Assembly: GCF_006345805.1 (NCBI RefSeq)
Contig: NC_043009.1
Span: 13,516,001-13,580,000 of the forward strand
Direction of reading: 5' to 3'
Length of the DNA: 64,000 nucleotides
Source: Octopus sinensis
Lineage: Eukaryota
The translations under genes and the position numbers were made by a program. Below, one piece after another: positions 1-64,000 of the stretch; position 1 is the first letter of the stretch, and the number at the start of each line of letters is the position of its first letter. Below the pieces are notes generated by a model. That model was not told the origin of the DNA. It made no database searches and saw only the letters and a list, made by a program, of their open reading frames with translations.

Positions 1-9
1 ATATATATA

Positions 10-53
<44 letters not shown>

Positions 54-241
54 ATACATATATGTATGTGTGTATATATATATTATATATAGGATACACA
101 CACACCCATACTCATACATACGTATATACATACATATTACATACATATATACAATATATATTATATTATATATACGCATACACTCAGACACATAATTTCA
201 TACAAGGACTTGAGAGAGATAGATAGATAGATAGATAGATT

Positions 242-299
<58 letters not shown>

Positions 300-934
300 C
301 ATTACTAAGGTTTATATTTGGGGTTGTCAGCCCAATGTGCACGAGCGTGTATATATGATGTTTTAGTGTATATAAAGCCTTATTTTAGTGTAGTTATTAA
401 TGGTGTGGGATGTGTTTTGTAGAGGTAGACGTGTGCCAAGCAACTTAGTATAGTTGACGGAGCTGGTTCCATTTAATAAAGTAGCAGACTCACAGAAGAA
501 TCTCAAAGAAAGAAATGCCTGTTTGGAAATGTGTGTGTATGTAAGTATGTGCGTGTGTGTGCGTATGTGTGTGTGTCTTCACGTCATTGTATATCTCTTT
601 CTGTATCTGTGTATTCGGATAACTGAATATGTGTGTACGTCTGTGTGCGTGTGTGCGTGCGTATGTATGTGTGTGTGTGTGTGCTCGCGCTGCGTATGTT
701 CGTGTATGTTTGATTGTGGGAGGTATAGGTGTAATTACGTACTAAAGTTGTTTACTTGACTGTGTGTATGCGTGTATGCACACATGTAAGTGTATATGAG
801 TTCTGTTACGCATTGAGTATGTGCTTGTTCGAGGAGGGGGAGTATAACTGTTGTGAAGCTTCTCAATGGCTCTGTATGCGTCTATGCAAGTTGATGTGTG
901 TGTGTATGTGTGTGCGCGTGTAGGACGGTGGGAA

Positions 935-1325
935 AGAGAGAGAGAGAGACAGAGAGATGGGAAGAGGAGGTGGAGAGATGAAGTAGTGGGTGATTGAGAG
1001 AGAGAGAGAGAGAGACAGACAGAGAGATGGGAAGAGGGAGGTGGAGAGATGAAGTGTGGGTGATTGAGAGAGAGAGACAGAGAGAGACAGAGAGACAGAG
1101 AGATGGGAAGAGGGAGGTGGAGAGATGAAGAGTGGGTGATTGAGAGAGAGAGAGAGACAGAGAGAGACAGAGAGACAGAGAGATGGGAAGAGGGAGATGG
1201 AGAGATGAAGTGTGGGTGATTGAGAGAGAGAGAGAGAGAGACAGACAGAGAGATGGGAAGAGGGAGGTGGAGAGATGAAGAGTGGGTGATTGAGAGAGAG
1301 AGAGAGACAGAGAGAGACAGAGAGT
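935..1325. repeat. Purine-strand minisatellite, ~6 units of ~60-70 bp (gagatgggaagagggaggtggagagatgaag..gggtgatt(ga)n)
   Basis: Direct inspection; explains the S/L/H-rich 742-1359 ORF. Confidence 0.9.
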
Positions 1326-2093
1326 AAGTATGACAGAGAATATCAGTGTGTGGGTGCAAGTTTGAATATTAATGTTCCTCTGTAGATGTGTCTATATCTG
1401 TGTGTGCGCGCATGCGTATGCCCGTTCAATGAGAACAAGTAGGTGTGCATTAAGTGTGCATATCTATGGAAATATGGATGTGTACGTGTGTCTGTGACTT
1501 TTATATGACTATGTGAAAGAAAGTGTGTGTGTGTGTGTGAAGAAGAGAGCGAGAGAGAGCGAGAGAGAGAGAGAGAGACAAAGGTGGTGCGTTATACAGG
1601 ACTGTTGCTCTCTCTCTGCGTCTGTGTGTCATTTTATGAATGTGTGCCTGGGCGAGTAAATGAGCAAAATGGGATGGGTAAAATGACTGACAAACTCTTC
1701 ATGATTCTAATCACGTGACTCGTTTCATTATAAAGCGGGCTGTGTTAGCTTGGCCAAGACAACAACTGCGGAATCTGCCAAGCACAACATCCCAAATAGT
1801 TATTTTTTTCCTGATCTTCTTTTCTTCTAGTTGTAACTCATTTTCTTTTTTTTTTTTTTACATATATATATATATAATTATTATTGTTTCTGCAGGACAG
1901 ACGCTTTACATTTAAGCAGATATCGGCAGGTAAATCAGGCTCTTCATTTCTTTCTACTTTCACTTTTGTCTCTCTCACACTGTTTTGCATACAATTTGTT
2001 TATGTTTGGATTATATGCATTAGTATTCGCTTGTGTCAATATATATACATACATATATATAATAATATATATATATATATATATAACATATAT

Positions 2094-2131
<38 letters not shown>

Positions 2132-2158
2132 CATACATACATACATACATACATACAT

Positions 2159-2192
<34 letters not shown>

Positions 2193-2306
2193 ACATATAC
2201 ATATATATATATATATACATATATAGTATGTATGTATATATTGAATATATATGTATGTATATATGTGTGAATATATATATATAATATATATATATATGTA
2301 TATAGC

Positions 2307-2353
<47 letters not shown>

Positions 2354-2398
2354 TATATATATGTATATTATATATGTGTGTATGTATTTATACATATG

Positions 2399-2450
<52 letters not shown>

Positions 2451-3207
2451 GCATATATATATATATATATATACCCACATATATATACATATATATAGTG
2501 CGAATATGTATGTATGTATGTGTGTATCTATGCTTTCACTTTTTAAAGTTCAAACATGGAACGGAGGTCGTCGAATAAAGAACTTTGAATAAAGAACAAA
2601 GAGTGTTATTTCTGTTGAAGTTTAGATTATGCAATCAATAAGATAAATATACAGAAATTAAGTGCGGTTTTATGCATTTATAATTGTTGTATTTATTTAC
2701 AGATGTAACTTTGTCATTATTGCTTACAATTTACTATTTACTTCTTTATTGCTAACCATCTGTACGATTCAAAGTATAATCAGATGTTTCAACCATTGCT
2801 TTATAAATCTGAACCCAGAATCAAAGCATGAGTGCTGCATAATATAGTTGTGTCAATAGTTCACTCTTCTTACTTGTAAACTATATTAAATAAAAATGAC
2901 AATATTTAATGTGTGTATCTTTAAGTTCGAACGTATGTTTGCTTGAAGTGTGTACATATGTTAATATCAATATATATGCATATTCTATTTCGAAACCACA
3001 TGAGTAGCTCTGTTTGGTGAGATCAAAACCGAAGAATCTTTCCTAGTCATGACGATTCTATATGGCATGTTGATGCTAAACTTCTTAAGTGTTTTGTTTA
3101 ACCATATGTACACAGACAAATGTACTTTTTTTCCTTCTCTCCGGAAGTACATACATAAATGTATGTGCTTCTTTTTCTTCTCTCCGGAACTTTCCCAATC
3201 CGTCTTT

Positions 3208-3234
3208 CTGATGAAGAGCAATACTCGAAACGTC
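3208..3234 (+). ncRNA. Hammerhead-like relic in a Penelope-type end
   Basis: [CUGAUGA] A GAG-CAAUA-CUC [GAAA] CG [UC]: intact core, but stem I cannot be paired. Confidence 0.4.
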
Positions 3235-3376
3235 ACGCCCCCTCTTTTTTTTCATATTAAACTGAGCATCACCTTACTACATTCACTATGTTTGTCCTTT
3301 TGATTTTTGTGATTTGTGTTTTACTTTTGATATCATTTTTGATTTGCAATATATATGTATATTTATAAATATATAT

Positions 3377-3441
<65 letters not shown>

Positions 3442-3869
3442 CACACATATATACGTGTATACACACCATATACATAAATATATACACATATATAGTATGC
3501 ATTTGTTATAAATATATATATATATAGAAATGACTATAGAAATGACTGGTAGAAATGACTAATTGTCCCTCTTAGCGTGTGGCATGTATGTATAATGCTC
3601 TCAGGCATGTATGTATAATACCCTCTATATATAAATTAATATGTTCAATAAGAAATAATTATTTTCGAAATTTATTCTCTTATGAGGTTTTCACGCTATC
3701 TACCTGACAATTTCTTGTTAAGTTTTCCTTATTAAGTAGTTGTCCTTAATTGCTATATATATATTTATATATACACACAAATATATATGTACATATATGT
3801 ATATATGAATATATATATATATATATGTATATGTATGTATGTATTTATAGATATGTGTATATATATAAC

Positions 3870-3929
<60 letters not shown>

Positions 3930-5110
3930 CATATATGTGTGTATCCGTGCATATACATGCATACATGATAATTGTATGTATGCATGCTTGTATGCATTTA
4001 CGCATTGAAATATGTAACTCAAATTTGTATGATTAGTTCAATTGTTAATCTTATATTTACGTAATGATTTCTTAATATTCAAACTTTGATGGTGAACCAA
4101 TGTTTTAAATTGATGTTGTCTTTTTATTTGTTACTTGTAGTGTTTTCCTTTCTAGTTTTCTTTTATTTTTTCATTTGCTATGCATAACTTCCCTTTTGCC
4201 GGTTTATTTATTAAAAATTATTTCTCTAGTTATGAGAATGTTCCGAACTTACAAAAGTATTACTTATATCCAGTATAAGTAAAAAATGATCGTAGATGAT
4301 TTAATTTTAATGTAAAAAATGTACGACTATCGACGATAATTCTAAATATGTTAGCGAAATAAGAAGTATCAAAATGATATCAAGCACGAATAATTCAAAT
4401 ATTACAGATCGAGTTCAGAAAATGAATTTGTTTTATTTTCGTATCAAAGGGCACCGTTATGTGTATCAACATTCATGGAAATCCGATATTGTTACTTTCC
4501 TTTCGTAACGATAAACAGCTTACGTTTGGCTTGAAAAAAACATTTCCAAACAAACTTAACGAGCTAAATTCAACTGCATCTCATCTCATCCACAGTAATA
4601 CTGAGAATATGAGATCCTGATATTTCAGAAATGTCTATCTTGGCCCAACCCCTGCATGTTAAAGGTTATGTTGACAGCTTGTCTAGAATTTTTCTTGTTG
4701 GATTGATAATTTCCTGAAGTATACATAAGGCTTTTTTAACCCAAGATTTGAGTGAGACTCTTCAAATATTCACTTAGCTGTTAATGCTTTGGTTATTGTA
4801 GTTAGATTTTTCTCTGAAAACATTGCTGATGTTATAGTTCTTGTCCTTTCGATGCATCGATCGGCCCGTAAACGCTAGGAATTCTCTCAAGATAATCGAT
4901 CCATTTAACCAATCTCCCTCTTTTCTATAACAACATTTTTTCTGACAAAATTCTACAACAAACCCAGCTACTGACCCGTCTTTTCTGGAAAACGACCTTT
5001 AAAAATAAGCCTGTAATTTTTGTAATGAATTGAAAGATGTTTACATGTGTTGTTTTTTTTAATGATTTTTTCCCCTCTATTCTTGGCTTCTTGTTGGCAA
5101 CAAAAATTAT

Positions 5111-5986
5111 GTTACAACGGGACAATAGCCTTAACAATTTCAATAAGAGTTATTTAGCATTTTCAACGGGATAATAGCCTTACAACGGGACAATAGGCTC
5201 CAACGAGACAATAGCCTTAACATTTTCAAAAATATTTTCACTATAAGAGTTTGGAAACTCTTATATTGAGTGAAACTGCAAACTCTTATATTGAAACTCC
5301 AAATGTAAATCCATAATGTATTCGAAATTTTCTTTTAGTAGATTATGAAGTCTATTTCTCTGCAAAATTTCAACTTAAGATTAAAATTGTTAATAATTTA
5401 CGACATCCACCGACATTCCATAAAGTGGAAAATATATACCTCAATAAGACTGTCGGTGGTCCTGTGAATTCGAACATAGAGGAAGTGAAGAAAATATGAT
5501 GACAGAATAACTTGCGTATGCATAGATCCATGCTAATATTAAAACATATATGTACGTAGCCAAAAGCATTGGTACCCCCAGATACGATAAATATTTTGAA
5601 GTACTGTTAGATATTGACAAAGAAAGTCAGAAACTTATAGTATGCTGCAATTTCAATCTTTAAATATTTAACGAAGCTCTGAAATTATGCAAAAGTTTTT
5701 ATAATTGCCATGTAATAAGTTTGTTGTTTTGAAAGAAATTAAAATCATGGCAAAATGCATTTCAGTAACGAAAGATTTTTGAAATGATAGATAGTATGTT
5801 CCGTCCCTATTTCATATGAAATATACGTGCTTATACACGTACGAATACATGCACACTCGCATATCCACATCCACACACACACACACCACACACACACATA
5901 CATATGTATATATGCTACACCTTATACTCGCATTAATACTTCCTGTACACTTATTGAAAACGTTAAGGCTATTGTCCCGTTGTAAC
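5111..5986. mobile_element. Probable non-autonomous DNA transposon (MITE-like) with 25-bp perfect inverted termini and subterminal repeats
   Basis: gttacaacgggacaatagccttaac (5111-5135) is the exact reverse complement of 5962-5986, extendable to about 38 bp. Three more gg(g/a)(c/t)aatag(c/g)c-like repeats lie at 5165-5220, with an internal palindrome tataagagttt-gg-aaactcttata (5242-5265). No TSD seen. Confidence 0.55.
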
Positions 5987-6775
5987 GGATCCTAAATTCT
6001 GGATCTTGGTTAAGAAATAGCAAAAACACTTTTGATACCTCTCAAAATGCGTCCACGGTTGAATGCCAGGTAGCTAAGAACGTTACACGCTTCAAGCCAA
6101 TCAAAATCTATAATTATTTGCATACGTACATCTTATATTCAATGGTTATTTGTTTCATATTTACACAATAGATCTGTTTTCTCATCTTATTGTTGCTCTA
6201 TAATCGATAACGTTAAAATCGGAAGTGACGTTTCTGAAGGCAAAGTTGATATTATAGGTTATTGTATTAACTTTTTCTCCTCTTTGATTTTACAGTTTAT
6301 TATGTCGTATATATCCTACCTATTGAAAATACACACACACACGCACACACACACACGCACCCACACACACGCACACACACACACATGTATGTATATATAT
6401 ATATGTGTGTGTGTGTGTGTGCATGTGTGTGTGTGTGCATGTGTGTGTGTGTGTGTGTTTGTCTCTCACGTTTACAGAATCCTACACTACAAATCTGTAC
6501 AAATAATGATAATAATAGTAAAGAACAACAACAGCTTATTCAAATACAAAAAAATAACTGTGAAATGCATCTCTGATTAGAATAGATTATTCTTGGTAGT
6601 AGTAACATCTTATGATTTTCATTAATCTCTGATAAACATTAGAGTAATGTTCTTAATTAATCATGTTCGTATCTTCCTGAAAGTCTTTAAATGTGATTTC
6701 CAAAATTCTTAATCTAAATCTGTAGAAGGTATAGACTGTTACCATAGCTGTATGTCATTTATACGTACTTTATAA

Positions 6776-6929
6776 GAGCCAGCGTAAGTTTACATTATAA
6801 CCCTTTTGGCTCTCCAGCATGCTTCGGCGAGCGCGATTTCATTTGACATTCAAGTGTTTTGTGATAACTGGCAACGATATATTTATTTTCAGCCGCAGAC
6901 ACAAAACCTTGAAGTGACCCGACTTCTTG
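6776..6929. repeat. 154-bp dispersed direct repeat, copy 1 (copy 2 at 9391-9544)
   Basis: 10 substitutions and no indels between the copies by manual alignment. Confidence 0.9.
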
Positions 6930-9390
6930 ATTCAAATGAAATTACGCTCGTTAAATTCAAATTCCTGGGTTCAAAGATTTAAAATGAAATCTCAAACAAT
7001 TTTCAAATAATTTTTTGCTCCATTTCAATTTATAGCCTACTTTACTGTATTTAGCTCATCAGGAGATTATACTATGAATTACATTTTCTTAAATATTAAA
7101 TGTTATAAAACATGAGTCCAAACGTAATGCGCAAAATAATTAACAAGCCCTTAGATTTAGAGCTGTTCAAGTTCTGTATCAGACTGAGGTTTAGATTTTA
7201 TAATATCATTTACTTTCTAAAATTGTAATAGATGGTTTCATGGTTTCATTAGTTTTGTCTTCTAAACACAGTACAATCCAATGCGATCAAGGTTATGCTG
7301 GAGGTTGTCTTGAATTTATTTTATTTCTGATATTTGTGTTTTTATATCTTCACTGCATTCTTTTCACTATATTTTTTCAACTTCTATAACTGTTGATATT
7401 GCTTAATTTTTGGTTTGTCTATTGTATGTACGTATAACAAGTTCAACAATTATATTTCCTAGTATGTATCCTATTAAATAATATCTTTATCGCACAGTTT
7501 CAAAATTTATCGCAATGTTTTAGAATCAAATACTGTCTAGGTAATATTGTATATTCCCGCATATCCAATTATGCCCTGACGCTCATCTCATAAGTTTTGT
7601 GTTCATCTCCCCCTGTCAGTGTTTAATAAGATAAGCCATTTTATACAACACTCTCTGACAAGTAAAGTACTGCATTTCATTCTTGGTATGAAAAACTAAA
7701 CGTGATAACATTTCTTATCCTTAAGTGAAGAACTATTTTGCTGAAAAATAGTTAATATATACTCAGTTAACTGTATAGTTGTACAGATATGCTTTTAAGT
7801 AGATTAAAATCAGAAATATTTTATGCGAAAGTCCAAATCAGTAAAGCGTTGCTGTACAAGTTGCTTTATTATTGATAGGAGACGAGCGAAGTCACTCATT
7901 TTAAAATAAAAGCCTTGAGAACGAATATGCCACTTGACTGCGAAAGATTTGGATAATTTGACAGTTTTACGAAGGAGCTGAATATGTATTGCAATCCTAA
8001 ACCGCAGATTCATGTGGTTGATTGGCCAATCAGTTCAGCATTGGCAAGAAATAATTTGATTCAAAATGGTGTAGATACATGTTTGCTATTTGTTATGAAT
8101 CAAAGGTAACTTCATGAACATCTTAAGCGAGAACGTAAGCATGTGTCACGCAGTAAAATTAGTTTCTTCTTACATAAGACTTGGGTGGTATGAGGAGCGG
8201 CGAACGGGTTCTCTCTATATACAAAGAGAAATGTTTTTGACCTGCTCTTTCACATATATTTAACACTCTTATAAGATACTGCTGATCGTTCTTTTTTCAC
8301 ATCCTATTACAAAATGTGCTGCTAAGATGATATCGTTATTTGGAATAAGGAAATAGGAAGGAGTGTGATGCTAGTGATAAGAATTTTAAGAAGTTCTTTA
8401 ACTTATCCGATTATTTATTTTTACTTGTGGCGATATCAACTAACAACTCAGTTTTTGTTTTCGCCAATCTATTTTTCTTTAGTAACCAAGCTTTATAATT
8501 GTAAACTTTTCTGTTGCTCCATTTTTATATAATTTCATTTGTAGAATTTTTTCCATAATAGCTATTTTTTGTATCAACATTTTTTCCGTAATTCTACCTC
8601 AGATTAAAGCTCAAGAAATGTCTTGCAGCATGACTTTCTCTTCTTTCACACAAATAACTGTACAGTGGGTTCTACCATATAACATTTCGTTTCCTAGCAC
8701 TGTTATGTTTGTTGTTAAATGGTGTTTGAGATTAGTTTATTCTTTCTTGATATCAACCACGTAGTACTGTAGTACTGCGCGTAAATAACAATAATATTCT
8801 TCAGATAATAAACCTAATAACTTGATCCTTATTTGAAAAATTTATTATTTCGATGTGTGTTTGGATTGTGCAGGTACATAAGGGATATTTGTTTCCAAAA
8901 AGAGCACAGTTTGCACTCATTCACACGGTTAAAAATCATGAATCCGCTTGCCAGAATCCTACTCCAAGAGCATTAAAAAGAATTTCCAGTTTGAAGAACA
9001 GGAATAAAACTACCAGCACGCATAATTCAATTTCCTCAATTTCTCAATGCTGTCATCAAAGTTGTGTTGTTTATCTATGTTTATCTGTATTTGCATGTAT
9101 GTATGTGTGTGTATAATATTCTCTCAATATTTTCTATTTGTTATCAACAACTGTTTCTGTCTCATTATCTTTCCTTCAGTGTGTGTGTGTGTGTGTGTCG
9201 GTGTGTGTGTGTGTGTGTGTCGGTGTTTGTGTGTGCGTGTGTGTGTGTGCGTGTGTGTGTGTGCGTGTGTGTGTGTGCGTGTGTGAGTACGTGTGTATGC
9301 CTATGGGCGTAGGAGAATGTTTTGAATTTTCGTTTTGAATTTCCTTGATTCGATTTGTGTGATTCTCATTTTGGATAACTAACTTTATAC

Positions 9391-9544
9391 GAGCCAGCGT
9401 AAGTTTACGTTATAACCCTTTAGGCTCTCCGGCATGCTACGGCGAGCGCGATTTCATTTGACATTAAAATGATTTGTGATAACTAGCAACGATATATTTA
9501 CTTTCAGCCGCAGACACAAAACCTTGAAGTAACCCGACTTCTTG
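9391..9544. repeat. 154-bp dispersed direct repeat, copy 2
   Basis: See 6776-6929. Confidence 0.9.
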
Positions 9545-9792
9545 TCATCTAGGCGTATACATTCGTATTGCGCAAAATTGGTTTGACAGAAACTATTTTG
9601 AGATACATCAGATGGATTCTGCCTGTGAGTCCACAGTCCAGTCTGTGATACACTGTGCCATGTTGAGTCTATATCAATAATTACATTAACGATACAAACG
9701 TGTCTAGGACATTCAAGGACTGACAGTGTAATATAACGAAAAAGTTCCCATGTTAGAGCGACTGTGATACTATCGAAAACTATTGGAAATTC

Positions 9793-9886
<94 letters not shown>

Positions 9887-9925
9887 TATCTATCTATATA
9901 TTATATATATATCTATATATATATA

Positions 9926-10010
<85 letters not shown>

Positions 10011-10229
10011 CACAACATATATATATATACATATATATATATACAGACATATAAATAATATTTTAAAAATAATATATATATCTATATATATAGTATATAT
10101 ATACACGAATTTAAGTAGATATAGAATGCAAGTATGTACGTTTCTATGTGTATGTGTGTGTGTATATGTAGCTGCTTCTTTTCGTAAAAGAATGTAGCTG
10201 CTTCTTTTCGTAAAAGATAGTAAAACTTG

Positions 10230-11080
10230 AGAGAAAGCAAAACATAAAGAAAACAAAAAGAAAGTAGGAAAGAAGGAGGTAACTTAAAATAATTTGAGAA
10301 TATTACAAAACAAATGAATAAAAGGGAGACAGTGTTAATTATAAAATTATTTTACAATTTAGAAATCTTTAAATAATCAACAACAAAGTAGGGTGACACG
10401 GAGAGTGTAAGAGCGGGAGATTGATAGACGGGGATAGAGAGATAATGAGAAAATGGTGGGTGGGAGAAATCAGATAATAGCACTTGTATGAAAAAGAGAG
10501 GAACAGAAGCGGTAAATAAAGTAATTCAGAAGTCTACGAAATGATGTCGATAATTGATAGAATGAAAGTGTGAGGGGAAGAAATCAGTAAGAAGGAAAGA
10601 AAAAGAAAGAAAGAACAAACGAATAAAAAAGAACTGGTTAAGAAGAGAAGAAATTAAACAAAAATATACGAAAGAAAATGTAGTTATTGAATGAAAAAAC
10701 GAAAACAAAAACTATTAGATGGAGTGAGAGAAAGAGATAGAGAGAGAGAGGAAAAGAATGAGAGAAAGAGAGGCAGAGGGAAAGAGAATAGTGAGATGGG
10801 GAAAAATAAGAAATAAATGTAAAGATGAAAGCAAAGGACAAAAATGAAGAGAGAAAGAAGCAGAAGAGGAAGAAAACGATGAAATAAAACAAAAACTCGT
10901 TGCATTAAAGAAAGAAACATTTAAAATAGACGAAAAACTACGGAAAAAATACAGAGAAAAGTAAGAAAGAAATATTACAGTGTTACAAAAATAGAGAAAA
11001 TCGAAAGAATGAAAAACCAAGGAAGAAATTACCATAGAAGAAATACGGTATGATGATTGAAAGAGTAGGTTGGGTTTACA
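10230..11080 (+). repeat. ~850-bp purine-rich (A/G) low-complexity tract
   Basis: Strong strand asymmetry; source of the F/S/L-rich minus-strand ORFs. Confidence 0.85.
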
Positions 11081-11630
11081 AATGAAGAAGCGTAGATAGG
11101 CGTTAACAATACCTATCTTATCAATAAGGACTCCGTAGCCCGTCCTATGACTCCATCTACGAAAATATGTAAATACCAACACATTTATTTTCATTATGTA
11201 TAATAAATATGATACCAGAGATGCGCCTAAATTTACCACGAAATTAAATCTTTGCTAAATAAATATTTATACCTTGCTATATTTTCTACATGGCATTCCT
11301 TTAGCTATATTAACTTCAAGAAACGTAAGTACTGTGTATCACGCTGAGCCCAAAGAACTATTATTGTTATATCCGCTTATATATATATATATATATATAT
11401 ATATTTAGATCAGTAATGCACAAGTATGTGAGTGTATATACAGATCCACGTGTTGCATGTGTAGTTAGGTGTTTTTTTCCTCAAAAAACATGGTTTCGGG
11501 CTCCGTTCTACTGTGTGCAAACTGTAGGAGATGTCTTTTATTATACCTACAGGCTGACTGAAAACTTGCGAGTTAATTTAGTAGACAAATGTTGAACAAA
11601 GTCCATCATAGATACACACACACAAACATG

Positions 11631-11661
<31 letters not shown>

Positions 11662-11871
11662 TATATATAATATATTATATATATATTATATAAAAGGGCT
11701 TAGTAAAATAAATTACTTTGCCGCATACTGAACTCATTAGAAATAGCAGCTAAAAAACTTTTTAAGGCTATTTCTAATACTTAAAGAAAATCTCTCTCAT
11801 ATATAGTGTTTGCTTAATTCAACTCACAAAAGTTTGGGGGTAAGGACATCGAAAAATCAAATGCTAAGGTT

Positions 11872-11930
11872 ATTCGAGAACGTACGTTTCAAGATTAGTC
11901 AAAACAACATTTCTATCATCGGCTCAGAAT
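11872..11930 (-). ncRNA. Minimal type-I hammerhead ribozyme-like motif, copy 1
   Basis: The - strand reads AUUC-U-GAG [CCGAUGA] U-AGA-(17 nt)-UCU-U [GAAA] CGUACG [UU] CUC-GAAU. Stem I is 3+4 bp, helix III is palindromic (ACGUACGU), the core has a U4C deviation and stem II is weak. Confidence 0.55.
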
Positions 11931-12414
11931 TCCTTGGTTTGGATTTGGAAACACTGAAAATAAGAACATACCCTTTCGAAGATCTGCTCCCAACTAACAG
12001 TGCCAACAAATTCAAAATAAGCAAGCGAAGAATCTCTGTTCTCCCCTTTCCACCAGCGTGGGTTAAAATCATCAAACACTATGCTTATTTCGGTAAAATC
12101 CGAAGCATTAATCAGAGGGAGATTAATTATAATTTCAACAATGAGGGCAAAATTAATTAATTATTAATCAATTTCACCAAGTGTTCAGTATGCAAAGGGA
12201 CCATTCAAGGCGAATTCAAATTATTACATTATATAAAAGGGCTTAGTAAAATAAATTACTTTGCCGCATACTGAACTCATTAGAAATAGCAGCTAAAAAA
12301 CTTTTTAAGGCTATTTCTAATACTTAAAGAAAATCTCTCTCATATATAGTGTTTGCTTAATTCAACTCACAAAAGTTTGGGGGTAAGGACATCGAAAAAT
12401 CAAATGCTAAGGTT

Positions 12415-12473
12415 ATTCGAGAACGTACGTTTCAAGATTAGTCAAAACAACATTTCTATCATCGGCTCAGAAT
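12415..12473 (-). ncRNA. Minimal type-I hammerhead ribozyme-like motif, copy 2
   Basis: Identical to 11872-11930, offset by 543 nt. Confidence 0.55.
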
Positions 12474-12729
12474 TCCTTGGTTTGGATTTGGAAACACTGA
12501 AAATAAGAACATACCCTTTCGAAGATCTGCTCCCAACTAACAGTGCCAACAAATTCAAAATAAGCAAGCGAAGAATCTCTGTTCTCCCCTTTCCACCAGC
12601 GTGGGTTAAAATCATCAAACACTATGCTTATTTCGGTAAAATCCGAAGCATTAATCAGAGGGAGATTAATTATAATTTCAACAATTGAGGGCAAAATTAA
12701 TTAATTATTAATCAATTTCACCAAGTGTG

Positions 12730-12773
<44 letters not shown>

Positions 12774-12870
12774 AGGGCCGGGTTGAGTCGGGGTTAACCA
12801 CAGTAAATAAGGTACTCAATACATAGCAGAGTAAATTCATTTATTTTATAGAAGGAACTTCTGAAGCTTC

Positions 12871-12907
12871 CTGAAGATTTCATTTGAATGAAACAGTTCT
12901 AGTCCTG
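12871..12907 (+). ncRNA. Hammerhead-like relic inside a short fold-back
   Basis: [CUGAAGA] U UUC-AUUU-GAA U [GAAA] CAGUUC [UA]: intact core, with helix III and stem I disrupted. Confidence 0.3.
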
Positions 12908-12928
12908 TAGAAGCTCCTTCTATAATAT

Positions 12929-12970
<42 letters not shown>

Positions 12971-12980
12971 AGTATATATA

Positions 12981-13186
12981 TTTCTTTACTGCCCACAAAG
13001 GGCTAAACACAGAGGGGACAAACAAGGACAGACAAAGGGACCCCCAGTGCGTAACTGGTACTTTATTTATCGACCCCGAAAGGATGAAAGGCAAAGTCGA
13101 CCTCGGCGGAATTTGACATCAGAACGTAACGGCGGACGAAATACGGCTGCGCATTTCGCCCGGCGTGCTAACGTTTCTGCCAGCTC
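12981..13186 (-). mobile_element. SINE group B (head ggcggcgagctggcagaa, body ggggtcgat..aagtaccag)
   Basis: Near-identical to 38518-38748 and 48028-48262, with an internal deletion. Confidence 0.8.
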
Positions 13187-13340
13187 ACATACATACGTAT
13201 ATATATGTATATGTGTATGTATGTACATATGTATGTGTGTGCATGTGTACGTATGTATATATGCATGTATACATATATATATATATACAAATATGTATGT
13301 ATACACACACACGCGCGCATACATACGTATATGTATATAT

Positions 13341-13406
<66 letters not shown>

Positions 13407-13449
13407 CATAAGTGTATATATATAAGTATATATATATATATATATATAA

Positions 13450-13504
<55 letters not shown>

Positions 13505-13531
13505 TGTATATATATAGGTATATATATATAA

Positions 13532-13578
<47 letters not shown>

Positions 13579-13596
13579 CATATAAACAGACGCACA

Positions 13597-14985
13597 TAAC
13601 TCTTTAGCTAGTCTCAGCTCGAGAGGTGCAGCTATGCTGGGGTCCCACCGTTAGCTCTGCTTCACGTTCACTACTTGAAGCCTCTTCTTGTACGTGGCAT
13701 TTAGTCAACGATGGAGTCTGATGCCGTTGCCTCATCTGTATTTCCTACCACGTTATAGGCTCTTCCGGAATCCTTGACAGGGGGAGATCCAATTTTATTT
13801 TGAAGACATCTACAACCACACCATGCAGTCGTGGGCCTTTGAAATCTGTGGGTCTTTGAAATCCAAGCTGTTACAGTATTTGGGCCTGTATCTCGGAGGC
13901 GATGTCGGCATCTTTGGCATTATGCAGTGGCGCCTTTTTCTGCTGTTTATGTAGCTTTCAATGCCAATGTTTGGTACAAGTACTATTAGTACTTTCCTCT
14001 GTGTATTTTGCTCGCCTACGGTCTAAGGAGTAGAACCTTGACTTTTTCAAACCGTCTCAGAAGCTGACGCATTGAATTTAGACAATCATTTTTGTGTAGC
14101 TTCGCTGGATTGCCTCAAATTTCGCCATTGTTTTTGCACAGTGTAGTGACCATATTTAGGAGCAGTAGTCTAAACGGCTGATAAAATATATCTTCTAGAG
14201 GAGCATTATGGCTTCCTGTTCTCTCCATCTCAAAGTCTGAAGAGTCCATTAGGCCAGCCAACTTTGTAATAGGCATCGTAACTCATGTCCCTTCTCAGGT
14301 CATGCCCTTATTTCGTTCCGGGATTTCAGTCCCTTCCGGGCCAATATGTACTGTCTGTAAATCATTGACCTTTGTTGACTGACAGCGCAGGGCTTGGAAT
14401 TTCTTTCAGCATTCAAATGCATGTTATTGTCCTCAGCCCACCTGAATATTACGTCCAAATCCTGTTGCAGTTGCGTAATTTTTCCAGGGTTCTGTATCCT
14501 CTGACAGGCTCCTTATATCATCAACATAGCAAGTATGGCTATCTGAGCAGCTCAGGGCATGTCTGAGAGAGACATCTCTCTCTATATAAACGGCAGTTTG
14601 TCTGTGCGTGTTTCTGTGTGTCTGTTTGCTTGTACCCTCACCCTGACCACGGCTTTCAACCGATTCTGATGAAACTTGACACACACATAGCCTAATGTCA
14701 TAATTCAAAACTAACGCAGCGAAAATTTTGAAAAGTTCCCCCAGTTCTGAAAAAAATCGATAAATTCGACATGGGGTCGAGAATCAGAAACAAAAACCAT
14801 AAACTGTCTAGGGGACGCAACTCCACCTTTTTTGAATCTCAAAAAAAAATTTACCATCATTTTTTTCCATTTTTTTGCTATAACTCTCTAAAAATGCTTT
14901 ATAGTTATTTCCCTTACAAACCTGAGCAACGCCGGGCGATATTGCTAGTTACGAATAAATACGGTACCCTGAGGAGATGAATGTA
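13597..14985 (-). mobile_element. Decayed CR1/L2-group LINE: RT C-terminus and 3' end, interrupted by a Helitron-like insertion
   Basis: The - strand gives PQGTV..LFVMSLSDMP, a frameshifted YVDD motif and QQDLDVIFRWAEDNNMHLNAEKFQALRCQ, with many stops and frameshifts. Confidence 0.75.
14575..14948 (+). mobile_element. Non-autonomous Helitron-like element
   Basis: Starts TC after A, ends with the GC-rich hairpin cctgagcaacgccggg then CTAG followed by T (A|T insertion site). Removing it rejoins the LINE RT sequence. Confidence 0.7.
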
Positions 14986-15141
14986 GGTCTGTTCCTATGT
15001 ATACACACACACACACGCATACGCACATACACTCGCACACATGCATTCGCACATATATACATTCACGCATACTTACATACATACGTACACATGCATACAC
15101 ATATGTACATACACACATACACATACGTAGGTATATATATA

Positions 15142-15541
15142 TACTCTTTACTCTTTTACTTGTTTCAGTCATTTGCCTGTGGCCATGCTGGAGCACCGTC
15201 TTCAGTCGATCAAATCGACTCCAGGATTTATTCTTTGTAAGCCTAGTACTTATTCTATTGATCTCTTTTGCCGAACCGCTAAGTTACAGGGACGTAAACA
15301 CATCAGCATCCGTTGTCAAGCGATGTTGGGGGTGGGGCAAACACAGACACACAAACATATTCACACATAATATATACGACGGGCTTCTTTCAGTTTCCGC
15401 CTACCAAATCCACTCACAAGTGTTTGGTCGGCCCGAGACTATAGTAGGAGACACCTGCCCAATGTGCCACGCAGTGGGACTGAACCCGGAACCATGTGGT
15501 TGGTAAACAAGCTACTTACCACACAGCCACTCCTGCGCCTA
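15142..15541 (-). mobile_element. SINE group A (Octopus OK-like, tRNA-derived head, internal microsatellite), full length
   Basis: Head aggcgcaggagtggctgtgtggtaag, CORE-like ggcac(a/c)ttgggca, tail gctccagcatggccac...gactgaaacaagtaaaagag; matches other copies in the window. Confidence 0.85.
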
Positions 15542-15555
15542 CATAAACCCCATTG

Positions 15556-15669
15556 TTCCCGGTTTAGTCTCACAGCATGGCATCTTGTGCAAGTCTCTTC
15601 TACTATAACCTCGAGCCAATCGAATGATTGTGAGTGGATTTTGCACACGGAAACTGAAGGAAACCTGTC

Positions 15670-15735
<66 letters not shown>

Positions 15736-15965
15736 ATCTATATATGAGTATGTGTGTTTGTATTTGTGTCTGTGCTTGTTCCCCACCACCGCCTGATAAC
15801 CAATGTTGTTTTGCTTATGTCCACCTAGCGGTTCGGCAAAAACTCCGATTTAATAAGTACCAGGCTTTGAAAGAATGATCTTGAGTCGATTCATTCGATG
15901 AAAACCCTTGACGGTGGTGCCTCAGCATGGCCACAGCCAAATAATTGTAGCAAGTAAAAGACGAA
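15556..15965 (+). mobile_element. SINE group A, 5'-truncated, with expanded internal (TA)n
   Basis: Same body and tail as 15142-15541 in the opposite orientation. Confidence 0.8.
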
Positions 15966-16448
15966 AGATTTTCCTTACACACTGCGCATGTGTGTGTGTG
16001 TGTGTTTGTGTATAAGTGATTCCGTTGTCATTGACTTGGCTTGGCCACAATATTCGAATAAGTAGGATCCCAACAGTAATATTTTTGATTTAGCTCTCAG
16101 CTTGCAGTACTAGGTTGTGTATAGTTGATTAAATCAACGTTGTATGCACTGAACCATCTCTCTACATTAGTTGCATGCTACTAACACTTAATCTATTAAC
16201 CTTTGAGCAGGGAAAGTCAAATGTAAATTCAACACAACATAATATAGTATTTCGTGTAATTTTCCCTTCAACTTGTCGCTTTAACAGCACAAAAACGCAA
16301 TTTGCTTGACATTATTTTAATGCATCGTAGATTGATGATATGCGTGTCTTTAAGTAACAAAATTCCTATATAGAATGATTTACACACACACAACATACAT
16401 ATATATATATATATATATACATATATATATACACACACACACACATAC

Positions 16449-16481
<33 letters not shown>

Positions 16482-16495
16482 CATATATACATATA

Positions 16496-16841
16496 GTGAA
16501 GGCGCATGGGTCAGTGGTTAGAGCGAGCATCAAACTTATGACTGTGAGGTTGTGAGTTCGAATCGCGGACCGGGTTGCGTGTTGTGTTCTTGAGCAAGAC
16601 ACTTTATTTCACGTTGCTCCAGTTAACTCAGCTATAGAAATGAGTTGCGACATCACTGGTGCCAAGCTGTATTGGCCCCTTTGCCTTTCCTTTGGATAAC
16701 GTTGGTCGCATGAAGAGGGGATACTGATATGGATAGGCGACTACGGCCTTCCACAAACAACTTTGCCCGGACGTTTGCCTCGGAAAGTAACTTTCTAGGT
16801 GCAATCCCATGGTCATTCGTGACCGGAGGGGGTCTTCCTCT
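16496..16841 (+). mobile_element. SINE group C1: tRNA-like head, ttgagcaagacact core, RTE-like tail
   Basis: A/B-box-like gggtcagtggttaga...gttcgaatc; ends ggtgcaatcccatggtcattcgtgaccggaggggg. Confidence 0.8.
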
Positions 16842-16853
16842 ATACATATATAT

Positions 16854-17121
16854 GCGCAGGACTGGCTGTGAGGTAAGAATCTTGCTTACCGACCACATAG
16901 TTCGGGGATCTTTCCCACTGCATGACAACTTGTGCAAGTGTTTGCTACTTTAGCCACTGACCGACCAAATCATTGTAAGTGGATTGGTAGACAGAAACTG
17001 AAAGAAGCCCGTAGTGTATAAATGTACATTTGTGTGTGTGTGTTTCTGTGTTTGTTCCCCATTATCGCTTGACAACCGATGCTGGTGTGTTTACGTCCAC
17101 GTGACTTAACAGTTCGGCAAA
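16854..17121 (+). mobile_element. SINE group A, 3'-truncated
   Basis: gcgcaggactggctgtgaggtaag...gaaactgaaagaagcccgt...cgcttgacaaccgatgctggtg. Confidence 0.8.
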
Positions 17122-19500
17122 TCTAATTGCTACATGATTGTTTTATATGATAGCAGAGCAATGACTCCCTGCTACAGTTTGAAGACTGACGTTTCAGTAA
17201 GTGAATTCATTACACTTCAACTAAAGGTTGCTACCGTAATTGCTCAGCCTCTGTAAATTCATACTCTTACATACTGGTTGGAATATATTAAAAACTATTA
17301 TGAATTTTTATTGTTTTATGCTTATGGAAATGAACATGTAATATGTAAGCCATTGTACCTCAAATGAAATATTAAGGAATCAATCTATCACACCACAAAA
17401 TATATAATCGTTATTTTGTCTGATGAGTTGAGCTTTGAACGCGAGGAAATATAACATTCATAATCTGAATGCATAATGGACTCAGCGACTTCTATTTTAT
17501 AACTTACACTGAGTTTCTTTCTTCTTGCCAATGCAGCTACGGTGACCTAAGTGGATCAAAGACGAATCTCCTCGATTATAAGTCCCAATAAATCGCGAGT
17601 AATTTCGAGCAAGAGGACACGACCTCCTTGTTGCTGTCCAGGGAATTGCTAATCAAAATTAAAACAAAGCTACATTTACACGATACAATACCTGAAGCAG
17701 GTGGGATGGTTTGATGTTATGTCTGACTTAACATATTTTCACTGAGAGAGTACGAACTTTTTGTCCGGTTGGCGCTACCCTAATATCTCAACTGTCTGAA
17801 CTGACTGCTTTGATGGCAAGTTTCACTAGAATATAACAGGCTCTGTTTTGAAAATAACACTGGCACAACTAATTCTGGGATATTTGAAATAAAGTTTATA
17901 AAACTAATTATTTTCCTTAGTATTTTAAATCCCATCGTCTGCTGTTCTCTAACGAATAAAGTAATCAAATCATAATGATTTACGATAAATAGAATAAAAT
18001 TTTCAAGTTCTGACGTTTCGAAACCCACGAAATTCACTAAATGAAATCTGTGAACACATAATTAAAAGGTTAACCATGAATTTTTAAAATCTATATTTTA
18101 GATTTAAAATGTTATATACATTGTCATGTTAACAGTATTCGAATAGATGTCAAAGAAATGATTATGATTCAACTCTACGGTCATATTGAAAAGTGCAAAC
18201 AAACCCGCCTTTCCGAACTGAAATAGTAAAACTGAAATATGAGGATCCCAGGAATTATACATTTTCTAAAGTTTTACTAGATTATGCTTTTAATCTTATT
18301 TATGTGCTTTATGTCACTAAAAGACAGAGCCTCAGAATCTTTCATCCATCAGATCTTTTAAGTGTTTTTGTAGTGAAAACTATTTTTTTTTAATATCATA
18401 TCGTCATACAATTTCGTGTACTTCTATTTGAACATGCAACGTTTCTTACCAAACAATTAGTTAGATATCATGCTTCAGCATAACTGCTTCCCGAAAATCC
18501 TTCCCGTATTTAGTTACTGCAGTGCATAAACTTAAGTTTGGTTTTCTAGTTGACTTGAAATAGAGACCTCAAAACTATTTCACTAGCTAGACAGCAAAAA
18601 CTTATCTGTATTGTGAGTAGTTGATATCTTAGTGGGAAATAATTCTTCTGTCTTCCTATTACAAGAATCACACTCGTTAAAACTGTCTTTATTCCCAAAT
18701 CCAATAAAAGTGACTCGTAAATATTGCATTTTCCGTGTGGACATAGCCCACAAGTAATAAAAGTTCTTTCGCTATGATCTATTTTTGGTAATATAGGCTG
18801 CTATCAATGTTCGTTGTGAAAATTTACGATATTTATTTGAAATGATTTTACATTGTCTATATATAATTGACGTGCACTGTCTTTAAACTGGAATCTAAAT
18901 ACACCTGGTTTATATTTCGTTTTTTTAATTTCGTAAATTAGTATCAATTTCAAATTGCTGATAGATCTGACCAAGACACACGAGATATTTAATAAGGGAG
19001 AAAATATGAAACCCATGCTTCTGCAAAATTCAAGCGCAAAATATTTAAGTAACAATTTAAAACGAACAAACAGCTGAAAACTATCTATGCTTCATATAAA
19101 CTTAATCTATATTGTGACATTTATCATTCATACATTGTTGAATTTTCTTGTTTTCCCACATAAAAAACTGAATAAAATTATATGATGTTACTTCTTTGAG
19201 GAAAAAATGGCCACTCCAGAATGTCCTTGTTATTAAAGTGTTCGCTTCAGATAACTTCAGATAAATCAATTGCATGAATGAAGAATGCGACGCGGAGAAA
19301 AAGTATAGAAGATCGTCATTTACACACATTATGACAACGCATATATTATGTATGTATATGTTTTTTTTCTCATATATGACTTCAGGATGTGAACTGGTGT
19401 CCTTCGAATGAAGTCCGATTGCCTAGCAGAGCTACCTTTACACCTTATTATTTCGAAATACATCGAAGAATCGATTGGCCTAGAAGATAACTATTTTTTT

Positions 19501-19886
19501 TTACTCTTTTACTCTTTTGATTGTTTCAGTCATTTGAATGTGGCCATGCTGGAGCACCGCCTTTAGTCGAGCAAATCGACCCTAGGACTTATTCTTTGTA
19601 AGCCTAGTACTTTTTGTATCGGCCACTTTTGCCGAACCGCTAAGTTACGGGGACGTAAATACACCAGCATCGGTTTGGGGGACAAACACAGACACACATA
19701 CATATATCTATATACATATATAAGACGGGCTTCTTTCAGTTTCCGTCAACCAAATCCACTCACAAGGCTTTGGTCAGCCCGAGACTATAATAGAAGACAC
19801 TTGCCCAAGGTGGCACGCAGTGGGACTGAACCCGGAACCATGTGGTTGGTAAGCAAGCTACTTACCCCACAGCCCCTCCTACGCCT
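19501..19886 (-). mobile_element. SINE group A, full length
   Basis: Closely similar to 15142-15541. Confidence 0.85.
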
Positions 19887-20282
19887 GTGATAACTACAAT
19901 AAATTAGTAACAAATTTTATTAAAAACGTGATCTACAATGAAGAACATTATAAATTCAAAAGTAATCACAAAAGAAGAATATATAAATTTGTGTTTAATA
20001 GTAGAGTATCTCTACTATTAGACATTTTCTGGAAAGTAATAATAATAAACATACCAAAATTATGAACGCAATTCATTGCATTTCATTTTATTTTAGACGC
20101 AGGTATTCGCAACGTATTCTCCGGATCAGTCCCCCTGTGCGGCACCTTGAGCGTATGCTTTTCTACCATATCCCCGGGCTGGCGGTCGCAGTTGTTTGAG
20201 TGAAATTGCTTGACAGACTGACGAAAATGATGGAAACTTGTCATTCACATCACCTAATCCCCCACTCTCTCTATATAGATAT

Positions 20283-20326
<44 letters not shown>

Positions 20327-21374
20327 ATGCGCCTGTCAGTCTGTTTGTTTCTATGTATGTATGTGTGCATGAATGGAAGCATGTGTGAGTATCTTAATCT
20401 GTAAATATTCAAATTTTCCCGTGTTAGCATGTCTCTGTTTACATCAGCCTCTTCATGTCGCCATCGGTTGAAAAACTGCTCTTTTTGTTGTCTGACAAAT
20501 TAATGGCTTGTTGAATAAAACTGAATAAGGTAAGTGGCAGATTTTAAAATAAACAGTGGAGTCAATACCTTTGGCCTAAACCCCTCAATATTTTGTCTTG
20601 TCATGGCAGCAATACAATGAAGAAAATGTGCCAGAGAGTAAGGATTTATTGACTTTTCGATTTGTAATTAATGTTTCAGAACTGCATGATTGAATTATTT
20701 AGATATCCGTGTCGTTGATATTGGTGTTGATGAGTTTTGGTATAGCTGGTAACTGTTTCTCTCATAGGAAATGTTTTGTCGTTAATTAAAACGGTAGTTC
20801 AAGAAAGATCAATTGTTATAAGAACCAGATTAAATATCTTGACGTAATACTCGCTTTAACGTTCAGATCAATTCGGAGTCAACTTGCTTTTCATTTTTCA
20901 AGGTTTAGTGGTTGATTTAAGAGATATACTAACCTCATAATCTATGGGTTTGTGATTAATAAACTGACATTGATCTTGGAGGAGCTATTTGCTACTGTTT
21001 TGTTACCGTTAGATTAGATCTTATCGAACAAATATATTGTCAGAAGCGACCATTCCATTATTCTTCGTTCTTGTACAACTTAGATTTATTATCCAGCGCC
21101 TCTATTAATTTCATGCGGTAGGAAATGATTTTGAATGAAATTTGAATTCTTTAAATGTCACTTGACCAAGGTATATCTAAAACAGATTTTCTAATTTACC
21201 CTGGACAAAATATATTGTAGTATATATTAGCCTTAGGTTCTAACACCAAGTCCAGCAAGGTTCAAATTTGTCCTCCCTATAAAGCTCTAGGGATTACTTA
21301 ATCAACTGTGCTCTCCTCATATATCTATAGACGTGCGCCTATGATAGTCATTACTGTCACTCTTATTACTCAAG

Positions 21375-21960
21375 GCAGTAGAATAGCAGAATCTATAGCA
21401 TGCCAGACAAGATGTTTCGCGCAAACTATTCCAGCTTCACGTTTTCAGTTCAAATTCTCCCGACAATGATTTTTATCTTTCATCCTTTCAGAGACGATAG
21501 AATAAGTACCATTTGAGTATTAGGATCGATGTAATCGACTGGCACGCTCCCCTAAAAATATCAGGCTATGTATCTATGCTAAAGATTATCGTTATTATTC
21601 TTTAAGGCAGAATGTGATATGCTGGAAGAAACGTTAGCACTTCGGGGGTTAATGCTTAGCATCAATTTTTCCAGTTTAACGTTCTGAGCTCACTTTCCTG
21701 CGAGGTCGATAAAATACATAACAGTTGAACACTGGAGTCGATAAAATCGACTTCCCCATTCACACGAAATCACTGAACTTGAGCCAAAAATTAGAAATGG
21801 TTATTGAAAATGGCAGCAGTATGACAGAATCGTTACTGCGCCGGACAAAATGATTAGAGACATTTCATCTGTCCCCCGTTCAAATTACACTCAGGTGGAC
21901 TTGGCCATTCATTCTTTCAAAATCAATAAAATAAGTACTGGAATCCATGAAAATGATCCC
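21375..21960 (+). mobile_element. Three head-to-tail, heavily decayed SINE group B copies
   Basis: Three successive ggcag..cagaatcgttag-like heads, each followed by acgtt..agttcaaatt and gtcgat..aagtac motifs. Confidence 0.6.
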
Positions 21961-21969
21961 AGAACTTGT

Positions 21970-22915
21970 CTATTTCTTTTCTGTTTAGCTTAGTTCATTT
22001 TTGTCCTATAAAAGCTTTTCTTGCCATCGATATATCATGGCATTTTGTTGTTTTAATTTTAACTAAAATTTTAGTTGCTTCCTAGCTTTGTTGTCTCCTC
22101 TTTTCCCATAGTTGGTGGATATTATAAACTCTTCCTGGTATTTTTCGTCTTCCTTTAAGATAGAAATAGTTTTTTGCTTTTCTAATGTACTGTGGCTATT
22201 GTTATTAACTTTCTTTGGCTCTGAATTAGATATATTTATAGTCCCATGATGGATAATTTATAGCAGATTTCTAGTTGTATAAGGCATCTACCTCTTCAAT
22301 TCGTTGTATATATAAGCTTAGATTTTGTATGGCGTATTCTATATTTTTCTGTCTAGTTTGCTCAGTTCATTTAGTGTCCAAATTAGGAATTTTGTAATTG
22401 TAACTTATAAATGAGACAGATAGGGCATTCATGCTTGTTGCCTTCTTTTCGCATTGAGCTCTGTGTTAAGTATTAATCCAAATCTTCTGTGATATTCCTT
22501 CCGTTTGTGTGTGTTCGATTATTCTTAAATATTTGTATGTCTGGGCTTGATCTAGTTCTTTTATTTTATTTCCTTTATTTGATGTAATATTGTTATTCTT
22601 AATTAGTTTTCTGCTTTTCAAGATTGCTTTGGTACGTTTTTCTAATGCCAAATTTCATATTTACTTCTTTGACAAATCCGTGCATTTTCTGTAGCAGTTT
22701 TTCCAGTTGTTTATCAATTGCAGCATACAACTTGAGATCATCAATATGCAAGAGTTGGTTGATTTCTTTTTTATCATGGCTGTTGAATTCGTATCCAGTT
22801 GTGTTTAGCATGTCGGTTAAATGCGTCAGTGCCGGAGAGAAAAGGAGTGGAGAGAGTGAGTCTTCTTCGAATATTCCTCTTCTAATGGGGATGGCTTTAA
22901 TTTTTATAATTCCCA
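21970..22915 (-). mobile_element. Decayed Dong/R4-like (restriction-endonuclease-type) LINE reverse transcriptase fragment
   Basis: ORF 22599-22952 contains IRRGIFEEDSLSPLLF and INQLLHIDDLKLY (GIFQGDSLSPLLF / HLLYMDDLKL motifs); it continues as KELDQAQTYKYL. Confidence 0.8.
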
Positions 22916-24089
22916 TCATCATCCTCATTGTCTTCGTCATCATCATCATCATTATTAAGCAGGCAGCGATCTGGCAAAATTGTTAGCCACGCATTTCGCC
23001 CGTTTTTACGTTCTGATCTCAAATTTCTTTTAACCCGTCAGATATCCGTAGGCTTTTGTATGTCACTCTGAGCCGCGAGCTAATGCATCGGCGGAAAGCC
23101 CATCTGCCATAGTGCCTTGTTAACAAATTTCCTGTTGAGATCTGCTTGACTCTGCATATATATGTAGTATATAGATCATTTACTAACCATACAAAACAAG
23201 TGGTGTATTATACAATTCATGTTTAACAATATAATAAATTTTATCTGAGAGATGTTGATGAACAAAACAATTTTATTTTTAACTTGATAAAGCTTCTGTT
23301 TCACTCAGATTTAATGTTAGCTTTTAATTGGTTTTCACTGCCTTATGCAGAACACACACATAAAATTAAATTACTTTCTCATTGATACATTGTTCAAATG
23401 TATTTAAGGGGACGCTTGTAGGAAATATATAGCAATAAATCGCTTTAAAAGTTTTATTGTAGTTCCTTTTATTTTTTCTGCTCTGAAATTCTGCGGTTAA
23501 CCCTTGATTCCAATAAAGAAATTTCTTCGATTTCTCTCGAGAGTATTGATGGAGCGTAACTGGAAGATGTTATAATTACAGTTAATCAGTGCCGATCAAC
23601 TACATTTACGGAAACCAGGGGAATCTCTAGTATGCGACAATAATTAATGCGGAACGATTTCTCAGTACTATTCACTGAAATAAAGAAAAGTTCGTGTGCA
23701 TAGTAAAAAATCCCGTGATAATACCGGAATAGAATTTTGCATAACGTTCAAACGGAGGTCCTCACCTAGTGAAGTACGTAGAAGTAAAAAGAAAGAAAAT
23801 GAGAAAACAGTGGGCCGAGAATGCACATAGTGCTTTGGTGTAGCCCACACTTTGCAGTGCAGCCATACCACCTTGAATTTCGAAATTCTAAAACCATTTC
23901 TTATATACCCTCTTCGTGCATACCAACTAACACGTTCATTGTGTCTTATCGTTTTTGCTATCTTGCATTTAAAAATTTATATATATGTATGTATGTTTAT
24001 ATATATAATAATTATTTGAGAGAATATTATTTCTAACTTACAGGGAAAAATTCAATTTAGAATTACTAGATCAAATTTCACAAAATATA

Positions 24090-24123
<34 letters not shown>

Positions 24124-24132
24124 TAGAAATAA

Positions 24133-24207
24133 CACCTTTTATCAATTCAAAATGAACAATTTCTAGATGGTGTGATTTAATTGTTCATTTTGAATTGATA
24201 AAAGGTG
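24133..24207. repeat. Perfect 29-bp inverted repeat with 17-nt spacer, between (TA)n and the hammerhead-like motif
   Basis: caccttttatcaattcaaaatgaacaatt (24133-24161) vs aattgttcattttgaattgataaaaggtg (24179-24207). Confidence 0.95.
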
Positions 24208-24208
24208 G

Positions 24209-24246
24209 TTTTCTGTCGAAGAGCGTAGGCTCGAAACGTAAAAGAC
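24209..24246 (+). ncRNA. Hammerhead-like motif in a Penelope-type end
   Basis: UUUU [CUGUCGA] A GAGC-GUAG-GCUC [GAAA] CG [UA] AAAG: 4-bp stem II, palindromic ACGU helix III, 4-bp stem I; core carries A6U. Confidence 0.45.
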
Positions 24247-26065
24247 TTGTTTTATTTCTATTCCTGAGCGCCATACTAATACATTTGTTTGTTTGTACTC
24301 CACCTGCCTTCGTCTTTTGTTTATTTTTGCAAATCTTCCCGTTATATACATACATACATATATATATATATATACATATATATATGTATATATATACACC
24401 CATACGCACACACACACATATACATAGCCTTGAGAGATCCTCTGATGCAGGGACTTGGTGCATAAAAGCACATACATAGATTTAATTACCCATGTATTGC
24501 GACACATAGGTGCATCTTATGAGAGTTATTATGAAGTGTATTACGTCATTAGTCAACAACACAAATTTAGACGTTTGTAATTTTCTTTGCGCCAGTGCCC
24601 CTATTCACATTATTCAAAATAGTAGGAAAGGGTTATGATGGAAAAAAAACCCTATTTTGTTGCTATTCCTAGTTGTAGGTTTTTATCATTTCATTTTATT
24701 TTCAGTTCTTATATCCTTTCAGAAAACAGAACTCTCACAACCTTCAAGACACGTTGTTCCCATAAAAATATTTCCTAAAAGTTATTCTGTGCAACAAATT
24801 TATACAGTGCGTTACGTTGACGAGATGTTATAGTCTTTGGGGGAAAATTTATGTAGATTGTCAGTAGCTGGAAGTGTATGTAGCACAAAATCTATATGCT
24901 AAAACGTACTTTGCTAATAATTTAGAATAGGCTAAGAGAACAATTATGAAAAAAGTTCATAAGTGCTGTTTCTGTTGAAAAGTGAATATAAAATCTAAAC
25001 ACTCTTTCAATTCAACTTCATCTAAGTATGCAGACATTTAAGAACGCGACGGATTTTTTCTTTTTGTTTATGAATTTTATGGCACAAAGTTTTTCGTTAG
25101 TTTAAAGTATTTTAGCAGTAAGATGAGTGTTTATTCATAATGTCCTATCAGATTTGTGACTGTAGGAACGCAGTAATAAGTTATAGATATAATCAATTTA
25201 TTTATTTGTTGCTTATATGTGATTCATGATTTTCCATTGACAAATATGACAAATATGAATGATTGTTTTGATAACATTTACACATAGTAAGATAGCCGTA
25301 TTTAACCCCAGCTTAATTTTATACATATTTCATTCTACAACCCTAAAATTATAGTCCAAACACTAATCTTACGGTTTTGAGGACCAAATAACATAACCTG
25401 TGTTATAAAATGACAGTTATTTGATGTATATATTCATAATCCGTTGTTCTTCCAACACAAGCCTGGCAATGGGCAGTGTCTGTTTTTACACGGAGGAGAG
25501 ATGATAAGATATAATAATGTTATATTGTTCTACAATAAAATTATACCGATGAGAAGTAAATATAAGATAGGACAGTATTGCAATCTAACGACTAAAACAC
25601 TTTACTACCGCCAGACTTTGTAGAATGTATGATTTTGTCAAATAGCGAGAGAAGGGAGAGAAAGCTAGCAGCATATCTGAAATTCCTCTAGATCTTCCGA
25701 TTCAATAAAATAAATTTTTGTCGTTGTTTTTCCATTCCGTTTCCACTATGTTGTGCACACATTACTACGATAATATTTCTTTTACAGCTCTTGCGTGTTT
25801 TTCTCAAACAAAACAAAATTTGAACACATCATTTGAGCGTTAACAAGATTACCGTGAGAAATAGTTTCTTTCATTGGCCAATATGTGTTATAAAACTTGG
25901 GCTTGAATGCAGATGCTTTTAAGACAACAGAATATAACTAGTAGGAGGCATAATCTGAGAAAGGAAATATATTCCTCTGCTAAAAGAGATAGATATATGG
26001 CTCGATACGGCTGTAATTTGACAACGGTTGTAAACTGCAAGTTCAGTGGAGCGATGGACAATAGG

Positions 26066-26110
26066 AATTGTGGAATTTACAATTGTGGAATTTACAATTG
26101 TGGAATTTAC
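26066..26110. repeat. Three perfect tandem 15-mers AATTGTGGAATTTAC
   Basis: Direct inspection. Confidence 0.95.
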
Positions 26111-27059
26111 ATTTCGTCCTTTTGCTGACGAAAGAAGTACTATTACGGTACTGGTTTGATGTGTTCCGCCATACTGCCTATAACGATTGTTCCTTCCTCC
26201 TAAGTTGGCAGTCAGTGCAAGCGAAAGACTAGCGGATGATGAAGTCTGAAAAGTTTCGGACAAGCTATTTTGCAGTTTAATGAAGTTAAATTATAGTTAA
26301 GCCAATTTCCAGTTTTGTCTTTCAACACTACGCCTTCCATCAAACAACAAGCATTCCACACGTAACAGAAAACAGTATGGTCTTTGTGTCTACGTAGGAA
26401 GCCATTGTTATTTGAGGCGTGATGGAGTGACAAGAACAATAGGTGCCAGATTAAGAAATTTTTTATTTATTGAACACAGAGACAGGGAAACAAACGGAAA
26501 GGAATATAAAACGAAAATAATTGTTATGGGTCCAAGAGAACTTCAGATTGTGACGGTTTTATAATAAACAAACCATATTTGATTAAATTGTAAGGGAATT
26601 AATCAAATATCAAAACTTAAAAATTAGATTTGAATATACTGAAAGGAAATAAAATGCATTTATTGCATTTCCTCTTGTATGGTTGTTCTGTTGCTGCGTC
26701 TTTAAACCAATCTTCCTCAGCTCCACCAATACACAATTCCTCAGCCTCTTTTTTTGTACTCTCTCCTTCTCACTCTCTCCTGCACACAGTCCCTCGCACT
26801 TACACATTATTTCCCACATTTCATGTTTTACCTATAACCATATACATAATTATTTTTCTCTTTTCTGACTACACGCGTAACTTGCACGCATATACACGCT
26901 CACAGAGAGATGATGCGCGCGCACACACACACACACACACACACATATAAATATGTAAATATACTCGGAAAATAGCATAAACAAAGACACGGTAACATAC
27001 ACACACCCCACAAATTCTTCTCCACTCTCAGGCTTATTCTTGTGAGTGTATGTGTGTTG

Positions 27060-27350
27060 ACACTGTGTATGTATGTATGTATGCATGTATGTATTATGTA
27101 TGTATGTATGTATGTATGTATGTATGTATGTATGTATGTTTGTATGTATGTGTGTATGTGTGTATGTATGTATGCATGTATGTATGTATGTATGTATGTA
27201 TGCATGCATGTATGTATGTATGTATGTATGTATGTATATATATATATGTATGCATGCATGTATGTATGTATGTATGTATGTATGCATGCATGCATGTATG
27301 TATGTATGTATGTATGTATGTATGTATGTATGTATGTATGTATATAGGTA
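27060..27350. repeat. (TATG)n microsatellite
   Basis: Direct inspection. Comparable (TA)n, (TG)n, (GATA)n, (ATT)n and (GAT)n arrays occur at about 1-300, 2030-2520, 3350-3500, 3745-3960, 9178-9300, 9790-10050, 13190-13585, 31290-31730, 35200-35375, 41680-42000, 43265-43362, 44595-44950, 49265-49760 and 62455-62635. Confidence 0.95.
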
Positions 27351-28589
27351 GGTACAAACACAGAATACACACAAACACACGCAAAAAAAAATAATAAATA
27401 CCCAATATTGAAAAAGGAGCTGGTTCCCCTTCACTGACATAAAATCTTTGAAAATTAGCTAAAGCAAATTAGCAAATAATTCAATTGTTTACCAGACATC
27501 TGAAACAATGTAATGAAGTATACAGAAATGATCAACTTGTGTGATCTGTGTATTAATGCGTTTGCGCATGCTCGTTTGTGTGTTGCGTTCAAGTGTGCGA
27601 ATGCAAGTATTTGCGTTAGCATATTCGTGAGCAAATGGTCTGTGTGCGCGCTCATGTGTTGTACATTATGTGTTGCGTTAGAAGATCTGTATGTAGATGT
27701 GTGTGTTTATATTTCTGTGCGTAATACCCACGTGTGCATCGATGCGTGTAGCTGTCCTGTTATTATATTCATTTATGTGTGTGCTACGAGCGTAAGTGTA
27801 TACACCAAGCTTTATTTGCAACTAAGTGTGTGTATGTTGTGTGTCTGTGTGTAAGTCTGAATGCGCTTGTTGTAAGAGTATGTCTATTTATATCTTTAGA
27901 TGTATGTGCATGTGCATTTATTAATGTCTATGTTCGTCTTTGTGGCGTGCCTATGTATGTGCCTGACTGGCTCATTATGAATTTGTGTCTTTGTATGTTT
28001 ATTCGTATGCCTCTTCCTGTTAGTATGTGGTTATGTTTCTGAATGTGTCTATTTATCGTATATTTATCTTTGTTCACTCTACTGAGAGATTCAACATTAA
28101 ATAAATAACATACAAAAATAAATATATAAACCATAAATATATAAATAACCCGAAATTGTGATGAAAGGGAAATATATCTCTTTGTCTTTATACAATTTAT
28201 AAACAATACTGAAGCTGTGATCAACCTTGGTTGTAGTGGTGTCGGTGTTGATGATAGTTGGGGTTCTAATCACGGGGATGATGAATAGGATTGCTGTGGT
28301 GCTGGAGTTCGAATTTTGGTTGTAAGAATGGTAGGATAATTTGTTTGTTGTTCTTGTGTTTAAGCATCAGGAATGCCTTAACTTATCAATAAATAACATT
28401 CGCAAATTTTTCTGGGATATTGCGAAGGATGGGAAATATTATTCCCATCCTTTCCAAAGCAGTAGATGGTAGTGTAATATGAGAGAAATTTAGCAGCTAT
28501 TTCAACTGAAGTCAGCGACTACGTAGAGGCTCGATGTTTGGCTGAGTGAGCTGTTTCATAATGACGTCAGTGATGATGATGGTTTCTGA

Positions 28590-28878
28590 AGTATCTGTAT
28601 TTCAAAGGGCCAGTTTCATCACTCACTGTTTCACGCTGAATCTCCACGAGAACTACGTTAAAGGCATACGAGGTCTGTGGAGTGCTCAGCCACTTACACG
28701 TTAATTTCCGAGGATCGGATCAACTGGAACCCTCGTCGTCATAACCGACGAAGTGCTACGTGATCACATAACCGACCAGGCTATCAGATGTTGTTACACA
28801 TCGCTGGTCACAATGTGCTTCGCATTATTTTAGCCTTCAAATGACGCCACCCCGCTGGCTAAGCGAGCAGGCCAATAT
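28590..28878 (+). mobile_element. 3' half of a C3-type SINE followed by another short interspersed-repeat fragment
   Basis: ctgtatttcaaagggcc...gagaactacgtta...gtggagtgctcagccactt...ggatcaactggaaccctcgtcgtc matches 47135-47310. Confidence 0.75.
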
Positions 28879-28882
28879 ATAT

Positions 28883-28923
<41 letters not shown>

Positions 28924-29510
28924 ATATATATATAGATACATGAACGGACATGGTAGGACACCTGATACATTATGACGCAAATAAAATGCCATCCTTCAGA
29001 CGCGAGCACCCATAGACATGCACTCGCGTGCACACATAAAACATATACACACAGTCACCATGCACCAGCATTTATGTACAAAAGGTGTTAGACTGGGGGA
29101 GTCGTTAGCGCGTCGAATGCAATGCTTCACTATTTTCCTTCTAGGGTTCTACACTCAAAATTTAGTTTCTATTGCGGTGGAGTTTGCATTCATTTTTTTT
29201 AAATCGATAAGGATTAAACTGCATGAATTTCACTACGACCCTCCCGCCCTACAATATTCACATCCTGGGTAACCCACTGGGATCAAGTGTGTGAATTTCA
29301 AGGTAGCGTCTACTCTAATCAACGTGGGCACGTAATCTATAAGAAAGAGTGATGGCAAGCTATATTCAACTGAACTTGATAGATGTACTGAACTTGTTAC
29401 GTACACGCACGCACACACAAACACATACACAAACAAACACACACATACACACTCAAAAGTACACGCGTATACGCACAAATATATTTTCTATATCTTACTC
29501 ATGTAAACTT

Positions 29511-29905
29511 CGAGTGCCTGTGTGGTAAGAAGCTGGCTTTCCAACCTCATGGTTCCGCGTTCAGACCCACTGCAACTGTCTTCTACTATAGCCTCTGGCC
29601 GACAAAAGTCTTGTGAGTGGATTTGGTAGACGGAAACGGAAGGAAGCTCAATATATAATATGTATATATTTATGTGTATGTGTGTGTGTGCTTCTGCCTG
29701 TGTTTGTCCTTTCAACACCACTTCAACCGGTGTTGGTGTATTTACGTCCACATAACCCTAGCGGTTCTGCAAAAGGAAACGATAAAATAACTACTAGGCT
29801 TTAAAAATAAGTCCTAAGGTCGATTTGTTCTACAAAAATCTTCCAAGGCGATGCTGCAGCATGTCTGTCGTCAGGTGACTGAAACGAGTAAAAGAATAAA
29901 ACAAT
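29511..29905 (+). mobile_element. SINE group A, diverged
   Basis: Recognisable head, gtgagtggatttggtagacggaaac body and gactgaaacgagtaaaaga tail. Confidence 0.75.
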
Positions 29906-30374
29906 AAATACATCATAGAAAGCTTTGGTTATCTCGTAATTGAATTTATGATGAAAATTATATTGCTGTCATCTATTTTTGTTACAACTTGATTGGTCAA
30001 GAAATTGCTTTATATTTTGAAATGGTGGAAACGTTAGTGTGCCACACAAAATCCCTTGTCGGCTTCTTGTTACCGTTCTTTGTATACTGGCGTTCATATC
30101 CCATAAAAAAAAATCTGTTGTCGATGGAATACACACTTGGCAATAAATGGTGATATTAAATATATACCTTGCTTTACAAGAAGTATCAGTGGACAAAATA
30201 CCATGTAGTATTTCTCTGGACTCTACGTTCTGATGTCAAATTCCACTGAGTCTCTAACAATTTAGTACCGGTTAAGTTTTAGTTTAGATTTAATAGATTA
30301 AGCTCTCTCTTGATTTTAGGCTATATTTCTAAATTACTAATATTTTCTATAATTTTTTTTTTTTACACCAGCAA

Positions 30375-30770
30375 TGTGTGGAGCTCGCAGAAACGACTGG
30401 ACGCCGGACAAAAGGCTTAGGCAGCACTTTGTCTGTCTTTACGTTCTGAGTTCAAATTTCTCCGAGGTCAATTTCTCTGTTCATTCTATCGGGGTTGATG
30501 AAATAAAGACCAGTCATGCACTTAAATGTAATCGGCCACACACTCCCCTAAAATGACGGGCCTTGTGTCTATAGAAAGGTTTATTATTGCACCAACAAGG
30601 CGGCGAGCTGGCAGAATCGTTAGCATTCCAAGTAAAATGATAAGCGGCATGTCACCTTTCTTTATATTATCGTTTGTTCGTCTAGGGTCGATGAAATAAA
30701 TACCAGTTGAGCACTGGTGTCCAGAAAATTGACTAACCCATTCTACAAAGTTTCAGGTTTCGCGCCTATA
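30375..30770 (+). mobile_element. Two head-to-tail decayed SINE group B copies
   Basis: acgttctgagttcaaattt...ggggttgatgaaataaagacc and ggcggcgagctggcagaatcgttagca...gggtcgatgaaataaataccag. Confidence 0.65.
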
Positions 30771-31302
30771 GTATTTTTTTACTCCATTATTGTTCTCATC
30801 ATCATTACCAGCCACAATGTCATTCTTTGTATCCCTAACGTCATTCTCATTAACAATGTCACCTTTAGTATCCCTGATATCATCATTAACGCAGGAATGT
30901 TTTAGAAGTCAGACGATAAGAAGGTCTATCGTGTTAAGAACATCTTCTAACGAGATTAAATTAATAAAACAAAATCACCAACGCATATGTACAAAGCAGC
31001 ACATATCTATCAATTGTAAGGAAGTATGAATCAAAGACGGAGACAGGCAGAAGAGGAGGGGGCAAGAAAGAGAGAGAATTGGCCATGGTTGAATATATTA
31101 ATACAAGAGCGGAACTGAAAAGGGAATAACCCTCAAAATTGATATTCACTACGTCATTAATAGAATATTAAGATATAAGATTCATATATTAATACTGTCC
31201 TTCGCATAAATTTACAACCTCACATTTATTTAATTACAATTATATTTATATTTATGTACGCTTACGCACAGCTATGGAACTCAACCAAATTGATATATAT
31301 AT

Positions 31303-31374
<72 letters not shown>

Positions 31375-31475
31375 CAAATACTATAGTCGCATACATATCA
31401 ATATTTATCCAGCCATTCACATACAATATATGTGTGTGTGTGTATATGTATGTATACTTACATGAATACATATAT

Positions 31476-31538
<63 letters not shown>

Positions 31539-34500
31539 TTCATACATACATAGTTACATATGTATGTATATATACATTTATATACATACATACACATGCA
31601 TATATATATATGTATGTATATATAAATACATATACATACATATACACCCACCCACGCACAAACACATGCTCACGCACACGCGTACATACTTACATACATA
31701 CATACACACACACATTCATGCATATATGTAACACAAAAGAACTAACATTCGTTTTGTTCAGAAGAGAGAGAGAGAGAGAATGACGAGAAGGGGAATGTGG
31801 TGAGATAGCAGAAGAGGAACAAATGGAGGAGACTATTGGTTTTGTGATTACTTAATGAAATTAAGATATTTTAAAATAAACAAAGATACCACATATAAAA
31901 CAGTTAGTCTGATCGGAGGCAATTGCAGTAGTTTCAATGAAACGTGATATATTCTGGTGCCGTACCGCTAAACGGACATTTCTTTATGTACATCTCTGTG
32001 TATGAGCATCTGTAGGACGTATGTATGAATATGTATACATACATGTATGCGTGTGCAAAATGTGTGTTTGTATGTATGCGTTTAAGTATGGAACATCAGT
32101 CGATCAAGAGTTGGATCAAGAGCTTCGCAACAAGAATCCCATTAATCAAATATCATTTCTGCATTGCACCATTTTTCTTCTACAATGGCACCATTGAAGT
32201 TAACGTCGCTACACACTCACAACAAAAACAAAACAAAAACAAAAACAAAACTAAAAAAGCAACAACCAAAAACATGTGCTTTCGGAACACATACACAAAT
32301 ATTTACGGATATATGTGTATATGTATGTATGTTTACATGGATAGATGAATGGGTAGATGTGTGGATGGATGGATGGATTGATGGATAGATGGATGGATGT
32401 ACATATAAACCGGGATAGCATTTTATTGGATATCTACCAATGCAGATATATCAAATGACTATTAGTGATTCTTGTTTCATTTCAATAGTTTTCTGGTGTG
32501 TTTTTTTTTCTTTTTTTAATTTCTAATATATCTTTTAGCAGCAGCTTGCTGTGCAACGAAGGCATATCGCGAATAGTGTGATAAGCGGTAAAGAAACATG
32601 TTTATCTCTGAAGCTTGTAATAAGTAAGAGGGAGCGACATAACCAAATACAACCTATCTACATACGGATGTGTCTGTGTATATGTAGTTATATGTACATA
32701 CATGTTTGTGTGTGCATTTGTGGATATTTGTCTGTGTGCTGCATATATGAGTTCTGCTCTTATATGCTGTGATAATTGTCAGTGTGTGTGGATGTCCATG
32801 ATATGATCAATTGATGTGTCACTGATCTATTATTGACAATGCCTGAGAGATAAGACAACCCCAGTTACCATATTAGCATATTTATCAATTTATATTATAA
32901 ATAGAATAAATAGTGGAAAATATATGATATTCATTATTAGTCTGTTATGATTCTTAGTTATTAATTCATGGAAACGGAGAAAGTTGGAAAGTGTCCCATG
33001 CAGTCGATTGTGAAAACTATTGGTATTTTTTTTTTACTCATTATATACTAAAATGTGATAACGTTTGTCAAGTGTGATAACAGGGCGAAATGACAATATG
33101 CCTTATAATAGATACATCTCGACGGAATAGCTATCAAAATAAGTTGCTATTATTTGCCGCTGTCAATATAACAACGACAAGTGAATGTGAAGAATGTAGT
33201 TTGTCTGAATAATTCTCTCCAAAACTGAAGTATTTGAGTCGCTCGACGGATGGTAAACTCGTGCAATGAAATGAAATGCGAACCTGTAATTATCATCAAA
33301 CCAATAGCCAGCATCCTTTCTTTGGAAGCCATCTTAGAAAAGTATACTGCCTTCTGACAGAGAAGTATGATGAGATGTGAGGAGAATTTTCTTCTCAATA
33401 TATTAACTATTCAGATACTTCAGCGTATATATTTAGTATGCAGGGCATTCTAAGAGTTACTTTCTTTCATCCAAATTCTTAATTTTCACCAACAGCTTCA
33501 GAATATTCTTTCTTCCTCGATAAATTAAGTACCAGTTGCGTACTGGGGTCGATCTAATCGACTGGCACTTCCCCCAAATTTCAGGCCTTGTGCGTAGAGT
33601 AGAAAAGAATATTCTTTCTTTCTTTATATAAACTAATTTCGAAGTCTTGTCAAGTAAGAAGACCTTGCTTTACTGAGGAAATTCTTAATACCGAAGCGTT
33701 TTCTGTTGATTTTACCACTTCACTTTATAACAAAACTTACATCTATTTGTATCTTCTTTATTTTCAGAAATTCTCATTTAGTTGCTCTCATTGCATTTAT
33801 CTCTCTTGGTTATTGATATTAAAGCTAAAAACTTCTGGTCGGTGTTTTGTCTACAAACTTCAAAATCCCGACAAATCGAAGGTTTTAAACTCAGAATACA
33901 AATACGAATCTCTATAGCATGTGCATCTATTACGCAACAAGTTCTCCGGCGGTATTTCTCTCAGTCATATATTTACTATTTATAGAGTGACTTAATGATA
34001 TTCATAAGAACTACCGGTGGTATAAATCAAAAAAGGTTTCCACCATATACTAAATAGTCTCGGTTGGCGAGTTCGAGTTTGCTTCTTTACCCTCATTTTG
34101 CCATCTAATTTCCTTCGGTCAAATATTTTAGATCTACTTAAGATGTGTACATAGAATCACATACGAGGGATCATGTATTCGTTGAGAAGACACACTAAAA
34201 CATATAATCTTCATCAGAGCTGTTATTCAAGGAAAAATGTCAGTTTTAGTGCATGATATTTATGAAGTCGAAATAACTTTAAATTTATCACCAATATTTA
34301 CTTTTGACATTTTACTGTCGATGCGCTGCGGAAAGGAATTTGGTAGGGTAATCAATTTGTCGATTTCCTGTCTATGGGTGTAAAACATTTGAACTGCGTT
34401 GATTATACATTAAAAAGAAAATGATGATCGTGTTTGAAAGAATAGCTTTCACTCTTGCCATTTAAATCTTGTGAATGATGATTTGACATAGCTTCAATGT

Positions 34501-35470
34501 ATTATTTCCATTAAGTTCCCTCAGTAGCTAAACTAGTATTCCTAACATTTAGATATCTGCTAAAGAAATACAACGAAAATAGCGCGCCAAGTACGTCACG
34601 AATATGCATGCTAATCTCATTGAAACATGCTTGAATTGTGACTAACTAGACATTAATCATTGGCCTCAGTCATTAATAATTAAAAAAATAATTGCAAAAC
34701 TTATCGCCAAAATTTAAACCAATAATTAATATAAAGGTTAATACAAACATGATTTTGAAATGATACGAATCACATGATTTCATATTTGATTCTTTTTTTT
34801 TTTTCTATCTCATTCATTTCGAGCTCAGTTTTCAATTGGCCCATTCAGATCTCCGCTTGTTCTCTATCAAGATTGTTTGAGAGTAAAGTAAAGGCTCATT
34901 TGAATATCGCAATCTGAAATCAGTTAATGATGGCCTATACAAAGTAAATATCGATAATGATGTTGTGCTTTTCAATGAAATAGAATTGAAATTTACCAAT
35001 AACCACCGGAGCCTATAGAATATTTTTCCCAAGTTAATCAGCAAATGACCGTTAATGATAAAGCCATGACATTTACTGTTTGTTCTTTTGTGTTTTTCCT
35101 TCATGTTTACGTTTTTAAAGTTTCTTAGTAAAACCCGTCTGAGTTATAAGCATCGAAGCTGATTCGCTATAAAATATAAACGCCATCATTATTATTTTTA
35201 TTGTCGTTCATGTTTTTATTGTTGTTGTTGTTGATCGTGATGATGTTGTTGGTGGTGGTGGTCGTGATGATAAGGATGATGATGATAACGATGATGATGG
35301 TGATGATGATGATGATGATGATAATGATGATGATGATGATGATGATGACGACGACGACGATGATGATGATAGCAATGAATCACACTTTGCACTCGATATG
35401 TACCGAGAATCTAAGTTTTAAAAGGAGTAGGTATGTCCTCAGTGAAGGAATGGAGAATTGATAATTTACG

Positions 35471-35808
35471 TATATAAAGCGGAATAGCAGAAGAGGATCA
35501 ACCGACTTCGGCTGAGATCATCACGCGACACTTGCCACTCCACTGAATTGCTATGACTATACCCGTAGATTTCCGTGAATATCTTTGGTGTCGGATCAAG
35601 TTCGACATTTTGTGCATGTCTCGGTAGACTACATTTTATGACTTCATAAACCCCTCAGGTGATTTCACGAGGAATTTATTATTTGGGCTTTCAAAATGAT
35701 CGAACCTTTCTTCTCCGCCAATCACCAGGTTTTTAAGCTCTTCAGTTTTTTAGTTGTTTTTTTTTTGCCTTGGGAAGAACTGTTAAGTTCAGTATGACGT
35801 GTGGAGAG
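35471..35808 (+). promoter_or_regulatory. Candidate Pol II core promoter and non-coding exon 1 of FMRFa
   Basis: TATATAAAG at 35471; Inr-like TCA with its A at 35500 (29 nt downstream); locally CpG-rich non-repetitive sequence; plausible donor GAG|gtaggc at 35809. The link to FMRFa is inference only. Confidence 0.3.
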
Positions 35809-38517
35809 GTAGGCGCTTTATATGTGAGTTACTTTACATTTATATTACTTTGTGCTAGGGTGATTTTCTTTTGAAATTCTAAATCCTTTAACGCTGTTTC
35901 CGACATTTTACCTACTTGCTTTCTGTCTCTTTTACATTATCAGAAGACGATACGATAACGTTGTAAGTTATAAGAGGAAGAGTTGATGACAGGGCTTCTT
36001 AATCGGCTCTTGGGACTGAGGACATAATATACAACTTTCAATTTGAGAATCCACGCATATAGTTTCCACAGCTTGCCGCTGCTTTATTTTTTCTTATAAC
36101 TTGCCCAACTCCTTTGGTTGAAAAATCTTATATGATTTTTACTGGCATGTGGATAGTCATATTTCTGCGATTTCTTTTCTGAGTCATCAGTCCTAAAACT
36201 TCCACACGTTACTAAAGGGCACAAATAAGCAATCATTTTGTGGACTTCTGGGATCATGAAGATACATCCATATGCATCTCATGTGACAACATATCACCAA
36301 TATTCGCATCAGTAGTGATCTCAGCTCGTCTCCGATGTCTTTTACTTCATTCCACGGACAGGTATGCGACACGCTACTCGGAGTTGTCGTTTTCTCAACT
36401 CCTCGGTTTATAAACAAGCATTTTGTCATAAACACTCGTTCGAAATATGGAAAAGATCTTATTTCACACAACATCTACAGTTCTCTGCAGTTGCTAATTC
36501 GGATAATGTGCTAAGTCACACGGTTTTTCGAGATGCCGTGACAATATTTTTATCGTATGTAGTGTTTCTTCTTTTTGGTACTCTGTAAAAAACTGTGTTG
36601 TTGATGTACTTAATCACACACCTCTACCAGGAAGGTTTTTACCACCCTAATACCTTATATCTAATACCTGTGTGTTTCAGTTCGCTCCAGCAAAAGCAGG
36701 ACTGTTAAAATGCTTTCCTGTTTCTGAATTAGAACCTTCCTATTTTCTGCTGTTCCTTCCTTAATTATGTTTCTGTTTGACAGCAGCTATGTAAGCATTG
36801 CTATTATTGTTGATTTTAGGATATCAGTTTTTTTCTGTTTATCTTTTCACTGGGAAACTAAATGATCGTTTTATGTCAAAAGGGCGTATTCAGTACTATT
36901 CCCTTTCTTGCTTTTTTTATTGTTCTTCTGCTAGTAGTCATATTGGAAATTATTTTAAATGCAATAAAATTCCAGCGAGAAATATAATAGTGTTTTAAAC
37001 AGACCCTCTGTCTACATAAAGGATTTGGATAGACCTACCGACGTTCTATAGTCTCCTGATTCTCAAAATAATCCAAACTTATAATTTTCATCCACTAAAG
37101 AACGATAACAACCCATCTCCTCGGAGCCGTCCTTGAGAGCTCTCTGTGTGTGTCAAAATAAAAATACTAATTGCTCAATTTAAATGTCTCCAAATCCAGT
37201 TAATTAAATATAACCACATTATGCAAAATGGGTTACCTGGCTTGTCGTTGAGTACTATAAATATTTATACAATGGAGGGATGGGGCAAATATAGAATACA
37301 CGGTGACAAAGGAAAATTTGTAAATACACACACATTTGAGCGAACGCGCGCGCACACACACATAGACACCGTCGCCAACTAGGGACAACGATTCCTTAAA
37401 TTTTTAAGCAAAGTTGCAGATAAAGGAAGTTTATACGGTTGCTTTTTACGAAGAATTAGAAGACAGACACATTGCTGTTGTACCGAGTAGCGAGTCCTCA
37501 AATGGAATTCGCTGCCATACATGGAATATTTGCACTTTGTATTTTCTAAGAGCTCTTTTGTCACTCTGGACGCATCTCGAGCTAAGGGCAATTCCACACT
37601 TGGAGATTTCATCCGAAACTTGAAATACAAGGACGCAATTTGTAGCGTTTCTTCCTTAATTATGTTTCTGTTTGTAGCGTTTCGAGTGGCATGCAAGCTT
37701 TCAATGATCCTAGTTGTCGTGATTAACTGAGAATTCAGTCAACAGACAGTCAATGGGAATTTAAACTAATCACTGATCTGACTATAAATATATGTCGTGA
37801 TATATTGTAAGAATCTGCAATCATTAAACAGAAAATCACTCAATCCATTGAGGCCTATCGCAAAGTAGTGATAGTCGAATCTTATCAAAAGCTGTCAATA
37901 GGTCTTGTCCTCACTGAAACTGGCCTATGACCCACTAGATCTGCAGCATATTTCATAAGGCGCCTTTTATTTTCTTTTAACCCTTCTTTAATTCTGTGAA
38001 TTATTTGTAGTGTAATCCATCCCCAAATGTGAAGAGTGGAGCGAATTCATCAAATTCTGAGTAAAAAATTAGCTGATTTAGTTACTGTAGCTTTCCCGCG
38101 TCAGAAATGACAGATTATTGTTCATGTAACGAGGAAACAAAATTATAATCTATAGCCGACCTGCTGAAACTGTAAAATCCTTGTTTCTCCATGTAAGCAC
38201 TTGCAGGTTATGCTCGAGATAACCCGATTCGGCCAGCCAATGTCTCTAGAGTTACATTAATGAAATGCAGTTGGTATTTCTGAGGAATACTGAGCCGGTC
38301 TGCGTGAGTTATATATCTCCTACCTTCTCGGTTACTCTCAAACAATATCAGTATGCGTTCTAAATGTAATTGCTTTATACTAGTCATCAATTGTTCATTG
38401 TGGTACAATGAAGGGTGTATCAACGTAGCGTGAGAATTCTTTCTTCCATTTCCCTCTGTCTATACCAATCTACTATCCAATCTGTTTTACTCTCCTCATC
38501 GTCAGACGATAATACCT

Positions 38518-38748
38518 ATTTCTTTACCACCCCCAAGGGGCTAAACACAAAGAGGACAAACAAGGACAGACAAACGGATTAAGTCGATTATATTGACACC
38601 AGTGCGTAACTGGTACTTATTTAATCGACCCCGAAAGGATGAAAGGCAAAGTCGACCTCGGTGGTATTTGAACTCAGAATGTAGCGGCAGACGAAATACT
38701 GCTAAGCATTTCGCCCGGCGTGCTAACGTTTCTGCCAGTTCGCCGCCT
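38518..38748 (-). mobile_element. SINE group B, full length
   Basis: aatcgaccccgaaaggatgaaaggcaaagtcgacctcgg...catttcgcccggcgtgctaacgtttctgccag shared with the other copies. Confidence 0.85.
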
Positions 38749-40686
38749 TAGTCAGACGATAATACCGTGGCTTTCCAGATCACTTGCTTTCTACACGACT
38801 TACCTAATGAGCTTTCCTTTATTATTGCTTCCGGATTTATATTAATTCGTACAATAAATATGTATATAGAGAAGCTACAAGAATATTTGGGAATAAACGA
38901 AAGAGAGCGAGGCGTGGTAAATATGTAACTCCATATTTTGAAAGTTACACAAATATCACCAAAATGTCGACATATGAACGTAGAAATAATTAAGACGTGA
39001 TCAAAAGAAAACAATTTTTGTTAGTAGAAAAAAGCTCCTGACACCTCGAATATTCTTCGCTATCATAATCTGAGCTTCGGTCAGGAACTTTAAATCTCTC
39101 TTCCTAAAATTACTCGTGTGTAAGTCTTCGGGTAAAGCAGGCAGAAATGATCCTCGTCTAGGTTACAATGTAAATACTTTTCTTTGTAGCCAGCAAATTC
39201 CCGAAAAGCAAACTTTCTTTTTTTTCTATACCCTATGTAAGTAGAGTCTGTAAATTAGTCCTAAATCTGTTCCTAAAGTCTCGTATACTTCATTTAAACG
39301 TACATGAGATATAGTATTTCTCTTATCCTTGCTGTAATTACTGCTGCATCATTCACCGCTTCTCGAATTTTGCCTGGTAGCGAGTCCTCAAATGGTGTTC
39401 ACTTCCACTCACGTAATTCTTACACTTTCTACCTTCTACAACCTGTCCAGGGGATATTCCTTCCGTACGCTTGATGGGGTACAATGTAAGCATAATAAAA
39501 ATGATATTTCTTAAATTGACGCAAGACTGCAGGTTTGGTGGAAGATGATCAGTCGTTCAAATCGAATGTATTTTAAAGTTCCAGATATATAAAGTCTAGC
39601 GATTTTGCGAGTCCTGATTTACTATTATGATAACGACAATGGAAATAGTTCAGAATCTCGTAATAATTATTGTCGCAATGATTATCATTTTAAGTGAAGC
39701 GATGCATGTGCTTAAACTTTATTTGGACTCATTTTCAATATTTTCGACTTGTCGAAAAGGTATCTCTCTTCTACCCTTTTCAGACCAACGTTGACAAAAT
39801 AACTGAGCTTGCCCTACATTTGAACATATTCTCTTCTTAGTATTCAAAGATAATAACAGATAGAAACGAGGTAGAAAACTGATATGCACCACTATATTCT
39901 ATTCGCTATATTATCAAATTATTCACAGAAGTAGTTAAAGGTTCCAAAGTGATATCCCTAAAGTTTATGTTTTAGCAACATTTGAATATAAGATGATATT
40001 ATAAATTAGTGGTGGAGGGTGTCTCTGTAGTTGTCTGTCTCTTTACTGTTACTATTGCCGGTGGCGTAGATGGTATTATCACTAAATAGGGGACATGGCT
40101 TTTGTCAGATTCTTATACACTGAACTTCTTTGACAACCAACAGAATATGTGTAATCTAAATATCCGACTGAAAAATTTACAAGCTTTTCTCGTTGCTCAT
40201 ACGGTCTCTACATCTAGCTTTCTTCTTAGCTTGATATTCTTCCAAACACACACAAACATGCACACACATATTGTTTGTATATGTAAGTATATATATGCAT
40301 ATGTGGGTATGTCTGCATGTATGAGTGAATATGTATATACTTATACATTTGCATATAATGTGTGTCTGTGTGTGAGACTTTGCATATAAGTATGAATGCC
40401 TACAGGTCTGCATGTTCTTACGAAGTCATTGGAGCCCAGGAGAAATCTCAGATAAAAGAGAAAACTGTAACAGAAGTAAAAGTAACGTCTACTATTCTTT
40501 CAGTCAGACTAACTCTTACTCTATATCACTCACTGTCTCTCTCTCGACTTCCTTCTGCTTTTGTATATATATATATATATATATATATAAATTCATAAAT
40601 GAGGATGAAAAATTAGATATTAATTTAATAATACTATCAGTTTAACACCAAGTGGCTTAGCACATAAAAAAACAGGGAGACAATGC

Positions 40687-40913
40687 AAATTTATACTTAA
40701 ATATAAGAGAGTTACCGCTAAGTGGTTAACTCTAGTGCTAAAAATAGCTCCTTTTTCTGGTATAGCCACCAAAAGTTGTATTTCACTTTCCTTACGTTGA
40801 ATGTAATGTTATTTCTTATTGGAAACAACTTTTGGTGGCTATACCAGAAAAAGAAGCTATTTTTAGCACTAGAGTTAACCACTTAGCGGTAACTCCCTTA
40901 TATTTAAGTATAA

Positions 40914-40917
<4 letters not shown>
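40687..40917. repeat. 93-bp near-perfect inverted repeat with 45-nt spacer, abutting (TA)n
   Basis: Arms 40687-40779 and 40825-40917 are reverse complements with only 2 mismatches (A40708/C40896, C40750/A40854). Confidence 0.95.
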
Positions 40918-40961
<44 letters not shown>

Positions 40962-41696
40962 TACACACATATACATTATATATATAAATATATTTGTATA
41001 TGTTTTCATATATGTTTGTATATATTGTATATATATTTTATTTATGCGTGGGTAATTTCCATTTATTCTTGTAATATATTTATCAGCCGATGTGTGTCCA
41101 GCCTACACCCGTCTGAAAATAAATGTCAGAAATTAAATATGGAAAAGTTTGGCAATATAATTTTGACTACCCTGGGAGTACCGCAGAAGAAAAATGTTAG
41201 CTTAAGATATACGGCATATTTGCTCTTGGGTCAATTTTCTGGTGAACAACAATTTATTGTATCAATATAGGTTATAACCAATTTCAAACTATGAATAATG
41301 TAATGTATTTGTTGCTTTCTACCACAAAGTATATGGACAGAGAAAGCTAATATATTTCCAAGAATGGATATTTTTTTGCCAGTGGAGATGTTTCATAATC
41401 TGTTGTCTGTAAATCGCCTGTGGATCACTGATATTTCTAAAACAAATATTCATTTGCTCAAAGTAAATTGCGTTATAAATCTTCGATTCAAACGAGCTCA
41501 GTCATTCCTAGTGTCCAGTAAAGTTGTTCTATGGCGAAGTAGTTTATCGCATTACCTAAGATTATTTTACCAGTATTATATTGAAAATATTATTTGCCTA
41601 TAATAGATTATAAAATCTTACCTGGGCCATCGGACATGTCGGTACATATTTTAAATGGATTCGATCATATCTCTATAGTGTTTATTATTATTATTA

Positions 41697-41764
<68 letters not shown>

Positions 41765-41937
41765 TATTATTATTATTGTTATTATTATTGTTTTATGTTG
41801 ACTTTTGCTTTACATTTGTACAAGTTCGCTCCAAGTCTCGCCCAGAGACCTCAAGAGACAACATGTTAGAAGTTCATGTTTGTGTAATATTATTATTATT
41901 ATAATTATAATTATTATTATCATTATTATTATTATTA

Positions 41938-41985
<48 letters not shown>

Positions 41986-42981
41986 TATTATTATTATATA
42001 TTTTTTTAATATCCGTCGATATTACCACAAGATGTAACGTTGTTTTGTACTCTATAACCAATTGTCACAGTGTTTATCAAATGGTTGAGAAAAATCTTTC
42101 TAGTGAGATGATACGGCGGGTTACTACTTCTAAGCACATCCTTGCATTTTACAGGAAATATGTCGTTATTGCGTGAATGTCTCTGGCTACAGTGAGTGTC
42201 AGCACTTCGTTACCGTATTCCTTTTACAATTAGTCGAAATTATGTGTAGAGTTTGTCATTCCATACCCGATCGTTAATATGAAATGCTATCTCAATGCGT
42301 TTCATATTAAATGCATTGAAAATATTTTTGAAAAAACGTAAAGTGACGTATTGTAAAATTCGGATTAGGTAATATTAGTAACAGCTCATTGCTTATGATA
42401 ATCGATTCATTCATATACAATTCGTCTGATTCGTTCATACATGTCTCATTCTAAGACATACCCTATGCAGGATTTAGAACAAATTTGACATGAAAAATAA
42501 GTGAGAATATAATAATTGCATTACGCATAACTTAAACATTTTCGTCATAATCTTAAGCACAAATTTTGACCAATAAACATGTCTTATTATTATTTCTACT
42601 CAGAACTGGTATGTAAATGCTTCGTTGATCATTAAAAAAACAATATTAGAAGTGAGGTCCCCGAAGAGAAAATATAGACACTAATCAGAAGAAATATTTC
42701 ATGTTAATAGATAAGGGAAACAGTAAACAAAGAATGATCGATATAGAATATACGTTAATTATTAGATCATCCTGGACTTAGCCATCTGTAAATATTTGAC
42801 GAGGGAATTTCAGAACGGTAATTCTATTGGCTGAAGACTAATTGCGAATCCAATCCAGTCAGATTTTATACCACTGGTTCAACGCAATTAAAACTAATCG
42901 TTTGAAGGAATAAATCTCGCATTGATGAAGCTTTTGGCATTAAACTCATACTACGCATTATTGTTGCTGTTTTTGTTGTAG

Positions 42982-43242
42982 TGTGGAGGCGCGTGGCTTA
43001 GTGGTTAGGGTGTCAGCATCATGACCGTAAGATTGTGGTTTCGATTCCTGGACCGGGCGGTCGACGCGTTGTGTTCTTGAGCAAAACACTTCATTACACG
43101 TTGCTCCAGTCCATTCAGCTGGTAAAAATGAGTAACGCTGCGATGGACTGGCGTCCCGTCCAGCTGGGAAACACATACGCCATTGAAACTAGGAAACCGA
43201 GCCCGTGAGCCTGGCTAGGCTTTAAAAGGGCGCATTTATTTA
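42982..43242 (+). mobile_element. SINE group C2: tRNA-like head, core and V-SINE-like gcgatggactggcgtcccgtccag; 12-bp TSD
   Basis: TSD tttttgttgtag at 42970-42981 and 43243-43254. Confidence 0.85.
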
Positions 43243-43305
43243 TTTTTGTTGTAGTAGTTGCTGTTGTTGTTGATAATGATGATGAGGAGAAGGAGGAGGT
43301 GGATA

Positions 43306-43364
<59 letters not shown>

Positions 43365-44614
43365 ATTCTTAGAAGAATTTTCTTTCTGGAAAAAAAAATC
43401 TGCGAGTCATAGTTTGAGAGTATATAATTCTAAGGAAAGGAACCGTAAAAAAAAATTTGGCAACAAATATGTACATTCAGGAAGTACATTTTGAAGTCAT
43501 ATTCTTCCGGAGTTAGGTTACTCGAAAATTGATGAAGCTTGTCACTGTTTTACTAGAATACTCGTCGTTTTATCCCCAGATCTGCTATTGGCATCCTTTT
43601 TATCATGGAGATACGCCTATGACGAAATACGTCAATCCCTCGGCAGTCGATCGACCAAAATTTATACAGATATGTATTACTGTATGTTGTTGAATGAGAC
43701 AATATTTTGTTTGAAAAATAGAAAATTATTCCTGTGGAGACAGTGTCTTTGGTTGAATAATTCCAATATATCTTTGTATTACTGGTATTTATTTCATCGA
43801 CCAAAGCACGTTGAACAACATAATCCGGTGCCATAAGAGGCTGAGAGTTAAATTAGATAAACGACTTAATTGGCCATTCTACTGTCTGCAAACACACCTC
43901 CATAACTACATAATATTAATCTGAAATATACCTGTGAGGATGCTAACAATAAACCCGGAATATTTCCCCGAAGAAAACAACAAAACTCCCAAAATTAGAT
44001 TTGATTCAAATGCTATCTTGAGATTTCTTTAATGGGCATTTCGCATACAACGTATCTAATATCTAGTAATTCATGTATAAATTCAATATGCTACGGATTT
44101 GATAAAAGGATAATCGATATATTAAAACAATACTCAATGATGAATTGCAATGTATATTACAATGCCGCTTAAAATTTCAATTAAATGTAGTATTAATATT
44201 CACTGATAATAATATTGGAATCAATTTTACATTTCAATACATATTTTGGCACACATATATATACATATGCAACGGGTGTGTGCGTCTGTGTGCGTGTGTG
44301 ATAGTGGAACACATCACCTTGAAATAGTCTTGGGTACCATAGCAGAAAGTCTTCAATCAGCAGTTAAGAATTAGAAGATTTTCTGGTTGAGAATGCTCTT
44401 TATGTGGTGGTGCAACAAGAGTAAACAAGGGAAAAGGATGAAACAGCAGAGAAAACCCCTACAAAATGAACATATAAAATGGCGACACAAATCATGTGAA
44501 ATCGAAATTGCCGAATACTTCGTCATTCACCCTCTTTAACGATACAGCATTATATAAGCATGAATATATGCATATGTATGTGTGTGCGCTTATCTGTCTA
44601 TCTATCTATCTATC

Positions 44615-44675
<61 letters not shown>

Positions 44676-44706
44676 GTCTGTCTATATCTATCTATTTATC
44701 TATCTA

Positions 44707-44769
<63 letters not shown>

Positions 44770-44885
44770 GTAAATGTAATATGTGACAATTATTCGGTAG
44801 CCAAGGTCTCTTTTTTTCTTTTGTTATCTTACCGTTTTTATCAATATATATGTATATGTATATGTATATGTATGTATATATATAT

Positions 44886-44927
<42 letters not shown>

Positions 44928-46928
44928 ATATAATATATATATATATATATTCACAAGTTTTTCTCTAAAATACTTGATACAATCTCAGTCATGGAAGGAA
45001 CATCTCCTTAGAAGTTATTAACTATTTAAAATCATCTTAGAAAAGACTTGAACAGCGAAAGCTTTTGCAAACACAATGCAAAAGAATTCGTTCCAAGTGT
45101 TTATTTTGTTTTATTAAGTAATTTTTAAAATAGTTAATAACAATTAAAAACATCTTGTGTGCATGTGTGTGTGTATGTGTGTGTGTGTGAGGATTGTTTC
45201 ATCTCGTAAGAAAATAACCGTCACGAATAATAGAGGGACATCTGTACGGTATAGTATTGCAGTGATAAAATAATACAACTCTTTTTCCATTTTCTCGTTC
45301 TCCATGCTAGGTGACAAACATTGCAAGATGTCCTCGAATTATTTTTCTTGCAAAAGTTATGTCAGATTGTCTTTCTCTTAGAAGAAGCCTCTTCCGAAAT
45401 GCCTTTTCAAACGTAACCGTGGCCTCCTTCAGCCGTGACAAATCTATTTAACCTACAGGTGGAAATCTGACAGAAACTACCGTTCCACGTCAGAAGAAAA
45501 CTGATAGAGTGACTCCAAGGTTCCACATCTCCGAACAAGATTATCACAACCGAATCCGGTTTAATGTCATGCCCAGGACATACACGCTTACATAACTACC
45601 TATCTGTATGTGTGTGTACATAAATGCTTTGGTATATGATTTTTTAAAATTCTTTGACGCTTTAGCCATTACCTAATAAGTCATGTTAGAGAAAGTTCAT
45701 GAGAGTGTTATTACTTTATTTATTTTTTTTGTATGTTTCTGAAATATGTGTTACTAATTTACTAACAGTTTGTTTTCTCTTCTGTTGGGCACCGGTCTAT
45801 GGGGGTATATAATTTGCTGTGTGTGAGAGTACATACTTATAAGTTCAAGGAACATCACATCTGAAGACTAAGTGAAAACATTAATGGAAATGCAGAGCAA
45901 ATACGAATAGTAAAGCATGGGATTAATATTCCAATTAATCTTTACTCGCATGCTCGCTCTATTTTTGATAAAGATCAATTTATTCCTAACTAAATACAGA
46001 CCCTGGAAAACAATCAGAAGATTCACTTCAAAACGAATATTGATTTTATCATTATGTTTATTTTGTGTTAGTGTGTGAATATGCAGATGTTTAAAGGGAG
46101 TATATGCTTGTGTGTATTTTTGCGATTAAGAAAATTATATGACTGAATTTGGTATATGAAAAACTGCTTTCAAAATTTGTTGATAGAAAGTACTACCGAC
46201 TTGATGAGAGTAATATGAATTTGGTAGCACTATAGTATTCCTTGAATATAATGCGAGGTTTTATGTACAACACAGTCTGCATTTCTTTGCATTTATGTGT
46301 GTATGTGCACATGTGAGTAACTCAGCCACTGATCTATATTCATTCAGACTTTTGAATTTTTGTTCGTGGTTCGTGTAAAAAAGAAGTCTTCTGAAATGAT
46401 TTTTTTTTTAGTAAATGTAGAGAAACTTTAAACTATTCAGTAAAACCTGGATATTAGATAACATGCTGTTCAGATTTCATTTTATGGAAAACAGCCATAG
46501 CTGGCGGAGGAAAATAGTTTCAGAAAAAACTCTCCACAAACAGAAAGTGTGTAGCAAAAACAAAAGGAGGAATTACTATTATCTGGTCTTGACCGTTTAC
46601 AAAATATTTCCAGCAATGCGTGAAATTAAGATTAAAACAATAAAATTACTTTATGAATCTGACATAGTTACTCTTTGCTCTCGTAACAAGCTGACAATCA
46701 CATAAAACATTTGCAGAAACATTCCAGAAGTTAAATCTTAAACTTTCGGTATCTGATTGTTATAAGATACTTTTCTTTATGACATAGGAAAGTATTCAGC
46801 TTCAATATTTTATTCGACTGATATAATAATTTTTTTTCTTTAATAAAGACGTCTACATAAAGATGTGTAAAGCACATGCACATATATGTGTGTATGTGTT
46901 TCTGTATGTGAGTATTTCTTTATATTAT

Positions 46929-47316
46929 ATTGTGGAGGCGCAATGGCCCAGTGGTTAGGGCAGCGGACTCGCGGTCATAGGATCGCAGTTTCGATTCCCA
47001 GACCGGGCGTTGTGAGTGTTTATTGAGCGAAAACACCTAAAGTTCCACGAGGCTCCGACAGGGGATGGTGGTGATCCCTGCTGTACTCTTTCACCACTAC
47101 TTTTTCTCACTCTTACTTCCTGTTTCTGTTGTACCTGTATTTCAAAGGGCCGGCCTTGTCACTCTCTGTGTCACGCTGAATATCCCCGAGAACTACGTTA
47201 AGTGTACACGTGTCTGTGGAGTGCTCAGCCACTTAAACGTTAATTTCACGAGCAGGCTGTTCCGTTGATTCGGATCAACTGGAACCCTCGTCGTCGTAAC
47301 CGACGGAGTGCTTCCA
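46929..47316 (+). mobile_element. SINE group C3: tRNA-like head with a distinct body; 14-bp TSD
   Basis: TSD tttctttatattat at 46915-46928 and 47317-47330; the 3' half recurs at about 28590-28760. Confidence 0.85.
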
Positions 47317-47904
47317 TTTCTTTATATTATGGAGAAGATTTATGCTATGATTGTCTGTGGTTCCTATTATGCAAAAAAGAAAGAAAAGTAGAAGAACAGG
47401 TGGAAGAGCTTTGAACTACACAATCAACATTATATTTCATCACCATATAAATTATCAGAAAAAAAACTGCCTGTGTTTTATTTCCATAACATAATTTAGC
47501 CATTGCAACCGAAGCAATACTAGAATAATATTTTTAGAACTGAATATGTAGATTCATTGATTCAACAATGTTGTGTAATGTTCTGTATATTCCGTATCTG
47601 AAACTAGTGATTCACCAGCGGAACGGGTGATGCTCCATTCTAAAATAACTTTACAGATAACATTTAAGGGGCGGCTGAAAGCAATGTTCCGTTGTAACTG
47701 TCATTTGATTAAGTTTAAGCATCTTTTATGCAATAATGTAATCGAAAGCTTTTGAGTACCTAACTTATGCTGTAGAAGCTAATTATGCGAGAGTTAGCAA
47801 AGTGAGCTTTGAGATAGGTACCTTGATCAACCTTTCGTTTAGAGAACAGTTTTGCGTATCATATCATGAACATATGGTTAGAAATACTGATTCCAAATGT
47901 TGGA

Positions 47905-48578
47905 TCAAGGCCAGAAATTTCAGGGGAATAGTTTAGTAAATTACATCGACCCCAGCGCTCAACTGGTACTTAGTTTATCGATACAGAAAGGATACTTAAA
48001 CTTACAACGTGAAGATCGACGAAATACCAATTTCTTTACTAGCCACAAGAGGCTAAATATAGAGGGGACAAACATGGACAGACAAAGGGATTAAGTCGAT
48101 TATAGCGACCCCAGTGCGTAACTGGTAGTTATTTAATCGACCCCGAAAGGATGAAAGGCAAAGTCGACGTCGGCGGAATTTGAACTCAGAATGTAGCGGC
48201 AGACGAAATACTGCTAAGCATTTCACCCGGCGTGCTAACGCTTCTGTCAGTTCGGCGCCTTAAAGCATTTAACCTGACTTGCTACTGATTCTGCCTGCTC
48301 GCCACCTTAATCATGTTATAAATATTACAATCTATGTTTTATATTTCATGATATATAATTTCATGACATTACCGAATTTTACCTCTATTTACTTCATGCG
48401 ACACACAATATTCTCTTCTAATCTAATTTTGGGGAGGGGGCAGTCGATTTGATCGTCCCCTAAAGGATGAAAGGCAAAGTCGACCTCAGGGGAATTTGAT
48501 CTCAAAACGTAAAGACAGATGAAATACCGTTAATCATTTCGCCCGGCGTTTCTAACGTTTCTGTCAGCTCGCCGCCTT
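47905..48578 (-). mobile_element. Cluster of three SINE group B copies or fragments (about 47905-48010, 48028-48262, 48425-48578)
   Basis: Repeated group B motifs in the same orientation. Confidence 0.75.
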
Positions 48579-49311
48579 ATAAGGCACTCTATATTACTAC
48601 AATGACAATCATTTTCTTTCTTGCCTCCGTTTATTATGTGTTAAGTTCATTGATAACATTCTGATTGCGTCGTAATATAGCCCTCTATAATAATATTGAT
48701 ATATTGTATATAAAACACAAACAACCAGTATGACAAAGAGATATATAATAGCTTTATTTATAAGTTGTCACACCCAAAAAATATAAACGTTTTATGCTAT
48801 CTACTGACAGAAGCACAATGAATGAGAGAGAGATGGGGGAGGGAGACAGACAGACAGACAGACAAAGTGATAGAGAAAGAGGAGTGAATTTTTAGCGCAT
48901 TATATGAAATGCAAATTTTAGCAACCGGAAAAACCTTTTGCTCATGTGGATATCAGTACATTTATTCTCATCATGAATTCATTGAAATAAGAAGTGGGGA
49001 TATTAAAATAAAGTATTGACTCAGCTTGAGAATATCAACTGATATGCGCATGCGGTCAATCACATATATTTAGCCCGTCTATATATGATGTCGCTGAGGA
49101 GATCGAAAAGGAGCGGTAAAAATTCGTGACACTTTCCATCACTTATCTGTATCAGCTACACCGGATGCATAGACACATACATATACTTACTTTGATACTT
49201 TGATAGGTTTCGGCCATTATTGGCCCAGACCATGTCTAACTTAATAGCACCACCTGGTGAAGTCTTTCAGGTCATATATATATATATATACCCATTCACC
49301 CAAACATGCAT

Positions 49312-49405
<94 letters not shown>

Positions 49406-49594
49406 TATACATATATATATACGTATATATACATATTTATATATATTTATACAAGTATTTATATATACATATAAATATACCCATATATACTTACCTATAT
49501 ATATATGTGTGTGTGAGTATATAGATATGTATATGTATATATATATGCATATTTGTATATATATATGAGATATTCATATATACATCTGTATATA

Positions 49595-49653
<59 letters not shown>

Positions 49654-49713
49654 GGTATATACGCACATACGCACACAAACACACACAAACACACACACAC
49701 ACACACACACACA

Positions 49714-49757
<44 letters not shown>

Positions 49758-50324
49758 TTATACATACACAGAAATATATATACACAGACTGAGAGATAGA
49801 TTGATAGATAGATAAATTAGTTCTGTACATATATATAACATGTACTATAAATCAATTCACCGACTCTAACAATATCTTTGACCAAGATGTCTTGCCTGGA
49901 AGGAAGTAATATCTAAAAATATATATACCTCACTCAAAATAAATCAAATTAAGAACAGTTTATGGAATAAAGTGATAGACCAAACGAAGAGGAAATGTTC
50001 AAATGTTCGCTTCTGTTTGTGTTGCAATGTTATATTCATTAATCTCGTTCTACATTCATTTATTTGTGATTCATATTTTTTTTTACTTCAAATAAGAAAT
50101 CTAAATTCGTCGGCAGTCAATCACTGCCTAATACGTTTTCTCTTTAAACTGTCTTCACTTTCCTTAAAACACGACATGATGATCGCATAGCCAAAAGTAT
50201 CAAAGTTGCTTTATAGCCTATGCAGACATCTATGTGGATACTTATGTAAATATGCATATATGTTTATATATCAGCATGTTTGTTCTAAGTGTATTTAATA
50301 CACCACCCCCCCAAACACACACTT

Positions 50325-50430
50325 TTCTATTCTAGGCAGAAGGCCCGAATTTCTGGGGGCGGGGAACAGTCGATTAGGTCGTCCCCAGTACGCAACTAGT
50401 ACTTCATCTATCGACCCCGAAAGGATGAAA
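50325..50430 (-). mobile_element. SINE group B 3' fragment, cut off at the 50442 hairpin
   Basis: ccccagtacgcaactagtact...atcgaccccgaaaggatgaaa. Confidence 0.7.
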
Positions 50431-50441
50431 CGCCTCGGCGC

Positions 50442-50535
50442 TGCGTCTTGCAAACTTTTCAATAGTGTTGACTATTGGAAATTTTGCAAGACGCAACGAA
50501 AAGAATAATGAAAAGGTTGCAAGACGCAACGAAAA
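50442..50535. repeat. 25-bp hairpin (50442-50495, 4-nt loop) plus an extra direct copy of TTGCAAGACGCAACG
   Basis: tgcgtcttgcaaa-c-ttttcaatagt / gttg / actattggaaa-t-tttgcaagacgca; the motif is repeated at about 50517-50531. Confidence 0.85.
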
Positions 50536-50889
50536 TTTTAGGAAAATATAAAAATTAGAAATAAGTGGAAATTTTACCGGGGAGTGTGTTACATTATAAG
50601 GCACAACAAGAAAATGACTCTTCCCAGACACAACAGAATATGCTTCAACACACGAACTCATATAAAGAATCTTGCAAACCAAATTCCAAATCTAAAAACG
50701 AAATATGCACATTTAGTTATTGGCTTATGAGCGTAGAGATCACAGCTGCTATGCATATTGGTTAGAGCGTGCAAACATCAGTCACTTAATCAATAAATTT
50801 GCATTACATCTATTTTCAGTGAACCGCTGTTCTCTTGTAGATATAATTAATTACAGCAATTGAATTTTGAATTCATCGTCAATAAATTG

Positions 50890-50933
50890 TTCTTTTTTTT
50901 CTCTTATTTTTTACAGATTAAAAGGAACCCATA
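50890..50933 (+). other. Splice acceptor and 17-nt 5'UTR part of FMRFa coding exon 1 (implies an upstream non-coding exon)
   Basis: Long T/C tract ttctttttttctcttattttttacag ending at 50916, then 17 nt to the ATG. Confidence 0.7.
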
Positions 50934-51075
50934 ATGAGTGGCTTGAGTCCCTTCAGCTTGTTAATTTTTATTTTCATCTACTGTCTCACGGTGTATGCTG
51001 CTACAGCTATGAGCCTGGCTCAGGCATGTATGGAGTCACCCAGTATGTGCGAAAGTATCTCGCTTTCTCATTTAG
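50934..51075 (+). CDS. FMRFa: FMRFamide precursor, coding exon 1 (signal peptide and N-terminal pro-region MSGLSPFSLLIFIFIYCLTVYAATAMSLAQACMESPSMCESISLSHL-G)
   Basis: ATG at 50934, hydrophobic core LLIFIFIYCLTV and an AxA-type cleavage region. Preceded by a polypyrimidine tract and AG acceptor (ttttttacag, AG 50915-50916) and followed by a consensus donor G|gtgagt at 51076. The 142 coding nt leave phase 1, matching the acceptor at 55339. From memory, LAQAC.ES resembles the N-terminus of squid/cuttlefish FMRFamide precursors. Confidence 0.9.
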
Positions 51076-54035
51076 GTGAGTATCGTTTTCTGACCTTCCC
51101 TATGTTTTGTCTTTCCACAATCACAGAATTGATCAGTGAATTTACGTGTATACACACACACACACACAGAGGCCACCAACACCAGCGTTCGTGAACTAGA
51201 GTGTGGTAGAAGTATGTGATTCACATACACGCACACAAGCACACATATACACACATGTATACACACACGCACAAACACACACACACATATATAAATATGA
51301 ATATGCACGTATGTATGTATATATGTATATATATATGTCTGTGTGTATCACTACTAACATCTAAAATGTACCTTCATTACTAAAGTGCATATACAATTCT
51401 CGTAAGCCGTTACACGTATATCTACATATATACACGGAGACATGTATACATTCTCGCTCAATCAGTAGAACACTTTTACTCATATACACATAGAGAGGCG
51501 CAGAAGCTGTTATATGATTTTCTTCATAACTTCTTTTCGGCTTCTCACCCATTGCGAAGAAGTTTTTGAAATTTGGACAATGAACATGTCGGCTAATATC
51601 TTGCGAGTGAAATTGCTATGGTAGGCCTAAACTATATAGAACCCAGTCGTGTGAGTGTGCGTGTGTGTATGAGAGTGTGCGATCGTTTGTGTATCTGTGT
51701 TCGTTGTGTGTTTGCGTGTGTTTGTATGTGTGCGCGTCCCCGACCATTTATTTTCATCACTCAGCAGATTGTGCTGTAGAATGTTGGCATCCAGGCTCTG
51801 GGAACGAAACCAAATCTGGTTGCGATTTGGAAAACCGCAATTTAGCGATGGATTGTATGGACAAACGCTTTAGACTAATATAATAAATTAATCATCTTTT
51901 TACCAATGTCTCATCTAAGATGCACAGTTTGCAATTTAATTTAACTACGGAGCGATCTGCCAAGAAATCACTTTGGCTAGTGCTTCTCCGATAACACTAC
52001 GAAACACAAGCGCTATTCTGTTGGCGATTACTTTTGTTGTCCTTGTTCTAGAAGTCAATGTTGAGCTCTCTGCATATTTCTAATTCTTTTTTTAATAATT
52101 AAATCGAATGTTATCTGCATGCTTACCGCTAGTTCACACGTGCCCCTGTTATATTTTACCCAGATGTTAGTTTGGATATAGAAGAAGAACATGATCTTGA
52201 TGTTGATGAAATGAGAAACGTGTTTCTTAGAAGTCACCATAGGCGGTGACCCTCTGTAATTTAAGTACAAAAAAATTCGTTTGTGCTTTCTTTATCTAGA
52301 TTCGTTTCCTCTTCTTTAACCATCGAAGATATAAGGTTTGGTCATGATGTTTTGGATTCTCATTGAATGTGTTCTTGCTAGAACACCATCAATCATTGTC
52401 ATTGAAGAACGACTGAATATTGAGAACAGCTCTGTATGAGAATAGATGATCTCAAGAATCAAACATTTTCCAAAATTAACATGCTATTGAAGAAAATAAC
52501 AGACATATGATTTGTAAAGAAGAAGAGAATCGCGGACATATGTTTTTGCCTAAATTGGTGTCATCCGCTCAGAGAAATCCCCTAACTTGTCTCCTACATA
52601 GACGTATACAGGAAGCGTAGAACATATGTTTGGCCTAGATAAGTTACCCAAAGATCACGGTATTCGTTTTGCAACGACGATGTATATATTTCATGGCATC
52701 TTGGGCAAATGTCATAAAGTATAGACAGAAATTGTGAAAATTGTGACAACCTTCTCTGGCGAGTTGTTAGTAGAATTCTGATTGATACACGCTGATTCGT
52801 CTTTAAAAATGATGTTATGGACATATATGCGTTATCATAACGAACACTTATATATGTATATAATTATATATATATGTATATGTACGTATGTATGTATGCA
52901 TACGTTTACTCATATGCAGCCTTCCACTTTTTATATCCCCAAAGGTTTATCAATGTTATTCTCTTATTTATAGATTTATATATGCGTAGTTCATGCGAGA
53001 TATTCCCCAAAATTATGAATATATATACATACATACATATACATATATATATATATACATATGTATTAGTATATATATAGATATATAGATATATATTTAT
53101 ATATATGGAAAAAACGTCAAGATAGAAAATGCTAAAATAATTTTATAAAAATCATTTCAGTACTGGTTTCAGTCATTGAGACATTTTTAACTTTAAGTAT
53201 GGAAAACAATTAAATTTAGAAAAATTTTAAATGCTTTTTTAAAAGAATATTTGTACAAGTGGCATTTTCCTTGTTTCTGCCTGTCTCTGTCTCTTGTAAC
53301 TCTTGTAACATACCTGTCATACATATGACAAACAGAAATATTTTATTGCCATCAACACGTAACATAACATAGTGTATTTGATCACTGGAATGATGACCAA
53401 TTAAATGTTGTGGAAAAATCGAAATTGTGTTCATTGAATAATTTTGAAATTATTTATGCAGTTTAATGTATGTTTTGTATTTAAACGACAACTGATTGCA
53501 ATCTTAATTTGTGATTTGCTTCCAATATGATTTAATACATACTAGTTGTTTCTTTTTTATTTCCTTATTTATATCTTGAAGATTTTGAAGAATTTTGGTT
53601 CTGTATTTCAATATTTATTGTTTTCCAATTCTCGTAGATCACTGTCGTGATAAATTTCGTTAAGATGCGAATTCAAAATAAGACATGACTGCCGTAGCCC
53701 ATGTACAAACTATAATATTTAGTCCGTACTTCGAAATATCGGTGGTGAATTTATTAGAAATACACAATGAATTATAATTGCGATAGTAGACTTACAACTA
53801 TAGCTATGTACAGTATGGTGAAACGAAGCAAAATGTGAAAGGATACGGAGAATAGTGGAACGTTTTATGAACGCAAGCAGCTGCAGCTCTGTTCTGTCGT
53901 GTGGAAAACACTGGCTAAGCTGTCAATTTGGTATGTATTCAGAGTGAATCATAATAAAATGATAAATCGAAATATTAACTAAATCGGAGGATAGACAATA
54001 TAGGGTCGTTCATAGGAACTTTCGTCCGTGAGTAG

Positions 54036-54066
<31 letters not shown>

Positions 54067-54106
54067 CTATATATATAATATAAATACATATACATATATA
54101 TATATA

Positions 54107-54160
<54 letters not shown>

Positions 54161-54362
54161 GAAAGATATATAGTTAGATGGCTGGAAGATACATATACAG
54201 ATAGTATGAATTAAATGATAAATCGAAATATTAACTAAATCGATAAATAGGCAATAACGTTGCTGATAGGTACTTTCGTCCGTGATTACTAATGAGTATA
54301 TATATATATGTATGTATGTATGTATATATATACATACATATATATGTATGTAAATATATATA

Positions 54363-54407
<45 letters not shown>

Positions 54408-54616
54408 ATGTGTGTGTGTGTGTGTGTATGTGTGTGTGTATATAATGAAAGATAGATAGTTAGATAGATGGAAAGATACATATAGAGATAGTTAGTATGA
54501 AAGAATTTCATGAGTTAAATGATAAATTGAAATATTAACTAAATCGATAAATAGGCAATAACGTTGCTGATAGGTACTTTCGTCCGTGAGTAGTAATATA
54601 GATATCTATATGTGTT

Positions 54617-54672
<56 letters not shown>

Positions 54673-55338
54673 GAAAGATAGATAGCTAGATGGATGGAAG
54701 GATACATTTACAGATAGTATGAGAATTTCATTTAATCTCTAAGGTGCATCTACTCAAGCAAAGCGGGTACACTGTAATTTCAGTTATATAAATAATGATT
54801 CAGACTTAATCACATCAAAACCTGTAATCTGAAATAGACTTAATTTATTAGCTAATAATGTAGTATAATATTAACCTAAGCCTCTCATTTCCGAAGGATA
54901 TCTGTTAGGCGAAAGTGGTTTTGTAATATGTATTAATACGTAATATCTCAGTGTTGCGTGGATAAAGGTCATAGTTGATCATAGAATTGTGAAACGAATT
55001 AGTTATAGCCCCGTAAATTATGATTCCATACTTCTTGAACGTTGTAGAACTAGTATTAATAACCTCAGTATAAGTAGATAGGTCTTATATAGTTATGAAT
55101 GTCGTAGTTGTAGTAGTATTCATAGAAGACAAAATATGAATGATACATTGTGAGATAGGGTAAGTTTATGCGATAACAGTATAGTAAAAAAAACATACTA
55201 ATATTGCTAGTTAGAACAATGCCAATAGTAATGTCAGTTCTAATAATGCCAATAGTAATGCCAGTATTAATAATGATGATGTTAATTGTGATTTGTGAGA
55301 CAAATATTTAAGACTTCTTTTTCGTTATATCTTTGCAG
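51076..55338 (+). other. Phase-1 GT-AG intron of FMRFa (4263 nt)
   Basis: Donor gtgagt at 51076 and acceptor tttgcag ending at 55338; splicing restores one continuous ORF. Confidence 0.9.
53958..54731. repeat. Three tandem copies of a ~260-300-bp unit with embedded (TA)n/(TG)n, in the FMRFa intron
   Basis: Unit taaatgataaat(c/t)gaaatattaactaaatcg...actttcgtccgtga...(TA)n...aatgaaagata starts at about 53958, 54214 and 54518. Confidence 0.9.
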
Positions 55339-56147
55339 GTTCTGAAGACGGATTAAAGAGCAAACGCTTTCTTCGTCCAGGAAGAGCTCTTTCTGGAGAT
55401 GCTTTCTTGAGATTTGGTAAAAATGGTCTAAATTTACCATTTGAAGACAAACGATTCCTTCGATTTGGTAGAACTGATCGACAATTTGAAGATATGCTAA
55501 AGGAAGTTTTACAGAGAGCTGAAACCGTTGACAATAGACAAAAGAGATCCACTGACAACATTCCTCAAAGCTCAGTTCAAGATGACAGTTCGAAAATTAC
55601 GAAGAGAAATGCTGATGCCAGTGAAAACGGAATGGACAAGAGATTTATGAAATTTGGTAAATCCGGTGATCCTTACGTCAATGAATGGAGTGACAAGCGT
55701 TTCATGAGATTCGGTCGGGAACCTGACAAGCGATTCATGCGATTTGGAAAATCTGATGATAAACGATTCATGCGCTTTGGTAGAAACCCAAGTGAACTTG
55801 AAGATAGAATCGAGGAAGGAAAACGCTTTATGAGATTTGGACGGGGCAATGATGAAGAAGAAAAACGGTTTATGAGGTTTGGACGTGATCCTGACAGTAA
55901 GTTAATGGGTTATGGTAATAGTGACGAAGAAAAACGCTTTATGCGCTTTGGTAGAATGTCAGATGAAGCTGATGCTCAAAAAAGGTTCATGAGATTTGGC
56001 CGAAGTGTTGATGATGACAAGGCGAACAGGTTGAAAAAATCAAACGATCAGCTTCGTACGATAAGAACGGGACGTAGCGTTGATGATAAAAAGGTGAACA
56101 GCGCTAATGGAGATGCGTATCTAAGAATCGGACAAAGTGATGAATAA
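55339..56147 (+). CDS. FMRFa: FMRFamide precursor, coding exon 2 (peptide cassette: FLRP, ALSGDAFLRF, FLRF, FMKF, 7x FMRF and divergent C-terminal units)
   Basis: Acceptor ttctttttcgttatatctttgcag|GT. G(51075)+GT forms Gly, in frame with the 55407..56147 ORF. Repeated KR-FMRF-G(R/K) units, the cephalopod decapeptide ALSGDAFLRF-GK, furin site RQKR (55536-55547) and stop TAA at 56145-56147. The joined CDS is 951 nt, 316 aa. Confidence 0.97.
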
Positions 56148-56470
56148 GATGTTGGTACGTTGAGCAGGCTGACGGGATCCGTCCCATGTTTGGAAATAAG
56201 AAAGACAACTTTTTTCAAATCAAATAACTGCAGTAACAACAACAAGAAGCAACATCAACAAGAATATGAGTAGGAAAAAATAGAATATCAAATCAACAAC
56301 AACAACAACAACAATAACAATCAGATTTTGTGATCATATCTTGAACGTTGTGTTTACATCTATCATAAAACATCTGTTGGAGAGTAACGAACTGCTTGTT
56401 TAGGAGGAAACATTTTGATTTCTATATGACCAGTTCTAATTGAAAAGAAAGAAGGACATTAAAAATTCAT
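56148..56470 (+). other. Proximal 3'UTR of FMRFa with (CAA)n tracts; possible ATTAAA poly(A) signal at 56458-56463
   Basis: Follows the stop codon. No AATAAA nearby, so the 3' end cannot be fixed from sequence. Confidence 0.4.
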
Positions 56471-58587
56471 CAACAACTCAACTCTCTTATGGTGGTAGTT
56501 GGTATATCTCTCTATATTGTACAATTTATATAAAACTGGATCGATAGTTCCTCGTCGTATCCAGAAATTCAGGACTTATACCAGCCTTCAATGTAGAGCT
56601 TTTTCAGCATGCTTCATCACTATGTGTATATATGTATATGTGTATATGTGTTTATGTATACATTTGTCGAAAACCCCACTCTATATATACAACTGTATAT
56701 TTACGTTCGTGGTTATGTATGTGCATGTATGTTATATATATATATATATATATTTATATATGTACATGCTATCATATATGTGCACTAGTTTGCATACATA
56801 ACCCTCTCACATATGCATCAATATGCATCACAGACAAACATATAAATATATATACATAGAAAAGAACCACCAAATAGAGTGAGTTTGATGAAATGGTTTT
56901 ATGAAAATTAAATGTAAATTTTGTGGAGAATTAAAATTTTATTATATATCCTTCACGAGATTTCAGATTTACTTAACCAACTTAATGTACGTATTCTAAT
57001 TAAACAATAATTATTTGCTGCCAAATGTATTTCTTACTTCAAATGTAGTTGAATGCTTTGTTGTTGTTATATACTGACAAAATTGCTGGTGGTAAATCTT
57101 CATATTTAAACTCTTTTTGATTCTTTAATTCCTACGTATAAAATATCCGATAGAGTCTGGTGAAACATGACTGTAATCAGAGATCAGGTCTCCGAAAGAA
57201 TTGTTATATCTTGGGTCAACCATTGGCTTATTTATTTATTAGATAAATGAACTGATATTTATATCAAGTATTTTTACATATTTTCCATGTCATGAACTGT
57301 GGCGTAGCAAAAGAGAGTAACAAGAGTACCAGGCTTCTAACAATAGTACACTATTATATCGGTTGATTTATTTACGACTGTAGACCTTGCGACTAATCTT
57401 TCAAAATGTTGTAGCCGATTATAACAATTATACAATTTAATTGATGTTCATTTTATTGACACAGAAAATATGAACAACAAAGTCAAATGTGGCAGAACTT
57501 GAACTCAGAGCGTGAAGGGTTAAAACTAAATACCCTGTGATAGTTTGTTGGAAATTCTGACAACTTACAGCCATTATATACATGAATGATTATTTCTTTC
57601 TATGATATGATCGGCCTAATATATCGGTGATAGTTATTGTGAATTATCATGGACAAAAGTAAGAAACTGGAATTTGAATTCCTGAAGGACAAACAATTTT
57701 ACTATCGGCAGTGAACTACGATCAGAACATATAGGACCAGCAGAGGGTTAAGTAAGCAACCTGTGCACACTATAGCTAAATAGAAGAAGATGATTGTCTT
57801 ACTAGAAGTACAAGAGTTTCTATACACACAGATGCGAGTGTAAGCATATATATATATCCGTCGATTGTCGCAGGTGTTACGCTTCTCCCCTACGATAGGT
57901 GACAATCTGCGAAGTAGAAACAGTACTGCACTCTATATGTTATCGTAAAATCTTTTATAATTTGTATATATTTATTTTATCATAGATGCAAATCTGTTCC
58001 ATGGTGGAGTCGACGTATGTTTAAGTAATAAACCACAATAGGAGAACCATGATATGGCGAGCGATTACAGTATTGACAGATTGATAGGGAGAGAGGGAGG
58101 GGGAGAGAGGGAGATATTTATAATGGTTTTGTTTTTATGCTTGCAACAAGTGCAACATATTTTTCTATTAATATGTTTATACTGTTTCAAACAGTTTATA
58201 ATATCATAGTTTCAAACAGTTTATAACATTAATATGTTTATACTGTTAAAATAAAATGTAACGGAATGACCTAGAAGTTTTTATAAGAAAACAAACGTTC
58301 TATTTTTTGAATCTCATAATTTGGAACAAATTATTTTTCTAATGGACACAGGTTCGTGTGTCATATAGCTAGTTAGAGGTGAAGGTCTCTTGGAGCTAAT
58401 CAACGGCATCTTTAGTCCTATATTTATGGATTGCCATATTAGCTTGGCGATAACTGTTCATTTCCGGTACCGCTGCCGTAGTCTCCTTTAGAGAGACTTA
58501 GAAATAACAATATTTCTATTTGTCTAACAATTTTCAGTTAATATATGTCAGCAAAATATACCAATTTTAATGAAAAAAAATATATAT

Positions 58588-58975
58588 AGAAGGCAAACGT
58601 GGGTGTTTGGTAAGAAGCTTGCTTCCCAACTACATGGTTCCAGGTTCAGTCCCACTGCGTGGCACCTCGGGCAAGTGACTTCTTCTGAAGCCCCGGGCCG
58701 ACCACAGCCCGAGTGGATTTAGTAGACGGAAATTGAAAGGAGCCCGTCGTATATGTATCTAATGACTGTGTATATATATATGTGTCTCTCTATATGTATA
58801 TGTTCGTATATATATATGTCTGTGTTTGTACCATCTACAATCGCTTGACAACTGATGTTGGTGCGTTTACGTCCACGTAACTTAGCGGTTCGGCAAAAGA
58901 GACCGATCAAATAAGTACTAGATGCTCCACTATGGCTGCAGTCAAATGACTGAAACAAATAAAAGAATAAAAGAA
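58588..58975 (+). mobile_element. SINE group A
   Basis: Head, ggcacctcgggcaagtgac core, internal TA-rich tract and gactgaaacaaataaaaga tail. Confidence 0.8.
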
Positions 58976-60399
58976 TATATGACTAATGCAGCACATGTCT
59001 GTTTCGTTAGTTTCCTGTAGTTAGTATACACCCTGACGCTTACGTACGTTGCTACAAGCCGGTGTCCCTTTTAATGACCAAATTCTATTTTAATATGCTG
59101 AATCCATAAACATTTAAAGAGGCTTGAGTATGTTGGGATATCTATTAGTGGCTAAAATAAAAACGATAACAATTCAAAGAAATAAAGCAAAGGAAGAAAA
59201 CATACCTTGAACCAGATCCTCCAGAAATACTGAATTCCAAATATTACCTTCTAAAGTCTCAGTTTCTCAACCAAAGCCTAATCATGAAAATAATGTAACT
59301 CATTTCTTTTGCTATTATTTGAAGTCAATGATATTAATTCATATTTGATTTGTCCGTTACTATCATATTCAGTTAGAACCTTTAAAAAAACGCTGTTAAC
59401 GCCATAGCACCATTATCATTAGTGTAATGAGCTAAACTTCTGACTTTGATGTGCTGTCTAGAAACTATTCTATAATAATTTAGTTCAGTTCTACAACGGT
59501 GAAATAATGAATTCGATGGCTTAAAATAAAGAAATTAATTAGGATATATATGTAACGATGGTGAAAGGCTAATTTGAATCTTAAGCAATTCATTTGCGAA
59601 ATATGTTTAATGACGTTGTTATTACTTTTGATTGCATGAATTACATAAAACTAATGAACGGTATGTCTTCCTTTGAATGCTTTGTTTGCATGAAATGTGT
59701 CTTGGATAATTCACCTTTGAAAAGCCCATCGTTCACTGACGTCTACTTAGAACAGTAATTGTACATAGCGCTACAAGCGAATATTACAGTGACATTGCGT
59801 ACGCTGCTGAGTTTGCGCCTCTCCTAAATACACATGGATTTCACTGGACTCTTCAGTTGATGAGAAATCGCTCCAATACACTAGGACGTTTCAACTCTTT
59901 TGAACTCTCTGGTTTTTCCTATTTTTGATTTTTCTTACTCTGCTATCTCGCAACCCGTACGTTGATACTTTGCCCTCTCTCTCTTTCCTTTCCTTTTCAT
60001 TTTCGTCTTCTCTTCTTCATTTCTTCTCCATTTCACTCTGTTTCTTCCTTCTTTCTCTCCCAGTCTTTTTTTTATTTTTCCTCTCCTCTTGCTTCCTATA
60101 TTTTTTCTAGTTATTTTTTTATTTTTCTTCTCCTCTTGCCCCTTGTATTTTTTCTCCTCGATCCTTTTGAATTTTTTTCTTTTCACGCCTTTTAAATTTT
60201 TTTGATCCTCTATATTCCGTACGTCATTATTGTGCCCTACTCTACCCCATTTTTCTCCTTTTCCAATGTGCTGCTGCATGGTTTTGTGTGAATCTGTCTA
60301 TTTGTGATGCAGCACAAGAACGTAATACTGATTACGTTACATTATAATCTCATCTCAAGTATATGGATATTTTTTGGCCTATGAATGAAAGTATATATT

Positions 60400-62200
60400 T
60401 GGCATACGCACAGACATGTCAGTGTAAAGCTTCCTGATTGTAGTATTTTGTCATAAATAATATCACTCTGTATTTCAACTTACTGTTCCATCTCTAGTTT
60501 ATCCTTCATGAAAGGTTTGTTCAGATAACACACCTGACATTTGTCATGAAGTTTCTTTTCTCCTCTAATTTCTGTCTTAAATTTGAGGGTAGTTTCACTA
60601 GATGTATAAGGTATTCAAACAATTTCTCCATCCAGTTCACCAATATCTTCAGCATATCTTTCGATTGTGTATTTTCTTTCTGCGTTGCTGAATGTATCCA
60701 CTTCGTCATAAAGATGATTGCTCAAAATCCACTCCAGGAAAATGTTGAAGGAAAACTAGGAAAAATGGTATTTCTAAAATACTGCTGCTGCACTGAATCA
60801 CCAATGATGCATTGTGCTAGTATTACTTTCGTTTTTATTAGGTGTAAACTTATTATATAGCATGAGTTAACTTCTGGGATAGGAAAAATTTCACCATTGT
60901 GAGGCACCGCGCTTCATCTATTAAACGCCATCATGAATGGCGTAATGGTATTTTCATATAGAGTGCAGAGATGCAAAATATACTCAGCAGTGATTCTAAT
61001 GTTATATAAGCTACAATGCACTCTGTCTAAGATCTGTTATTTCTGAGTGACGCTGAGCTTTACTGAGACATGTCAGATCTCACAGAATAGTTATAAGGAT
61101 GTCTACTGTGGCTTTTATTCATCGCTCAGGGTTTTAAAAAATTCTTGTATCTGAGCATATGGAGGTTTCCCGAATGTTCAGCACATTTAAATCACCAACT
61201 TTCTATTAGTGCCATAGTTTTGAGTGCACTGTGTCCAGTTTTTCTTTATTACAGTAAGAATTTTTTCTTTATTTTTAATCATGTTTTTGTTACGATGTGT
61301 TGTCTTTAGGGAAGCCTGTTACCAGTTCAAACGCTTCTTGTGTTCTACTGGAATGGCTATTTTCAGTTTTCATTATATTGTAAAGCAAATCATTTTTGCT
61401 GTACTTCCATATTTTCTTTCGATATCTAATTGTCGTTTTTCTTTCTCTTGTTACATTTTTATTGCCTCTGTTGACTCATCTATCCTACATCTTGTTTATA
61501 GCTCTTGGCATAAACCTACAACGTCTTTTCACCAGATCTTCACTCACCTTCTCAGTCCACATAGTGTTTTAAATCGTTTGCAACGAACACTTCGTTAACT
61601 TGGAGGGGATTTAATGGTGCAAGTGTCTTCCAAAGTGTTACATGAAATTCTTTAGGATATATTGTAAATACATACCGACAAAATTTCCTTATGCCTGCCT
61701 GAAATTCATCAAGACAAGGTTAAGATCACTACCTGTATCTGTTCGTTTCAATATTTTTGTCATTTGTATTTACACACGTTTGTTTGCATCATAGTACAAA
61801 AGTATAGTCTACCTTGTGGTGTGATCGATTAGGAGTATGCTAAGTCTACCTTTTGGATGCCTTATTCATGTCTATGGTAGTATCATGTTACAATTGACAG
61901 ACTAGATGGAAGCGTCCCGCTTTTATTTCACTGAAAGCGCTACACACATTTTGTGCATCATTCTCTCACACTCAACTTAACCGGTAAAAGCTGAATGCCG
62001 CTATAACCTGCCTTCTCATTTAGCTCTTGTTAAAACGGTTTTGGGACTCATAACTATAAGATCATAAGCTCTCAAAATTATTGGTATCGATTCTGTTTCA
62101 ATATGTCTCAAAGAATGGAATGTAAACAACCAGATTGTTTGCAGATGTGATATGTAAAGCAATTATCACCTTCCTCGTATAATATTCAATAAGGTTATTC
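60400..62200 (-). mobile_element. Decayed RTE-clade LINE (AP endonuclease end through RT)
   Basis: The - strand gives HHKVDYTFV and TDTGSDLNLVLMNF (NQIDY / GSDH endonuclease motifs) and FNIFLEWILSNHLYDEVDTFSNAERKYTIERYAEDIGELDGE (FNIFLERIM...RFADD). Confidence 0.65.
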
Positions 62201-62459
62201 AAGAGAATTTAAATGAAATTTTTAATCTATCAAACATTGCCAAGCGGAAGAGAAACATAGCACTTACATTCACGCGGCAAACGCGATTTGAACACACACA
62301 CAATAATAATAATAACACAAATAATCGATTTGAACACACACACTGAATACATATATAATGTATATGAATGTACTGTATATGAGCATACATATACATGCAA
62401 ACATACATTCGCACATTCACAAACTGATACACAGAAGCACATATATTGATGCATATGTG

Positions 62460-62536
<77 letters not shown>

Positions 62537-62554
62537 ATATATAGATAGATAGAT

Positions 62555-62635
<81 letters not shown>

Positions 62636-62769
62636 CAGTAAACCCCAAAGATGAAGTTGAACAAACATAAAGAAACAACGCGACGACGTCAGCAGACGCT
62701 CGGGGAAGGAAAGCTGGTTTAATCGCAGGGAAAAACATCGTCAGCGATTCACACCTATGTTTGCGCTTA

Positions 62770-63560
62770 AACCAAATTTGTGCTTATATACTGCACTCGA
62801 TCAAATGATGATTGATACTGTCGTATCCTCTACCGTAGATTGTATCTTTGCTGCTGTCTGTTTCTTATTACTTGTCTTTATCAGATTTGTTTGGCTGGCT
62901 TGTTCCTGGGCAGCTATAATTAGAGTTTCTCTTTCTCGTCTGGTGTTCCCCTCGCCAACGAGAGCCAGCGATCTTTATCGCCAATATTCTTGGAGTCTTA
63001 CATAAATTGTCCACGTAGTTCCATTTATTTCTATTTATTTGCTCTGTTCTTCATTTTCCTTTTGAATTCTCCCACTGTTTCAGTCAGTTTTGGGGTATCT
63101 CTGGCTGCTCGTAATATTCGTTATATACTCAGCGCAACAATTTTTCAGACCCAGTATCAGAATATTAACAGTGACCTCTGCGTTCAGTAATCCTCTTTCA
63201 CCTTCCTTTCTTTGTATGTGGAGAGGGTCGGCATTGTGATCAGAATGGAATGGGTCAGCATTCTAATTCTGAACATTTTTAGTTCTATCCAACATATTAA
63301 GCTCAAACTTTTTCCATTCTTGAAAGGTAGCTGAATATCTCAACATTAGCACAGCCCATGTATTTAAGGTTTAATGATGATCCCTGCATTTAATTTTGTT
63401 TCAGCACCCTAATGATTCTCTCGTAGTCTTTAGTGGCTTACCCTCTCGTTATCTTATCCTCATGCGACACTTAGAGATATTTGTATCCCTCATTATTCCA
63501 CAGCCATCTAATGATGGTGTCTTGTGGTAATTTTATGCCCTCATAATTTTATGCGCACTC
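62770..63560 (-). mobile_element. Decayed Dong/R4-like LINE fragment (post-RT region)
   Basis: The - strand gives GYKYL, a KLNAG..NTWAVLMLRYS-like segment and ETLIIAAQEQASQTNLIK, resembling the ET(E)ALICAAQEQ motif; many lesions. Confidence 0.6.
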
Positions 63561-63744
63561 CTATACCATAAATTAAGTTGCGTTATCTTTACTGAATACT
63601 CTCATTGTTTGGATCAAAGAATGTGACCAAATTTTAATAAAGTAGGTGATTTACTCTCATCTTAATTTTAATAAACTCATTTGTGTGAGAGAGCAATGCC
63701 ACCAAAGTGACAGTGGGATGAAAATATAGGCAACTCAACATACT

Positions 63745-64000
63745 CATCGTGACTACCCGTGTGATAAGAGGATATCCAGCACATGCATCACAAAAATATG
63801 TGCGCTACATGGTGATATCATATAAAGATATACAGAGCATGACCTTGCAGGTAGGTCCTAGTTAGAATTTTCTTCAGCTTGTGTAGTTCTACCCTCTCAA
63901 AAATCACTGAATAAGGTTTTGTTTAGGGGTGCTGAACGAAGCAGAGGTGAATTATCCGAAGAATTCATCTCAAAACTCAATGATGCTTCCCCACTACTTC
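63745..64000. repeat. Unclassified interspersed repeat running off the window end
   Basis: From memory, gcacatgcatcac..atatgtgcgc.acatggtgat..gcatgaccttgcaggt..gttagaattttcttcag is a frequent Octopus repeat; only one copy is present here. Confidence 0.4.

Follow-up and report, generated by a model that had tools for sequence, protein, structure and literature searches.

The FMKF unit of the octopod FMRFamide precursor is very probably an old, genomically fixed substitution of Lys for Arg, maintained in the first FMRF copy after the furin site. We found the unit in a 64,000-nucleotide stretch of Octopus sinensis DNA, referred to here as the window, where it reads AAG AGA TTT ATG AAA TTT GGT AAA and encodes KR-FMKF-GK:

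55638-55661, plus strand, KR-FMKF-GK unit; Lys codon AAA at 55650-55652, middle A at 55651

A first-pass annotation of this DNA had placed F-M-K-F-G at 55644-55658 and its Lys codon AAA at 55650-55652, both of which are exact, and had assigned the gene to an FMRFamide precursor, which is borne out by the identity of the protein to XP_029644126.1. It had also pointed out that an A-to-G change at 55651 turns the codon into AGA. The arithmetic is right, and AGA is the Arg codon of three of the seven FMRF copies in the exon. The FMKFamide unit itself is an already known variant of the octopus FMRFamide gene. A partial cDNA of Octopus vulgaris predicts FMKFamide (Di Cristo, Delli Bovi and Di Cosmo, 2003, Peptides 24:1525; as related in PMC4208409), and the 2014 review that relates it terms the peptide ‘uncommon’ (PMC4208409).

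Over 11,214 nt, the window matches the O. sinensis chromosome CM016871.1 (GCA_006345805.1) at 100%. Chromosome coordinates equal window positions plus 13,516,000, and window position 55651 is CM016871.1:13,571,651. The O. vulgaris sequence OX597826.1 is 97.7% identical to the window. The translation of exon 3, which carries the FMKF unit, is identical to residues 48-316 of the FMRFamide-related neuropeptide precursor XP_029644126.1, named ‘FMRFamide-related neuropeptides-like’ in O. sinensis; the same protein is found in O. vulgaris as QHX41569.1 and CAI9731613.1. The Pfam family PF01581 (FARP) matches the window precursor with 55.3 bits (E = 1.2e-15; cut-off 15.5) and is present in all but a few of 120 homologues among the matches listed. 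The precursor is 96-97% identical to that of O. bimaculoides and 72-73% identical to that of Argonauta. Its identity to the Sepia and Idiosepius precursors is 54-57% in local comparisons and 58-60% in our protein alignment (alignment A1).

Spliced transcripts of a closely related octopus, mapped onto the window, provided the following gene model:

about 1817-1929, plus strand, exon 1, non-coding 5' UTR; 5' end approximate, GT donor at 1930 (...cggcag/gtaaat)
1930-50913, plus strand, intron 1, about 49 kb
50914-51075, plus strand, exon 2; end of the 5' UTR, ATG at 50934, 47 codons plus 1 nt, donor GTGAGT at 51076
51076-55338, plus strand, intron 2, 4.3 kb, phase 1; acceptor AG at 55337-55338
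55339 to at least 56627, plus strand, exon 3, the peptide exon; coding 55339-56147 with phase 1 entry, stop TAA at 56145-56147, then 3' UTR

Exon 1 is supported by the mapped 5' ends of two RNA assemblies, L005 (SRR32601320; 55 nt at 100%) and L001 (SRR16213284; 113 nt at 85%). Exon 2 is supported by transcript mapping and by a tblastn match of XP_029644126.1 residues 1-48 at 100%. It encodes a hydrophobic N-terminus (MSGLSPFSLLIFIFIYCLTVYA), judged from its sequence to be a putative signal peptide. The gene covers almost the entire window, with the non-coding exon 1 about 49 kb 5' of the ATG exon. Among the ORFs of at least 150 amino acids in the window we found no second gene-like ORF, and the others are translations of low-complexity repeats. 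The window is rich in microsatellites of the (TA)n, (TATG)n and (CA)n types, which produce long spurious ORFs (YIYIYI..., HTHTHT...). Such stretches border the peptide exon on either side (54290-54690 and 56600-56860), and others lie, for example, at 742-1359, 13067-13597, 26850-27440, 44560-45021 and 62199-62738.

The other units and landmarks of the peptide exon are:

55362-55385, plus strand, KR-FLRP-GR, predicted to give FLRP-amide; Pro where decapodiforms have FIRF, conserved in Argonauta
55386-55421, plus strand, ALSGDAFLRF-GK decapeptide; invariant among the cephalopod precursors in alignment A1
55449-55472, plus strand, KR-FLRF-GR, from the exon translation
55536-55547, plus strand, RQKR tetrabasic furin-type site between the N-terminal FLRF/decapeptide domain and the FMRF domain; R-x-K-R invariant in alignment A1
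55695-56003, plus strand, seven KR-FMRF-G[RK] copies with acidic spacers; cores at 55701, 55734, 55767, 55827, 55869, 55938 and 55986
55896-55919, plus strand, SK-LMGY-GN, a decayed FMRF copy that lacks the dibasic site, both Phe and the Arg; aligns with decapodiform KKFMRFGK / KRFMRFGK
56049-56075, plus strand, QLRTIRTGR in the C-terminal tail, a second decayed FMRF-GR copy; aligns with decapodiform K-RFMRFGR in alignment A1

Tandem F-x-R-F-Gly cores with basic cleavage sites and a Gly amide donor characterize FaRP precursors and are present here. So is the layout of such precursors, in which a hydrophobic N-terminus is followed by a single tetrabasic furin site that splits the FLRF/decapeptide domain from the FMRF domain. 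The same architecture has been described for this precursor type, and the table in that review lists seven FMRFa, one FLRFa and one decapeptide for Ov-FMRF (PMC4208409), in agreement with the peptide complement of the window. The earlier statement that every unit other than FMKF has Arg stands for the seven FMRF copies, FLRF and ALSGDAFLRF, but the exon also contains the FLRP, LMGY and QLRTIRT units. The FLRP-amide of octopods (Octopus species and Argonauta) would not be an RFamide at all; FLRPa is listed among the peptides tested by Dandamudi et al. (2022).

O. sinensis, O. vulgaris, O. bimaculoides and Argonauta hians all have the same FMKF core codons in their genomes, TTT ATG AAA TTT (12 nt, TTTATGAAATTT), and these 12 nt are found unchanged in the intron-less RNA assemblies L001 and L005. 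The recurrence of this sequence in both RNA assemblies and in all four genomes, which were assembled independently, shows that the Lys is not a sequencing error. All three members of the 90% identity cluster of the octopus precursor have the Lys, and a protein search with a 108-residue piece around the FMKF unit, aimed at partial octopod transcripts or a variant with Arg, returned no octopod fragment. In alignment A1, FMKF-GK occupies the place of the first FMRF-GK copy that follows the KITKR spacer, and is its positional orthologue. The aligned copy is FMRF in Sepia, in Idiosepius, in another decapodiform transcript and in a distant mollusc-like outgroup transcript; the Arg codon at this position is CGC in the decapodiform sequence L008 and AGG in the outgroup. 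Since FMRF occupies the position in decapodiforms and the outgroup and Lys is found in both Octopus and Argonauta, the Lys is derived and predates the split of these two genera, an age that rests on a single deep comparison, Octopus versus Argonauta.

In the FMKF unit, the dibasic site ahead of the core (KR; KK in Argonauta), the two Phe, the Met, the Gly that serves as amide donor and the Lys behind it are all still in place. Its GK-S context is that of the FMRF copy at 55734, which gives no reason to expect that the two are processed differently. The spacer that follows, PYVNEWSDKR, is long and conserved in all octopods compared. Five synonymous sites in the 18-nt FMKF unit are unchanged, which is not significant alone (about 0.65^5 = 0.12, at a synonymous difference rate of 0.348 per codon). 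That the unit is maintained is suggested mainly by the contrast with SKLMGYGN and QLRTIRTGR, in which the basic sites and aromatic residues are gone and neither of which is present in Argonauta in alignment A1.

The FMKF unit could also be viewed as a copy on its way to decay. The Lys would then be a neutral or slightly deleterious change within a redundant array of tandem copies, without a role of its own. The octopod precursor has clearly lost FMRF copies when compared with those of decapodiforms (7 versus 11), and it contains the decayed SKLMGYGN and QLRTIRTGR as well as an FLRP unit. However, the dead copies lack the flanking basic and the aromatic residues and have no counterpart in Argonauta. 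The FMKF unit still has KR or KK, F, M, F, G and K on both sides of the split between Octopus and Argonauta, and FMKFa is active at the native channel. We consider decay improbable.

Two further observations come from relatives. The predicted O. bimaculoides protein XP_014775931.1 (isoform X2) reads ...FMKFGKSGD and then continues with a tail of three KKVNxLKxSNDxLPxIxMxRSVxD repeats; it retains FMKF and contains none of the seven FMRF copies. Within 3 kb of the O. bimaculoides gene and across the window, nothing matches this tail well (best 40-41% identity, to the ordinary tail), and for this reason we rejected isoform X2 as a real alternative product of the locus. Isoform X2 may reflect an error in the older assembly or in its annotation. 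In Argonauta hians, two loci on BAAFZT010000020.1 (at about 45.06 and 35.73 Mb) encode an identical 281-residue precursor. They lie about 9 Mb apart in opposite orientation and are 97.2% identical over 7.6 kb, and represent either a recent duplication or an assembly duplication.

The first-pass annotation had proposed that K-to-R editing of A55651 tunes the FMRFa:FMKFa ratio, and had named simple fixed divergence as equally possible. The annotation rightly states that coleoids often recode K to R. Recoding sites nevertheless make up a small share of coding adenosines, and most of them are weakly edited. Editing at this site would be restorative. ADAR would change A55651 in some transcripts, possibly depending on tissue or temperature, and the FMRFa:FMKFa ratio would lie between 7:1 and 8:0. 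AAA would become AIA and be read as AGA, and the gene is neural. ADAR disfavours a 5' G neighbour, and the 5' neighbour here is A; the A-A-A context (55650-55652) is permissive but has little discriminating power. Arg is ancestral at the aligned position, which fits the sense in which PMC8382921 speaks of restorative sites. Recoding is also very common in coleoids and favours Arg at the expense of Lys, with 57,108 recoding sites in 6,991 of 12,039 ORFs in the published squid counts.

The available transcripts argue against this proposal. The Lys codon is AAA in both spliced RNA assemblies, L001 and L005 (at the consensus level, from runs of unspecified tissue), and FMKF, with its Lys, is also the prediction from the published O. 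vulgaris cDNA (via PMC4208409). A is therefore the majority base in the mRNA, and RNA editing is not needed to explain the identity of the FMKF peptide. An assembled consensus masks a minority G, so that majority editing is ruled out in those samples and G in less than roughly half of the molecules would be invisible. Across its coding sequence, L005 agrees with the O. bimaculoides genome at every position. For L001, the identity to the O. bimaculoides gene is 98.8%, and the encoded proteins differ at two residues. We rejected the differences between L001 and the O. bimaculoides genome as candidates for editing: the 13 differences comprise all substitution types and are mostly at third positions. 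The source of L001 is probably a sister species or a divergent population, not O. bimaculoides itself.

The predicted RNA structure is also unfavorable. Partition-function folding was carried out with flanks of 60 to 400 nt and on the whole exon with the 3' UTR. The prediction is a 7-bp hairpin (GAUUUAU/GUAAAUC) with A55651 in its 8-nt loop (GAAAUUUG); the pairing probability of A55651 is about 0.002, the 7th lowest among the 282 adenosines of the exon. The predicted pairing probability at the site is 0.005 in O. bimaculoides, in which the loop is retained, and 0.32 in Argonauta. By structure prediction, A55651 thus does not have the dsRNA embedding of an ADAR site. The best duplex partner of the 41-nt segment around it in the pre-mRNA (50900-56700) has an energy of -25.1 kcal/mol; for 60 control adenosines the mean is -27.2 kcal/mol (sd 3.0), and 77% of the controls form a stronger duplex than the A55651 segment. 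A search for inverted repeats around the exon, dominated by (TA)n microsatellites, found no arm over A55651. Structure prediction and consensus assemblies are both weak tests of editing.

Synonymous sites near the Lys show no significant freeze either. We counted codons that encode identical amino acids and differ synonymously within 20 codons of the Lys and compared them with the whole exon. Between O. bimaculoides and O. sinensis the proportion is 3/35 near the Lys versus 0.053 for the whole exon, and between Argonauta hians and O. sinensis it is 6/30 versus 54/155 (0.348), a drop that is not significant with so few sites. The codon directly upstream of the unit's core varies between AGA, AGG and AAG. 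No entry for ‘FMRF’ appears in the examined supplements of Shoshan 2021 and Alon 2015, and our literature search found no paper that ties RNA editing to the FMRFamide precursor in cephalopods.

The stake of editing would also be small: only one of the eight copies is concerned, and FMKFa as such is a full agonist at FaNaC. Even full editing would change the yield only from 7:1 to 8:0, and FMKFa and FMRFa act similarly on the one receptor tested. Were editing shown at this codon, it would be one of the few instances in which RNA editing alters the sequence of a released neuropeptide. The odds appear low because of the unfavorable predicted structure and the A in all available transcripts. We consider restorative editing very improbable, and would be quite surprised by any detectable editing at A55651. 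It is hardly plausible that the site is edited at a functionally relevant level regulated by tissue, temperature or state, with neurons choosing between FMKFamide and an eighth FMRFamide from a single gene. Such recoding would alter which neuropeptide is secreted and leave protein function aside. The tuning of the FMRFa:FMKFa ratio by editing is thus disfavored by AAA in the transcripts, an A predicted to be unpaired, the lack of an outstanding duplex partner and flanks with no significant freeze, while the evidence favors the simple fixed divergence named as an alternative.

The fixed substitution is most likely one G-to-A transition, AGR to AAA, in one of eight tandem copies. It would have occurred before the divergence of Octopus and Argonauta and been kept since, together with the cleavage sites and the amide donor. 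After removal of the signal peptide, the precursor would be cut by furin at RQKR. Prohormone convertases would then cut at KR and after G-K/R, and carboxypeptidase trimming and amidation from the Gly would yield FMKF-NH2. Such processing is established for the molluscan FMRF precursor family, and we infer that FMKF-NH2 is processed and released in vivo. Each precursor would yield one FMKFa, seven FMRFa, one FLRFa, one ALSGDAFLRFa and probably one FLRPa. In the searchable literature, we found no mass-spectrometric detection of FMKF-NH2 in any octopod.

Published assays provided insights into the activity of the peptide. FMKFa activates the FMRFamide-gated sodium channel of octopus; at the O. 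bimaculoides channel, its currents are reported to be larger than those of FMRFa (Dandamudi et al., 2022). At Aplysia FaNaC, FMKFa is described as about equipotent with FMRFa and FMQFa as inactive (PMC11993918, 2025), which shows that this receptor needs a basic residue at position 3 but not Arg specifically. FMKFa is also listed as a native agonist of clade 1 FaNaCs, alongside FMRFa and FLRFa. These results contradict the premise of the first-pass annotation that Arg itself is important for FaNaC activation, and the receptor assay it had suggested is, for FaNaC, already in print.

FMKFamide may further be a functionally distinct ligand, for example one with a weaker or different action at FMRFamide GPCRs and a stronger efficacy at FaNaC. 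Octopods would thereby gain an additional signal from one precursor. This is compatible with a fixed substitution and adds to it a claim of specialisation. The Lys and all processing sites were kept in Octopus and Argonauta while other copies decayed, and the unit is the first after the furin site, followed by the long conserved spacer PYVNEWSDKR. On the other hand, FMKFa and FMRFa are equipotent at Aplysia FaNaC, our literature search found no GPCR data on FMKFa and no peptidomic report, and a near-neutral, conservative exchange of Lys and Arg would likewise persist for a long time. We regard such a specialisation as fairly unlikely.

As a maintained substitution, the FMKF unit is an ordinary finding: the neuropeptide variant has been on record since 2003, and it was assayed on its channel in 2022. 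Because the Lys is common to Argonauta and three Octopus genomes and the processing sites are intact, FMKFamide appears to be an old, maintained octopod peptide, not a quirk of one species. Another feature common to the octopod precursors is FLRP where FIRF would stand, and the two decayed FMRF copies provide an internal contrast.

The precursors of O. vulgaris, O. sinensis and O. bimaculoides (including XP_014775928.1) are products of the same gene, and XP_029644126.1 is identical over the coding sequence of the window. Compared with the published Octopus precursor, the window encodes the same peptides, including the ‘uncommon FMKFamide’, with no difference at the protein level. It adds the genomic structure: a 5' UTR exon that lies about 49 kb upstream, and a 4.3-kb intron, in phase 1, ahead of the peptide exon. 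The FMKF codon resembles known coleoid ADAR K-to-R sites in being a Lys codon in which a change of the middle A gives Arg, in a neural transcript and in a clade with frequent recoding. The resemblance does not go beyond this codon arithmetic. Unlike those sites, A55651 has no consensus RNA-DNA difference, no predicted dsRNA and no significantly conserved synonymous flank. For the architecture of the precursor, we compared it with those of decapodiforms (Sepia officinalis FMRF_SEPOF, Idiosepius/Xipholeptos notoides C3VVV7 and loliginid squids). Decapodiforms and octopods have in common the signal peptide, a domain with a tetrapeptide, ALSGDAFLRF and FLRF, the RxKR site, the KITKR spacer and the tandem KR-FMRF-G[RK] copies. 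Decapodiforms differ in having 11 FMRF copies, FIRF instead of FLRP, and FMRF at the position of the octopod FMKF, where they also have a second, directly adjoining FMRF copy that octopods lack.
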